Shown here piece after piece: positions 1-64,000 of a stretch of 64,000 bases of DNA. The stretch lies in assembly GCA_963727805.1 (NCBI GenBank), contig CAVSHF010000003.1, forward strand, positions 160,001 to 224,000, written 5' to 3'. How positions within the stretch are numbered: the stretch's first letter is position 1; the number at the start of each line of letters is the position of its first letter. Position numbers and translations under genes: made by a program. The notes below the pieces were generated by a model that worked only from the letters and a program-made list of their open reading frames with translations, searched no databases and was not told where the DNA came from. This DNA comes from an uncultured Nitrospiraceae bacterium. Its GTDB lineage: Bacteria > Nitrospirota > Thermodesulfovibrionia > Thermodesulfovibrionales > Dissulfurispiraceae.

Positions 1-166
1 GTACAGTTGCTTCAGACTGTAAATGGCTCTCTTCTGTATTACTGAGATCGGCATCATTGCGACTCTGCTCAACATCAGCCTTCTTCTCATGCGTGCAAGA
101 AAGAAGGAGAAGGAGAAGGATGACACTGCACACAAAGTTTACCTGTATGAAATGTCGTTTTACCAT
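1..166 (-). CDS. Lipoprotein, N-terminal part (runs off the window edge)
   Basis: Manual translation MVKRHFIQVNFVCSVILLLLLLSCTHEKK...; signal peptide with lipobox-like LLSC; ATG overlaps the HD-GYP stop (ATGGTAA). Confidence 0.7.
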   Translation of the reverse strand, partial: MVKRHFIQVNFVCSVILLLLLLSCTHEKKADVEQSRNDADLSNTEESHLQSEATV

Positions 167-1521
167 GTTATGTGTGTCACCTGTTGTGACAATGAAGGGT
201 AGTTGTTTTCCACAAGTGATATGAAGGTATCTATGAGGTGAGGATTGAACTGTCTCCCTGATGAATCGATCAACTCCTGCAGGGCCTCTCCTCGAGAACG
301 AGCCTTCCTGTAGGGTCTTTCGGAAGTCATTGCATCATAGGCATCGGCAATCGAGATTATCGCTGCAAAAAGCGGTATCCCTTCTCCGATCAACCTGTCG
401 GGGTAACCCTGTCCGTTGAACCATTCGTGATGGTGCCTGACAGGAGCCATGTATTTGTGAAGGGAAGGTGCTCTTGAGAGAATGTCAGTTCCATAGTCTG
501 GATGCAACATTATCTCTGCGTATTCAGCGGCATTAAGCTTAGTGGTCTTTCTCAGGATGGCATCGGGGATCTTGATCTTGCCGACGTCATGGAGAAGGCA
601 GGCTATTTCCAGATCTGCAAGCTCTTCTTTATTAAGTCCTATTTCTCTTGCAAGCCACAGTGATAACTGTGCAACACGCACGGAGTGACCGTGTGTATAT
701 GGATCCCGAGCATCTATCGCCGCTGCAACTACCTTCACCATGGAGACATAAGACTCCTCAAGATCCCGTGCATATTCATTGAGCCTGTCGCGCTGTTGGC
801 TGATCAAGCCAGTCATCTCATTGAAATTTTTGGTCAGGATTCCCAATTCATCCCTCGAATAGATTCTGAGAGGCTTGTTCTGATTTCCATTCTTGAATTT
901 CTCTATCCCGGCAGAAAGCGCTTTAATCGGTCTGGTCATTGTTGATGACAACGCAATACAAGCAACAGTGCCACAGATTAAAATCATGCCGAACACAGCC
1001 AATATTCTGTTCCGGGCGGCTATCTGTGCAGTATCGAGCGAGGATCTGTTTATGCCCAGTACTACTAGGCCAAGTTGATGATTCATAAAATATATTGGGC
1101 AGGTCACCTCGAACAAAACCCCGGACGAGCCTTTCACCTCCCTGATTAACAATCCCTGGTCAATCGCCTTGATTATCTTACCTTCTGACTGCTCGATCTT
1201 TTTCCCTCCCATGTTAATATCACTGTGCACCACCGCCCTCATATTTGGGTCAAGAATCATTATATATTCAACATCACTGTTAGTACTCTTTGATTTATAA
1301 ACGATATTATCAAGTCCCAACAGATCATTGGACATAAGGCTGTATGCTCCGACAGCCGCAATGTTCCTGCTCAGCGACGAAGCTCGTTTCGTAATCTCAT
1401 CCAGCATGGATTCTTGCATGATTTCAACAGTTGCAACATAAGAAGCTGCCGTTGTCAACCCCAGAAGCGTAAGTACAAGAACACATACTTTCGATCGCAG
1501 AGATGTGAAGGACAATTTCAT
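160..1521 (-). CDS. Membrane-anchored HAMP + HD-GYP c-di-GMP phosphodiesterase
   Basis: Two TM segments, HAMP (TRPIKAL...DELGILTKNFNEM), YTHGHSVRV, LHDVGK, HHHE, GQGYP; probable start at MKLSF (1521) rather than 1689. Confidence 0.9.
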   Translation of the reverse strand: MKLSFTSLRSKVCVLVLTLLGLTTAASYVATVEIMQESMLDEITKRASSLSRNIAAVGAYSLMSNDLLGLDNIVYKSKSTNSDVEYIMILDPNMRAVVHSDINMGGKKIEQSEGKIIKAIDQGLLIREVKGSSGVLFEVTCPIYFMNHQLGLVVLGINRSSLDTAQIAARNRILAVFGMILICGTVACIALSSTMTRPIKALSAGIEKFKNGNQNKPLRIYSRDELGILTKNFNEMTGLISQQRDRLNEYARDLEESYVSMVKVVAAAIDARDPYTHGHSVRVAQLSLWLAREIGLNKEELADLEIACLLHDVGKIKIPDAILRKTTKLNAAEYAEIMLHPDYGTDILSRAPSLHKYMAPVRHHHEWFNGQGYPDRLIGEGIPLFAAIISIADAYDAMTSERPYRKARSRGEALQELIDSSGRQFNPHLIDTFISLVENNYPSLSQQVTHITW

Positions 1522-1681
1522 GCTGAAGTGCATTCTCTCTATATGTGCCCGCAGTAACAGAAGGCGTGGCAAAGTAATTGTCTTCAGGAATTTTAGGGCT
1601 ACAGTATTTGAGGCCATGTCGTTACCTAATCTCTTAAATATGCTTTCGTCAATCCATTTATTGCTATGAATCAGCCAAAGG

Positions 1682-1999
1682 CTACTCATCCTGTCCTAAG
1701 GAAGTTTTTATAAACTCGATACCTATTGAGTTATCTTTATCGTTTCGCCAGACGATTTTCCCGGAAGCTGAGGGATCAACCACATGAATTATTGATCCGA
1801 CTCCCAGTTTGATTTTGCACGATAATTTCATTCCTGATTCTGATGCATCAATTATTACAGCACCGAATTTGCGTTTGCAAAAGACAAACTCCATTGCTGC
1901 ACAAGCATGGATGGGAGCCTCCTTGCGCCTGCCCATGAATGCAACGATACTTGTCCTTGTTTTCCGAGTATGATAAGCGCTAAAGGAATTTTGAAACAT
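1682..1999 (-). CDS. PilZ-domain protein with degenerate RxxxR motif
   Basis: DASESG (DxSxxG), GKIVW...IGIEF; RRKEA in place of RxxxR. Confidence 0.75.
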   Translation of the reverse strand: MFQNSFSAYHTRKTRTSIVAFMGRRKEAPIHACAAMEFVFCKRKFGAVIIDASESGMKLSCKIKLGVGSIIHVVDPSASGKIVWRNDKDNSIGIEFIKTSLGQDE

Positions 2000-2970
2000 G
2001 ATGCCTCTCTGTTTTTTATAAACTTTTATTCCTTAACTGCAGAGAATGATTACTGAGCCATAAATGCGATCAGCAGAAGAGATAAAAAATTCATCTTAAT
2101 CGCAAATCTATGACGTCTCTATACTTAAATTATAGTTGAACTTGATCTCATAATTATGGCTCCCACAGCGTAAAAACAGGAATTTACTGCTTTGGTGATA
2201 ATGATCACAAAAAGTGTGGATGGCATTAAATTACGTTTTAGCGATTAATTTTGGAGATTATCATTTCTGCGGTAATCGCGGGAAGAAGGATTTTCAGGTT
2301 GTGATCCACAGAAGGTGAACGGAGATGATTTTGAGGACGCAGGTGTTATCATCTTCAATCAATGAAAATGCTGTTTCGCTCTTTCCTGCTCAGCAGTCGA
2401 TGCAGGTTTCTTCCGGAATTTCACGCAGGAGCAAAGGAAGTCCTAAAAACATTCGACGGAAGGCCGAATGCCCGATTTCGGGGAGATTCGTAAAGTTACG
2501 GAACAAAATCTTTAATAATGAAGAAATGAGGCCGGTGTCATGTACTGTGAGGATCTGATACTGCGATGAACACCTCCTTCAATTGCAGGAGTGAGGATTT
2601 CAAAGGAAATCTGTCGGTAGCAGATAAGTCTGCGAGATGTGTTGTCTTTCTTGACATCCCGATTCAGACTGGATCCCTCGCCGATATAATTGGACCCATC
2701 TTAAATAGCCAGATTTTGGCTTTGTAGGATGAATGACACCAGTCTATACGCTGTGCGGCATACGTTCTACGAATTTCGGATCATCGCGGCCACTGATTTC
2801 GGAATGATCGCGATCATTTTTTATTTAAGCAATTCCCTCAGGTGGAGGTGTGGCTTTAAATGCGACGGTGGCCGGGATGGAAATCTATCTTTGCCGTGCA
2901 GCGCTTGTTATAAGATAGCAATAGTCCACGTCACTAAATAGTGGATGCCTATGTTGCCCTCAATCAGATA

Positions 2971-3942
2971 TTACGGGTTCCAAAGATACATGAACTGAAC
3001 ACCCGAAAAAAGCAGCAGTCCATCGGCATTTATCGAAATCAGATTTACGGTTGAGCCGGGCGACTCAGCCTGATATCCGGAATAGATATTAGACTTGTAT
3101 GTCTTGGGTCTGATATAGGTGGCAATTCTGGCCTGCTCGATATGCAAAGAAATTTTCATGGCATCGACCGCTTCGTCCAGATAAGCTACCTGATCGATAA
3201 GATTTGCCTGAAGAGCATCCTGTGCCGTAAGTATGCGTCCATCAGCCAATATCTTTATCTGAGGCATGGTGAGATACCTCTGCCTGTTTGAATGGACCAC
3301 GTCCACGAATTGGGCATAGAACTGGTCAATTATATCCTGTAGCATCTTCTGCTCTTCTGGCGTGCTCGCGCGGAAAGGAGACCAGAAATCTTTTTTTGGG
3401 GCCGATTTGTATGTCTCCTCCGATACTCCTATCTTTGATAGAAGGTCCCCTACGTTAGTCTTCATTGCCACAACGCCTATACTTCCGATGACGGAAGAAC
3501 GGCTTGCAATAATCCGGTCGGCAGAGGCCGCTACGTAAAAGGCTCCCGACGCACCGACCTCCATTACATAAGCATAAACAGGCACCCTTTTTTTCTGCCT
3601 GAAGCTCATGACCTCATGGTAGATGGCGTCGCTGGCGGCAACAGTCCCTCCCGGAGAATTAATCCTGATTATCACGCCTACTACATCTGGGTCCTCAACG
3701 GCCTTGTGCAACGCTTCTCTGAAAAAGGCGACCTTCGACGACCTCTTTAGAATAAGACCTTCTTTCTCCTCCTTGAAGGAGATTATGCCATCGAGATCGA
3801 TCAGCAGTATTTTGGGATTGCCCGTGCCTTCGAGAATCTGCTCTTCAAGCGGCTTCGCCTCGGGCAGGAGGGATACATTCAAGCCGGTGCAGCCCGAAAG
3901 GATCAGTATCGCGAGGATAAACAAAAGCATGATTTTATTCAT
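2971..3942 (-). CDS. sppA: Signal peptide peptidase SppA (S49), lipoprotein
   Basis: IRINSPGG, GASGAFYVA, GSIGV, DGRILTA; lipobox LSGC; GGAGG before ATG 3942. Confidence 0.92.
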   Translation of the reverse strand: MNKIMLLFILAILILSGCTGLNVSLLPEAKPLEEQILEGTGNPKILLIDLDGIISFKEEKEGLILKRSSKVAFFREALHKAVEDPDVVGVIIRINSPGGTVAASDAIYHEVMSFRQKKRVPVYAYVMEVGASGAFYVAASADRIIASRSSVIGSIGVVAMKTNVGDLLSKIGVSEETYKSAPKKDFWSPFRASTPEEQKMLQDIIDQFYAQFVDVVHSNRQRYLTMPQIKILADGRILTAQDALQANLIDQVAYLDEAVDAMKISLHIEQARIATYIRPKTYKSNIYSGYQAESPGSTVNLISINADGLLLFSGVQFMYLWNP

Positions 3943-4042
3943 ATCGACCTCCTGGCAGCGATGCATACTATGCCTCTGCTCAAATTATATCAACGAAAGG
4001 CATTATTCACGATTCAGTAAAGTGGGGCTTGCTCCTATAGTA

Positions 4043-4290
4043 AGAATGCGCAGGTCATATGCGAGCATTAACTTTATGACCGCGCATGACGGATGAGTTG
4101 GAATTGCAGCGCTGAGGGCCAACAGACAACCCTAAACTCATCAAACTACGCGAACGCCAGAAGCGCAATTTTATTGCGAACCTCTTTATCTCTCAGTGGG
4201 TGGCCATGCTGCTGCGGGAGATGAGTCGGAACGGTCCCAGCAAGGCAACAACACATATTGCTAGGATAAGGAAATATTGTTGAGCTGGCT
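4043..4290 (+). pseudogene. glgX: Glycogen debranching enzyme (GlgX) remnant
   Basis: Across frames: RRSYASINFMTAHDG / SWNCSAEG / TDNPKLIKLRERQKRNFIANLFISQWVAMLL / AGDESERSQQGNNTYC*DKEI..SW, matching conserved GlgX blocks with frameshifts, a stop and an internal deletion. Confidence 0.85.
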
Positions 4291-4533
4291 CATGAGGGAA
4301 ATATAAGTCAGTGCTATATTCAGTTTATTAGCCTTGCCCCTCCCGTGCAATTAATAAACTTCGCATTCCTGATGCTAGGTATAGGTGGAGATACTTATTA
4401 TGCACTTCTCATGCTTATCCAAAAAACATTCTGGGCGATCTATCAGCAGTCTACAATGCTTATGTATGCGCAGACGTAGCCAACTTGAGACTAAGAATTC
4501 ATAATAATTTCAAGTAAAATGTATAAAACAGTA

Positions 4534-4743
4534 CTATTCTTTCACCGGCAAAACGTGAATTGCCTTGATGATAAGCTGCACCTGATCGCCTTTTTTCATC
4601 TTCAGGGCTTCAAGCGATTCTGTTGTGAGTACTGATGCCATTTCGGCGGGTATTGTCACATCAAACTTCACCAGGGACATGATATCGCCCTTCTTGACCG
4701 ACTTAACCTTTGCCGATAGGGTATTCCTTGCTCCGTACTTCAT
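4534..4743 (-). CDS. mop: Molbindin/Mop (TOBE-domain) molybdate-binding protein
   Basis: MKYGARN...ASVLT..S...L.MKKGD.V..IIKA; GGAGG before ATG 4743. Confidence 0.9.
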   Translation of the reverse strand: MKYGARNTLSAKVKSVKKGDIMSLVKFDVTIPAEMASVLTTESLEALKMKKGDQVQLIIKAIHVLPVKE

Positions 4744-4907
4744 AGCAACCTCCTTGTGAAGAGTATCATGCATATTAGCATATTGGTCCATGTCTGAGTA
4801 AAATCTAATGGATCGGATAAAGAAATCGCTGAAAGCGTGATCATAGTATTATTAAGATAAACGAATGTAATTTATTTTATAAACATTATTCAATAATTCA
4901 TTATTGT

Positions 4908-7055
4908 CTAAGGGAAAGAAAGCAGCAAATCAATCGCTTCACTGTCAGATTCCAGGGTTACGTAACCGTTCTTTGTCGTGGATCGCACTTCACAGGGAAC
5001 TGCTTTGAAACTTGGATATCCTGATATTGGATCCTTTAATTCCGGCGGGATGATTGAATTGACATGAGCCGCAGGCCATGCGCCGACCTGGTGGCTTCCC
5101 CCGCCACCCGACGGCGCATGAACTGTGCCTTCGCAGATATCAGAAGTTAATTTGGCCGTTAGCGATATACTGCCGTATTCCGTCATGAGTATTACAACAT
5201 CTCCGCACTCAATCCCTCTTTTTGTGGCATCAGAAGTGTTTATTTCGAGAACCAGATCGTTCTCTTCTGCAAGTTCCGGGCGGTCCAGATATTGTGAATT
5301 GAACCTCGATTTCGCGCGCGCGCCAGTAGTCAGCATTAATTGCATGCCATCGCAATCGTCACACTGATAGGGATGAACATACACCGGCAAAGGATCGTAA
5401 CCGTATCGCTTCAGCAAAGTAGATTCAAATTCGAATTTGCCCGATGGTGTCGGAAACCCTGGCTTGCCATCTGTTCGAAGGTTCCCAGATTTGTGTTTTC
5501 CGAACCTACTTTGAGGAAGACGCAAATCGACGGCGTGGTTTTCATATAATCTCTTCAAATACTCGGAATTCACACCGAAGGCCTTTCCCCTGCATTCCCT
5601 TCCGGACTTCGGGAACATATCGCCGTAACCGAGCCTGTCGGCAATATCAGCCAGAATTGCGGAATCACTCCTCGCCTCACCGACTGGATTTATTACTTTG
5701 TGGCGGAGACGGACATGTTTCCGATATGTCTGATATGAATTAATCTCATAATATGTTGCGGCCGGCAGGATGACGTCGGCCCATTTCGATTCAGCAGTCA
5801 TGAATCTGTCAATAACTACCATGAAGTCGAGCTTTTCGTACACACGCTGCCATGTGTCCGGATCTGTATGAGAGAGAAACGGTGAGCCTCCAATCAGGAG
5901 GAAACTACGCACTGGGTATGGATCATCATAAAGTACTGCAGCAGCCAAACCTGAAATATGTGCCTTACCTGTCAGGGCATAAAAGAGAGGATGGTCACTT
6001 GCTCCGAGAGCTGGGCTTTCAGCGTCTACTATATTTTCACGAATAGTATGATGAGGATATTCATTTATGGAAAGGCCTCCTTCCGAATCTATGCTTCCAA
6101 GAAGCGCCATTAGTGAGTAAATCGCCCGACCTGTCTGAGTGCCGCTCGGCGCGTATTCAATGCCGCTATAAAAATCTACCGTGACACGGGCAGACCTAAC
6201 GATCATGGTTGCAAGTTCGGTGATGACAGCTGCGTCGATGCCGCATATGGCACCGGCTACCTCCGGACTGAAGGTTGCTGCATATTCCCGAAGCGGTTCA
6301 AATCCGCTTGTCCACTGGGACACGAACTCTTTATCGTACCAATTCCCGGTGATGATAAAATTTATCAGTGCCAGCGTGAGTGCGCCATCAGTACCCGGAC
6401 GTACGGGAATCCATAGATCCGCATTTTTAGCCAAACTGTTGCGTCTCGGATCGATTACAACAAGACGGGCACCACGCGCCATCGCTGACTTAATACGTCG
6501 TTTCTTATCGGGAAGCCCGTCTTTAAGCGGGTTGGTTCCCCAGATAATAATAACATCGGCATTGTCGATATCTGGGCTGATATGAGACCCATGAATACCC
6601 AAAGTTGTGACCGGTGCGAGTATGCGGGATGAGACATAACATAACGACCCACAATCCATATCGTTAGGGGAGCCGAATGGGGCAAGCATCTTTCCGTAAA
6701 AGTCAGTCACAGAATCTTCCAGTGTTCCGGCGCCCATATAACTTGCTACAGCCCTGGCTCCATGAATATCTTTGATGTTTATTAGATTTTTGGCTATTTT
6801 GTGGAGGGCCTCATCCCACGTTGCCCGTCTGAATGCTGCGGTGCCTTTAGGTCCGGTGCGAATCAGGGGTGTCTTTATGCGGTCGGGAGAATAGATTATC
6901 TGCGGAGCAAGCATACCTCGCTTGCAGAGATTGCCGTATGAAGGGTTGGCATCCGGCTTGACCGATATGAGCTTCCCGTCTGAAACTGAAACACAGACCC
7001 AGCACCCTTCGGGGCACAGTCCGCAGATCGCTGGCCATTGCCGAATTTCCTTCAT
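4908..7055 (-). CDS. Cytoplasmic bis-MGD molybdopterin oxidoreductase (DMSO reductase superfamily)
   Basis: N-terminal CGLCPEGC...CKRG Fe4S4 motif, DRIKTPL, WGTNP, VVIDPRR, ADVILPA, C-terminal molybdopterin-binding domain; no Tat motif. Confidence 0.9.
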   Translation of the reverse strand: MKEIRQWPAICGLCPEGCWVCVSVSDGKLISVKPDANPSYGNLCKRGMLAPQIIYSPDRIKTPLIRTGPKGTAAFRRATWDEALHKIAKNLINIKDIHGARAVASYMGAGTLEDSVTDFYGKMLAPFGSPNDMDCGSLCYVSSRILAPVTTLGIHGSHISPDIDNADVIIIWGTNPLKDGLPDKKRRIKSAMARGARLVVIDPRRNSLAKNADLWIPVRPGTDGALTLALINFIITGNWYDKEFVSQWTSGFEPLREYAATFSPEVAGAICGIDAAVITELATMIVRSARVTVDFYSGIEYAPSGTQTGRAIYSLMALLGSIDSEGGLSINEYPHHTIRENIVDAESPALGASDHPLFYALTGKAHISGLAAAVLYDDPYPVRSFLLIGGSPFLSHTDPDTWQRVYEKLDFMVVIDRFMTAESKWADVILPAATYYEINSYQTYRKHVRLRHKVINPVGEARSDSAILADIADRLGYGDMFPKSGRECRGKAFGVNSEYLKRLYENHAVDLRLPQSRFGKHKSGNLRTDGKPGFPTPSGKFEFESTLLKRYGYDPLPVYVHPYQCDDCDGMQLMLTTGARAKSRFNSQYLDRPELAEENDLVLEINTSDATKRGIECGDVVILMTEYGSISLTAKLTSDICEGTVHAPSGGGGSHQVGAWPAAHVNSIIPPELKDPISGYPSFKAVPCEVRSTTKNGYVTLESDSEAIDLLLSFP

Positions 7056-7343
7056 AAGTCCACAACAGCCAAGCTGATTGATACTGTGTCAGGTATAACT
7101 GGACGGAAAAGAACTGTCATGGATAATGTCTCAGGATCGAAATGTCTGCTTTGCAATGCGCACATAGACCTAACTTTAAGATACATTGCTACTATATATC
7201 AAATAGTATTTGTCTATATAATTACGGCGATTAATAGGATATTAGATAGTGAAATTTGCTAATGATATGACGAAAATGACGCGCACTTCACATGGTTATC
7301 CAAAAAATGATCCTGTGCGAATTAAAGTGAAGTGAATGGGCGG

Positions 7344-7928
7344 TTACTTCGGCACGCTCTTTTGGGAGAGCTTCCCTCCCGTCCGCAGGTCTTTTCCGTA
7401 CAGCATAATATAATGGACATTGGGCCCGGTCAGACCGTCGGAGGAATTGATGTAAATCTTCTCTAAAACGGCAGGCCGGCCATTGATGGTGACCTCAGCA
7501 CGGATGGCATTCCCCGCTTTTCTTACGATGATGTGCTCCTTAGGAGCGGCCATCAAGGTCATTTTATAACCGTTTACTGACAGGTCAGGCTTAATGTCAA
7601 AGCCGTAGCCCTTCTCTTTCTCCATCCAGTTGAGTGCCTCTCTGCGACCATCTTCAGCGAGCATGATCCAGTAAGCGCTCACCGGTTCCTTGGGGTCCAG
7701 CTTGCCATCGGAGGTGAGCCGGGCGTCGTAATGCACGACGTTGGCATTCTTGCTATGTTCGATAGTGAACAGTGACTGAGTTTTATCCCGGGCCTCGGTC
7801 TGTGCAGTAGCCTTCTTAGAGGCCTCAGCGGAAGCTGGTTTCCTTTCCTCGGGCGTTGCCCAGCTAACAAAGGAAAATGAGACGATCAGCAATGCGGGAA
7901 CGACTAACCAACCTATTGTTTTTTTCAT
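7344..7928 (-). CDS. Exported DUF4833-like protein
   Basis: Signal peptide; LFTIEHSKNANVVHYD...PVSAYWIM...LNWME..GYG pattern; GGAGG RBS. Confidence 0.75.
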   Translation of the reverse strand: MKKTIGWLVVPALLIVSFSFVSWATPEERKPASAEASKKATAQTEARDKTQSLFTIEHSKNANVVHYDARLTSDGKLDPKEPVSAYWIMLAEDGRREALNWMEKEKGYGFDIKPDLSVNGYKMTLMAAPKEHIIVRKAGNAIRAEVTINGRPAVLEKIYINSSDGLTGPNVHYIMLYGKDLRTGGKLSQKSVPK

Positions 7929-8418
7929 GGGACCTCCTTCCTGGATGAGGGTTTAACCACAAACCACTTTGTCGAGGTGATCTTTATTGTTCTCCTGTTG
8001 GACTGCACACTGCTGCAAATGGTTGTGGATGACTCAGCCTTTGAAATAACGGTGGCGATAGCCAGATTGATCCCGGCGTATACCTGGCAACTAAGCAGAG
8101 TCCGTTTCGATAGGCTTATGCCAAAAAAACGTTTTGTCATAGCGCCGAATGAATAGGCATGTCTGTTCAGTCGGGCGAACCTTTTAAGGAGCTTGTTACC
8201 AAAGTCATGCCCCTGAGTTAATGGGAAGTGTATCACATTTGCGTAAGTATAATTCTATTTTACAATACTTCAAAAGGCGCTGGGATAGTAAGGGGAGTGG
8301 TGATTTGCAATGAAACCAAACATTCCCAAGAAGACACAATGGCCCGCTGCCAATTCTTATGCAGAGTATAAATGAAATTCGTTAATTTATTCCCTTTATC
8401 CTTCTGTGCGGTGTTTAT

Positions 8419-9845
8419 CTTAAGGTTCTTCTTGAGAATGATGAGATAAGGGAAAGCCTCTCCAACCGATTTCGGTTCATCATGGTTGACGAATACCAGG
8501 ATACAAATTCAATTCAGGGTGACATCGCATATCAACTGGCCCGGAATCACGGCAATATTGTGGTGGTCGGTGACGATGCCCAGAGTATATACGGCTTTAG
8601 AGGGGCTACTCATCAAAACATCATGGCGTTTCCCGATAAGTTCGAGGGGTGTCGGATAATCAAGCTCGAAGAAAACTATCGCAGCGCCCAGACTATCCTC
8701 GATGTCGCCAATACCGTACTTGAAAACATGAAACACAAGTACTCAAAATGCCTCGTATCCATCAGGAAGAAACAGGGGCATAAACCACAGCTTCTCTTCC
8801 TCCGCGATTCCCATGAAGAGGCCGAATGGGTCGCCGACAGAATAAAGAAACAGATGGACCAAGGGATTTCCCTCGGTCATCAGTGCATCCTTTTCAGGTC
8901 GATGTACCTCTCGATTGCGGTCCAGTCTGAGCTGAGCGAGAGAAACATTCCTTACGAAACCTATGGAGGGCTCAAGTTTTACGAAACTGCTCATGTCAAA
9001 GACCTGATGGCCCACCTCAAAGTGATATCAAACCCCAAGGATGAACTATCATGGAATAGGGCGCTGATACTTATCGAAAGAATAGGGGCCAAGACGGCTG
9101 ACTCTCTTACCGATGAAATAGTCAAGTATGCGTCTCTTCCGGAAATAATAGGGCATGTCCTCTCAAAGCATGTCAGGAAGCAGAGCCACGGAGAAGGGCT
9201 ATCAAAACTGAGGGCAGCACTGGACATTATAGATTAGGAGAAAGAGGATGTTGGCGACAAATTCGAAGTCATTATGGATTACTACAGACCGATATTGAAG
9301 GACAGATTCGACGACTGGCACTTGGGGCTAAACGACCTTGAGGCATTAAGGCAGATAGCAGCTAGATACAATTCGTTGGAAGAATTGCTTGAGGATTTCG
9401 GCATAGAACCTCCGGAGAGAGGGGTCTGGCGGATCGAACCTGAGACAAAAGAAGAGGGGATGCCTCTCGTGCTCTCTACGATCCACTCTGCAAAGGGTCT
9501 CGAATGGGACTGCGTATTCCTGATGGGGCTCATTGACCGCGTTCTTCCAGGACTTTTTCCCTTGACGACGAGGAATCGATTGAGGAGGAGCAGCGACTGT
9601 TCTATGTCGCTATAACCAGAGCAAAGAACAGGCTCTTTCTGACCTTGCATCATGAAGGGAAAAGGGGGGAATTACCCAGTTCAATAAGATGTCGCGGTTC
9701 GTCGACACTCCAGGACTTTTGTCGCTGCTTGAAACAAAGAATGCCTCAAATACAAAGTCTCGCGAGAAGCGGAGGTAAGTGTCGTGATGGCAAAAATCTA
9801 CGACAAAAAAACCTTCTGCACAAGATCATGGATAATTACAAATGA
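8419..9845 (+). pseudogene. UvrD/PcrA-family helicase, 5'-truncated and disrupted
   Basis: MVDEYQD, VVGDDAQSIYGFRGA, LEENYRS, STIHSAKGLEWD, EEEQRLFYVAITRAK; no Walker A; in-frame TAG at 9235, frameshift near 9555 and more downstream. Confidence 0.9.
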
Positions 9846-9947
9846 TGAACATTAAGGCAAGTCTCTTTCGTAGACTTTTGACATACTCCCCGCCCTAAAG
9901 AGACGGGGATTCTGGGTATCGACAGCCACAGCCTGCCGAAGCAGGTC

Positions 9948-11098
9948 TTACGCAGCCTCCTCCCTGAGGCGATGTCCCGCCTCATACTTCCCTGCCGCAA
10001 AGAGTCGCAACCCTTCACGGTGAATATTTACTGATGCATTGGCATCACGGTCATGCTGAATCCCGCATGAAGGACATATCCATTGCCGATCCTTTAACCC
10101 CAGCCCTTCATGAATGTGTCCGCAGTGTGAGTAGATCTTGGAGCTCGGGTAGTACCTGCCTACCTCCACTATGGCACATCCGTACTTCAGGCCCTGCCAC
10201 TTGAGTATCGTGACGAAATCACCCCAGGCAAGGTCTGAGACCTTGCGTCCCCACAGGGCCTTCATCCCCTGCAGACTCAAATCCTCGATACAGAGCACAT
10301 CGTAAGTCTTGGCAAGCTTGGCAGCAGTCTGGACTGCCAATCCCTCCGCATGCTTGCAATTCTGCGGTACAGCCTGGCTAGAGCAAGTCTCGCTCGTCTC
10401 CGACCGTTACTGCCTTTCTTTTTCCTGCTGACATTGCCACAGGACTTCCTGAGTTGTTTGATCTGCTTCATTAGCGGGTGGGGAGCTGAGATCGTAGTCT
10501 TGTCTGAAAGGGTCACAAACGTTGTAAGCCCAAAGTCCAGACCTGCGGTGTTACCCGTCACAGTCTGCCTGGCAACGATTGCTTCGTTCAGAACTGAAAA
10601 TACTATCCAGTAATCCCCAACTGCGTCACGGACGATTGAGACAGTCTTAATCTGGCCTTCCATCGGACGTGAGTTGTGGAATTTGTACGAACAGCGCCCT
10701 ATCTGAATATGGTTGTCATCGAGCAGCTTCCATCCAGCTTGTTTGAGGGTGAAGGATTTGTACTTGACCCTCTTTTTGAACTTGGGCGGAGCGACTCTGC
10801 GGCCAATACGAGTCTTGCACCATGAGAAAAATCGCTGGTAACTCCTGTCGATTCTCTCGATCACGTCCTGCACTGACTGGGAACCAAGCAATTGCCACTC
10901 TGGTCTTACATGCTTTCTCATCAACGCAATCCGATGCTTCAGACGTGACGCAGACAGGTGTTTGCCGAACATCCGGAAGTCCCGACGGTGCAGGGCTATG
11001 CAGTGATTCCATATCTGGCAGGCAACGATGCGTTGCCGGTCCAGACGCTTGTTTCTGTCAGCTGCGTAGAGCTTGTATCTGTAGGCTTGACGCATCAT
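9948..11098 (-). pseudogene. tnpB: TnpB RNA-guided nuclease, frameshifted
   Basis: AYRYKLY, RuvC GLDFG / IEDL / DRDANA, zinc finger WICPSCG; 1-nt frameshift near 10333 splits it into two ORFs; first zinc-finger Cys is Tyr (SSKIYSHCG). Confidence 0.9.
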
Positions 11099-11123
11099 TA
11101 CCTCCTATAGTATCATTTGGTCT

Positions 11124-11525
11124 GTGAATAATTCAACAGACTTGAGACATGGTAGACACTGTGTATTCCATATGCACGTACACTTGGTCTTTGTTGCCAA
11201 ATACCGCCGTAAGGTATTTACTCCAGCGGTTATTGCTACCCTGCAAACAGTCTTCGCAAAAATATGCGAAGACTTTGAAGCAGCACTGGTTGAATGTGAT
11301 GGAGACTACGACCATGTGCACTTGCTGATCAATTACCCTCCCAAGACCTCCGTATCTAGGTTGGTTAACAGTCTCAAGGGGGCATCCTCACGCAGACTAA
11401 AAACCAAACACCCCGGACTGAAGAGATTCTACTGGAAGGGGACTCTTTGGTCTCCCAGCTACTTCGCCGCCAGCTGCGGCGGAGCACCAATCTCTATTAT
11501 CCGGCAATACATCGAAAATCAATAA
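11124..11525 (+). CDS. tnpA: IS200/IS605 Y1 (HUH) transposase TnpA
   Basis: RHCVFHMHVHLVFVAKYRR, DHVHLL (HUH), LWSPSYF, QYIENQ with catalytic Tyr. Confidence 0.95.
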   Translation: MNNSTDLRHGRHCVFHMHVHLVFVAKYRRKVFTPAVIATLQTVFAKICEDFEAALVECDGDYDHVHLLINYPPKTSVSRLVNSLKGASSRRLKTKHPGLKRFYWKGTLWSPSYFAASCGGAPISIIRQYIENQ

Positions 11526-11610
11526 CTGCCACGACACGGCTTATATCTTCGCCGTGAACAGACAGGGTTTTACGCCGCCCCCTGATAAAAAGGCAGAGCA
11601 TCAGAGTAAT

Positions 11611-11760
11611 ATGTGCGGGAGATATGATCTTCATTCTGAGCCACCTGTGATCCTGAGAGAGATCAGGATTGACCACTTCGCCATCGATTCTAATCCCGGT
11701 TTCAACATCGCGCCCACGCGTAAAATACTTATAGTCAAGGATGAGAGGAAGAAACATTGA
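11611..11760 (+). pseudogene. SRAP (SOS response-associated peptidase) N-terminal fragment
   Basis: MCGRY...FNIAPT signature; stops after 49 aa. Confidence 0.8.
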
Positions 11761-12028
11761 TATGTACATTGCACTTACTAATCGATAGCAAAATAAGAAG
11801 TGACAAGATTATTACGATAGCGATATGCTGTCTCAATAATGCTCTTGAGTTTTGATGCAGCAATGGTTGATAATTCAACATTCTTGCAGGATTAATTTAC
11901 TGGCTCACAAACAAGTGTTTTAGAGATAGGAAAGGAGGACAATAACCGTAGAGAATTCTACATATGGCGAGGTTGTGTTTTAATCTGGGCCGCCATGAGA
12001 AATGATGACGCGGATAAAGGAGATTCGG

Positions 12029-13399
12029 ATGGTAAAGAAGATACGGTCGATCAATCCCTTCACCGGGGACGTGATGAATGAGTTCCAACTTATGTCCCCA
12101 AGACAAATCAATGATGAAATCGCTCTTTCGCGGAAGGCGTGTTCAGTGTGGAAAACCACGCCGGTGGAAGAACGGACGGGTTACATAAAGCGGCTCGCCG
12201 GGCAGCTTAGAGTTGAGAAAAGGATATATGCAGAGCTGATGACCAAGGAGATGGGCAAGCCTATTCGGGAATCGCTTGCCGAGGTCGAAAAATGTGCGTG
12301 GCTGTGCGACTACTATTCAGAGGCAGCTTCACAGTTCCTCAAAAAAGAGTACATCAAGACTGAGGCGGTGAAAAGTTACGTAACATTCGAGCCCCTCGGC
12401 ATCGTGCTTGCGATCATGCCCTGGAATTTCCCGTTCTGGCAGGCCTTTAGGTTTGGCATCCCAGCAATCTGCGCCGGTAACGTTGTTGTTCTTAAGCACG
12501 CATCCAATGTGCCGATGTGCGCGCTCGCCATTGAAGAGGCATTCAAAAAGGCCGGTTTCCCAGACCATGTTTTCACTACGCTTCTCATAGACGCAAAGGG
12601 TGCAAATAAACTTATCGATCAGGATAAGGTCGATGCGGTGTCACTTACGGGAAGCAATAAGGCTGGGATGGAAGTTGGAGCCCGGGCTGGGGCCAGGATA
12701 AAGAAGATTGTACTGGAACTTGGAGGTTCTGATCCGTTCATTGTGCTGGCCGATGCGGATGTCGAAAAGGCTGCTAGGATGGCGGTTAGCGCCCGGATGA
12801 TCAACGCCGGCCAAAGCTGTATTGCGGCAAAACGCTTCATCATTCACGAAAAGATTGCCAATGAGTTCAAAACTATATTTTCCGGTCGCCTCAGGGAGAT
12901 TAAGATTGGCGATCCTATGGACGATTCGACCGATATGGGACCTCTTGCCAGGCCTGACATAGTTACAATCCTTAACGAACAGCTCAAGGATGCAAGGGAG
13001 AAGGGCGCTGAAGTTATGCAGCCCGGACACGCCTTCAGCAGGGGTTTTTTCTTTGCGCCCTGCGCTGTATATAATCCAACGAAGGACATGAAAGTTCTGA
13101 CCGACGAGGTCTTCGGCCCGATCGCGCCAGTCATTGTTGTGAAGGATGAGGACGAGGCAGTCGGGCTCGCAAACGACACGGAATACGGCCTCGGCGCATC
13201 CATCTGGTGCAGAAACATCGAGAGGGCGGAGAGGATCGCCGTTCGGCTTGAGGTTGGAACAGTAGCGATCAATGACATGGTTAAGTCCGATCCTCGCCTG
13301 CCCTTCGGCGGTGTGAAAAAATCCGGGATTGGCAGAGAGCTGTCTCACTACGGGCTGAAGGAATTCGTGAATATCAAGAGCGTTGTGGTGAAAGAGTAA
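12029..13399 (+). CDS. NAD(P)-dependent succinate-semialdehyde dehydrogenase-type aldehyde dehydrogenase
   Basis: [52 protein letters not shown] before ATG 12029. Confidence 0.92.
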
Positions 13400-13530
13400 T
13401 GATGTAGGCATCCGTTCTGTTCGTAAGGCAACTTGAAGAAGAGGGTGTGGAGTACGTCTTCGGCTGGCCTGTGGAAGAAAATCTTAACTTCCTCGAATCC
13501 TTCTTCACCTCATCGATTACCCTGCTATGA
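13399..13530 (+). pseudogene. Acetolactate synthase large subunit (TPP enzyme) N-terminal remnant
   Basis: MM*ASVLFVRQLEEEGVEYVFGWPVEENLNFLES resembles MKASDLFV..LE.EGVEYIFGLPGEENL; ATG overlaps the ALDH stop. Confidence 0.8.
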
Positions 13531-13670
13531 AAAGGTGTGGAAATATGATAACACAAAAAAACTTGACTGAAATCGACAAAATCGGCTTAATTTTGTCACA
13601 TTTTCAATTTATTGTGGTAGACTTGTTGCTGAAAAAGACAGCTTGGTCTAATAATTGTGAGTAGACAAAT

Positions 13671-14135
13671 ATGGAACACTATATCTCAGAAGTAACTCGA
13701 AGAGCGATCATTGATCACCTCACAATCTCTGGACTCAAATGGAGTGGCAGACTGCAAGAAGACGAATTCCTTGGTCGTCTTTATGATTTGATCTCTATGC
13801 CCTCGACAGATCGCCGAGTTTGGAATGTAGCTAGTGAAATTATCCAGCACCGGGTGATTTGGAATGACTGGACTGATGATTGGGTATTAACCGATCCTCG
13901 CTTTAACTTGCTATATGAATCCGATGAACGATTCCTGCGATTTCTATGCGAAACAGTTCATCCAGTGGTGCGGCCTAATACATACGAGGCTCTATACTTA
14001 GTAGACTATTATAACGACAAACTTATAAGGGACGGCTGGCGGATAGTTGAGGTGAAGCTCATTTCAGGGAAACCAATCTTCAATCATCAGCAGGCAGATG
14101 AGGCATCCATGATGGGGTCGGCCCTTGACAATTGA
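13671..14135 (+). CDS. AbiJ N-terminal domain 3-like protein (stand-alone or truncated)
   Basis: ISEVTRRAI..WSGRL.E.EFL.RLYDL..MPSTD.R...I.QH....NDW.DDW..D.RFNL....D..FLRFL.E.VHP.VR...ISG.PIF pattern. Confidence 0.7.
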   Translation: MEHYISEVTRRAIIDHLTISGLKWSGRLQEDEFLGRLYDLISMPSTDRRVWNVASEIIQHRVIWNDWTDDWVLTDPRFNLLYESDERFLRFLCETVHPVVRPNTYEALYLVDYYNDKLIRDGWRIVEVKLISGKPIFNHQQADEASMMGSALDN

Positions 14136-14401
14136 CATGGCGAATTGTTGTTCACAACCGAACAGAGATGCGATAAAACAGAGCTAAGCGGAAACTGAAA
14201 ACATCGAGCCCAGGGAGTACAAAGTGCCATTGTGGCAGTGCCAGCAAACAGTAGCAGGCTGACGGCAAAATCGCTGTAGGTGGCCACTCTATGACGGCCA
14301 CTGCATTAGTTGCTTGAAGTATACACATAACCTTAGGCATATGAAACAATGCCACTTTCATGCCGAAGTCTATGGACATGGCTGTTCCAACAAGCAGTTA
14401 G

Positions 14402-14923
14402 TCAGTAATTTGTGATGTTATTGATGGCCTTCAGTTGAAAATCAGCATCTTCCCAAATTTTGTGGATTGAATCTTCCCCTATGCTTTTCCAGTATTGACC
14501 AGTCGGTGCATAAATGTGGGACTGGGTCGTAAATCGATATTTGAGGACGATACGTTCAACGTCCTGTCCAACATAAATACGTCCTTTAAGCCCGGAATCA
14601 AAGAAGGGAAATTCCAACTTATATCTCCACAATAAAAGACCGTCCCTATAGATCGTCAAAAGATCTGAATAAGCCTGCACGAGATCCTTTTCTCGCCGCG
14701 TAGTCGTCTGGTCTTTTAGCTCTGCAATTTCGATAGAAAGCTCTTGTATGCGATCCGCAACCTGTTGGTAAGAGGCTCCTGCATCAATCGAGGCTTTTAC
14801 GCCCTGAGCCGTGGCGCTTATTTTCCTATATTTGTTTTTATCTATCCCAGGTTCCGATGAGCATGCTCCATTAAAAAAACAGACGATGAACAGCATTATT
14901 AAGAGGTAGTGACGTTTCTCCAT
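14402..14923 (-). CDS. Hypothetical lipoprotein
   Basis: Hydrophobic leader ending NGAC; ~173-aa ORF. Confidence 0.7.
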   Translation of the reverse strand: MEKRHYLLIMLFIVCFFNGACSSEPGIDKNKYRKISATAQGVKASIDAGASYQQVADRIQELSIEIAELKDQTTTRREKDLVQAYSDLLTIYRDGLLLWRYKLEFPFFDSGLKGRIYVGQDVERIVLKYRFTTQSHIYAPTGQYWKSIGEDSIHKIWEDADFQLKAINNITNY

Positions 14924-15772
14924 ATTAATTTTCACTCCAAAAACGATAGCAACAATATATAAATATATGATAGCTGCTATCCCTTTTTTTATTCGGATAG
15001 ATTGCCACTTGGCGTCCGATTAGCACAACGTGCAACAATTTTCTTGTCGTTTGGGTCCGGGGAAAATAGATCAGATTTGCTGAGGTGATATCCATATTTG
15101 TGTTCCTTTGTCACGTTTGCAGGGGACCCCGAAATTCCTTTCGTCTGGGATTGTGAGGAACAGCCGTCAAATCTGCCTCTATTTCGATCTTACCATTGCT
15201 GATTGAAATCTGCACAATTATATCACGATTTCATCGGAGTGCTACAGGAAGAAAATTAGATTTTATCAGATAGCGCACATCGCTATGGATGATGGAGATA
15301 TCCACCTGTGGCTAGCCGACTTCGAAAAGCCTCTTGCGTTTTTCATTTCAGTGTTTGTGACCCGCTGGGCTTATGCACAGCAGCAATCGGAGATCTCTCT
15401 TTGATAGTGTACGCTTATCTGACGACTTATATGCTTTTTTAATAAAGTTAGATGGGTTCTAAAATAAGATTGCCCGATAAAATGCCCACATTGACGCATA
15501 CTTGCCTTCCCTGCGTTCCGGGTCAAAACGATAAAGGGCATATATTACTCCTAGCGATATCCCACACAATATTATCAGATCGGGCATTGTATCAGTGCAC
15601 TCCTTTCTCGTTGCGGCTTTAGTAATCTTCTTTCTTGTGAGGATGTTCTAGTCTAGCAAAGAAACGCACCATTGTATCTTATGTAATATTATAACCCCTT
15701 ATGATTAGAGAAACTATCAGTATATTGCTGATTATGTTGTAATACTTTATTGCAATAGCTTGGAAGTGTTCA

Positions 15773-16162
15773 TCTGACAGTGATCCTGTCCAGAGTGTAA
15801 AAGAAGTCAATGAATGAAATTATACTGGACAGCGCTTAAAGGAAGCAGCTAAGGCACGGGGTGAGGCAGAAACAATATTAAGTCGTTAAGAAATCTGAAG
15901 GGGAAACACTTAGCCAAAAGCTGCTAGGCGAGGCCCTCGCGAATCAGCTTAAGGCAATTATCGTTGGACTCCAGTCTTCGCCGGAAGATTTTTCAGAAGA
16001 GCATACCTGACACAATATTGTGATACTTTAAAGTCGATCGGAGAGGTTGGGAAGAGCAACACGATATTCATCCCACATGGTCCTGCAGCGGGCGGGGACT
16101 TATCGCTCACATCCGCAATGCCATGCTGGCTGGCAAACGCGGCAACAATCACGTCGGCTTAA
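15773..16162 (+). pseudogene. SPFH/band-7 (HIR-like) protein C-terminal remnant
   Basis: Across about 5 frameshifts: SDSDPVQSVKE / SMNEI / QRLKEAAKARGEAETIL / [28 protein letters not shown] / [26 protein letters not shown] / IRNAMLA. Confidence 0.8.
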
Positions 16163-16422
16163 AACAAGAGCCAAAGGGGGAGTAATTCAGAGTGCCCGCC
16201 CGGAGAGTTGCCTGCTAAGTTAGAGCGGATAGAACAAGTTGGCCTGAGGAAATGTCCACAGTTCAATTGCTAGCAGTTCAATCCCTCAACATTGAGGAAT
16301 TCAAATGGGGAATAGTGAGGACAAGAAAAAATTGGGGGACTTGAGATGAGTGGCGAACTACTGGGGAAATGGGACTCGCTTTGTTGTCTGAGATATAATG
16401 ATATGATTAACCAAAGAGGTAC

Positions 16423-16758
16423 ATGATGAAAACTATCGTCTTACTTTTTGTCATCGCAATAACAACACAAGCATTAGGTGCGGAAAGAGGTTACAAAGAC
16501 TGGACGAACGCGAATAAGAATGAGTCCTTCCATATTGATAATTAGGGTACAACAAAACAGCAATCTCCTGATATTGATCCCTTAGTGAATAGAGCAAATG
16601 AACTAATGGATGGTAATCACTGTGACAAGGGCAGATGCCCCGAGCTTCATGATATAACATGGAAACTTCAAACCTTCTGGCTTAACGCTAGCTATGACGA
16701 TCGCAAGAGAATAGATTCTGTTAGGATCGCTACTGAAAAATGTTGTGGGAAGCTTTAA
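16423..16758 (+). pseudogene. Small secreted Cys-containing protein interrupted by one TAG
   Basis: GAGGT RBS, signal peptide MMKTIVLLFVIAITTQALGA, TAG at 16543, then 70 more open codons in frame ending ...EKCCGKL. Confidence 0.55.
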
Positions 16759-17088
16759 GTAGTAGAAAGCGTCAAAGTGGCTGTATAAACCCGATATGGC
16801 ATTTTCATTCCGCTCTGGTTTTTTTTAGCAATTTTATCAATCGTTTCAATGACGGAGTGGCAACCTCAAATATAGTTAGTGACCAATGTTTTGGGCCAAA
16901 ATTGCAGGCCAATGGTGGTTCAGTGTTTCATGCGGGCTACAAAACAGACCTAGCACTGTCAACACTTTTGTCAAAACATGTCGAAGAAATAGACACTATT
17001 TATTAGAAATCAACGGAAGTAAAAGAGATAGCAGAAGACACATAACAATATGATAAATAAATGTAATTAGCCCGGCACTTCTATAAAC

Positions 17089-17138
17089 AGGACATTTCTA
17101 CTTTGCCGAAAAGAGGACATTTCTAAATTGCCTTGACA
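17089..17138. mobile_element. Orphan terminal repeat resembling an ISNCY/IS1202-type element end
   Basis: AGGACATTTCTA repeated at 17089 and 17114, ending ...TTGCCTTGACA (terminal ACA); no transposase nearby. Confidence 0.6.
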
Positions 17139-17142
17139 CTAC

Positions 17143-17172
17143 AGTGTATAAAATAATAGTGCATAAAATAAT
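17143..17172. repeat. Tandem 15-bp direct repeat abutting the -35 box
   Basis: AGTGTATAAAATAAT / AGTGCATAAAATAAT. Confidence 0.85.
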
Positions 17173-17174
17173 AG

Positions 17175-17203
17175 TTGACATCATAGCTCAAGTATTATAT
17201 AAT
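17175..17203 (+). promoter_or_regulatory. Consensus sigma70 promoter
   Basis: TTGACA (17175-17180), 17-nt spacer, TATAAT (17198-17203). Confidence 0.85.
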
Positions 17204-17209
17204 TAAATC

Positions 17210-17445
17210 AGAGAGAGGGAACTCTCTCTACACCTTTCTCCAAGTAGGGGTGTTTGATACGGGAGAAGGGAGCTTCGAAAGAGGCTGAAGGGGCTGCATT
17301 AGACAGTCCCTGGTTAGCTGAGGGGAATGTAGTTATGGATGGTAGTCGTATCCATCAGCTAACCGAAGAGGTTGCCAGAAGTTTTCTGGCACCCTTTAAA
17401 AAGTGAGGTAGGCGGCTTAAGTGCCATCTACCTCTTGTTTTTTGT
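17210..17445 (+). ncRNA. Candidate structured non-coding RNA (~235 nt), family not recognised
   Basis: Starts 7 nt after TATAAT; seven consecutive stems, two with GNRA tetraloops; ends in a hairpin plus T-rich tail. Confidence 0.7.
17405..17443 (+). terminator. Intrinsic terminator of the candidate ncRNA
   Basis: GAGGTAG..GGC-loop-GCC..CTACCTC followed by TTGTTTTTT. Confidence 0.75.
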
Positions 17446-17560
17446 AATGCGTCATCTGTTGTTGATTCTATTTATGTCACATTAAGGGGTTAGATGATTT
17501 AAACGCCGTTAAGTGGTGAATTGTGACCCATGAGAATAATCCGCTGCACATGCAATAACA

Positions 17561-18376
17561 ATGATAAACATTAAACTGATAGTGCTTCTTATAGCCATAC
17601 TTATAATATTGATTCTGATTCTTTCCGGCCGCAATCTCCAAAGGAACATGCTTTACTATCCGAGCACGCATTTGCCCTCACAAGCCTCTCTCTCAGCTTA
17701 TAATATGCAATTCTGGCCTTCCGACTCGAACAACTATCGCGGGTTCATTAGTACGGTGCAAGCTAACAAGTCAAAGGGAACGATAGTAGTTTTCCATGGA
17801 AATGCTGGCACGGCAGCGGACAGAATATATTATGTGAAAGCATTGACCTATCTCGGATATCGAGTGATACTCGCGGAATATCCTGGATATGGAGCGCGAA
17901 AGGGGGAGTTGGGAGAAGAGTCTTTTGTGCATGACGCTAAAGAGACCCTGCAACTAGTTTCCGAAAAATATGGGGGTCCGATATTTCTATTAGGAGAATC
18001 GCTCGGCTGCGGCGTTGCTGCGGCGATTGCGAAGGAATCGCCCACAAAGATTGATGGAATAATACTCATCACTCCGTGGGATACGTTGCTATCCGTAAGC
18101 CATGAAAAGTTTCCCTGGCTTCCTGTTTGGCTATTTATGCGGGATAAGTATGATACAATTGGCAATCTGAAAGCCTATCCGGGAAGAAGTGCAATAATTG
18201 CAGCTGAACGGGATGAAGTGATCCCAATACAACACGCACAGGCACTATTTAGATCACTGTCAGGCTCCCATAAGATGTACACAATCAAAGGGGCAGGTCA
18301 TAACGATTGGCCGGGAATGGTGGACCTCGAATGGTGGCGGGAGATAACGGATTTCGTTCAAGGCAGGGTAATGTGA
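17561..18376 (+). CDS. Membrane-anchored alpha/beta hydrolase (ABHD13/Bem46-like)
   Basis: FHGNAG, EYPGYG, GESLG nucleophile elbow, DEVIP, GAGHND. Confidence 0.9.
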   Translation: MINIKLIVLLIAILIILILILSGRNLQRNMLYYPSTHLPSQASLSAYNMQFWPSDSNNYRGFISTVQANKSKGTIVVFHGNAGTAADRIYYVKALTYLGYRVILAEYPGYGARKGELGEESFVHDAKETLQLVSEKYGGPIFLLGESLGCGVAAAIAKESPTKIDGIILITPWDTLLSVSHEKFPWLPVWLFMRDKYDTIGNLKAYPGRSAIIAAERDEVIPIQHAQALFRSLSGSHKMYTIKGAGHNDWPGMVDLEWWREITDFVQGRVM

Positions 18377-18529
18377 GTTTTGCGGGTCAGCTAGGTTTAT
18401 ATGCTGATTTCGGCACTTCAATAAATGCATATCAGTATTTGTCCTACACAAGAGCTTATATTTACCCTACAATAAAATCAGTTTATTCCTGATAAAAAGT
18501 CCCCATCTAAAGAGTTAAAATATATACCA

Positions 18530-18892
18530 ATGAAACTGAGAAGGACAAATCTGCTTTCCGTCCAGACAAGATGGATATTATTTATCATTGGCATTCTCAC
18601 AAGTTTAATATTTGTTTTTATTGTGAGCTTCCACGATTATTTGCCTGAACATCCCCCTCATTACCTCCTTCTTGCTGAGGATAAACTCAAGCAGTTGTTC
18701 AAATCAGTGCCCGTAAAAGATAAGGAAATTGTAAAATCACATAGTTTTTTTCTTATTCAAACAGAATATGACTCATCCCAGGCTGCTGCCCATCGATACT
18801 CAGCTTCAAATAGGATTGTCGTTCCAAATAGCAATAAACAGTTCGCGGGATCCCTTTCTCTCTCCGCTAATCTCTCGCCTCCTGCAGCCTAA
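18530..18892 (+). CDS. Hypothetical protein with an N-terminal TM helix
   Basis: 120-aa ORF, co-oriented with its neighbours. Confidence 0.5.
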   Translation: MKLRRTNLLSVQTRWILFIIGILTSLIFVFIVSFHDYLPEHPPHYLLLAEDKLKQLFKSVPVKDKEIVKSHSFFLIQTEYDSSQAAAHRYSASNRIVVPNSNKQFAGSLSLSANLSPPAA

Positions 18893-19017
18893 TTCTCTCT
18901 TCACCGAATAAGATCGTCATTACGAATGTCTATAAGAAGGGACATGTTGAAAGGATAGATTTGCAGACTTTAACTGTGTCTTTGTTTAGAACGTGGATTT
19001 GATCAATGGAGGTATGT

Positions 19018-19455
19018 ATGTTTACCGTAAAAGTCAGTAAGCCAGTGGTTCGCACAGCCGGCTTTATTAATAAACCGCGTGAAATCAATGTATCGAGAAA
19101 TACTCGCAATATTCTTGTTGTGGATGCCGACCGCAATGTACTTAAACAGATTTCGCAAAGTTTTGCCATCTGCGCAAAACACTATAACATTTTAACAGCC
19201 CACAATGGACGGGAGGCAGTGGAAACACTGCAATCAAATCCGGTAGATATTCTGCTTACTGACTTGCATGTGGCGGCCATTAATGGTTTTTCGCTAATGG
19301 ATTACACGAGATTCTATTATCCTGCCACACGGATATTTGTTATGTCGGAAGGTGACCCATCAACAATAAAAAACATTGTGAGTAATTTGGGAATTTGTGG
19401 ATACATAAGCAAACCCTATCGGATTGAAATGATTTATAGCGTTTTAAGAATCTAA
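19018..19455 (+). CDS. Single-domain response regulator (REC), copy 1
   Basis: ILVVDAD, DILLTD, FVMS, ISKP; GGAGG precedes ATG 19018. Confidence 0.85.
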   Translation: MFTVKVSKPVVRTAGFINKPREINVSRNTRNILVVDADRNVLKQISQSFAICAKHYNILTAHNGREAVETLQSNPVDILLTDLHVAAINGFSLMDYTRFYYPATRIFVMSEGDPSTIKNIVSNLGICGYISKPYRIEMIYSVLRI

Positions 19456-19673
19456 GTTATCGATAAGAAACGTAACGCCTAATTGCTGGACATTACTCTT
19501 GGCCGCTTTAAGTGATAGGGGAAAAGAGGCAAACTGGAAAAAAGGCCTGTACGATTAACCCTCTAGTGCCTAACCCATTGATAATATCCTTTTTTGCTTA
19601 TAACTTTTTAAAATGGCGGGCAAGGTTGCATACCTGTTTTAGCCCATAAAATACTTTTCAGGAGGTAAGCATC

Positions 19674-20033
19674 ATGTCGACACTTGTGCATTTTGAGATC
19701 CCGGCGGATGATATCCGCAGGGCAAAAGATTTCTATACCAAGCTCTTTGGCTGGGGCATCGAAGAAATAAAGGGCACGGACTACTGGATGATTACAACAA
19801 GCGGCGAGTGCCCCGTTAATGGTGGAATTATGAAAAGGCAGAGCCCGCAGCAAGGGATAACAAATTATGTGGACGTTATTTCCGTTGCAGACCATACACT
19901 TCAGGTAGAACAGCTCGGCGGCAAAATAATAGTCCCGAAAACCGCGGTTCCCGGCATGGGATATTTTGTTGTCTGCCTCGACACTGAAAATAATCCCTTT
20001 GGCCTATGGGAGGGGAATAAAGACGCAAAGTAA
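19674..20033 (+). CDS. VOC/glyoxalase-family protein
   Basis: VHFEIPADD..RA..FY..LFGW...NGG...DTENNPFGLW; AGGAGG RBS. Confidence 0.9.
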   Translation: MSTLVHFEIPADDIRRAKDFYTKLFGWGIEEIKGTDYWMITTSGECPVNGGIMKRQSPQQGITNYVDVISVADHTLQVEQLGGKIIVPKTAVPGMGYFVVCLDTENNPFGLWEGNKDAK

Positions 20034-20557
20034 AATTAAATTGTCCTCGGCGAGCTAGGAGAAGACGGTAACGCTAGAAAGGTGCCGACCGCTGATATCC
20101 GTCTTATTCCCCACGTCATTTACTGGTCGTTAATGTGCAAAAGATGGGGCTTAGAAATATTCTATTGATGACTGCCTCTTCGCAACATCAACACTTGTGA
20201 TTACATACTTACATCATGTATTAAGATTGTACTTTTCAAGAAGTATGAAATAAAGGCAGCGTCTACCGCAATTTTTAATACTCTGTATTTTGGACAGCAG
20301 CTTGTTGTTTCGCGGAGTAGAAGCCATCACTTTTGTCATAATCTCATTATCAGATTTCTCTTCACTGACCTTTCCGTGAGGAATAAGCATTCCACCAGGC
20401 TGCATATCATTTTTTATGTTTTTCGCAAATGTCGCAATGTCATGAGGGGTACATATTACCGCAACAGGTCCGACTTTTAAATCGCTGCACATAGTTGAAC
20501 ATCGAGGGCGTCAATAATGCTGACAGTGGCAGTAATCCCCCTTGTTTCATATCTAAC

Positions 20558-20788
20558 TCACTCTCTCTCCGTTTTCATTAAACTGTATTTGTATCCCGGC
20601 ATATCATGGATACGTGCAGCATAAATTGCGGGAACGGGCGCTTCGTCGCAATAATTCATGTCCCGGTCATTTTGCATTTGTGGATATACACAACATGACC
20701 CTCGACTTTCCATTCTCCATATGAAGCACGTGATCGACAGTACGACAGGTGTGATTATCAAAAGCCACCACAGTAGATCATTGTACAT
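20558..20788 (-). CDS. Small hypothetical membrane protein
   Basis: GGGGGA RBS, N-terminal hydrophobic helix. Confidence 0.45.
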   Translation of the reverse strand: MYNDLLWWLLIITPVVLSITCFIWRMESRGSCCVYPQMQNDRDMNYCDEAPVPAIYAARIHDMPGYKYSLMKTERE

Positions 20789-21467
20789 TTTTCATCCCCC
20801 TTTTGATTGAGGCAATGCTGGCCATGTACTCAACTCATCCTAAAAATAGCCATGAAAGCCCCTTATAATTGTCTTTTAATTCAATTATCTCAAAACGACA
20901 TCAATAATAATAGCCATAAAATGAGGAAGGTGAGGGTTTGGTGACATTAATCACCAACAGCAATGGTCTGTATCTGACCGATTGGCAATTGCCAGCAATT
21001 CACAGATATGTCCTCTTTTATGCATGATAATTGATATCACATTATTATCGGCAAAATATATATTTTCTAAAGTCCCTATATTTTCAGCCCAAAGAGGTTG
21101 TCATGTATCAAGAACTACCCTGCAGTTAAGGAATATCAATATCACGGTTTTCAGAACGATGTTTTAGATCCGGACTGCATAAATAAGTCCTTGAAATTAA
21201 TTCAGATTATCATAGGTCAGTACATTTCAAAAATTTGGGCGTACATCGTTTTTCGTCCCAAAATCACACATCGGCCGCCTGAAATTATCTGGTAGGATTC
21301 CGTTCTGGTCAGCTGGAAAACAGGCAAGATTTCTGCTGTAAATGAGTACCTATAGTTAAATCATGCACCAAATAACCCAGAGTCTGAAGAAAATGCCGAT
21401 CTAAGCTTACAGATGCAAGTTGCCTTACGTACTGGCGCAGGGGGCGTGGCTCAAACTGACCTCACCA

Positions 21468-21815
21468 TCATAGCTTCCCCTGAGTGAAATGAAACTTGTG
21501 CAGAGCCCGATGTACAACCGGAGCCAGCAGAACTCCCGCGACAACGATGACGACCAACCCGCAATAAAGAGCGTATAGACCGGCAAAGAGCTTTCCACCG
21601 AATGTCAGTGGTGTGTTCACGGGCCCCATTCCTCCCAATAGCATTGCTGCATTGAGAAACGCGTCGATCCAGCTAAGCCCTTCAATGGCATGATAGCCGA
21701 GCATACCGATGGCTAGCGAAATCAGTACAAGAGACGCCCCGACGGCAGTGCTACGGGCAAGGCGTGCCATAAACTCTCGACGTGAAAGAAGCGGTTCTGA
21801 CTTGTGCTCAAACAT
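21468..21815 (-). CDS. Two-TM membrane protein with K+-channel-like (Ion_trans_2-like) architecture
   Basis: TM1-GYH..EGLSWIDAFLNAAMLLGGMGP..P.TFGGKLFA-TM2. Confidence 0.75.
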   Translation of the reverse strand: MFEHKSEPLLSRREFMARLARSTAVGASLVLISLAIGMLGYHAIEGLSWIDAFLNAAMLLGGMGPVNTPLTFGGKLFAGLYALYCGLVVIVVAGVLLAPVVHRALHKFHFTQGKL

Positions 21816-21985
21816 TGGCCACTGTGAGTCTCAATGTATTTGCTTTCTTAAGATTATTTTTATGCAAGTGCTGCCTTTTGATGATTATTATAATAATAGG
21901 GGGGTAAGCAGTCAATGAAGGACATCTATTCTGAGGTCATCTTCTTAATTTTCATGCGGATTAATGCTGTCCATCAACAATTAAT

Positions 21986-22028
21986 CAGAGGGTGGCGTAA
22001 ATCCCCGTCATTGAAGGCGGGGATTTAA
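21986..22028 (+). mobile_element. Solo IS200/IS605 left-end remnant
   Basis: CAGAGGGTGGCGTAAATCCCCGTCATTGAAGGCGGGGATTT aligns with the reverse complement of 11545-11584; near-perfect hairpin. Confidence 0.7.
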
Positions 22029-22297
22029 AATCGTGCCGTCTGTCTTTTATGTTAGTCAAATTCAATAAGATGAACGAAAGTTCACTGTGCTATTATGTGA
22101 GCATGCTAGTGTGCAAGTGTTACAGATACAGATTGAAGACGCGGCTGCACATGATAAAGATTTGTATTGTGGATCAGCAAAATTATGCCCCTTGCCATTT
22201 CGTTCACTTTACATGTGAAGTCGATTATCGTCCATGCATTTTCAATGAATGAGGCTAGTGTAGCTACATAACAAATGTCACACTGGGGGCAGGTACC

Positions 22298-23188
22298 TTA
22301 TCGCTCTGCCCTCCTGCCAGGACTAATAACCGGATTGCGGATTGTACCAATTCGCTCGATCTCGATCTCAACAATGTCACCAGCCTTGAGAAAGATAGGC
22401 GGTTGCCGCTTGAACCCCACCCCCGAGGGGGTCCCGGTAGCAATAAGATCGCCTGGTCGCAGGGTCATCAGTGAGCTCAGGAAAGCAATTGTCCGCGCTA
22501 CTGAGAAGATCATATCTCGTGTGTTACCATTCTGCAGCGTGACACCATTCACGCGTGTGAATATCTGTAAGTTCTGCGGATCGGAAATATCAGAGACTGG
22601 AGCGATCCCTGGGCCCATTGGAGCGAAAGTATCAGGCACCTTTCCTGCCATCCATTGACTGCTTTGCATTTGAAGGTCACGGGCACTGACGTCATTCATG
22701 ATGGTGTAGCCGGCAACACAGGTGAGCGCCTCGCTTTCGGACACCTCCTTGCATCTTCTGCCAATAACGACTGCAAGTTCACCCTCGTAGTCAATCTGCG
22801 TGCTGACACGGGGCAATACAATGGGACTGGTCGGCCCACATAAGGCATTGCGGAATTTAGCAAAAATTGGCGGAAACATGGACGTACTCATCTGCACTTC
22901 CATAGCGTGCTCATGGTAATTCAGCCCCAGGCAAATGATCTTTTCAGGATCAGGAACAGGAGGGCCAAGTTCGACCTTTTCGAGAGGGATAAGCTGCTCA
23001 CTTTTCATCTGAAAGGCATCTCGTGCCTGTTCAAGCAATTGATTAATAGTGGAGGCTCCTGCTTCGAGAAGAGCGCGTACGGTTGACGGGTAGACTGCGG
23101 GATTCAGTGTAGCAGCATCCAGAAGAACGGAATCGGATAGGATTCCTGCTCGCCATAAACCGTGTGATCGATAACTCACAATGTACAT
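22298..23188 (-). CDS. Fumarylacetoacetate hydrolase family protein
   Basis: KIICLGLNY, DYEGEL, NDVSARD, GK..DTFAPMGP, TGTPSGVG. Confidence 0.93.
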   Translation of the reverse strand: MYIVSYRSHGLWRAGILSDSVLLDAATLNPAVYPSTVRALLEAGASTINQLLEQARDAFQMKSEQLIPLEKVELGPPVPDPEKIICLGLNYHEHAMEVQMSTSMFPPIFAKFRNALCGPTSPIVLPRVSTQIDYEGELAVVIGRRCKEVSESEALTCVAGYTIMNDVSARDLQMQSSQWMAGKVPDTFAPMGPGIAPVSDISDPQNLQIFTRVNGVTLQNGNTRDMIFSVARTIAFLSSLMTLRPGDLIATGTPSGVGFKRQPPIFLKAGDIVEIEIERIGTIRNPVISPGRRAER

Positions 23189-23474
23189 AGATACTCCTTA
23201 AGGCATTAATGATGGCCGCTTGAAATATGGATCATTATACCATGCTTGTTAGGCTCATATATCAGGAAGTAATTTGCAAACATGCCCCCGTTTGACTTGG
23301 ACTTATTTTGACATATTATTGTGATGCATGAAGTAGGGCGGGACGTGCCCATGTAACGCCTGCGGAGAGAAGGGCCGCTACTGTATCGACTCTGTCGATG
23401 CAAAAGTCCAATCATTGAACAGAAAGCTCTCGCGTCTCGGTAGTCTTGAGATGCATGGGAATTTATTACCGTGA

Positions 23475-23927
23475 CTAAGTCACATGCTTAAAAGCACTGT
23501 CGACGGCAGCTTCCGCTGTATCTGCTTTTATAATTCCCTGGAGCTCCCAAGTGTTAATCCCGATGACGGGCTTTCCCATTTTGAGCGCAAAGGCTAGCTC
23601 TGAGAGTGTTCCGTACTCGCCCCCGATGGCGATCAAGGCATCAGACGTGCGGATGATTATAATGTTTCGACCTTCTCCGAATCCAGTTGCGACAGGCACA
23701 TCAATGTATTGATTTGCCATTTCTTTTGTTGCCTGCGGCAGAATCCCGATGGTGGTGCCCCCTGCGGCCTTCGCTCCGCGAGCCGCACCCTCCATAACAC
23801 CTCCGAGACCTCCGCAGACCAGAAGGGCCTCGCGGGTAGCGATCAATCTGCCGACTTCTTCTGCAATACCGGTCAAAGAGGCATCGGCCCTTCCTGAACC
23901 GATTACTCCGATAATTCGTTTGGTCAT
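23475..23927 (-). CDS. LOG/SLOG family protein (TIGR00725-like)
   Basis: IGVIGSG, CGGLGGVM, TGFGEGRN, IGGEYGTLSE. Confidence 0.9.
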   Translation of the reverse strand: MTKRIIGVIGSGRADASLTGIAEEVGRLIATREALLVCGGLGGVMEGAARGAKAAGGTTIGILPQATKEMANQYIDVPVATGFGEGRNIIIIRTSDALIAIGGEYGTLSELAFALKMGKPVIGINTWELQGIIKADTAEAAVDSAFKHVT

Positions 23928-24392
23928 ATCCTCTTCCCCTTCTTTAAGCGGTCTTATTAACAGGCTATTCTAACATGCAGACACACAGATGATCATGCGA
24001 GGGACAAGGAGATCTAATGCGCTTAAAGAAAGGTACCTATGATATGTTGAATGGGATTCTCGCATGATAGGAGGAAGGAGTGAATCACACCTAAAAAGGT
24101 CTTAATAATTGTGACGGGCCAGTGAGGCCTTGCAAGTTATTGCAGCCATATCCCTTTAATAGCACTAAGGATTTCCAGTTAAATAGAATAGCCCGTCTTC
24201 CAGGAATTGAGATGATCTGAAACGCTTTCGAAAGCTTCTCGATATTGGACATAATAACGGGGAGCGGCCGTGCTTAAGCCTGGATACTCTTTGGCAGAAC
24301 AAAGAACAAATTGACGTCCTGTTTTATAACACCTTCTACCGGAGCCTATCCCCCATGTCGAACAACGATGCGTTGCTTCTTTTATCGACAAT

Positions 24393-24830
24393 TCAGATTC
24401 TTAAAACGCTATAAATCATTTCAATCCGGTATGGTTTGCTTATGTATCCACTAATTCCCAAATCACTCAACTTGTTTTTTATTTCCGATGAGTCACCTTC
24501 TGACATAACGAATATTTGTGCACTAGGATAATATAATCTAGTGAGGTCTATGAGTGAATAACCACTCGCGGCCGCCATATGAAAGTCGGTAAGCAGGATA
24601 TCTACCTGAAATGATTGCAGTATTTCTACCGCTTCCAATCCATTTGAGGCTGTCAAAATGTTGTAGTGCTTTGCACAGATGGCGAAACTTTGAGAAAGCT
24701 GCTTTAACACAGTGCGGTCGGCATCCACAACAAGAATATTGCTGCTATTTCTCGATACGTGGACTTCACATGGTTGATTATTAAATTCGAGTGCGTGATC
24801 TATGGACTGACTCACGTTTGCGATAAACAT
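24393..24830 (-). CDS. Single-domain response regulator (REC), copy 2
   Basis: Paralog of 19018..19455 with identical C-terminus GYISKPYRIEMIYSVLRI. Confidence 0.85.
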   Translation of the reverse strand: MFIANVSQSIDHALEFNNQPCEVHVSRNSSNILVVDADRTVLKQLSQSFAICAKHYNILTASNGLEAVEILQSFQVDILLTDFHMAAASGYSLIDLTRLYYPSAQIFVMSEGDSSEIKNKLSDLGISGYISKPYRIEMIYSVLRI

Positions 24831-24920
24831 ATATGCCTCCATTGATTAGATCAACACTCAAACACAAAGACGCCGCTAAACTATGCAAAATATATTCTAA
24901 ATTATGTTGAGTGATAATCT

Positions 24921-25190
24921 TTAATTACAAAAGTTGAGTCCTGCCCTGTTTTCCTCGACCCAGACTACTCTGGCCTTTGTCTTGGGGTCTGCAATATGCA
25001 CTGTTTCTCCCTGCCGCAGCTTTGCACTTGATACGAGACCCAACCCACGCTCGCTAAGATCAACTATTTTACATGTCCATCTATGCCCAAACGCATTAGA
25101 GCATTCAGTAGTATAGTTGCATTTAAGTCTTGGCCAACGTCTGGTTTCTCCTTCGCGTAAGTGGTCTAAATAATTTTCGAGTGTACCCAT
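24921..25190 (-). CDS. PilZ-domain protein with intact c-di-GMP motifs
   Basis: RRWPR (RxxxR) and DLSERG (DxSxxG). Confidence 0.85.
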   Translation of the reverse strand: MGTLENYLDHLREGETRRWPRLKCNYTTECSNAFGHRWTCKIVDLSERGLGLVSSAKLRQGETVHIADPKTKARVVWVEENRAGLNFCN

Positions 25191-25207
25191 TCTATATACA
25201 CCCCCCG

Positions 25208-25360
25208 TTATAATATTGACAGAGCCGGCACTAGGACCGTCAAATGTGTAAGATGTGAATCATAGTCTGATGCAGCAGACTTATAAGCCGTTGACATGAC
25301 TATAAGAAGCAATTCGATGTGTATTTGTGCTTTTAATATCAAGCAGTTCAGCATTCGCAT
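25208..25360 (-). CDS. Small 50-aa ORF not in the ORF track
   Basis: GGAGG RBS, MRMLNCLILKAQIHIELLLIVMS...SIL*, directly after a sigma54 promoter. Confidence 0.45.
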   Translation of the reverse strand: MRMLNCLILKAQIHIELLLIVMSTAYKSAASDYDSHLTHLTVLVPALSIL

Positions 25361-25379
25361 TACCTCCGTCCTTTATATA

Positions 25380-25395
25380 AGCAATTTACATGCCA
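25380..25395 (-). promoter_or_regulatory. Sigma54 (-24/-12) promoter
   Basis: TGGCAT-GTAAA-TTGCT on the minus strand. Confidence 0.75.
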
Positions 25396-25922
25396 CATTT
25401 GACAATGATTTGGATTCGGGGAGGGATCCCCTGACAGCTCCAGAGCAATTATTGACGTCTATTATGTAGAAAAAGTATCAATATATAACATATTATCAAT
25501 GAGATATAAGATGATAATGTATCCTAGCCACAACTTAAAACTGTTCTATGTGGTTCAACTTGACGGACACGGTTGCCTGAGGCATGCGATAGAATATTGA
25601 CAGTATGATGTGCATTTATTACTAAAACGATTCACAAGTGCCTGAAAAGCGGAAGAGTTGATAAAATATCGATAGGTCAAGTCAATAGCAAGTCTTGCAA
25701 TCGTTCAGATAACGCAGATCGCACGTATTCATTGAAAGTTTTTATCCCTAGATTCACAATCGCTAGGCTTATTGCACATCGCGTAGAATTTTGGCCCGTG
25801 CATACTAAGACTAACTGATTTCACAACCATGTGTTGAGAAAATTAGCAGATGGATGGAAGGTTCTCAAGCACGAATACTTGGATTCTGTTGCTTGCGATT
25901 GAAACGCGTAATCGCAAGTCAT

Positions 25923-26105
25923 CTATTCTGAGTTTCTTTCAGCAAAAAAGCGCATGAGAAATTCCGCATCTTTTGGGGGTAAATCGAACTTTAAACAAGC
26001 ATCGCCGATTAATTTAGTCAGACTCATGTTAGGATCACCGAGACGTTCATCGGATATCCACTTAACTGCCCTTCGCAACTGCTCTCCCTCAGGAAGAATA
26101 CTCAT
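25923..26105 (-). CDS. Small conserved hypothetical protein
   Basis: MSILPEGEQLRRAVKWIS...ACLKFDL.PKDAEFL; AAAGGA RBS. Confidence 0.75.
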   Translation of the reverse strand: MSILPEGEQLRRAVKWISDERLGDPNMSLTKLIGDACLKFDLPPKDAEFLMRFFAERNSE

Positions 26106-26574
26106 ATATCATCCTTTCAAGACTTTATTTGTTGGCTGTCAGTTAGTCAGTCCAATTTTACTGTTAATCAAGATCAAAGTTGTACAGGGTTCCGTAAGCA
26201 ACGTCGTCTCTCATAATTACCATTGTGCCAAACTTTTTCCCTTTTCCGACGAGGCAATTCATAAATTGTCCGATGATCCGATCCTTTTCCTTTATCTCGA
26301 TTCCTGCCCCGTCTTTTACTTTTTTATTCTCACTAGGTTAATCATTTATAGCCCTTCTGTGCAGGTCTTCTTGTCTTGTTGACTATCAACCCATAGTCAT
26401 AGAGTCAGTCTACCTTAACGTCACATGTCTGACGGTTTCATGCAATGTGTTTCGGGCGACCGGAATAATGCAGGATCTCATTTCTGACCGTAGCATTACT
26501 GCCCATCTGCCACCTCAGCGTCTTGGGATACAAACAAAACCTCTTCGCGCAGCATTCCCTATCTTGACGAAATC

Positions 26575-26832
26575 TCATTTTTCTGTTGCCTGATTAATTG
26601 CCTTTTTTGTTTCAGCATTTCGCGCATCATTCTGATTCAGCGCGCTATCGACTGAGCGACGGATTGCAGCACCATCATACCCTACAACGCCAGCCGCTTC
26701 AAGACTGCGGGAATCAGCCCTGCCAGGCGCAGCCGGAGATGCGGATTCTGAATTCGATGCCTTGGGCTTATCGGCGCTACAGTTGATCACGAAGACTGTT
26801 ACACATGATAGAAACGCTGCTAATACTTTCAT
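26575..26832 (-). CDS. Small hypothetical lipoprotein
   Basis: MKVLAAFLSCVTVFVINC leader; low-complexity body. Confidence 0.65.
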   Translation of the reverse strand: MKVLAAFLSCVTVFVINCSADKPKASNSESASPAAPGRADSRSLEAAGVVGYDGAAIRRSVDSALNQNDARNAETKKAINQATEK

Positions 26833-26938
26833 TTCGAGCTTCCTCTGGGGATCACATAGGTACAATACTTTGTCTTTATAAGGCTCATTTACTGCCTCTC
26901 ATCATCGAGTTTTTTGGGATGTTGTTCTGATGCAATTT

Positions 26939-28270
26939 TTATGATCTCTTCAGGAACTGTACATCTGTCATATGCGTTGAGCAAGAGATGCACGGATCAT
27001 AGGCACGGACGAGCATTTCGACATGTTGGGTAATCTCATCTTCGCTCAGGTCGATAATCTGAGGTACCAGTTGCCGCATATCATGTTCGATATTATTAAG
27101 GTTCTGATTGGTAGGAATAATGCAATTTGCATCGGTGATTATCCCCTTGTCATCTATTGCATAATTATGGAAAAGAAGGCCTCGCGGCACTTCGACGGCA
27201 CCCACTCCATTGCCTGCCCTGACAGGTATGTTTTCGCGTTCATTCACGCCTACTGTGATTACCTCTTCATGATTAATGCCGCTTGCCGTCAGTTCTTCAA
27301 TGATGTAAATAGCATTCTTTACGCAATGGACTGATTCGACTAATTGGGCGACTGTATTGAGAAACGGATTTATGCATTTTGGCTTTAACCCGACGGCCAA
27401 AGCCGCTTCTTTAGCTGAAGGATGCAGTTTGTCATAGTTCAGGTTAATCCTCGCCAAAGCACCAACAGCGTATGATTCCCTGCTGAGCCTCGTATGCTTG
27501 GCCGATGAATGGGGAACGATAAATTCATTAGTGATCTTTCTGTAGTCTTTTTTGTCCATTTTTACGCCATCCGTTGAGGCAATGGTTCCTGACAGAAAAG
27601 GATATTCGTCGGTATTGTTTGACAGTGCAACATATTCCGTGTCCCGTTCAAACTCAGGGAACGTAAGGGATGAGATCAGTTCAACGGTCGCATCCATATC
27701 AGCCTGCAGAGTAATCATCTTATTAAGCATAGATTCCAAATCTTGCTTTCCGGGAAGCTTTGTGAATCCCCCGATGATTGCTGATATAGGATGGACGTGC
27801 CTACCAACTAGTATTTCGCAGGCTTCATTGCAGACCTGTTTCATCCTGAGGGCCCTCCGAACAACTTCTGCATGACTTTCCATTAGCGGAAGGAAGCTCT
27901 TAACGCGTAACAGGTCAGGCACCGCAAGGAAATAGATGTGCAGGATATGGCTATCAAGTATTTCATAATGGAGCAGGAGTTTTCTGAGCTTTATCGTTTG
28001 TACCGTGGGTGTTATGCCGAGTGCATCCTCTGCAGCCTGGATAGAAGCGAGGGTATGGCCGCAGGCGCAAATACCGCAAATCCTGCTCGTTATGTGCTGA
28101 GCCTCAAAGATGGAACGGCCCCTGAGCATTCCTTCAAAAAAGCGCGGTGCTTCAACAATGTCAAGTCGGCATGTCTCCAGCCTGCCCTCTTGAACCTTTA
28201 GGATGATCTTCCCATGGCCTTCCACCCTAGTGATATACCCTGTCGAGATATTGACATTCTTATTTGCCAC
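26939..28270 (-). CDS. Group 3b [NiFe] hydrogenase large (alpha) subunit
   Basis: TRVEGHG, RFFE, L1 RICGICACGH, EVPRG, L2 DPCISCSTH plus C-terminal extension. Confidence 0.95.
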   Translation of the reverse strand: MANKNVNISTGYITRVEGHGKIILKVQEGRLETCRLDIVEAPRFFEGMLRGRSIFEAQHITSRICGICACGHTLASIQAAEDALGITPTVQTIKLRKLLLHYEILDSHILHIYFLAVPDLLRVKSFLPLMESHAEVVRRALRMKQVCNEACEILVGRHVHPISAIIGGFTKLPGKQDLESMLNKMITLQADMDATVELISSLTFPEFERDTEYVALSNNTDEYPFLSGTIASTDGVKMDKKDYRKITNEFIVPHSSAKHTRLSRESYAVGALARINLNYDKLHPSAKEAALAVGLKPKCINPFLNTVAQLVESVHCVKNAIYIIEELTASGINHEEVITVGVNERENIPVRAGNGVGAVEVPRGLLFHNYAIDDKGIITDANCIIPTNQNLNNIEHDMRQLVPQIIDLSEDEITQHVEMLVRAYDPCISCSTHMTDVQFLKRS

Positions 28271-28271
28271 G

Positions 28272-29012
28272 TTATCGCAACTCCCTGCATGTATTGTACA
28301 TGTCCATTTTATGCACTATCAGTTCAACCGGCACCGCATATTTGCTGAGCACGTCACGTGCACCCCGCTCATTGGGATTACTGATCATGCCGCGGCAGCC
28401 ATAGCAAATGTTACCGTTATTGACACACCACGAGTTGCAGCCTGCCCTAGTAATCGGTCCCAGACAGCTCACACCCTTATCATACATACACACATTCTCA
28501 TTCAGTTTGCATTCTATGCAGACAGGGTAGTCAGGAACTGCATACGGTATCCCCTGCATGACGGCTTTTAAGACGGTCAGGACCTCCGGGATATAGACAG
28601 GACAACCATTGATAAAATAATCGACCTTGACCACCTGATGGACAGCTCTCGTCATGTCGGTCGGGAACAATTTAAAACGCTCTCCGTATACGTACTGGCC
28701 AATCTCGGCAAGATTGAAAGTATTTTTCATGCCGTTAACACCGCCGATGGTAGCGCAGGAGCCATAAGCAATAAGGATCCTCGATTTTTTTCTTATCTCG
28801 TTTATCCGTTCAACTGCGTGTTCGTCGGTAATACTTCCCTCTATTATCGCGATATCCAGATCGCCATCCCATGTTTCCGACAGGACCTCTCGGAACTCAA
28901 CGATCTCAAGCATCCCCAGCATATCAACAACGATATCTCCCATATTGGTCACCTGCAGCTGGCATCCTTCACAGCAGGCAAAGTCGAAAAAGGCGGTTTT
29001 GGGTTTCTTCAT
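28272..29012 (-). CDS. Group 3b hydrogenase small (delta) subunit
   Basis: CCEGCQ, EGSI, GSCA..GG, GCP, C..C...CLGP.T..GC...C...CYGCRG. Confidence 0.93.
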   Translation of the reverse strand: MKKPKTAFFDFACCEGCQLQVTNMGDIVVDMLGMLEIVEFREVLSETWDGDLDIAIIEGSITDEHAVERINEIRKKSRILIAYGSCATIGGVNGMKNTFNLAEIGQYVYGERFKLFPTDMTRAVHQVVKVDYFINGCPVYIPEVLTVLKAVMQGIPYAVPDYPVCIECKLNENVCMYDKGVSCLGPITRAGCNSWCVNNGNICYGCRGMISNPNERGARDVLSKYAVPVELIVHKMDMYNTCRELR

Positions 29013-29013
29013 C

Positions 29014-29850
29014 TTAAAGGGCCTCGCTTAGGTTCTTGATCCTATCATAGAAGAAGACCGGTCCATCCTTGCAGCAATAAAGGTGCTGAAACTGGCACCG
29101 GCCGCATTTACCCACTCCACATTTCATATGCCGTTCGAATGACATCATTATGCGGTTTTCCGGGATGTGCTTTGCCAGGAGTTCCTTTATCACGAAATGG
29201 TACATTACCGGAGGACCCACCACTACTGCTACAGTTCTATCCGGTTCGATATCAACCCCTGGTATGAGTGTGGTAATGACTCCCACATTGCCAGCCCAAT
29301 CAGGCGGTGCCCGATCTATTGTGCAGGCGAAATGAACATCAGACCGCCGTGTCCATGTGGCAATGTCATTTTTGAACAGCATATCCTGGGGGGACTTACA
29401 TCCAAGGAGTATATGCATTTTCCCGAAGTCTCGGCGGTTATCGATGACATAATTAATCAATGAGCGCAAAGGGGCTATCCCCAATCCTCCGGCAATGACC
29501 AGCAGATCATTACCCCTGAGCACCCTCAGCGGAAAACCATTACCATAAGGTCCCCTTATACTGATCTCATCTCCCTCCCTAAGTGTATGCAGGTGTGTTG
29601 TCACCTTTCCTGCCGCCCGGACACAAAGATCAAAAGATTCTTTTCCATTTGGTGCAGATGCGATTGAAATGGGTGATTCACCGATACCCAAGAGGGAGAC
29701 CATGATAAACTGCCCAGGCTCGTGGTTAAGTGACTGACCGGATGATAAAGCGAGTTGGAACAATTTCTCAGTCTCCCCCGTTTGTTCAACACGGAGGATT
29801 CTGGCTTGCCTGACCATATAATAAGAATTTTCTATAACCAGCCTTTCCAT
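29014..29850 (-). CDS. Group 3b hydrogenase FAD/NAD(P)-binding (gamma) subunit
   Basis: PGQF, RGPYGNGF, GGLGIAPL, GPPVM, MKCGVGKCGRC..CKDGPVF. Confidence 0.93.
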   Translation of the reverse strand: MERLVIENSYYMVRQARILRVEQTGETEKLFQLALSSGQSLNHEPGQFIMVSLLGIGESPISIASAPNGKESFDLCVRAAGKVTTHLHTLREGDEISIRGPYGNGFPLRVLRGNDLLVIAGGLGIAPLRSLINYVIDNRRDFGKMHILLGCKSPQDMLFKNDIATWTRRSDVHFACTIDRAPPDWAGNVGVITTLIPGVDIEPDRTVAVVVGPPVMYHFVIKELLAKHIPENRIMMSFERHMKCGVGKCGRCQFQHLYCCKDGPVFFYDRIKNLSEAL

Positions 29851-30890
29851 ATCTTCGCTTCACTTTCCTTGACTAATGCCTGAATAGTTTCTTTAAGCCT
29901 TATGGAGGCCATGCAAGTCCTGCTGCACCTTCCGCATCCCGTACAAAAAAACCTTCCATATCGGTCTAAAGGATACCTGAACTTACGGTAATAACGGTGC
30001 CGTTGTCGAGCAGAGCGCTCCTTGCGGAAATTTTCTCCTCCAGCAACCTTGGCGAAAGGTTCAAGCTGGCAGGAGTCCCAGACGCGGTAACGCCTGCCTG
30101 AGGTGAGGTTCAGGTCAATCTCATCCCGTATATCGAAACAATAACAAGTAGGACAAACCGTTGTGCAGTTCCCGCAGGCCAGACAGCGTTCCTGAAGATC
30201 TTTCCATACAGTGCTCCCGAAAGACCGGTCGAAAAGATCGGAGATCTTTTTTGGTGTAATAGCAAGTTCATTCCTGAAGACGGCCTTCTTGTTCTCTCTC
30301 AGGTCTGTCAAAGCCAACAGGTGCAAATCATTCGCTTTGATAAACATAGCGGTTTTTCCAACAATATCTTCACCACGCTGTGTAGCGATATGAACTATAA
30401 AATAATCACCCAGATCACTAAAAAACAAATCATAGCCGCCTGTCGGCAGATAGGTGTTCATTGATGCACAGTTGGCGTACTCATCGCAATATATGTTGCA
30501 TTCAAGGCCAATTATATCTATATGCTTCTTGCGGAGCAGATAATGATAGTCCTTTGGACTCTCTGAGAATATCATGTTAAGACACTGGATGGCAGCAAGA
30601 TCGCACGTATGGACTCCGAAGAGCGTGATTACTTCAAGGTCCGCTATTGCCTCAACAACTGATCTCTCACCAAGATCGAATTCCAGAAGGGTCTCCCGTT
30701 GTGGCATAAAGTATTTCTTGGGCGGTAGGATGGTCGGGACATAGGGTATTGAGATTGCCCCAGCCGACACAACAGTTTCGAAGGAATAACTACCCCATCC
30801 CTTTGAGACCGGCGCAACCACCTTGCTGAAACCAGCCAGCTTTGCAATAAAATCGTCCATGCGATCTTTATTTAGTATCACATAGCTCAT
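29832..30890 (-). CDS. Group 3b hydrogenase 4Fe-4S (beta) subunit
   Basis: CLACGNCTTVCPTCYCF, WDSCQ, CTGCGRCSRTC. Confidence 0.92.
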   Translation of the reverse strand: MSYVILNKDRMDDFIAKLAGFSKVVAPVSKGWGSYSFETVVSAGAISIPYVPTILPPKKYFMPQRETLLEFDLGERSVVEAIADLEVITLFGVHTCDLAAIQCLNMIFSESPKDYHYLLRKKHIDIIGLECNIYCDEYANCASMNTYLPTGGYDLFFSDLGDYFIVHIATQRGEDIVGKTAMFIKANDLHLLALTDLRENKKAVFRNELAITPKKISDLFDRSFGSTVWKDLQERCLACGNCTTVCPTCYCFDIRDEIDLNLTSGRRYRVWDSCQLEPFAKVAGGENFRKERSARQRHRYYRKFRYPLDRYGRFFCTGCGRCSRTCMASIRLKETIQALVKESEAKIWKGWL

Positions 30891-31359
30891 ATCAAGCCGT
30901 TTTTTCTATCTGCATTAACACACATATATAAACATTGTACCTCAAATATCACTTCCTGTGAAGGCAATCAGACAAATAAAAGGATTCACCATTGCAGATG
31001 AGTCCACACAGGTCAAATCTAGCAATGTCACATGGGTGTAATGGTCCTCAATCCTTACCAGTGGAATGGTTGATGCAGTGATCCTTACAGTCGATATAGG
31101 GCCGCCGGTGCATAGTTGTACCTGATGTAAATATATTTTAACTGGAAGCTTTAAAACGAAACAAAATCTGAACCCAGTAACTGCATAGATTGTTCTATAT
31201 TCATCGAACTCACCGTTCGGATTCAGGACGGAACGGATAAATTGACTGCCTGATATCATGTCATCGGGTTAAATCGGCTAAATTATCCTCAAACAGCATC
31301 TGTCCTTTAATCTCGTTAATCCGCAGTGAACAGACATGGATCCCATTTCGAATTAAGAG

Positions 31360-31950
31360 TTATCCTGTTGCAACAGTCGGACCGTAGGCATTATGAACAC
31401 AGGGATGTTTGTAGTGCTCCGTTTTGTAATAATCAAGCAGTCTTTTTACCAGAAGGTGAGGATTCTTGCCATATATTATTTTGGCGCCCGTTCTCTTTTT
31501 TATGATTTTGACAATATTCTTTATTGCGGAGGTAATGCCTCCAGTCCCGATAAGAACACCTATCAACTTACCCTCATCATAGGCTATCGAGAATTCTCCT
31601 AGTGTGCCAGAACGTCCACCGATTATGATAACCACATCAGAGCTTCTTATATTTACAACCTCTCTTCCCATAAGCCCGCTTCCCGTAAATATGAGTACAT
31701 CATGATACTCAAGAGGTGAATGGTATTTATGTAAATGCTCCCATTCGCTCAAGGCTGGTGAAATGCCAACGACGATGCCGCCCGCCTCATGCGCCCCTCT
31801 GGCTGACTCCAGTGGCAACCCCGGACATGCTCCGGTGATGGTTACGCACTCGTTTTGCGCGATGGCACGGCCTAGTTCATATGCGATATTTTTTTGACTT
31901 TTCGAGAGGGTGCCTGTTGCGGATCCCATGACACCAATTTTTAATTTCAT
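31360..31950 (-). CDS. LOG/SLOG family protein
   Basis: IGVMGSA, TGACPGLP, TGSGLMGRE, GGRSGTLGEF. Confidence 0.85.
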   Translation of the reverse strand: MKLKIGVMGSATGTLSKSQKNIAYELGRAIAQNECVTITGACPGLPLESARGAHEAGGIVVGISPALSEWEHLHKYHSPLEYHDVLIFTGSGLMGREVVNIRSSDVVIIIGGRSGTLGEFSIAYDEGKLIGVLIGTGGITSAIKNIVKIIKKRTGAKIIYGKNPHLLVKRLLDYYKTEHYKHPCVHNAYGPTVATG

Positions 31951-32226
31951 ATTTTGCCTCCCAACCGTTAATTTTCATACCCATTCGTCTCTGACTTTAG
32001 TTCACTTATCCTGTAACGACGATGAAACTTACGGTCATAGTCTGCTGAGTGTTTTGTCTAAGGTCGATGCGTGCATGACCCCATCTGCTGCGGTCGAAGA
32101 CTTCTGTCCCATTTTAATTTCGGACAGTCCACGATGTGCTAACTCTTCAGAGACTTTATCCTGAACCACAACAGTCTATTACTTGAAAGTGTGGCACGGG
32201 CGAATGTTCTTTCAGCAACAATGCTG

Positions 32227-33702
32227 TTATGATCCGACTTTTTTGAAATCGATGTATCCTCGTTCAACGTCCGTGGAGACCAGTTGCACGCGAATACGAT
32301 GACCGACGTCGGCGCCTTGGAATCCATGGACCAGCCTGCCTTCAACAGGTATGGTCAGAAGTCGGGCCCATGTGCCTTTCTCGGAAGCCCCTGTAACGAT
32401 AGCATCAAACTTCTCACCGATTCTTGATTCGAGCAGAAGCGCGGCTGCGGACTTATCGACCTGCCGTTCAACTTTTTTGACGGCATTCTCCTCCTCGGTG
32501 CAATGTTTCGCAAGCATTTCAAGGTCATGATTACTATAAGGCAGGGTCTTCCCTCCGAGCGCAGCTTTTAGCAAGCGTTGGGTGATAAGATCAGGATATC
32601 GGCGGTTCGGAGCTGTGGAATGGGTATAGTCATTGACAGCGAGAGCAAAGTGACCTGTGGCGGTTTCTCCAGGAACCTCTGCAATATATTCGCCGGGTCC
32701 CATAAGTTTAATAATAGCAAGTGATAGATCAGGGAATCTGAGCGGGTCGGCAGCTTTCTGCTTTGTTAAGAATTCCTGAAGTGCCACGGCATTTGGTGTC
32801 CCGGGCAGCATGAACCCGTGCTCAGAAGCAATCTCGACAATCCGATCCCATCGCTTGGGAGTGCGCACGACACGTCGGATGTTTGGGACGTTTTTGGATG
32901 AAAGATACCGCGCTATGACACCGTTTGCCGCTATCATGAAGTCCTCAATAATATCTTTTGCGCGGTTCGTCCTCTCTATTTGGAGTTCGCGAATTTCATA
33001 GTCATCAAAAATCGTTTTTGTCTTAATCGTCTCAAAACTTAATGCACCGTGCACATGCCGGAAATTCTTCATACTTTGTGCTGCACGATCTTGCAGGCGG
33101 AGATTCTCATCAAGTCCCTTTACCGCAGCGATGGAGTCAGGAATCGGGCCATTCCCTTCAAGCCACGCTGCGACGCTATTATAGGCAAGCTTTGCATAAT
33201 TACGCACGATTGCCCGATAGATATCGGAGCTCTGCAAGGTGCCGTCCGCCGCAATCACCATTTCTGCGACAAGAGCGAGTCGATCTTCGCTGAAGTTGAG
33301 GGATGTAAGGCCGGTGGAAAGTTTTTCGGGTAGCATGGGGAATATTTGAGCTGCAGTATAAATAGAAGTCGTGTTATGGCGCGCATGAGTATCGATTGAC
33401 GAGCCAGTCCGCACGAGTGAGTCCACATCGGCCACGGCCACGAATATCTTCACATTGTTGCCGGATGCCGACCCGGCAACGGTTAACTGATCCAAGTCAC
33501 GGGAGTCATCGTTGTCAATGGAAGCCCATACAAGAGTTTTCAGGTCGCAAATCTGATCATCGTTTACTGCTGCAGGAGCCTGGATTGTGGCAAGCTCAGC
33601 TAGTGCTTCTACGGAAAAGTCGGGGAGCAGACCTCTTTCAAGCATAACCCTGTGGGCGATTCTCTCGAGAATAGTGCGGTGCCTTCTATCGGTCTCGTTC
33701 AT
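32227..33702 (-). CDS. RNB-domain exoribonuclease (RNase II/R family, short form)
   Basis: SIDNDDSRDLDQ, IEDFMIAAN, YTHSTAPNRRYPDL, C-terminal S1. Confidence 0.92.
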   Translation of the reverse strand: MNETDRRHRTILERIAHRVMLERGLLPDFSVEALAELATIQAPAAVNDDQICDLKTLVWASIDNDDSRDLDQLTVAGSASGNNVKIFVAVADVDSLVRTGSSIDTHARHNTTSIYTAAQIFPMLPEKLSTGLTSLNFSEDRLALVAEMVIAADGTLQSSDIYRAIVRNYAKLAYNSVAAWLEGNGPIPDSIAAVKGLDENLRLQDRAAQSMKNFRHVHGALSFETIKTKTIFDDYEIRELQIERTNRAKDIIEDFMIAANGVIARYLSSKNVPNIRRVVRTPKRWDRIVEIASEHGFMLPGTPNAVALQEFLTKQKAADPLRFPDLSLAIIKLMGPGEYIAEVPGETATGHFALAVNDYTHSTAPNRRYPDLITQRLLKAALGGKTLPYSNHDLEMLAKHCTEEENAVKKVERQVDKSAAALLLESRIGEKFDAIVTGASEKGTWARLLTIPVEGRLVHGFQGADVGHRIRVQLVSTDVERGYIDFKKVGS

Positions 33703-33813
33703 GGGTTCTCTCTCCCTTTTTTAAAATGTTTAAGTTTGCTTGAAAGCATGCCTTATCGACAACCACCACTGCCGCAAACCAATCGAGAGTCAGTCAGGAT
33801 CATTTATCTCCAT

Positions 33814-34041
33814 TTATTTTGATTTTACCAAGCTTATCGGTCTTTTGACCGTCATAAGCTTCAAAACGGTGTCGCCCAGCTCAAGATATGCGACTTCTTC
33901 CGGCGGAAATGCCTTAACTTTGATCTGATTCCTAACTTTAACCCCAGACTCCGGTATAAAAGGATAGGGCTCTATCAAAAGCTTGCGGAATTGCCTCGAT
34001 TTGATCAATCTACTTGAACATATAAATTCCTTCTGGATCAT
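33814..34041 (-). CDS. Small hypothetical protein
   Basis: 75-aa ORF only. Confidence 0.3.
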   Translation of the reverse strand: MIQKEFICSSRLIKSRQFRKLLIEPYPFIPESGVKVRNQIKVKAFPPEEVAYLELGDTVLKLMTVKRPISLVKSK

Positions 34042-34512
34042 ACATTGGTACAGATACTATTTATATTACTATCTCCTTTAGTCGACGCAAAGTGTATTCA
34101 TACGCATGGCGCTTTGATCTATTAGCAAGATTCAACTTTGCCCAGGTTACCAATATCGCAACACATTGTTATAAAAGCAGTTAGTTTGATCATGATCGGG
34201 TCAACATTGCCCGCCGATACTGGGTCAAAATTCTACACCTGTTTACATGTAATGCTATGAGAATATCACGACTCTGTACATAAGTAAGCATTAATCTGCA
34301 TTGGGTTTCTTGATAACCATGATGACATACTTCTATAATAAACTCATACGAATTATCTAAACCCTTAGAGTGATCAGAGTGCAGCTTATCGGCATCGACA
34401 ATTTAGGTTGTAAGCTTGAAAATATAATCTCGGACTGGACCAGTTTCCGGGGAGCAGTCAAGTGTTAGAATATTTTCATCAGAAATGGCACTCTATGCGG
34501 GAGTAGGTTCTT

Positions 34513-35517
34513 GTGATTAAGACAATCAAAACGAAAAGCCTCAGGGTAGGCATGCATGTCATCATCCCCGCGTCATGGTTAAACCATCCATTTATAAAAA
34601 ACCGTTTTGTTATTAAATCGCGAGATCAAATACAAAAAATAATCGACAGCGGATTCGATGAGGTCAAGATAGAATTTTCAAAGAGCGTTCCAACAGTCGA
34701 ATCTAAAACTGTGGGTCATAAATACAAAAGTTTGCTTCCACCTGATAGATGGGAACCTGGGAAACTCGTTCCTCCCGAGATGCTTCAGGCTATTCATGAC
34801 AGAAACCTTCCGCCTGACAAAAAAGCCCGCATCATATACAAGTCCAGTATCGAACTGTTGGCGAAATTGTTTGAGGATCCACGGGCCGAAAATATACAGG
34901 AAGCCAAGCAAGGAGCGTCCGAGATAGTCGACCTGGTGCTCTCGCAGGAAGAGACATCCCAATATCTTCTCAGGATAACCTCCCATGATATTTATACCTA
35001 TACACATTCGGTCAAGGTGGGATTTCTCGCAATATTGCTCTCAAAGCATCTATTCAAAAAATCAGATGCTCATAATATGCATGAACTAGGGGCCAGCTTT
35101 TTCCTTCATGACTTGGGCAAAGTGCGAGTCGACCCTGCGATAATCCGCAAACAGGGCAGACTGACTAGACAAGAGATGGATATTATGAAGAGGCACCCAT
35201 ACCATGGGTTCAAGATACTTCAGGAGGCCGATCAGTTATCGAAGGAATGCGCCATTATTACCATGCAGCACCACGAACGGGACGATGGCACTGGATATCC
35301 GATGGGCCTCAAGGGCGAGCGAATCCATATCTACGGACGCATTTGCTGTATTGCCGATGTGTACGATGCGCTGACCGGTGAGCGTTCATACAAGCCGAAA
35401 CTGACTCCTTTTGAGGCCCTGAAAGTAATGAAGGAAGAAATGCTGAATCATTTCCACAGAGATATTTTCGAGCAATTCGTACTGCTATTTACAGATACGG
35501 GAGTCAAGCGTACCTGA
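34513..35517 (+). CDS. HD-GYP phosphodiesterase with DUF3391-like N-terminus
   Basis: LRVGMHV...WLNHPF, YTYTHSV, LHDLGK, HHERDDGTGYP, DVYDAL. Confidence 0.9.
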   Translation: MIKTIKTKSLRVGMHVIIPASWLNHPFIKNRFVIKSRDQIQKIIDSGFDEVKIEFSKSVPTVESKTVGHKYKSLLPPDRWEPGKLVPPEMLQAIHDRNLPPDKKARIIYKSSIELLAKLFEDPRAENIQEAKQGASEIVDLVLSQEETSQYLLRITSHDIYTYTHSVKVGFLAILLSKHLFKKSDAHNMHELGASFFLHDLGKVRVDPAIIRKQGRLTRQEMDIMKRHPYHGFKILQEADQLSKECAIITMQHHERDDGTGYPMGLKGERIHIYGRICCIADVYDALTGERSYKPKLTPFEALKVMKEEMLNHFHRDIFEQFVLLFTDTGVKRT

Positions 35518-35999
35518 CGCATCAGTTAGGTTCAAATGGAGTAGTTCTGCACATTTCAGACAGAGACAGCAGATATGAACTAATTGTCGGCGCATAAAGA
35601 ACTCAGAAGCACCGTGAAAGATAGCCTCGAAGAAGAAAAGACAAGAGCTTTCACTTTTTTTAGAAAGCTAATGACATGAATGTTGCGAGATTTATTTGGG
35701 AACCCCATAGTCGGCAACATTGCTCAAGTGCATGACTGCACATAAAGGCCTCTCTATCTGGGGAATGCCGCCAAGTTTAAATTTCCATGTAAAGTTAAAA
35801 GTCTGGAATCTCAGTTCTTAATGTTACTCCCTACTCCAATCGCGTTTGTGCCCATCAACTTCCCGACGGCGGAATGGGGCATCCCAACTTTGCCAGCCTT
35901 CTGTTTTGAGACTTAAGAATGTTTCCTGTAAATCCATGTATTATCCCTTCCAGCCTCACAGGGGCATCTCCTTAATTTAAATGGAGGAGCGAAGAACGG

Positions 36000-36968
36000 T
36001 TAAGCAATCGCTGTAAGTGCATCTTCGATGATTCCCTTGAAAAGCGGAATCTTGTATCCATTGTGCTCCAGAGGTTGAGCGTCACTTACGGCTGCGGCGC
36101 CTGCTTTTCTGGCGTTCTCAGAATCCAGTATCTTTCCTTTGATGGCGTCCTCAGCCTCTTTAGAGCGCCAAGGAACAGGAGCTGCAGCAGCCAATACTAT
36201 CCTGGCATCAGCCACAACAGCTCCTTTGAGTTGCAGTGCAATGGCAACTCCTGCAATAGCAAAATCCCACGAACGGCGGCCCCTCACCTTGCGGTAGCAA
36301 CTCCTCATTCCCTGAGCGGGAGGAGACAGCATTATTTCAGTCACGATCTCACCTGGTTCGAGGATGGTCTCCTGCATTACGTCCTGTGCCGGCAAAACGA
36401 AGAAATTGCTGACGGGGATACGTCTGCTTCCACTGGGACCTGCAGTATGCACTGTCGCGCCATATGCCATGAGTGCCGGGGCCGTGTCGGAAGGATGCAC
36501 AATATAACAGCCCTGTCCGCCCAGGATGCAGTGGTAATGGTTCTCACCGGCGACCGCAAAGCAGCGGTCTCCTCCTTTTCTGAGGCATTGGAATTCCCCC
36601 CGGTAGTACCAGCACCGCGGTTTCTGGCAGAGATTACCCCCGAGCGTTCCCTGGTTGCGAAGCTGAGGACTCGAGGCCGCGGCTGCACCTTGGGCAAGCG
36701 CGGGATATCGCTGATTGACGGTAGGGCTTTCGGCGATCTCGGTCAGGGTTGCGAGAGCACCTATACGTAGACCTTCATTGGTTTCCTTAATGCCTTTCAA
36801 GTCCTTCAAAGCGCTGATGCTGACAACGCTTTTCAGACTAAAAACGTTATCGCGAATGCATCCCAGAAGATCTGTCCCTCCTGCATGAATTCTCGCTCCT
36901 TCGCCAGAGAGGTGAGTGATGGCATCCTTGAGAGAGTTTGCCCTTATGTAGGTGAATTCGGGTATCAT
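36000..36968 (-). CDS. Xanthine dehydrogenase-family FAD subunit (PaoB/YagS-like)
   Basis: AGGTDL, LRNQGTLGGNLCQKPRCWYYR, HPSD, PVPWR; start at MIPEF (36968). Confidence 0.92.
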   Translation of the reverse strand: MIPEFTYIRANSLKDAITHLSGEGARIHAGGTDLLGCIRDNVFSLKSVVSISALKDLKGIKETNEGLRIGALATLTEIAESPTVNQRYPALAQGAAAASSPQLRNQGTLGGNLCQKPRCWYYRGEFQCLRKGGDRCFAVAGENHYHCILGGQGCYIVHPSDTAPALMAYGATVHTAGPSGSRRIPVSNFFVLPAQDVMQETILEPGEIVTEIMLSPPAQGMRSCYRKVRGRRSWDFAIAGVAIALQLKGAVVADARIVLAAAAPVPWRSKEAEDAIKGKILDSENARKAGAAAVSDAQPLEHNGYKIPLFKGIIEDALTAIA

Positions 36969-36972
36969 GACC

Positions 36973-39300
36973 TCATCCCTCCTTCCTGCGTGAGGCCAAG
37001 GCATTGCATAGCCGCAGAGGATTGATAGGTGTGCCTGTGATGCGGACCCCGACCGCATTGTAAACCGCATTGGCGATTGCCGCTGCAGTGGGGATAGTGA
37101 CAGGCTCACCGAGACCCTTGGCGCCCGTGGTATTAGCCTCAACATCCTTCGTTTCAATCGGCAGTGAAATTATGCTGGTGGGAACATCCATAGCCGTGGG
37201 TATCTTGTAGTCGTGCCAGTTTCTGTTAACCATCTTGCCGGTCTGGTTCCGGTCGAGTATTCTTTCCTCTGTGAGGCCGAACCCGATTCCCATGGTGATG
37301 CCGCCGAAGACCTGATTGTCAAATGTCAGCCGGTCCATGACGCGGCCGCTGTCGTGTGCGCCGAGGAAGCGGAGGACCTTGATCTCTCCAGTCAGTGTGT
37401 TCACCTCTACTTCGCAGAACTGCGCAGCGAATGGATTGACCACCTTTCCCTCCGGATTCGGTCCGCGATAGCCGACCCCAACTATGAGGCCGCGTTTCTT
37501 TAGTCCGGTAATATTCTTGATCATCAACTGCTGTGCCGGGTCTTTCCGAGAGACGACCGCATCGTTACTAAGTGTTAGAGATGATAGTTCCATTTTGAGA
37601 TCATCAGCAGCAAGGGCAAGCAGCTGTTGTTTGACATGGATCGCTGCTGCCCTGACTGCCGGCGATTCTGTGGCAACGGTTTTGCTGCCTCCGCTCGGCG
37701 TGGCATATTGCGTTGTCCCCGTGTCGGCATGCTCGATCTGGATTACGTCTGGTTTCACACCCAGCTCTTCAGAAACGACCATAGCCATGACTGTCTTTGT
37801 CCCTGTGCCTATATCACTTGCGCCCATGTTCAAGCTGACACTTCCGTCGGAAAATAGTTTTACGATGATGGTCGAGGGAGGTCCTCCTCCTCCAGCGATC
37901 CATAGTGCAGCGGCCATCCCGACACCTCTGCGAAGATGGCTATCTGCTTTTTGTTCTGCAGTCGTCTTTCTTGCCTCGTACCAGCCGAAAGTCTTCGCTC
38001 CTTCGATGAGGCATTGACGCAATCCGGTCGTCGTATATGGTGGATTACCGGGCCGCGCCTGGCTGAACAGCGGAATGTTCTGCAGTCGCAGGTCCACGGG
38101 GTCTATCCCTATTCTGTCCGCTAGCGCATCAAGCATCTGCTCGAGCGCCCATGAACATTGTGGATGGCCAGGGGCGCGGAAAGGGCGCGCGGGTCCGGCG
38201 TTGATGTAGACATCAGTCGTTTCAGTCCTTATGTTAGGACAACTGTAGAGGTCTCTCACCAGCCAGTCCACGAGGTTCGTGCCTCCGGCGGAATAGGCGC
38301 CTCCGGTGGCGATGACTGAGTAGTTGAGGGCTGTGAGAGTACCGTCGCGCTTTACTCCAGCTTTGAGCTGCATTGAAGCAGGGGGTCGGTTCCCGGCAGC
38401 AAGCAAGGTCTCCTCGCGGGTCATGAAAAGCTTGACGGGGCGTGCGGTTTTCCGGGCTAATACTGCGGCGATAATAGTGAATTTGTCGGCCCGTAATTTA
38501 CTGCCGAATCCGCCTCCCATGTAATGGCCGATAACGCGGACCTTCGAAAGGGGTAGTCTCATGATTTCAGCGACCATTGCCTGTATGGAATAGACACCCT
38601 GAGTCGATTGCCATATGCTGAGGCGGTCCCCATCCCATTGTGCCACGCAGCCGTGCAATTCTATCGGTGTATGCAATTCAGACTCGCTTCGGTAACTCTC
38701 CTCAATGACCACATCCGCATCGGCAAAACCCTTTTCGGTATCTCCCCGTGAATATGTGTCGGTCTTCAATTTGTTTCCGTCAGTGTGAATGAGCGGCGCA
38801 TCTGCGGCAAGGGCTTTAGTCTCGTCTGCAACAAAGGGCAGGATGTTGTAAGTCACCTTTAGTGAACGGATGGCATCCCGCGCCTGATAAATGGTGTCGG
38901 CGGCGACTGCGGCTATTTCCTCCCCCTCGAATCTGCAATGGTCATCAAATAGTTTGGTTTTAACTTCTGGGGCATAGGGCCACGACAAATCGGCCTCGGG
39001 AGAAGATCCCGTGATGATCGCCCTCACCCCCGGCATTTTTTCGGCGGCTGATGTATCTATCCTCTGAATGATACAATGGGGATAAGGGCTGCGGAGGATA
39101 GCCACGTAAAGCATGTTGGGTAGTACGATATCGGATGGGTAAACGGCGTTGCCACTCACTCTCTCATAAGCATCCACCCTGGGGAGGGGCTTACCGACGA
39201 CTTCGGTCTTCTTCCATGGCTTTGGATTTTTATCAGGTAAAGGGGTTTCGGGAACAGGAATGTCCCTCAGGTGATAGAATCCGCGATCGGTGTCGTTCAT
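36973..39300 (-). CDS. Xanthine dehydrogenase-family Mo-binding subunit (PaoC/YagR-like)
   Basis: GGGFGSK, FRAPG, DIGTG, SGGSK, KGLGE. Confidence 0.93.
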   Translation of the reverse strand: MNDTDRGFYHLRDIPVPETPLPDKNPKPWKKTEVVGKPLPRVDAYERVSGNAVYPSDIVLPNMLYVAILRSPYPHCIIQRIDTSAAEKMPGVRAIITGSSPEADLSWPYAPEVKTKLFDDHCRFEGEEIAAVAADTIYQARDAIRSLKVTYNILPFVADETKALAADAPLIHTDGNKLKTDTYSRGDTEKGFADADVVIEESYRSESELHTPIELHGCVAQWDGDRLSIWQSTQGVYSIQAMVAEIMRLPLSKVRVIGHYMGGGFGSKLRADKFTIIAAVLARKTARPVKLFMTREETLLAAGNRPPASMQLKAGVKRDGTLTALNYSVIATGGAYSAGGTNLVDWLVRDLYSCPNIRTETTDVYINAGPARPFRAPGHPQCSWALEQMLDALADRIGIDPVDLRLQNIPLFSQARPGNPPYTTTGLRQCLIEGAKTFGWYEARKTTAEQKADSHLRRGVGMAAALWIAGGGGPPSTIIVKLFSDGSVSLNMGASDIGTGTKTVMAMVVSEELGVKPDVIQIEHADTGTTQYATPSGGSKTVATESPAVRAAAIHVKQQLLALAADDLKMELSSLTLSNDAVVSRKDPAQQLMIKNITGLKKRGLIVGVGYRGPNPEGKVVNPFAAQFCEVEVNTLTGEIKVLRFLGAHDSGRVMDRLTFDNQVFGGITMGIGFGLTEERILDRNQTGKMVNRNWHDYKIPTAMDVPTSIISLPIETKDVEANTTGAKGLGEPVTIPTAAAIANAVYNAVGVRITGTPINPLRLCNALASRRKEG

Positions 39301-39947
39301 GATGCACCTCCGCGTTTAAGTTCTCCTGCTTTTTTTGCGGCTTTGAATATATTGATGTATGCCCCGCAGCGGCAAAGATTTCCGCTCACTCCATCCCTTA
39401 TTTCGTCGAGGGAAGGATTGGGCGTCTTGCGAAGCAGACCTTCAACGGCCATTATCTGTCCCGGTGTGCAGTAGCCGCACTGAAATGCATCATGTTCGAC
39501 AAATGCCTCCTGAACCGAACCCAGCTTCTCACCATGCATGAGACCCTCGAGGGTCGTTATTTCCATACCTTCGGCTTCCACCGCCAGAGTCATACAGGCA
39601 TAACGTGGTATATTATTGATTAGCACGGTGCAGGCCCCGCACTCGCCCCGTTCGCAGCCAACCTTGGTTCCGGTCAACCCCAGCTCTTCGCGGAGGACAT
39701 GGAGCAAAGACCACCGTGGCTCTATGAGGAGGTGATACTCATGGCTGTTGATTTTCAGGTTTATCTCGAGTGCCTCTCCAGACTTTATGACAGCTGCCGA
39801 GGCATCTTTTCCCCCTGCTAGATTCCCCGAAGCTGCGACGGCGACAGCGCCTATCCCAAGAGAGGCGAGGAATTGCCGCCGGGTCACTCCTTTGCCGCAC
39901 TCATTAGCGCTGCCCCTGCAACCTTTTGTGTCCTGTTTCTCGCTCAT
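39297..39947 (-). CDS. 2Fe-2S subunit with Tat signal (PaoA/YagT-like)
   Basis: TRRQFL twin-arginine motif; GCERGECGAC, QCGYCTPG, NLCRCGAY. Confidence 0.93.
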   Translation of the reverse strand: MSEKQDTKGCRGSANECGKGVTRRQFLASLGIGAVAVAASGNLAGGKDASAAVIKSGEALEINLKINSHEYHLLIEPRWSLLHVLREELGLTGTKVGCERGECGACTVLINNIPRYACMTLAVEAEGMEITTLEGLMHGEKLGSVQEAFVEHDAFQCGYCTPGQIMAVEGLLRKTPNPSLDEIRDGVSGNLCRCGAYINIFKAAKKAGELKRGGAS

Positions 39948-39965
39948 AATGCGCTCCTTGCATAC

Positions 39966-40080
39966 TTAGGACTTCTTCAGGTCTCCGGCGCGGACTAGCA
40001 GGGCTCAGGTGCGTTTCCAGCCGCGACAAAGACCGCATTCGCTACTGCCGCAACGATGGGCGGAACTCCGGCCTCGTCCG
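39966..40080 (-). pseudogene. C-terminal remnant of another Mo-hydroxylase large subunit (IorB-type)
   Basis: EAGVPPIVAAVANAVFVAAG / LLVRAGDLKKS* resembles GEPGVPPIAPAVANAVFAATG..R.LPI. Confidence 0.7.
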
Positions 40081-40436
40081 GCTTCCATGTCATAAAAATA
40101 GTGTAACCAATAGTGTACCAACTGTAAATGATATCCTCTCCGGTATAAATGCCAAGGATTCCCGACTCAAGCTGCGAGTCGAGACCTTGGTTCCTGCTTC
40201 ATCGAGCATTCTTGAAGACCAGCATCTCCACAGGCTAACAGGGCGAGTCTCGCTCGTAGCATATTCTTTGCCGCTTCCCAAAATAACCGTTAAATTCAGA
40301 GTTGATGAGGAATGCAACTTTAGTTGAGAAGAAATGGGATGAAGGAGAATGACTCACTTAACGAGCAACCGTCCAGCTTTTATAAATAGTAGGTAAAATG
40401 AAATTTGTTCCGTGCAAAGATATCGGTGTGGCTGGC

Positions 40437-41606
40437 CTAAGAATACAAACTGAGAAACGCACATTTTAGGTATTCTGTCTCGGGTACAGAGAGAAGGACG
40501 GGATGGTCTCTTCCCTGGGAGCGGTATCCGATAAGCCTGAACTGCCTGCTCGCATCTTTAGCCGAATCCCTGAGCATATCGAGAAAGACTGCTTTTTCTA
40601 TGTGATAAGAACAAGAGGAAGTGGCGAGGATGCCATCTTCTTTAAGGAGATTCATGGCAAGGGTATTTATTTCGCGATAGCCTTTTAGCCCCTCTTTAAT
40701 CTTTAGCCTGCTCTTCACAAAAGCGGGGGGATCGAGTACGATGAAGTCATAACTGCTTCCGACTTCGAGTTCCTCTTTCAGAAAGGTAAAGACATCGGCC
40801 TTTTTATATTTACACTCCTTTTCTAGTCCATTGCGCGCTGCATTTGATTTGACTTGTGAAAGCGCCATTTCTGAAGCGTCGACAAAGGTGACTGATAGCC
40901 CCTTAGCCGCAAGCTGCAATCCCCACGCACCCGAATAGCAAAAGAGATCGAGGCCCTTTCCTTGGTGAATAAGTTCTTTGAATGCCAGCCTGTTCTCACG
41001 TTGATCGAGAAAGAAACCGGTTTTCTGACCTGCCAGAGGATCGATCTCAAAGGAAAGCGCGCCTTCACGAATGATCGGCAAAGCATCAGCAGTACCCTTC
41101 ACAACCTCTGTGGACAGCGGAAGGCCTTCGAGAACTCTGCTCTGGCTGTCATTTCTTAAAACAATGACTGAAGGCGCCAGGATATCGTCAAAAAGTCCAA
41201 TGATGGTATCTCTGAACTGTTCCATTCCCAATGTCAAAAACTGAAGAACAAGGCACTCGCCGTATTTATCTGCGATCAATCCGGGGAGCAAGTCCCCCTC
41301 ACTGAAGATCACCCTGAATGAATCGCTTTTTATCCCGACACGTTCCCTGTAATAAAGTGCATCATATATCCTTTTTCTGAAGAACTTCGCATCGATATCC
41401 TCTCTTTTGCGTGTCAGGAGCCTTACGGCTATCAGTGAATTCGGGTTGATATAGCCGATGCCGATAAACTCTTTTTTCATGTCAAAGACTTCGACTAGAG
41501 AGGCCGGTTCATGGTTTTTGGGACTGGTGGCGAGTTCATTCGAAAAAATCCAATTGTGTCCTGCGAGGATCCTGCTTGTACGCCTGAGAAGTATCTTATC
41601 CATCAT
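40437..41606 (-). CDS. rlmI: RlmI-type SAM-dependent rRNA methyltransferase
   Basis: GHNWIFSNE, SEGDLLPGL, GQKTGFFLDQRENR, LDLFCYSG, LDPPAF, PETEYLK. Confidence 0.85.
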   Translation of the reverse strand: MMDKILLRRTSRILAGHNWIFSNELATSPKNHEPASLVEVFDMKKEFIGIGYINPNSLIAVRLLTRKREDIDAKFFRKRIYDALYYRERVGIKSDSFRVIFSEGDLLPGLIADKYGECLVLQFLTLGMEQFRDTIIGLFDDILAPSVIVLRNDSQSRVLEGLPLSTEVVKGTADALPIIREGALSFEIDPLAGQKTGFFLDQRENRLAFKELIHQGKGLDLFCYSGAWGLQLAAKGLSVTFVDASEMALSQVKSNAARNGLEKECKYKKADVFTFLKEELEVGSSYDFIVLDPPAFVKSRLKIKEGLKGYREINTLAMNLLKEDGILATSSCSYHIEKAVFLDMLRDSAKDASRQFRLIGYRSQGRDHPVLLSVPETEYLKCAFLSLYS

Positions 41607-41655
41607 TCATTATATAATAAGAATAAGGGGAAAAGTATGACGCAAGGATAAGAAA

Positions 41656-42588
41656 ATGGAACGGAAGAGCGAGACGATTGAAGAAATCATAAATTTCCTT
41701 TCTAAGTACCTTCACGGAAAGGCAAAAGCACTTAAGTTTGCGCTCATCACTTTTTTTTCGAGGGGGCATCTGCTCGTCGAGGACTTGCCCGGGCTTGGGA
41801 AAACGACCCTTGCCATTGCGATCACAAAGGCCCTTGGCCTGAGCTTCGGCAGGATTCAATGTACGAGTGATCTCCTGCCGACTGATATCACCGGCCTTTC
41901 CATCTACAATAAAAACACCGGAACCTTCGAATTTCACCAGGGGCCGGTTTTCAACAACATTGTCCTCGTCGATGAGATCAACAGGGCAACGCCCAAGACA
42001 CAGAGCGCGCTCCTTGAGGCGATGGGAGAGAAACAGACGACAATCGAAGGCAAGACCTACAAGCTTGCGAAACCGTTTTTCGTGATTGCAACCCAGAACC
42101 CGGTCGAACAGTTCGGCACTTTCCCACTCCCTGAATCACAGCTCGACCGTTTCACTATGAAGATCAGTATTGGCTACGCATCGAGGCAATCTGAAAAAGA
42201 AATACTAAGGGGTGGCAGCAAGCGCGAGGATCTCTATTCCATCGAGCCGATGATGACGATTGAAGAGGTGATAGAACTGCAGAACGAGATCAAGGAAACG
42301 GTGTATTTGTCGGATAGAGTCCTCGAATATATCCTCGATATTGTCGAGGCGACGCGAAGCAATAAATACATTCTCGCTGGAATATCGACGAGGGGCGTGT
42401 TGGCGATCAACTCTACAGCCAAGACCAAGGCCTATTTCAGCGGTAGGGACTATGTGATCCCGGAGGACATCAAGGAGCTTTCCGAATTCACCATTCCCCA
42501 CAGACTGATATTCAGGGAAGAATATGAACATGTTGACAAGAAGGAGATCATAAAATCGATTATCGACGGCATACCAGTCCCGGTGTAA
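41656..42588 (+). CDS. moxR: MoxR-family AAA+ ATPase
   Basis: EDLPGLGKT, RIQCTSDLLP, DEINRATPKTQSALLEAM, ATQNP, LPESQLDRF. Confidence 0.93.
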   Translation: MERKSETIEEIINFLSKYLHGKAKALKFALITFFSRGHLLVEDLPGLGKTTLAIAITKALGLSFGRIQCTSDLLPTDITGLSIYNKNTGTFEFHQGPVFNNIVLVDEINRATPKTQSALLEAMGEKQTTIEGKTYKLAKPFFVIATQNPVEQFGTFPLPESQLDRFTMKISIGYASRQSEKEILRGGSKREDLYSIEPMMTIEEVIELQNEIKETVYLSDRVLEYILDIVEATRSNKYILAGISTRGVLAINSTAKTKAYFSGRDYVIPEDIKELSEFTIPHRLIFREEYEHVDKKEIIKSIIDGIPVPV

Positions 42589-43481
42589 TAAGGATAACGA
42601 AGGCCGGCTGGATTTATATAGTCTGCACAATTTTCCTCGGCTTCTCGGCGGTCAATACAGGCAATAATCTCATCTATCTCATCGTCTCTGTCCTCCTCAG
42701 TTTCATGGGGATTTCCGGTTTTTTTGGCAGGAGAAACATCATGCGGGTCCGTGTAGAGCTCGAAGTTCCTGACGAGATATATGCTGGGACAGTTATGCCG
42801 GTTAAGGTCATACTCTCCAATGACAAGCGATTTATGCCATCATTCTTGATCAGGCTGAAGGTGGATGATTCGGAAACGCTTTTCCCAGTGATCGACAAGG
42901 CGGCAAGGATTGCTGGGATTGCACACATTGCTTTTCCCGAACGGGGCAGACATCAAATCGATCATTGTTACATCTCTTCAGTCTTTCCCTTCAATTTCTT
43001 TACCCGCTTCAGGCGGCTCGACACCGATGTAGATGTTATCGTCTTTCCTGCACCGAAGAAATGCTCCCTCCAAAGTCTCTTTGCCGGGGAAAAGAGCTCG
43101 AGGGGAGACAGGACCTTTGACAGGAGCGGTTTTGAGGCCGAGATACTCTCGATTAGGAATTACCGATATGGTGATCCTCAAAAATACATACACTGGAAGG
43201 CGAGCGCCCGGACTGGTGAACTTAAAACAAAAGAACTCTCTTCGCTTTCTCACCGTCCTCTTATCATTGACTTTGACGAGGTTGTGATCGGCGACCTTGA
43301 AGAAAGGATTTCATGCATAACTTACGTGATCGTCAGGAGTTACCGTTTGAATATACCGGTAGGCATTAAAATCGCCGGAAAGGTCTTCAAGCCTTTCGCA
43401 GAAGATTCGACCGATTTCGGCAAGGCGAGATTAGGGAAAATCGTCATGCTCACCGAGCTTGCCCTCTATGGAAAGGGATAA
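42588..43481 (+). CDS. DUF58 protein (5' end extends upstream of the ATG at 42705)
   Basis: In-frame upstream IRITKAGWIYIVCTIFLGFSAVNTGNNLIYL; FPFNFF, RNYRYGD, IHWKASAR. Confidence 0.85.
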   Translation: MRITKAGWIYIVCTIFLGFSAVNTGNNLIYLIVSVLLSFMGISGFFGRRNIMRVRVELEVPDEIYAGTVMPVKVILSNDKRFMPSFLIRLKVDDSETLFPVIDKAARIAGIAHIAFPERGRHQIDHCYISSVFPFNFFTRFRRLDTDVDVIVFPAPKKCSLQSLFAGEKSSRGDRTFDRSGFEAEILSIRNYRYGDPQKYIHWKASARTGELKTKELSSLSHRPLIIDFDEVVIGDLEERISCITYVIVRSYRLNIPVGIKIAGKVFKPFAEDSTDFGKARLGKIVMLTELALYGKG

Positions 43482-43483
43482 TT

Positions 43484-45412
43484 ATGGCAAGCAATAGTGG
43501 CGGGTATGCGGTGCGGATAGGGACCGCTCTGAATGGTCTTACGTACGTTGCCGGCCTCATCAGTTTCCTGTCGGTCGTCAGGTATGTCGGGATTTTTTTC
43601 TCTCTTGCCTTTCTTGGCCTTTTCGCTTCGGCCTTCTACTTCGACTATCGCAAGAGATATGCTGTCCCCCGGAGTATCCTTAATGCAGTGCTTGTTGTTT
43701 TTATTATACTTAATTCCTTTAGAATTACCCGTGATGATTTTGTGACCCCCGTAGTGGAAACGTTGCTGATACTTATTGCCATCAAATTAATCGAAGATAA
43801 AAAGACCAGGGACTATATGCAGATCTATGCCATCGCTACTTTTTTGCTTGCGGGATCTGCGCTATTGACTCTTGACCTGCAGTTTTTGATCAACCTTCTA
43901 ATCCTCTCATTCCTGCTGCCACTCTGTGTTGTGCTCCTGACCTTTTATTCACAGGATGACGGCATGATACTTACCCATAAGAACCTTTCGATGATAGTGT
44001 CGAAGGCCCTCCTCATCCCACTAGTTTCGATACCCATGACGGCCCTTATGTTCATCATCCTGCCGCGGACCGGTTATCCTCTTTTGAACTTCCTCAGCAG
44101 GGGTGGTGCAAGTGCCGGATTCACCGATAATGTAAAACTCGGCGACATCTCCAACATCCAGGGAAACGCGACGGTCATTTTGAGGATCGAAATGGAGAAG
44201 ATTGATGATGCGGCGCTCTATTGGCGTGGTATTGTGCTCGACTATTTTGACGGTACTTCGTGGAGAAGCCTCAACCAGGAACCGAGACACGATGGGCGAT
44301 TCGGCCTCGCAGGCAGGAGGGTGACTCAGACCGTATATCTTGAGCCCTATGAAAATAGGTATCTCTTTGCACTGGATAAGCCTGTATTTGTTAATTTCAG
44401 GGATGCAGCGATCTTAAATGACCTGACCACAGCCGCGCGCAAGAATATCGAGAGGCGGATAAAATATAGCGCCGTTTCATTGCTTTCGGAAGTTATCGCA
44501 CAGGATAACGTAGATAAGAAGAGATATCTTCAGTTGCCAAACAGAGATTTCGGTAAGGTGGAGACGCTCGTTCAATCATTGGCGCCAGGCAAAAGCAAGG
44601 AAACACTCGCACGAGCTATCCTACACTATCTGAGACAAGGTCAGTTTGTCTACTCACTCAAAAATTTGCCGATAACGGATAAGCCACTGGAGGATTTTCT
44701 TTTTGCATACAAATACGGTAATTGCGAATATTTCGCTTCCTCGATGGCTGTAATGCTAAGGCTCGCTGGGGTCCCCGCTCGTCTGGTAGGCGGTTACCGA
44801 GGAGGCTACTATAATGGTTTTGGGGGCTATTACCTTGTCACACAGAATAATGCCCATGTATGGGTCGAGGCCTATTTCGACGGAAAGGGCTGGCTAAGGA
44901 TGGACCCGACGCCCGGCAGCATCGGTCCCCTTAGCGGTATCGGCCGGGAGGGCTTTTTATTTAGGATCAGATTATTTCTCGACTCGCTCAACTATTACTG
45001 GAATGCCATGGTTATCGGCTATGATCTGAACAAGCAGATAAAACTCCTCATCTCGTTCAAGAATGTGTTTCAAAGGCCGAAGATAGATCTGTCTGCGTTG
45101 AAGAATTATGCCGTAGGTGCCTTATTTGTTTTCCTCAGCCTCATTGCCACAGGGGCGGCCCTGTATGTGGGAATGAAAAGGAAGCTGAGGGAGATGCAAC
45201 TTATGGATAACTTTATGAAAAAAATGAGAAAGTATGGCTATGATCGGGCAAGATCGGATGGGCTTCATGAGTTTTTAAAAAAGGTCGACGATCCCAAAAT
45301 AAGAGAAAAAGCCCATGAGTTTGTTGATGAATTCGAGGGCCTCTTTTACCGGGACAGGAAAATGACAAAGGATAATGTGGCCCGTTTGAGGCAACTTCTG
45401 GATGATCTGTGA
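43484..45412 (+). CDS. DUF3488 + transglutaminase-like membrane protein (TgpA-like)
   Basis: Multiple TMs, LYWRG, GNCEYFAS, HVWVE, DPTP (Cys-His-Asp triad). Confidence 0.9.
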   Translation: MASNSGGYAVRIGTALNGLTYVAGLISFLSVVRYVGIFFSLAFLGLFASAFYFDYRKRYAVPRSILNAVLVVFIILNSFRITRDDFVTPVVETLLILIAIKLIEDKKTRDYMQIYAIATFLLAGSALLTLDLQFLINLLILSFLLPLCVVLLTFYSQDDGMILTHKNLSMIVSKALLIPLVSIPMTALMFIILPRTGYPLLNFLSRGGASAGFTDNVKLGDISNIQGNATVILRIEMEKIDDAALYWRGIVLDYFDGTSWRSLNQEPRHDGRFGLAGRRVTQTVYLEPYENRYLFALDKPVFVNFRDAAILNDLTTAARKNIERRIKYSAVSLLSEVIAQDNVDKKRYLQLPNRDFGKVETLVQSLAPGKSKETLARAILHYLRQGQFVYSLKNLPITDKPLEDFLFAYKYGNCEYFASSMAVMLRLAGVPARLVGGYRGGYYNGFGGYYLVTQNNAHVWVEAYFDGKGWLRMDPTPGSIGPLSGIGREGFLFRIRLFLDSLNYYWNAMVIGYDLNKQIKLLISFKNVFQRPKIDLSALKNYAVGALFVFLSLIATGAALYVGMKRKLREMQLMDNFMKKMRKYGYDRARSDGLHEFLKKVDDPKIREKAHEFVDEFEGLFYRDRKMTKDNVARLRQLLDDL

Positions 45413-45486
45413 TGAGGGTGTTTTTTTGAGGACATTTGTTGTAAAATTACACTATTATAACCAATCTGCATCGAGGGGAGGTTTCA

Positions 45487-45714
45487 ATGACCGACGAAGA
45501 GATTGTAGAAGCGCTGAAGAAGGACAACGAAGATTTTAAGAAGCTTTATCAGGAGCACAGGGAATTAAACGCACTGCTGGATGATTTGAACAAGAAACAC
45601 TATCTCACCCCCGAGGAAGAATTTGAGAAGAAGAGGATGCAGAAGGAGAAACTTGCCAGAAAGGACCGGATTGCCGAACTCGTCCGGGACTACAAAAAGA
45701 ACCACAATAATTAG
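45487..45714 (+). CDS. YdcH/DUF465 family protein
   Basis: F.KL..EH..L....KKEKL..KDRI-like pattern; GGAGG RBS. Confidence 0.85.
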   Translation: MTDEEIVEALKKDNEDFKKLYQEHRELNALLDDLNKKHYLTPEEEFEKKRMQKEKLARKDRIAELVRDYKKNHNN

Positions 45715-45739
45715 TGTTTGTCCATAAACAGAGCGTATT

Positions 45740-45775
45740 TGTCATTCCTGCAAACGGAGCAAGTCGGGAATGACG
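45740..45775. repeat. REP-like inverted repeat
   Basis: TGTCATTCCTG...CGGGAATGACG. Confidence 0.55.
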
Positions 45776-45839
45776 ACTTCATAAGAGAGTTTTTTCTGCG
45801 GCTTAAGCCGATCCAAAACTATAAGGGGATATTGTCTTT

Positions 45840-47498
45840 ATGAGAAGAAGCGATACGATCAAATGCGGACTCGAGCGGATGCCTCACCGGGCGCTCCTCT
45901 ATGCCACCGGCATACCCAAGAGCGAAATGGGCAAGCCCTTTATCGGGGTCGCTACCAGTTTTACTGATTTAATTCCCGGCCACATTGGGATGCGTGACCT
46001 GGAAAGATTTATCGAAAAGGGGGTACACACCGGAGGGGGCTATCCCTTCTTCTTTGGAATCCCCGGGATTTGTGACGGTATCGCTATGGGGCACAAGGGA
46101 ATGCACTATTCTCTGGCCTCCAGGGAATTGATCGCTGACATGGTCGAGACCGTGGCCGAGGCGCACCGGCTTGACGGACTCGTACTCCTTACGAACTGCG
46201 ATAAAATTACTCCTGGAATGCTCATGGCAGCAGCCAGGCTGAACATCCCGAGCATCGTGGTAACAGCCGGGCCAATGCTCGGCGGACGCTACAAAGGACG
46301 CCGCCTTAACCTTACCAGTGATACCTTTGAGGCAGTTGGTAAATTCAAAAAGGGTTTGATTAAGGAGGAGGAGCTTCAGGGCATGGAGATGTGCGCCTGT
46401 CCAGGTGGCGGATCGTGCCAGGGCATGTATACTGCCAACACGATGGCGTGCGTGACTGAGGCCCTCGGAATGAGCTTGCCCGGTTGTGCCACTGCGCCGG
46501 CAGTTCTGGCGCAGAAAAAGAGGATTGCCTTTGACAGCGGAATGAGGATTGTGGATCTCATCAAGAAGAATATCACGCCGCGGAAAATCATGACAAAAAG
46601 GGCCTTTGAAAACGCCATCAGAGTCGACCTGGCTCTTGGGGGTTCCACTAATACCGCGCTGCACATCCCTGCCATAGCCCATGACGCAAAAGTTAATCTT
46701 CCGCTTGAAGTCTTTGACGAGATCAGCAGAAAGACTCCGCATATCACCAATATGATTCCCGGCGGTCAGTACTACATGGAGGACTTGGATGCTGCTGGAG
46801 GAATACCCGCGGTCATGAAAAGTCTTATCGAGATGATGAATGACAATCCGACCGTTTCAGGATCAGGGATTCTGCAAATAGCTGGGGAGGCTCAAGTCTT
46901 CGATGAGGATGTTATAAGGCCGGTGACAAAGGCCTTCCACAAAGAAGGCGGCATAGCCGTGCTAAAGGGAAATCTCGCTCCCGACGGCGCCGTAGTCAAG
47001 CAGACCGCTGTCAGTAAGAACATGATGAAATTTGAAGGCAGTGCAAAGGTCTTCGACTCCGAAGAAGTCGCAATGCAGGCGATCATGGCCGGTGAAATGA
47101 AGGCCGGAGACGTCATGATCATCAGGTATGAGGGACCCAAGGGCGGACCCGGAATGAGGGAGATGCTCTCTCCTACCTCGGCGATTGCGGGAATGGGTCT
47201 CTCTGAATCGGTTGCGCTGATTACCGACGGCCGTTTTTCAGGAGGAACCCGCGGCCCGTGCATTGGCCACGTTTCCCCTGAGGCGATGGAAGGCGGACCG
47301 ATTGCGGTTGTGAAGAATGGAGACAGGATCAGCATTGATATCCCCAAGAGAAAGATTGAAGTCCTGATTTCCGACCAGGAAATAAAAGACAGGCTTGCGG
47401 CCTGGCAAAAGCCCCAGCCGAAGATAAAGCACGGATATCTTTCCCGATATGCAAAACTGGTCAGTTCGGCCGCCAGTGGCGCTATAATGCTCGATTAA
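45840..47498 (+). CDS. ilvD: Dihydroxy-acid dehydratase
   Basis: [41 protein letters not shown]. Confidence 0.97.
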
Positions 47499-47532
47499 TA
47501 AGGTTTTTCCGTGGTACTATAATTGCTCAAAA

Positions 47533-47607
47533 GCGGGCGTAACTCAGTGGTAGAGTGCTAGCTTCCCAAGCTGGAAGTCGCGGGTTCGAATCCCGTCGCC
47601 CGCTCCA
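47533..47607 (+). tRNA. tRNA-Gly (CCC)
   Basis: Cloverleaf with acceptor GCGGGCG/CGCCCGC, anticodon loop TTCCCAA, TTCGAAT T-loop, encoded CCA. Confidence 0.97.
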
Positions 47608-47728
47608 TTTGATAAGGGACGCTTATTTTGTACAGCCTGATATTTAGATTGCCTTATCTTCCCCACAGGGTCAATCGTCCGTCGAAAAGCGGCTAATTCT
47701 ATAGGAGCTTACTAAAAGGGATCTATGG

Positions 47729-48394
47729 ATGACCGATAACAGTACTTATTCACTGCTGGCAATCTTTCGTGAGTTGAACGATAAGGAATTCAGGAAAAAG
47801 CTTGCTTTGTTTCCCGAAGACCTTAGGTATTATGTCGTTCTTGCAGGAGGCATAGTCGGGACCGAGTTGTCAAAAAGAGTACAGGAGACACCGAAAGCCG
47901 TGGTCGAAGAGGGCGGAGCCTTCGTGTCCGATATGCTTAATATCGCAACTCCCGGCGAGGACCAGGTATTCAAAGGTATTCTTGAAGCATATCTTGTAGC
48001 GACCCTCAGAGATGAGCTCAGATTCTGCTGCATGAACTGCAGGGAGTTTGAGAAATGCCTGGATATCGGACAGTTACAACTGGGAGAGCTTTTTCAGAGA
48101 CGTATAAACGGTGAAGAAACACAGGAATTGAAAGATGCAATATCTTCCCAGATCACTGAAGCCCTTTCCAGAACCCCGTATATTGACGTCGAAGACGCGT
48201 ATGGACGATGCGGGAAGTTTGTACACCAATATAGCGTTGCAAGCATAGGTGAGGTCTTCGGCCGATATTCCGACATCACTGCTACGCTTGAGCAAAAGTA
48301 CGGCATTGACCGCAGGACTGTGCTACATCAGATGGTTTCAGTCAATATGGAATTCTGTGAGAAGAGCAATAACAATCTGGGAACAGATGAGTAG
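47729..48394 (+). CDS. Hypothetical protein with a Cys cluster
   Basis: 221-aa ORF, CCMNC...C motif. Confidence 0.75.
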   Translation: MTDNSTYSLLAIFRELNDKEFRKKLALFPEDLRYYVVLAGGIVGTELSKRVQETPKAVVEEGGAFVSDMLNIATPGEDQVFKGILEAYLVATLRDELRFCCMNCREFEKCLDIGQLQLGELFQRRINGEETQELKDAISSQITEALSRTPYIDVEDAYGRCGKFVHQYSVASIGEVFGRYSDITATLEQKYGIDRRTVLHQMVSVNMEFCEKSNNNLGTDE

Positions 48395-48433
48395 AATCCT
48401 CCTTATCCGCTGAATAACAAAACATAGGAGATC

Positions 48434-49699
48434 GTGTTTCAGAACCGATGGAGTATGGGCAAGCAATCCGTCAAACATAAGCCTGTTTTTGGGGCACTCG
48501 ACATACTCAAGTACATTGGCCCGGGATTTCTTGTGACGGTGGGTTTTATAGATCCTGGTAACTGGGCTTCGAACATCGCAGCCGGTTCGCTCTATGGATA
48601 TCGTCTCCTATGGATAGTTACACTTTCCACTCTGATGCTAATTCTGCTCCAGCACAACGCCGCGCATCTTGGAATCGCTACTGGGTTTTGTTTGTCCGAA
48701 GCCTCTACCCGATTCATGTCAAAATGGAGCAGCAGGATATTTCTGTTTAGTGCAGTCTTCGCCGCGGTATCTACTGCTCTTGCCGAGATACTCGGTGCGT
48801 CAATCGGCCTTCAGATGCTCCTTGGCATTCCTCTATCCGTTGGCGCGGTATTTTCAGCACTTTTCGCCGCTTTCATGCTCCTTTCAAACAGGTATCGGAA
48901 CCTCGAAAAGTTGATAATTGGTTTTGTCTCCCTCATAGGCATTGCTTTTCTTTTCGAGCTAAGTCTGGTGAGAACAGTGTGGAGTGATGCGATCAGGGAT
49001 TGGGTGGTTCCTTCATTCCCAGCAGGTTCTTTGCCTATTATTATGAGCGTACTCGGCGCAGTTGTGATGCCTCATAACATATTTCTGCATTCCGAGATCA
49101 TCCAGAGCAGGCAGTGGAACCTGCAGGGGGATGCAATAATAAAGAGGCAGCTCAGGTTTGAATTCATGGATACCCTTTCAGCCATGACGATCGGGTGGGC
49201 CATCAACAGCGCAATGGTCCTCGTTGCCGCATCGGTCTTTTATGCCAACGGGGTTACTGTTGAAGAGCTTCCACAGGCCCAGGCTATCCTCAAACCATTG
49301 CTCGGAAATGCAGCAGCAACGGTCTTTGCCTTAGCCCTGATATTTGCCGGTCTTTCATCATCAGTTACCGCAGCTATGGCAGGTGGGAGCATATATGCCG
49401 GCATTTTCATGGAGCCCTATGATCCCGCTGATAATCACTCGCGTGTAGGAGTTCTCGTGACCTTAATCGGCGCTCTTGTCATTGTTTTCTTTATCGGCGA
49501 TCCCTTCAAGGGCATCATCTGGAGCCAGATTATCCTCAGTATCCAGCTCCCGCTCACCATCTTTTCGCTGCTGTTTTTGACGTCTTCCCGAAAGGTGATG
49601 GGTAAGTTCGCCAATTCGCTGAGGGACAACATCCTTCTCTGGGCCACCGGAGCAGTCGTAATCTTTTTTAATGTGATGCTACTCCTACAGTACGTGTAG
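48434..49699 (+). CDS. mntH: Nramp divalent metal (Mn/Fe) transporter
   Basis: IDPGNW and VMPHNIFLHS motifs. Confidence 0.93.
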   Translation: MFQNRWSMGKQSVKHKPVFGALDILKYIGPGFLVTVGFIDPGNWASNIAAGSLYGYRLLWIVTLSTLMLILLQHNAAHLGIATGFCLSEASTRFMSKWSSRIFLFSAVFAAVSTALAEILGASIGLQMLLGIPLSVGAVFSALFAAFMLLSNRYRNLEKLIIGFVSLIGIAFLFELSLVRTVWSDAIRDWVVPSFPAGSLPIIMSVLGAVVMPHNIFLHSEIIQSRQWNLQGDAIIKRQLRFEFMDTLSAMTIGWAINSAMVLVAASVFYANGVTVEELPQAQAILKPLLGNAAATVFALALIFAGLSSSVTAAMAGGSIYAGIFMEPYDPADNHSRVGVLVTLIGALVIVFFIGDPFKGIIWSQIILSIQLPLTIFSLLFLTSSRKVMGKFANSLRDNILLWATGAVVIFFNVMLLLQYV

Positions 49700-49752
49700 T
49701 TCTGTTAACAGGCCGTATGCTGCAGATGGCTGAGTGAAAGGGACCTGAACTT

Positions 49753-50136
49753 CTAGAGCATCCGTTTAACCTCAGGATTGATCCGAATATGAATAATGAT
49801 TTTATTGTCACTGAGACTGTAATCGATATAAAGCACGTCGGAAGTGCCATACGTTGTTGGATAATGCAGCGCCCTCATTTCAAAGCCGACAACCCTATCA
49901 TATTCGTCCCGAATGCAGGCGAGCAGACTGCGATGGAACGAACTGTGAGTACTCACAAACGCCTCAGCACGGGCAATCGCTTCCGTTGCGGGAATCCCTT
50001 TCAAAATTTTAAAATTAAACCCCGGGGTATAAGGGGTGAAGGTGATGCGGTCATCCTCGCGATCAAGAAATGCGACATTAGCAATCTGTTGGGGCCATGA
50101 TCCGCTGTATAAAATAAGGGTGAAGATGCCGAGCAC
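49753..50136 (-). CDS. Hypothetical protein, possibly 5'-truncated
   Basis: 127-aa ORF with GTG start and no clear RBS. Confidence 0.5.
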   Translation of the reverse strand: MLGIFTLILYSGSWPQQIANVAFLDREDDRITFTPYTPGFNFKILKGIPATEAIARAEAFVSTHSSFHRSLLACIRDEYDRVVGFEMRALHYPTTYGTSDVLYIDYSLSDNKIIIHIRINPEVKRML

Positions 50137-50599
50137 CTGTCAGCATTTGCGAGTTCGGGTTTGAGACTCATCTTCCGGCTAGGTGCTTTATATTTCCGCT
50201 TTTAGAACCTGATGATTCAATTATATCGTCCATCCAGTCTGCCGCGTGATATCATTGATATGGATATTATACTGGTAAGAGGAGATAGGGTCATTATTTG
50301 AATCTACAGGTTTGTTTCAATCCAGAGTCAGATAACCCGGCGTGCCAAAATTGAGACAGCAGAACAATCTATTAGGTGAAAGTTCTATTCAAGAATCTTG
50401 TGATGAGCCTGAGTTGCCTGCTGCCGAGCGAATAAATGACAGAGTCTCAGACGATAGACCGATCTGAAAGAAGGGGATTAAAGATGATGAATTAAAGAGA
50501 TTTTGCAGGGATGTAGTGTAAAATGTAAACTGTCTATTAATAATTGATCGTCGACAGGAGTTGAACATACATGAAAAGAAAGGCAGACTATATCCGCAT

Positions 50600-52489
50600 A
50601 TGATGGAAAATACCGAAACGCCCGAGCATACGGAAAAAGAACCTAATCAGGTTAGGGAAGAGTCAATGGAGGGCGCACCGGCGCCACGTGCCAAATCACA
50701 TCGGCGGAGACCAAGGGCCTGGAGAGGAAAACGGAAACAATCCGAACAAGCGCCTCTTGAATCTGGTGATACTGCTGCGGTTACTGTACAACCGGAAGTG
50801 CCTGTACCCACCGTGCATGGCGAGATATCAGAGAGTAGCGAGAAGGGCTCCGCTGAAACAGTTGTTGCGGGAGAGCAGGGGGACCCATCAGCGGAAGTCC
50901 GGAGTAAGTCGCGTCGTCGGCGCCGGAGGCCCCGGAAAGGTAAGAGACCCGAGACAACCGAAGCTCTTGGTGAACAGGAAGCAACGACTGAAAAGCCGCC
51001 AAAGGATCGGACCAGACGCATCCTCATTAATGCGCGCTACGCTGAGGAAAAACGTGTGGCTATAGTGGAAGGCCATACCCTTGCGGACTTTTACGTTGAA
51101 GTCGCCGCTCGCGAACATCTAAAGGGTAATATCTACAAAGGGGTGGTCTCCTCAGTGATGCCTGGGCTGCAGGCAGCTTTCATCGACTTTGGTCAGAAGA
51201 AGCACGGTTTTCTGCAATTTCGAGAGGTTATGCCCGAGCTCGTTCAGACTAAAAAAGAAGATAATCAGGAGGGTAAGCGACGGGTAGAGGGTGCCCTCGT
51301 CAAAGGGCAGGAAATACTCGTCCAGGTAGAAAAGGACGAACATGGTACCAAGGGGGCGAGCCTTACGAGTTATATTTCCATCCCCGGACGTTATATTGTC
51401 ATGATGCCTGGGCAGAAGAGGGTGGGAATATCCCGCAAGATAGAGAACCGCGAAGATCGGGATCGTCTCAAAGAAACCTTCAACTCACTCAAGCTCCCAA
51501 AAGATATGGGGTTTATCCTAAGGACAGCATGCAGCGACTCCCTTGAAAAAGAACTTAACGAGGACCTGAAATATCTAACTAAGCTCTGGGATCGGATCAA
51601 GACCGATGCCGGGAAAGCAACAGCGCCAGCGCTCATATACAAAGAGCAGGATATTGCTATGAGGACTGTGCGTGATTATTTGACCACGGACGTGGTCGAA
51701 ATCCTTATCGACGACCAGCCAACCTTCAACACCACAAAGGCTTTTCTGCGGAAGATTATGCCGTGGCGCAAGGTCAATATAACACAATACAAGGACAAGA
51801 CGCCTCTCTTTGCATTGTACAACACCGAGGCGCAAATTGCCGGTCTCTCTCATCGCACGGTGGGCCTGCCGTCCAAGGGATACCTTGTCTTCGACAAAGC
51901 AGAAGCACTTACCGCCATAGACGTTAATTCCGGCAGGAGTCGCAAGGAAGACAACGTTGAGTCGACGGCCCTGATGACTAATCTTGAAGCAGTTGAAGAG
52001 GTAGCACGGCAGCTCAGACTCCGCGACATCGGCGGTCTCGTTGTTATTGACTTTATCGACATGGAATCCAGCAAGAACCGAAGACTCGTGGAAACGCGGA
52101 TGAGGGAAGCCATGAGCACGGATAAGGCTAGTACCGAGATTGCCGGCCTGTCGAAGTTCTGCATCCTGGAGATGACCCGGGAACGCTTCCGGCTTGCATA
52201 TGCGGAAGCCATCTCACGAGAGTGCCCGGTCTGCGACGGGATAGGGTCAGTGAATTCTGACGAATTTGTTGCACTTTCGGCTGTGCGCGAACTGCATGCC
52301 CTTGCGGCAGCAGGTGATGCCAAGGCAATTACCTGCCGCCTTCCCGTCGAGAGTATGAACATCCTCATTAACACCAGAAAGCGGGAACTCGTGGCTTTGG
52401 AGCAGGATTACGGCATCACTATCACTATCGAGGCTGATCCATCCGCATCGGTTGGCCGGTACGTGATGGAGGTCCAGAAACTGAAATAG
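50600..52489 (+). CDS. Rne/Rng-family endoribonuclease with N-terminal disordered extension
   Basis: GNIYKG..V.PGLQAAFIDFG, LVQVEK, TAIDVNSG, RLRDIGGL.VIDFIDM, CPVCDG; start 50600 or TTG 50561. Confidence 0.93.
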   Translation: MMENTETPEHTEKEPNQVREESMEGAPAPRAKSHRRRPRAWRGKRKQSEQAPLESGDTAAVTVQPEVPVPTVHGEISESSEKGSAETVVAGEQGDPSAEVRSKSRRRRRRPRKGKRPETTEALGEQEATTEKPPKDRTRRILINARYAEEKRVAIVEGHTLADFYVEVAAREHLKGNIYKGVVSSVMPGLQAAFIDFGQKKHGFLQFREVMPELVQTKKEDNQEGKRRVEGALVKGQEILVQVEKDEHGTKGASLTSYISIPGRYIVMMPGQKRVGISRKIENREDRDRLKETFNSLKLPKDMGFILRTACSDSLEKELNEDLKYLTKLWDRIKTDAGKATAPALIYKEQDIAMRTVRDYLTTDVVEILIDDQPTFNTTKAFLRKIMPWRKVNITQYKDKTPLFALYNTEAQIAGLSHRTVGLPSKGYLVFDKAEALTAIDVNSGRSRKEDNVESTALMTNLEAVEEVARQLRLRDIGGLVVIDFIDMESSKNRRLVETRMREAMSTDKASTEIAGLSKFCILEMTRERFRLAYAEAISRECPVCDGIGSVNSDEFVALSAVRELHALAAAGDAKAITCRLPVESMNILINTRKRELVALEQDYGITITIEADPSASVGRYVMEVQKLK

Positions 52490-52650
52490 CAAAGAGGAGA
52501 AAGTAGCTTGTTGCGTTTGATAATGCTGATATTATCAATCTTCATTCTTCAATTTTCCTTTTGATTTGATCTTTCCTTTGCCATTGCTCGTGCCATCGTA
52601 AAGATCGCACCAGTCGTTTCAGGGCATGGAATGCCTTTGATCCGGGAGCT

Positions 52651-53127
52651 CTAGTGTTTTATCCTGAACTTTAGGAGCTTTCGCATATGGGCCAACTCTT
52701 CTTTAATGACCTTCTCGATTGCTTTTTCGCGGTCAAAAGATGTCATATCCTTCAGCTCCGAAAAAAACACTACCGAATCTTTCTCAAAAGCAAGGGCCAT
52801 ATCAAGGACGTCTTCAAAGGACTTCAGTGTCTCCAGACGGCTTCTGATCGTATTCCGGTTAGCCAGTGAATGGGAAGCGCAGAAATCCTTCATATAGGCA
52901 CTAAATTCACCTGCATAGCTTTCCTCAGCCTCAAAGGTGTCAGCTGACTTCGCCATATCTATGAAGAGCTTCTCATGTTTAGCCTCTTCCTGTGCTAGGT
53001 ATTTGAAAAGGTCGACGATTTTCGGATCACCGAATTTTTTTGATGCCTCGGTATAAAACTCAAACCCGTTCTGCTCAATATACACAGCAAAATCGAGAAC
53101 TTCTTTCACCTCAAACAAGAATCCCAT
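52651..53127 (-). CDS. Ferritin-like (rubrerythrin-family) di-iron protein
   Basis: E..G.EFY, EEAKH, EKDSVVFF, EELAH. Confidence 0.88.
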   Translation of the reverse strand: MGFLFEVKEVLDFAVYIEQNGFEFYTEASKKFGDPKIVDLFKYLAQEEAKHEKLFIDMAKSADTFEAEESYAGEFSAYMKDFCASHSLANRNTIRSRLETLKSFEDVLDMALAFEKDSVVFFSELKDMTSFDREKAIEKVIKEELAHMRKLLKFRIKH

Positions 53128-53464
53128 AGTATCACCCCTTTAGAATTATATAAAAAACTTTTGCTGCATTACATTTCATCAAATTATAATAGAAGAGCCA
53201 TTCTAACGCAACAACGCAACCTTGTCATAACTGCACGATCATCTTTTTGTTGTACATAGTATATAACAGTGCTCCGCTATTTCATAGTTTGATAAAACAA
53301 ACATATCATGCAATACAGGGCGTCAAGTGAGCCATAACTATAAGAGGGTCGATAATTTCTCCATATCCAAGATCTTTAATTATAATGTTGTCACGAAACG
53401 AAGGGTGGACATAAAACTACGATTAAGAAAAATATAAATTTCTGTTGACCTTTTTTTCTTTCTA

Positions 53465-53480
53465 TGTCAGAATTATGACA
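53465..53480. promoter_or_regulatory. GTCA-N6-TGAC palindrome at the start of the activator gene
   Basis: TGTCAGAATTATGACA. Confidence 0.55.
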
Positions 53481-54487
53481 TGGGCAACGACCAACCTCCA
53501 TGTCACCCTAAAGTCCCACCAATAATCGGTGCTTCGTCTATCATTAAACGTATTTATAATTTAATTTCAAAAGTTTCCCAATCGAACAGTACCGTTCTTG
53601 TGCTTGGGGAAAGCGGCACCGGCAAAGAGTTGGTTGCTAAAACAATCCACTACTACAGCAATCGGGCGGAGAAACCTTTTGTACCCGTCAATTGCGGTGC
53701 TATCCCTGCTGAGTTGCTTGAATCGGAACTCTTCGGTCACGAAAAGGGCGCCTTCACGGGCGCCATAGCATCAAGGGTCGGCAGATTCGAGCTTGCAGAC
53801 GGCGGTACGGTTTTCCTTGATGAGATAGGCGAGATGTCATCTATGCTCCAAGTGAAACTCCTCAGAGTGCTTCAGGAGAGGTCCTTTGAGAGGATCGGTG
53901 GAAGTAAGACAGTCAATGTCGATGTGAGGGTGATTTCGGCGACGAACCAGAATCTCGAAGAAGCAGTGAAGACGGGCAGATTCAGGGAAGACCTTTATTA
54001 CCGGATCAATGTCATACCCATCGAAATCCCGCCCCTGCGCGACAGGACAGAAGATCTGCCGCTGCTTTGCGATTTTTTCATGGAAAAGCATGCGAACCGT
54101 TTCCAGAGGAAGCCACTCAGGATTTCGGATGAAGCACTGAAGACGTTCATGAGCTATGACTGGCCAGGCAATGTGAGGGAACTCGAAAATACTCTCGAAA
54201 GACTGCTTGTGCTCAAGGATGACGACGTAGTCACCCCTTATGACCTTGCTGAAAAGATGACGGGCAAAAGGCTTCCCGATCTTCCTGCAATCGATGGTAT
54301 TGAAGATGATCCTGACGCTAATCCTTTTGTCCAGGGTATCGACCTCAATGCGGCGTTGATCGAATACGAAAAAAGGCTTCTGCTGCATGCCCTGCAGCTT
54401 CATGGGAGCGTAAAAAGCCAGGCTGCAAAATATCTCAATATCAACCGTACTACGCTCATCGAGAAGATGAAGAGGCTTGGCCTGTAG
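53480..54487 (+). CDS. Sigma54 enhancer-binding protein without a sensory domain (FleQ/FlrA-like by context)
   Basis: [28 protein letters not shown], Fis HTH ending [11 protein letters not shown]. Confidence 0.9.
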
Positions 54488-54520
54488 TTTGAGATCATGC
54501 GCACGATGTCCCATCACTCC

Positions 54521-54536
54521 AGTCATGAAATTGACT
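54521..54536. promoter_or_regulatory. FleQ-box-like palindrome (putative enhancer)
   Basis: AGTCATGAAATTGACT, ~75 bp upstream of a sigma54-like site. Confidence 0.6.
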
Positions 54537-54610
54537 AAAACACCCTTTCCGTTCTTGCCCTCGAACGCTCTATTATGGAAAAACCCATAATATCAGTGAG
54601 TTATAGATAG

Positions 54611-54626
54611 TGGCATATTTTTTTCA
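54611..54626 (+). promoter_or_regulatory. Sigma54-like promoter (variant -12)
   Basis: TGGCAT-ATTTT-TTTCA. Confidence 0.45.
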
Positions 54627-54650
54627 ATACATATTAAAAACGGTAGTGCG

Positions 54651-56297
54651 TTGTGGAGGACCTGTGTGAAAAAGGGGCTCTCTGTCGTTCTTTTTTTATC
54701 GATTTTATTTTCATTTGCCGGTAGAGTCTTGTCGGCTCCAGGTGATGCATTATTTACCGCCGACGCAACATTGACTGCGAAACAATATCAGCAGGCTAAG
54801 GAACTCTATCGCGGGGTCTTCCTGAATTACAAGGAAGGGCCTGAAGCAGCCCGCGCGCTGCTTGGTATTGCAAAGGCCGACTATCAACTGAAAAATTATT
54901 ACGAGTCGGGTATCAACCTGAAACGCTTTTTTAAATTATATCCAACGTCTCCATTGGCCGATGAAGCCCATCTGATCTGGGGATTGGACCTACTGAATAT
55001 TCAGAAATACAAGGAGGCCGAAGAACAACTCGACGGGGTGAAAGGTGCTTTGCTGGAGAAGGCTGATATTGCAAAGTCAGAGTTGGCGCTTATCCGTGGA
55101 GAAACCGAGAAGGCGGAACAGCTTCTTTCTAAAATCGATCGGAAAACGTATGAAGAAAATAACAGGGTGCTGTATCTGAGGGCCATGGTCCTCAGCAGGC
55201 AGGGAAAGCATGAGACGGCCATACAGACAATAAACAGAATATCCGATCAGGCCTTAAAAGAAGAGAACATCGCAGTAAGCAAGGCGATTATTTATTACAA
55301 CGCTCGAAGGTACATTGATGCCAAAGACATGCTTAGTGCCATCGTGAAAGCACCTTCATCACGAATAGAGGCGATACAGGCCAAAAGAACCCTTTTTCAG
55401 ATTTATGATGTCGAAAATAATCAGGACGAGGCTCTCAAGTTGGCAATCGATCTCATGAATTATGAATCAACCGACGAGCTGAAAATGAAGATAGTGTCGA
55501 TCTACGAGAAGAAGGGAGACCTCGACAGCTCTTTTCGCTATCTCACTTATCTCAGGGACAAAAAGACGCTCTCAGAAGAGATCGAAAAAAGGTTTAAGAA
55601 ACTCATCGAAGAAAAAAATCCTAAGGCCAACGAGTATGTGCTGAACTATTTTATTTATCTCGGTCCAGACAGCCCCTACACCATAGAACTCGCACGATAT
55701 CTGCAGGAGAAGGGCAGCCAGGAACAAGCGAAACGACTTCTCCAAAAAGCTACACGAGGGAAAAATGGCGCCGAGGCTTCGGTTGCCCTGACTGAGATGC
55801 TCATAGTTGATAAGAAATTTTCAGAAGCCAAAAAAGTGGTTACTCCCATAACGACCGATACTAAATATTCCGGGCAGGCCTCTTTCCTCCTGGCTCAATT
55901 GCTCGAAAGAGAGGGGAACCTCAAAGAGGCGGCGGAATATCGAGCGAGGGCAATTAAAGCTCTGGAATCACAGAAGGATTATTCCCGGGTGGGAGATCTT
56001 TATCTTCGATCTGGCAAAAATGCGGAGGCACTCAAGAATTATCTTCGGGCTGCTGATAAGAGTGATACAGTTTCGATGGTCAAGGCGGCCGATATATATT
56101 ATCTTTCAGGTAAACACGAGAAGGCAAAGGCATATTACAAAAAGGCGCTTGATAGCGGTATAAAAGACCCCGGGAGCCGCCAATGGGCTGATTACCAGTA
56201 TGGCAAGCTAGCGAAGGATAACGAGTATATGAAAAAGGCGAAGGAAGGGGGCGGGACGGTAGCTGAAGCTGCCGACCTGATGAGCACCGGAAATTAA
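54651..56297 (+). CDS. Exported tetratricopeptide-repeat protein
   Basis: Signal peptide; repeated TPR-like helices. Confidence 0.85.
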   Translation: MWRTCVKKGLSVVLFLSILFSFAGRVLSAPGDALFTADATLTAKQYQQAKELYRGVFLNYKEGPEAARALLGIAKADYQLKNYYESGINLKRFFKLYPTSPLADEAHLIWGLDLLNIQKYKEAEEQLDGVKGALLEKADIAKSELALIRGETEKAEQLLSKIDRKTYEENNRVLYLRAMVLSRQGKHETAIQTINRISDQALKEENIAVSKAIIYYNARRYIDAKDMLSAIVKAPSSRIEAIQAKRTLFQIYDVENNQDEALKLAIDLMNYESTDELKMKIVSIYEKKGDLDSSFRYLTYLRDKKTLSEEIEKRFKKLIEEKNPKANEYVLNYFIYLGPDSPYTIELARYLQEKGSQEQAKRLLQKATRGKNGAEASVALTEMLIVDKKFSEAKKVVTPITTDTKYSGQASFLLAQLLEREGNLKEAAEYRARAIKALESQKDYSRVGDLYLRSGKNAEALKNYLRAADKSDTVSMVKAADIYYLSGKHEKAKAYYKKALDSGIKDPGSRQWADYQYGKLAKDNEYMKKAKEGGGTVAEAADLMSTGN

Positions 56298-56319
56298 AGG
56301 TCAGGGACAAAGACCGGTT

Positions 56320-57450
56320 ATGGAAAAGAACGATCAGGACATAGGACTTTTAACGAAGGCGATCGAAAGCATCAATTCGGTCTCCTCAACACTCATGCAG
56401 TATTACCAAACCCTCGAAGATAAGGTCAAGGTGCTGACCGAAGAGGTAGAGCAGAAAAAGCAGCTCCTCGACAGTATTCTGGACAGCATCGATGTGGGGG
56501 TTATTTTTTTCGACAAAGATGGCGTCATCAGGCTTATGAATAACGCTGCAGAAGGCCTTCTCGGGACTGGTTCTGGTACAATAGTAGGAGGGACTTCCCT
56601 TCATGCCGAGATTAACGACGAGATGGTAATTCCTGAAAAAGGAAATCCTTTTCATGCCCTTGTTTCGAGTTCCGAGGTCAAGGGCGGGAGCGACGGTAAC
56701 ACGATTGGCAAAGTATTGATCTTCAAGGACATCACGAGGCTGAAGCGTCTCGAGGCTGAAAATGAGAGAAATCGCAGGCTCTCTGCGATGGGTGAGCTCG
56801 TCATGAAAATAGCCCACGAAATACGCAACCCACTGGGGAGCATCGAACTCTTTGCGGATCTCCTTGCGACCGATCTTAAAGGGACCGACCAGGTCGATTA
56901 TGCCCGGCGCATATCGAATTCCGTGCGCTCTCTGGTCAACACCTTGGACAACATGCTCAGATTTTCAGGGGAGATCAGGCCTAAGATGGAATTCAGTTGC
57001 GTTAACGAGATCGTCAGGGACACCTGCGACGAATTTAGAGAGGTTCTTGCAAGTGGGGGGATTGAGCTCGATCTTATCGATGATGTCAAATATTCACTGT
57101 ATCTTGACAAAGGACTTATTCGTCAGGCCTTGATAAATATTCTTTTGAATTCTGTCCATTCCATGCCAGAAGGTGGTACTATGCGGGTAAGTATTGTGCA
57201 AGAAAAAGGTTCAGACGATGTCCAGATAAGCATCAGGGACTGCGGCTCCGGTATGGATGAAGAGACGCGGGTTAGGCTGTTTGAACCCTTTTTTTCCACA
57301 AAGGATAGAGGAACCGGCCTTGGCATGTCCATAACCCTTGGCATTATCACTGCGCACAAAGGACGTATAAACGTGGACAGTTTCCCTGGAAAGGGGACTG
57401 AATTCATTATTTTGCTTCCACTCGAAAAACGAGTCGAAAAAAGAACATGA
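56320..57450 (+). CDS. PAS sensor histidine kinase (FleS/FlrB-like)
   Basis: AHEIRNPL, NILLNS, DCGSGM, FEPFFSTK, GTGLG. Confidence 0.92.
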   Translation: MEKNDQDIGLLTKAIESINSVSSTLMQYYQTLEDKVKVLTEEVEQKKQLLDSILDSIDVGVIFFDKDGVIRLMNNAAEGLLGTGSGTIVGGTSLHAEINDEMVIPEKGNPFHALVSSSEVKGGSDGNTIGKVLIFKDITRLKRLEAENERNRRLSAMGELVMKIAHEIRNPLGSIELFADLLATDLKGTDQVDYARRISNSVRSLVNTLDNMLRFSGEIRPKMEFSCVNEIVRDTCDEFREVLASGGIELDLIDDVKYSLYLDKGLIRQALINILLNSVHSMPEGGTMRVSIVQEKGSDDVQISIRDCGSGMDEETRVRLFEPFFSTKDRGTGLGMSITLGIITAHKGRINVDSFPGKGTEFIILLPLEKRVEKRT

Positions 57451-57463
57451 TAAAAAGGATAAT

Positions 57464-58768
57464 ATGAAATCGGTTTTGATTGTTGATGACGAGATCGACA
57501 TGGCAACGGCCTTGAAGGAGGCAATGAAGCGTTTCGGCTTCAATCCGACGGTCTATCATAATCCCGTTGAAGTCCTTGCTAAAGAAAATATTGCCGACTA
57601 TGCTCTAGTCATTACCGACATGAAGATGCCGAAGATGAATGGTATCGAGTTTCTGCAGGAGATACGCAAGAAGGGACTCTTCGTGCCTGTCATTGTCATT
57701 ACAGGATACGGAACGGTCGAAAGCGCGGTTGATGCGATGAAGCTTGGTGCGACCGATTACATTATGAAGCCGGTTTCTCTCGACTCGCTGAAAAGGATTA
57801 TCGACAGGATACTTCCCCTCGATGACAGCGATCTTGTCGCCGAGTCTCCGGTTATGAAAAACCTCATGTCGATTATAAGAGAGGTAGCGAAGAGCGACAT
57901 CACGGTGCTCCTCACCGGCGAGAGCGGCACGGGTAAGGAAATTATCGCGAGAACGTTGCATAAATATAGCAGTAGGAACCTAAAGTCTTTTGTAGCGGTC
58001 AACTGCGCCGCCATATCGGAGAGTCTCCTCGAATCTGAGTTGTTTGGCCACGAAAAAGGATCATTCACCGGCGCCATCGAGAGGAGACTCGGGAAGTTTG
58101 AGCTTGCCAACGGCGGGACCTTACTTCTCGACGAAGTCAGCGAGATGGCGTACCCGCTTCAAGCGAAGCTCCTGAGGGCCATCCAGGAGCGCGAGATTGA
58201 CCGGATCGGGGGCAAGACCCCAGTCAAGCTTGATGTCAGGATCATCGCCACAACGAACAAGGACCTAATGGGTGAGGTGAAGAAGGGCAGTTTCAGGGAA
58301 GACCTCTATTACCGCCTGAATGTCTTTCCGGTGAGAATCCCTACGTTAAGAGAGAGGCCTGATGATATCATCCCTATGGCTGAGTTCTTTCTTCAGAGGC
58401 TATCGCAGAAGATGGGAAAAGTTTTCATCCTGTCGGACGATTTCAGGCAATATCTTCTCGGGAGGGAATGGGCAGGAAATGTGCGGGAGCTCGAAAATTT
58501 TATGTATAGGACTGCGGTAATATCGGCTTCTGATACGCTCATGCGACCTGACGAAAGCGGCATGTCAGTGGGCGGACAGGCCCTGCCGGCTCATGCGGCG
58601 AAGGGCGGTAGGATTAAGGACGTCGAAAGAGACCTGATCATAAAGACCCTCAAGGAGACTGGCAATAATAGGACAAAGGCCGCTGAGGTGCTGGGGGTAA
58701 GCGTCAGGACAATCAGAAACAAGCTTAAAGACTACAAAATAGCGGAAGATGAAATAAAAGGGACATAG
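57464..58768 (+). CDS. Sigma54-dependent response regulator (FleR/FlrC-like)
   Basis: REC + GESGTGKE + GSFTGA + HTH VRTIRNKL. Confidence 0.93.
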   Translation: MKSVLIVDDEIDMATALKEAMKRFGFNPTVYHNPVEVLAKENIADYALVITDMKMPKMNGIEFLQEIRKKGLFVPVIVITGYGTVESAVDAMKLGATDYIMKPVSLDSLKRIIDRILPLDDSDLVAESPVMKNLMSIIREVAKSDITVLLTGESGTGKEIIARTLHKYSSRNLKSFVAVNCAAISESLLESELFGHEKGSFTGAIERRLGKFELANGGTLLLDEVSEMAYPLQAKLLRAIQEREIDRIGGKTPVKLDVRIIATTNKDLMGEVKKGSFREDLYYRLNVFPVRIPTLRERPDDIIPMAEFFLQRLSQKMGKVFILSDDFRQYLLGREWAGNVRELENFMYRTAVISASDTLMRPDESGMSVGGQALPAHAAKGGRIKDVERDLIIKTLKETGNNRTKAAEVLGVSVRTIRNKLKDYKIAEDEIKGT

Positions 58769-58778
58769 TTGTAGACTT

Positions 58779-58794
58779 AGGTATACAACTTGCA
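58779..58794 (+). promoter_or_regulatory. Sigma54 promoter of the flgB operon
   Basis: AGGTATACAACTTGCA (GG-N10-GC). Confidence 0.65.
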
Positions 58795-58850
58795 TGAATA
58801 ATGGTGGAGAAGGAATCTTTTCCGACCCTTTTAAATTGCGGAGGAGCACA

Positions 58851-59192
58851 ATGCCGGACACTACATTTAAAATGCTTGAAAATATTATGGACGTTGCCTC
58901 TTTCAGGCAGAAGATACTGTCTTCCAACATTGCCAACGCCGATACTCCTGGGTACAAGGCCAGGGACGTTTCTTTTCAAACCGAGCTCAACAAAGCCCTA
59001 AGCGGGTCGATAGGGAGCTACGACGTTTATGAGACAGTACCCACGATGGTCAGCAGGGATGGCAACACGGTCAGTGCTGATTTGGAGATGACGAAGGTGG
59101 CTGAAAACCAGCTTCTTTATAATAGTGCCGCACAAATTTTAACTATGAAATTCAGGATGATGAAAGACGTTGCGAAAGCAGGAGGCCAATAA
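58851..59192 (+). CDS. flgB: Flagellar basal-body rod protein FlgB
   Basis: NIANADTPGYKARD, DGNTV; GAGGAG before ATG 58851. Confidence 0.95.
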   Translation: MPDTTFKMLENIMDVASFRQKILSSNIANADTPGYKARDVSFQTELNKALSGSIGSYDVYETVPTMVSRDGNTVSADLEMTKVAENQLLYNSAAQILTMKFRMMKDVAKAGGQ

Positions 59193-59599
59193 TGGATGAA
59201 ATGTTTCTCCCCCTCAAAGTGAGCGCTACGGCCCTAGAGGCGCAGAAAGTCAGGCTGAATGTTATCGCGTCTAACATTGCTAACGCCTCTTCGACGCAGA
59301 CACCTCAAGGCGGCCCATACCGGCGAAAGGATGTGTTCTTCAAGACGTATATGTATGATCAAAACTCAGCCGGGGTAGAAGTTCCCCGGATTGTCGAGGA
59401 CGAGAGCCCATTTAGAACGGTATTCGATCCGTCCCATCCCGATGCGGATAAAAACGGTAATGTCTCTTACCCGAATATCAATGTCCTGACGGAAATGGTC
59501 AATTTAATGACGGCGCAGAGGTCGTATGAGGCCAATCTGACCATGATAGCCTCTTATAAAGACATGTATATGAGGACACTCGATATCCTGAAAGTATAA
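59192..59599 (+). CDS. flgC: Flagellar basal-body rod protein FlgC
   Basis: NIANAS, GPYRRK, DPSHPDAD, RSYEAN. Confidence 0.96.
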   Translation: MDEMFLPLKVSATALEAQKVRLNVIASNIANASSTQTPQGGPYRRKDVFFKTYMYDQNSAGVEVPRIVEDESPFRTVFDPSHPDADKNGNVSYPNINVLTEMVNLMTAQRSYEANLTMIASYKDMYMRTLDILKV

Positions 59600-59670
59600 G
59601 AAGGGGCGCGGCTTGCCGTGTCCGTTAGTAAAGAAATAGAGCAAATCGTGGAGAGGCGCAGGAGGAAGCG

Positions 59671-59964
59671 ATGGATGAAATAAAAATCATAGGAGATGTC
59701 AGCCAAAGTATAGCCGACGTAAAACCGACGGGGAAAAAGCCGGGAGTTTCCTTCGAGGATGCGATCAAGGAAGCACTCAAGGATGTTTCACAGATCCAGA
59801 ATGATGCTGAGCAGGCCATCGCGGGTTTTGCGAATGGAGAGGTCAAGGATATACAGACCGTTGTAGTTGCTATGGAAAAGGCGGACCTGTCGCTCCAGAC
59901 GCTCCTGTCGGTGAGGAACAGGCTCATAAGCGCCTATCAACAGATTTCGAGCATGCAGGTGTAA
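59671..59964 (+). CDS. fliE: Flagellar hook-basal body protein FliE
   Basis: SF..A...V...Q, VRNRLISAYQQISSMQV. Confidence 0.93.
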   Translation: MDEIKIIGDVSQSIADVKPTGKKPGVSFEDAIKEALKDVSQIQNDAEQAIAGFANGEVKDIQTVVVAMEKADLSLQTLLSVRNRLISAYQQISSMQV

Positions 59965-59991
59965 TGCAAAATCTGAGCTGAAGGGGAGAGA

Positions 59992-61542
59992 ATGGCACTT
60001 AAAGATATTGTCGATCAATTTATAGCATGGCCGTTAAAGAACAAGTTAGCCCTTTTTTCGGTCATAGCCCTCTGCGTTGCGATCATCTCGGGAACGGTGA
60101 TGTGGAGCCAGAAAATCGACTATCAGGTCCTTTTCAGCAACATCACACAAGAAGATGCAGGGCAGGTAATAGCTAAGCTAAAGGAGATGAAAGTCCCGTA
60201 CCAGGTTGAAGGTAACGCGATCTCCGTTCCCTCCGAAAAAGTCTATGAACTCAGACTCGAACTTGCGTCACAGGGCATACCCCAGGGAGGGGGTATTGGT
60301 TTTGAGATTTTCGATAAAAATCAGTTCGGCGTCACCGAATTCGTCCAGAGGCTCAATTATGTAAGGGCACTCCAGGGAGAACTTGCTCGTACCGTCCGGC
60401 AGCTCTCTGAGGTTGACCAGGCACGGGTCCATATAGCAATTCCCGAAAGATCCATCTTTTCTGACAAGGAAGAAAAGCCTACCGCTTCGGTGGTCCTTAA
60501 GCTCAAGGCAGGCAGGGCGCTCAACCAGGGCCAGATTGGCGGTATCGTCCATCTTGTTGCAAGCAGTGTGGAAGGACTTCCTCCCCAGAACGTCACCGTG
60601 ATCGACAATATGGGCAATCTTCTTTCGAAACCTTCTGACGGCAGCGATATGGTCGCCGATGCGAAACAGCTGGAATACCAGAAGAGTGTTGACCACGATT
60701 ATGAATCAAAACTCCAGAGCATGCTCGAAGGCATTATCGGAAAGGGAAAGGCGATCGTCAGGGTTTCGACAAAGCTTGACTTCTCTAAGGTCGAGCGCAC
60801 TGAAGAGAAGTTCGATCCCGATACCACTGCAGTAAAGAGCGAAACCAGAAGCCAGGAAAAGAACGTTGGTTCTGCTCAGGGCGGCATCCCGGGCGTTGCA
60901 TCAAACCAACCGGGGCAGCAACCGGCATCCTCTACCGCTACTCCTTCGGCGTCACAGAAACAGACCGAAAGCATTAATTATGAAGTCAGTCGAGTGGTAA
61001 GCAAGATAGTTGAACCTCGCGGAGTTGTCAAGAGTGTTTCGGTTGCCGTGCTCGTTGACGGAACCTACCAAAAGGGTCAGGGTACGCAAAAAGGCACTTT
61101 TGTCGCCAGGAACGAGCAGGAGATGAAGAAGTACGACGATATCGTGAAGGCCGCCATCGGTTTTGACAAGAGCCGGGGGGATCAGGTGATCGTCGAGAAT
61201 GTGCCTTTCGAGACCGCCGCATTTGAGGAAGCAGGCGCCGAGAAAACAGACTACCTGAGATTCGCTCTCCCGTATGTGAAGTATATTGCTATGTTTGTAG
61301 TCGTTATGTTACTCGTTGTTTTTGTCATCAAGCCTTTACTGAAGACCCTTAGTGCCCCTATGACTTACAGAATGCAGGAAGGTTTACCGAGGCAGGGTAT
61401 GCCTGGAGCGCTGGGAGTCGGTCCGATGTCGATGCCGGGGCCGGTGACACCTGAAGAAGCATCAAAGGATAGGGCTCTTGGCATAGTTACGGGCAACCCG
61501 AAACAAGCTGCCAACGTCGTCAAGGAATGGCTGCAGGAATAG
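59992..61542 (+). CDS. fliF: Flagellar M-ring protein FliF
   Basis: GFEIFD, RALQGEL, ARVHI, PTASV, GGIPG. Confidence 0.96.
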   Translation: MALKDIVDQFIAWPLKNKLALFSVIALCVAIISGTVMWSQKIDYQVLFSNITQEDAGQVIAKLKEMKVPYQVEGNAISVPSEKVYELRLELASQGIPQGGGIGFEIFDKNQFGVTEFVQRLNYVRALQGELARTVRQLSEVDQARVHIAIPERSIFSDKEEKPTASVVLKLKAGRALNQGQIGGIVHLVASSVEGLPPQNVTVIDNMGNLLSKPSDGSDMVADAKQLEYQKSVDHDYESKLQSMLEGIIGKGKAIVRVSTKLDFSKVERTEEKFDPDTTAVKSETRSQEKNVGSAQGGIPGVASNQPGQQPASSTATPSASQKQTESINYEVSRVVSKIVEPRGVVKSVSVAVLVDGTYQKGQGTQKGTFVARNEQEMKKYDDIVKAAIGFDKSRGDQVIVENVPFETAAFEEAGAEKTDYLRFALPYVKYIAMFVVVMLLVVFVIKPLLKTLSAPMTYRMQEGLPRQGMPGALGVGPMSMPGPVTPEEASKDRALGIVTGNPKQAANVVKEWLQE

Positions 61543-61546
61543 ACGC

Positions 61547-62527
61547 ATGAGAAAGCTTTCAGGGGTTGAAAAAGCCGCCGCTTTTCTGTCGCTCATCGGC
61601 GAGGAGGCAGCAACTCAAATATTCAAGCACCTTGATCCGCTTGACCTGGCGCGTGTTATTCCTATGATGGCTAAGGTCAAAATCCCGCCCGAACTTGCTG
61701 ATGTGGTCCTGAAGGACTTCTGCGAAAAAACGGGCAGCGTGATGCGCGGGGTCGATGAAGAGTATATCAAGGATGTGCTCGTCAAGGCCTTTGGCCAAGA
61801 GTCGGCGAAAAAACTTATAGATAAGATCGAAAGCGGTGCAAGCGCCTTTGATGTGCTTAGGTGGCTTGATACGGGCGCCATTGCCAATATGCTCTCGCGG
61901 GAACATCCGCAGACGATCGCCATCATTCTTGCCCATCTAGAACCGACTCAGGCAGCGGAGGTAATGGGTAAGCTCCCCGAAAACCTTAAAATCGACGTCT
62001 CGCTGAGGATAGCGAGCCTTGACCAGATATCCCCAACAATCCTCAATGACCTCGAGGATGTTCTCCAATCGCAGCTCCAGAGTTATACGAGGGGCAAGAA
62101 GATCGGCGGCATCAGAACCGTTTCCGAGATACTGAACCAGATGGACAGGGCCTCGGAAGATTTGATCCTGAAGAATATCGAAGAGAAAGACCAGATACTA
62201 GCTGATGAAATAAGAAAGCTGATGTTCACCTTTGATGACCTCATTATGATCGAGGACAAGGGCATCCAGATGGTGCTCAAGGAGATCACAACCGACGATC
62301 TTTCCCTGGCCTTGAAGATGGCTGCCGACGAACTAAAGGCAAAAATCTTCAAGAATATGTCCCAGAGGGCAGTGCAGATACTCAAGGAAGAGATTGAGGC
62401 CAAGGGCGCAGTAAAGGTGTCGGATGTCGAAAAAGCCCAGATGAATATCGTAAGGGTGGCCCGAAGACTCGAAGAGGAAGGAAAGCTCGTAATAGGAGGA
62501 AAGGGTGGCGAAGAACTCATCGGCTGA
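61547..62527 (+). CDS. fliG: Flagellar motor switch protein FliG
   Basis: EKAA, EHPQTIA, MFTFDDL, NMSQRA. Confidence 0.96.
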   Translation: MRKLSGVEKAAAFLSLIGEEAATQIFKHLDPLDLARVIPMMAKVKIPPELADVVLKDFCEKTGSVMRGVDEEYIKDVLVKAFGQESAKKLIDKIESGASAFDVLRWLDTGAIANMLSREHPQTIAIILAHLEPTQAAEVMGKLPENLKIDVSLRIASLDQISPTILNDLEDVLQSQLQSYTRGKKIGGIRTVSEILNQMDRASEDLILKNIEEKDQILADEIRKLMFTFDDLIMIEDKGIQMVLKEITTDDLSLALKMAADELKAKIFKNMSQRAVQILKEEIEAKGAVKVSDVEKAQMNIVRVARRLEEEGKLVIGGKGGEELIG

Positions 62528-63134
62528 TCAAAAGAATAGCGAAAATATCCGTCGTTATATTCCTGCCCGATTCGATAAATCTTTTTCAGAATCAGATATG
62601 GGAGTCGAAGAAAAGCGCAAAGACGAACTCAGAAAATCCGAGTCCTCGGGTTTTGAAAAAGGCTATGCAGAAGGCCTCGCGCGCGGGATTAAAGAAGGGC
62701 AGAAAGAGGTCCGCGAGAGGCTCGGAAGACTCGAATCCGTGATCAGGGAGCTTCAAGGTGTAAAGGAACGAAAGATCGAGGAACTTCTCCCGGAGATCGT
62801 AGATCTGTCTCTCGATATTGCAAGAAAGATCATCCACAGGAAAATTGAGCAAGACCGTGAGATTATCGTCTCTGTCGTGCGCGAAGCAATACACAGACTG
62901 GGCAGGGAGGAAAAGATGATTATCAGGGTAAATCCCGCCGATTACGACACCATGATTTCGAATATGGAGATGCTCAGGGAAGAGACGAGACTCAGGGACG
63001 TCACCGTTGAGCCTTCAACATCAGTTTCTCCGGGAGGGTGCTCCATCGAGACGCCTTCGGGGGAAGTGGATGCTAGGATCGAAGAGCAGATGAGGGAAAT
63101 GCGCAATGCAATCACCACAGCACTTGATAGCTAA
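62505..63134 (+). CDS. fliH: Flagellar assembly protein FliH
   Basis: GxxxG repeats, RVNPAD, GGCSIET..GEVDA. Confidence 0.92.
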
Positions 63135-64000
63135 ATGCAAGGATTTAGTTAAGGAAACAGACCCGATAAAGGTCTACGGCCGGGTCGACAAGGGCGTTGG
63201 ACTTGTAATCGAAGGCCTCGGACCGAGGGCCAATATCGGTGATGTCTGCTTTATTCAGCCGAGTGACTTGTTGAAGGATTCATTTGTAGAAGCGGAAGTT
63301 ATCGGATTCAGAGAAGACCGGATTCTCCTTATGCCGCTTCAGGAAATGCGTGGTATAGGTCCCGGGTCTCGTATAATTGCCAAGGGAAGACAAAGGTATG
63401 TGAGGGTTGGCGAAGAACTTCTTGGCAGGGTCCTCGATGGCCTCGGCAACCCGATGGACGGCAAGGGACATATAAACGGTCAGCTATATCCTATTTACCA
63501 GGAGCCGATCAATCCCCTTTCGAGAAGGCGTATTTTAACGCCACTCGACCTCGGAATCAGGGCAATCAACTCGCTGCTTACTTGTGGGAAGGGCCAAAGG
63601 ATAGGGATCATGGCCGGTAGCGGGGTGGGTAAGAGTGTTTTACTTGGTATGATGGCGCGAAATACTGAAGCGGATGTCAATGTTATCGCACTAATCGGCG
63701 AACGCGGCAGGGAGGTCAGGGAGTTTCTCGAAAAAGACCTCGGCGAGGAAGGTCTCAAACGGTCAGTCCTTGTCGTAGCGACATCCGATACTTCCCCGCT
63801 TGTAAGGCTCAGGGGTGCTTTTCTCGCGATCGCTGTGGCGGAATATTTCAGGTCCCTTGGCAAAGATGTCCTTTTTATGATGGACTCGCTCACTAGATTT
63901 GCCATGGCGCAGAGAGAGATCGGCCTGGCCGCAGGGGAGCCGCCGACCACCAAGGGGTATCCTCCTTCGGCATTCAATTTGCTGCCAAAGCTTCTTGAGC
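63106..64000 (+). CDS. fliI: Flagellar export ATPase FliI (runs off the window edge)
   Basis: Manual translation: ...[10 protein letters not shown]...[17 protein letters not shown]...[12 protein letters not shown]...[30 protein letters not shown]. Confidence 0.96.

Follow-up and report, generated by a model that had tools for sequence, protein, structure and literature searches.

The question raised by this locus is what kind of gene is formed by a G-rich run of hairpins behind a perfect sigma70-type promoter, and what such a gene might do in a bacterium of the Nitrospirota. The window, that is, the whole stretch of DNA that was analysed (64,000 nucleotides), corresponds to G000:C3:160001-224000, and the structured element in it was named A. 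It is very probable that A is a stand-alone structured ncRNA gene on the plus strand, without an Rfam family. In broad terms it is an orphan structured ncRNA, representing a real, uncatalogued and lineage-restricted RNA family, and what sets it apart among such RNAs is that it is mobile, occurs in several copies and is found fused to a 6S-like RNA.

Promoter and predicted fold of RNA A

The locus comprises the following features.

17086..17138, no strand assigned: remnant end of an ISNCY/IS1202-type element, with two internal repeats and ending in TGACA; it matches ends found with transposases that pass model NF033594, and contigs from RNA libraries include different flanks
17144..17173, plus strand: 15-bp tandem repeat (14/15 identical) next to the -35 box on its upstream side, likely a scar of target duplication
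17175..17203, plus strand: sigma70-type promoter TTGACA-17-TATAAT, with an equivalent in 22 of 26 aligned copies
17210..17444, plus strand: RNA A, ~233 nt, its 5' end placed from the promoter and its 3' end from the U-tail
17210..17229, plus strand: H1, the 5' hairpin, whose variable loop holds the one usually exposed GGA; two-sided change in 3 of 8 pairs
17233..17269, plus strand: H2, a 9-bp stem with a loop of ~19 nt (loop conservation 0.74)
17271..17286, plus strand: H3, a GNRA-capped hairpin (loop conservation 0.92)
17289..17311, plus strand: H4, a hairpin whose loop has 7 nt and in which two-sided change was not seen
17312..17364, plus strand: H5, a 13-bp stem with a variable top; two-sided change in 5 of 13 pairs (MAFFT) or 6 of 13 (model-fitted)
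17366..17394, plus strand: H6, a bulged hairpin in which one pair alternates between G-C and A-U, in about half of the copies
17395..17404, plus strand: A/U-rich linker, conserved (0.92)
17405..17444, plus strand: H7, a bulged hairpin with U-tail, likely an intrinsic terminator
17561..18376, plus strand: alpha/beta-hydrolase gene downstream of A, a neighbour that is not conserved

The promoter reported in the first-pass annotation fits the consensus at 12 of 12 positions. It is the single perfect match in the window, where 0.05 would be expected by chance, and the 3.9-Mb genome contains 10 perfect promoters with this spacing. In one promoter type, seen in the window (17171-17191) and in homologs, the -35 box lies inside a TTGA-N9-TCAA inverted repeat, a possible operator, which is missing in the other promoter type of A. 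Behind the promoter, the seven hairpins H1 to H7 of the earlier description were all present where it had placed them, in a segment that is G-rich as claimed (48% G+C and 30% G, with flanks of 30% and 38% G+C). The segment 17205-17445 folds at -108 kcal/mol, compared with -72.1 +/- 4.7 for shuffled sequences (z -7.69), and 0 of 200 shuffles folded as well; for the minus strand of 17210-17445 the value is -84. About 70% of the bases of A are paired in the predicted fold.

Some details of the earlier description had to be revised. An inner TGGAT/ATCCA pairing in H5 is absent from both the predicted fold and the family consensus, and of two GNRA loops, that of H3 is conserved whereas the H1 loop shows no conserved GNRA. 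The reading of H7 as a terminator is upheld by its stem, U-tail and conservation, which we relied on since a terminator scan did not list H7. RNAalifold paired purines at the 5' end with the U-tail; this was set aside in favour of H1, which shows two-sided changes, and a covariation scan for pseudoknots, long-range or extra pairs gave none beyond the known helices. Readings of H5 as an integron attC site, and of its top as an SRP or kink-turn motif, were dropped, since relative to the consensus features of these motifs the order was wrong or pairs were missing. The view that A belongs to no recognised family agreed with an Rfam search of the window, in which nothing reached the gathering score for A. 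The best sub-threshold match in Rfam 15 scored 24 bits, against a cut-off of 80, and at E <= 1 no match on 17 loci covered an A copy. The sole gathering-score match in the window is a tRNA gene at 47533-47604.

Range, conservation and transcription of the family

A homolog search revealed A to be a multicopy family, with two further copies in the genome of the window (79% and 75% identity, three copies in total). At the DNA level it was found in 7 of 61 genomes. A covariance model built from 16 copies matched 11 of the 68 genomes of one Nitrospirota family, or 10 of 68 once G026 was dropped; G026 and locus L060 were left out of the counts because their match is to the terminator only (22 bits for G026). 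The ten genomes are G000, four of the seven others of genus g1, and five of the ten of genus g7. They carry one to four full-length copies each, G003 having four full and three partial ones, and partial or fused copies occur at L018, L019, L066 and L040. An exact-pattern search of all species genomes gave 10 loci, all titled Nitrospirota or Nitrospiraceae, and another pattern gave 14 metagenome loci, of which 13 are full-length and score at least 193 bits, while the remaining one runs off its contig.

Outside this range, 0 of 150 other genomes of the phylum contained A. In 150 genomes of the order, matches of 18-25 bits occurred in six; these were taken as chance, since four of the seven places cover the terminator hairpin only. 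Three patterns searched against viral contigs gave 0, 0 and 1 match, the one being without a model match, and phage and plasmid records contained no match to A. As far as these searches reach, A appears confined to two genera, with no convincing match elsewhere; misses in relatives are not absences, because many of their genomes are fragmented. A word search of the published literature, covering main texts (motif lists in supplements could hold the family), found no description of A. The g7 copy L011, from genome G033, groups with the window copy (97/96) and not with other g7 copies; either exchange between the genera or ancient paralogy may account for this. At L011 a c-di-GMP-I riboswitch-like match (L011:1414-1503; 34 bits, cut-off 59) lies immediately upstream of A and overlaps its promoter. 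A lone hairpin resembling the terminator of A, without the rest of the RNA, is present at G000:C5:536130-536190.

Pairwise identity among the copies is 64-99%, with a median of 77%, and a covariation check found compensatory changes in the helices, modest in extent, in line with selection on the fold. Relatedness inflates the figures of both alignments used, the model-fitted one leans to structure, and related sequences can exceed shuffles even without structure; with these limits, a MAFFT alignment of 16 sequences had 93.5% of its cells paired, against 91.7 when shuffled, and two-sided change in 13 of 61 pairs, against 6.9. The model-fitted alignment of 26 copies, from which three partial copies were omitted along with four metagenome loci that were near-duplicates or cut, had 95.4% of its cells paired and two-sided change in 17 of 61 pairs, against 7.0. 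G-T pairs had been said to favour an RNA of the plus strand, and the excess of G-U over A-C cells (147 versus 31) indeed fixes this strand. Stem conservation in H2-H4 and H7 is 0.90-1.0, that of the large loops 0.65-0.74, and the A/U linker together with H7 forms the most conserved stretch. The -35 and -10 boxes lie at a constant distance in 22 of the 26 copies, with two spacer types. As for the four promoterless copies, two are fusions behind the promoter of another RNA, B' (see below), one follows a tRNA fragment and one has a deviant -10 box.

Seven RNA runs, from seven studies, contain part of the stretch (small shares in X4, X5 and X7), and X8 and X9 contain no share of it. Contigs from RNA libraries, which cannot give ends, strand or level, cover A in all four runs examined (X1, X2, X3 and X6). 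X1 contributed one identical contig of 210 nt (17277-17486), its only piece in 3 kb, and X2 three homologous pieces, all within A; X3 and X6 have homologous pieces as well as cover on the IS end and the next gene. Flanking genes without contig cover are not thereby silent. The independent transcription claimed in the first-pass annotation is weakly supported: the contigs fit a transcript, but that of X1 extends 42 nt beyond the terminator, and X6 covers A and the next gene at equal depth. A is likely transcribed, and its RNA is likely abundant.

Mobile-element ends and a 6S-like companion

An RNA brought in by a mobile element had been suggested for this locus. A link to mobile DNA does exist, as IS ends lie beside A, but A itself is no MITE. 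Seven of the 26 copies have an end of the ISNCY/IS1202 type 9-36 bp upstream of their -35 box; of five transposases encoded next to such ends, four pass the ISNCY model NF033594 and one is truncated. L027 has a complete element, with a 17-bp target duplication abutting a -35 box. Nine of 11 distinct IS ends, including ends at sites unrelated to A, lie 15-17 bp upstream of a -35-like hexamer (seven by script, two by eye), against 2.5% of random positions, a background not matched for intergenic DNA, from which we infer that the element homes to promoters in general. Such ends are found at window positions 17086-17138, at L006, L027, L035, L036 and L047, and further at L082, L121, L124 and G000:C3:2118465; there are two end types, and the transposases point towards or away from the promoter. 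The ISTde1 subgroup of the IS1202 family has a stated target-duplication length of 17 bp, and the part of the source that was covered reports site targeting for the XerCD-targeting subgroup only (bioRxiv 10.1101/2022.12.17.520857). The ends flanking A resemble ISTde1 in their TGT termini, target duplication of 15-17 bp and ISNCY-type transposase; they differ in that the element is a neighbour and not part of A, and the subgroup was assigned by duplication length, not by a tree.

IS-driven rearrangement beside its promoter is a likely route by which A was relocated. A MITE or other non-autonomous IS was rejected because A has no terminal inverted repeats, no fixed ends and no clean insertion, and flanks shared between copies stop at varying points. 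In G013, A has the end of a multicopy kinase gene on one side and the 3' remnant of an ORF on the other, and this ORF is complete in all of the other g7 genomes (9 of 9); the junction, the one 'empty site' examined, reflects rearrangement and not clean insertion. No context of A is common to two g7 genomes. At L040 (1125-1413) and L041 a promoterless A copy without the 3' half of its terminator sits right behind an apparent tRNA 3' half (Glu-like, by eye), likely an integration-site remnant. The end of another repeated element, starting TGTCAAC, lies at window positions 16957-17037, with two copies of 74-76% identity at G000:C3:58129 and C4:83534.

Several loci carry a second family, B, upstream of A (B' where it adjoins A). 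B' is predicted to form a rod with a central bubble (L016) and matches the Rfam 6S model RF00013 at 29.1 and 28.4 bits over model positions 59-132; these scores lie below the gathering cut-off of 46.4, and it is therefore termed '6S-like'. The canonical 6S gene of the window's genome is located away from A (C3:383618-383800, 82 bits). Besides it, G000 has four 6S-like genes on the minus strand, three of them clear and the fourth more divergent (C3:108868-109078, 991589-991804, 2325310-2325524 and 437660-437900), and three carry a long 3' hairpin, C. Across the family B is present in 26 of 68 genomes, usually followed by C and without A.

B' lies directly upstream of A, with separate promoters, at L009 (in the order B-C-A) and L016, and is fused to A behind the promoter of B at L002 (before H1), L034 (before H2) and L018 (before H6). 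The three fusions have three different joins, each predicted to keep both folds, and they could be mere deletions between hairpin ends. Among 33 B copies the five that adjoin A form one branch (support 95/92), a divergent paralog branch distinct from the canonical 6S. Both sub-branches of A have members next to these copies, an arrangement suggestive of an ancient tandem cassette. L014 has a remnant of C beside A, and L038 is possibly linked likewise (by eye). At L131 the end of a B' copy, with an L016-type spacer, breaks off at the expected start of the promoter of A, and an A copy lies 14 kb off on the other strand. Taken together, 5 of the 28 A loci have B' as a neighbour; they belong to two of the ten A-bearing genomes and to one metagenome contig, and none of the five g7 genomes with A is among them. 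Base pairing of A with B or 6S was tried for 12 pairs, none of them clearly beyond 8 shuffles each. At L034 two 38-bp GGGG...TAAG copies in direct orientation (1050-1087 and 1954-1991), which we take to be Tn3-end-like, flank the B'-A fusion; this repeat was not found at other loci.

Possible function and comparison with known RNAs

Since coding, cis-regulation and a CsrA sponge fail as explanations (see below), A would seem to be kept for its expression and its shape. An RNA kept for these properties is most often a protein binder, and we give slightly better than even chances to a mode of action in which A binds a protein through its structure. The 6S-like link is the only clue to a partner, and for this reason RNA polymerase or sigma70 was considered; either might be the partner, which is conceivable but rather doubtful. 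The combined reading, in which A is a stand-alone ncRNA gene, probably protein-binding and possibly directed at RNA polymerase alongside the 6S-like RNA, is tentative and falls somewhat short of even chances. Non-6S RNAs that bind RNA polymerase exist, namely Ms1 and CoRP, as described in the portion of PMC11077062 covered here, and the same portion puts forward that each species has a single type of abundant RNA that binds the polymerase (PMC11077062). This proposal counts against the polymerase reading, as the genome already has a canonical 6S.

This reading includes a proposed history, in which A would have arisen, or long have sat, second in a cassette with the order promoter, 6S-like B', hairpin C, promoter, A and terminator. 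IS1202-type elements landing beside the strong promoter, together with deletions, would have split this cassette, fused parts of it and left A at new places. Selection would retain the promoter-to-terminator unit of A intact, and the likely abundant A RNA would bind a protein via its fold, possibly RNA polymerase with the 6S-like RNA. In its most far-reaching form, which as a whole we consider unlikely, A would be a new RNA-polymerase-directed class, belonging to a two-RNA transcription-control cassette with a dedicated, fusable 6S-like RNA, which was duplicated, fused, split and passed between genera with a promoter-homing IS as vehicle. If A binds RNA polymerase, it would constitute a new class beside 6S, Ms1 and CoRP; if it does not, it still shows RNA genes being born, moved and lost beside strong promoters. 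The natural B'-A fusions point to a partner and serve as ready-made test constructs. Few bacterial RNA families combine a promoter of their own and a conserved fold with a function yet to be found, and those known mostly occupy fixed places; A, being young, multicopy and mobile, is unlike most of them.

The alternative that survives best, improbable as we judge it, is an Hfq-dependent sRNA that base-pairs with mRNAs. The genome has hfq, the layout runs from promoter to terminator, and the linker and H7, the most conserved part, would with the U-tail form an Hfq module. However, with ~70% of A paired and the long loops differing between copies there is little room for a pairing seed, and five unpaired segments set against 2,133 crude start regions did no better than shuffles (a crude comparison, in one genome).

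Less probable than an sRNA is an orphan RNA antitoxin or defence RNA that holds a nuclease encoded elsewhere, which would suit a patchy, multicopy and mobile RNA; among the 30 loci scanned, three have PIN genes and one has a RelE pair. Against it, no gene, toxin-like or nuclease included, is a constant neighbour of A among the loci scanned, A has no type III-like internal repeats, and collections of phages, plasmids and viruses yielded no copy of it. Among 92 flanking proteins the only common families were ISNCY transposases (five loci), PIN (three loci) and a few pairs, and a tRNA gene lies near A at 1 of 30 loci, 1.7 kb off. A reading of A as a tracrRNA, omega-RNA or bridge RNA was set aside as well, given that no nuclease is a constant neighbour, although in such a role A might act in trans. 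A simple repeat scan gave no CRISPR-type array, and A does not match the ends of the genome's IS200/IS605 elements. One such element occupies window positions 9948-11525, with tnpA at 11124-11525 (plus strand) and a tnpB apparently split in two frames (10277-11098 and 9948-10340, minus strand). The window also has two similar response-regulator-like ORFs of 149 codons each, 19006-19455 (plus) and 24393-24842 (minus), apparently paralogs, in regions 18930-19455 and 24393-24842.

Next in probability is cargo without host benefit, a stable hairpin transcript hitchhiking on mobile DNA and decaying. The partial and fused copies, the narrow range, the IS ends beside 7 of 26 copies and the lack of a shared g7 context are consistent with it, but promoter and fold are kept while identity ranges from 64 to 99% (median 77%), and A has no terminal repeats or fixed ends of its own. 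A lower rank still goes to the idea that A acts alone or as an RNA-only assembly, a precedent for which are some orphan ornate RNAs (PMC12286853, in part): the GNRA loop and the many conserved helices would fit, whereas the simple hairpin chain, with no pseudoknot or long-range pair in the covariation scan, argues against it. A riboswitch or attenuator leader is very improbable and was rejected. In this window promoter, structure and terminator are followed by a same-strand gene 116 bp on, and AGGU/ACCU words common to H6 and H7 could swap, but of the 27 loci where mechanical calls place an ORF after A, 14 have it on the strand of A and 13 on the other, the downstream genes are of unrelated families, and no Rfam cis-element was found.

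The least probable explanations are a CsrA/RsmA sponge, as proposed in the first-pass annotation, and an mRNA for a small protein. Its count of five GGA motifs in the window copy was correct (two of the five are unpaired) and the H1-loop GGA is exposed in 12 of 16 copies, but in 15 of 16 copies no more than one GGA is exposed, and the 100%-complete genome has no csrA (one genome; the control matched 3 of 14), so that the sponge is largely refuted. The window copy holds a 50-codon ORF, but no ORF is common to 16 copies on either strand, the commonest being a minus-strand frame of 22-26 codons in 7 of 16, and a type I toxin-antitoxin or small-protein mRNA was rejected for lack of a conserved small ORF.

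Sponges such as CsrB, RsmY and RsmZ are multi-hairpin RNAs with promoter, terminator and repeated exposed GGA motifs. A is like them in its hairpins, promoter, terminator and one loop GGA, and differs in having neither repeated exposed GGA nor a csrA gene in its genome. With the raiA motif, OLE, ROOL and GOLLD, as treated in the part of PMC12286853 covered, A shares the status of an independent structured ncRNA gene of unknown function, whereas it is simpler, confined to two genera, multicopy, without fixed neighbours and without an Rfam match. Ms1 and CoRP are likewise lineage-restricted, intergenic and structured, and provide a model for the possible action of A; they are ~300 and 516 nt long, come from Actinobacteria and have been shown to bind, according to the same partial source as above (PMC11077062), while for A binding is a proposed action. 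No match between A and Ms1 or CoRP was found in the Rfam comparison. A is also not a 6S RNA, since its chain of seven hairpins has no closing stem, no central bubble and no 6S match. What it has in common with 6S/SsrS (RF00013), including paralogs like Bacillus 6S-2, is that it is a stand-alone RNA gene of ~200 nt with a strong promoter, and one branch of 6S-like genes adjoins it or is fused to it.
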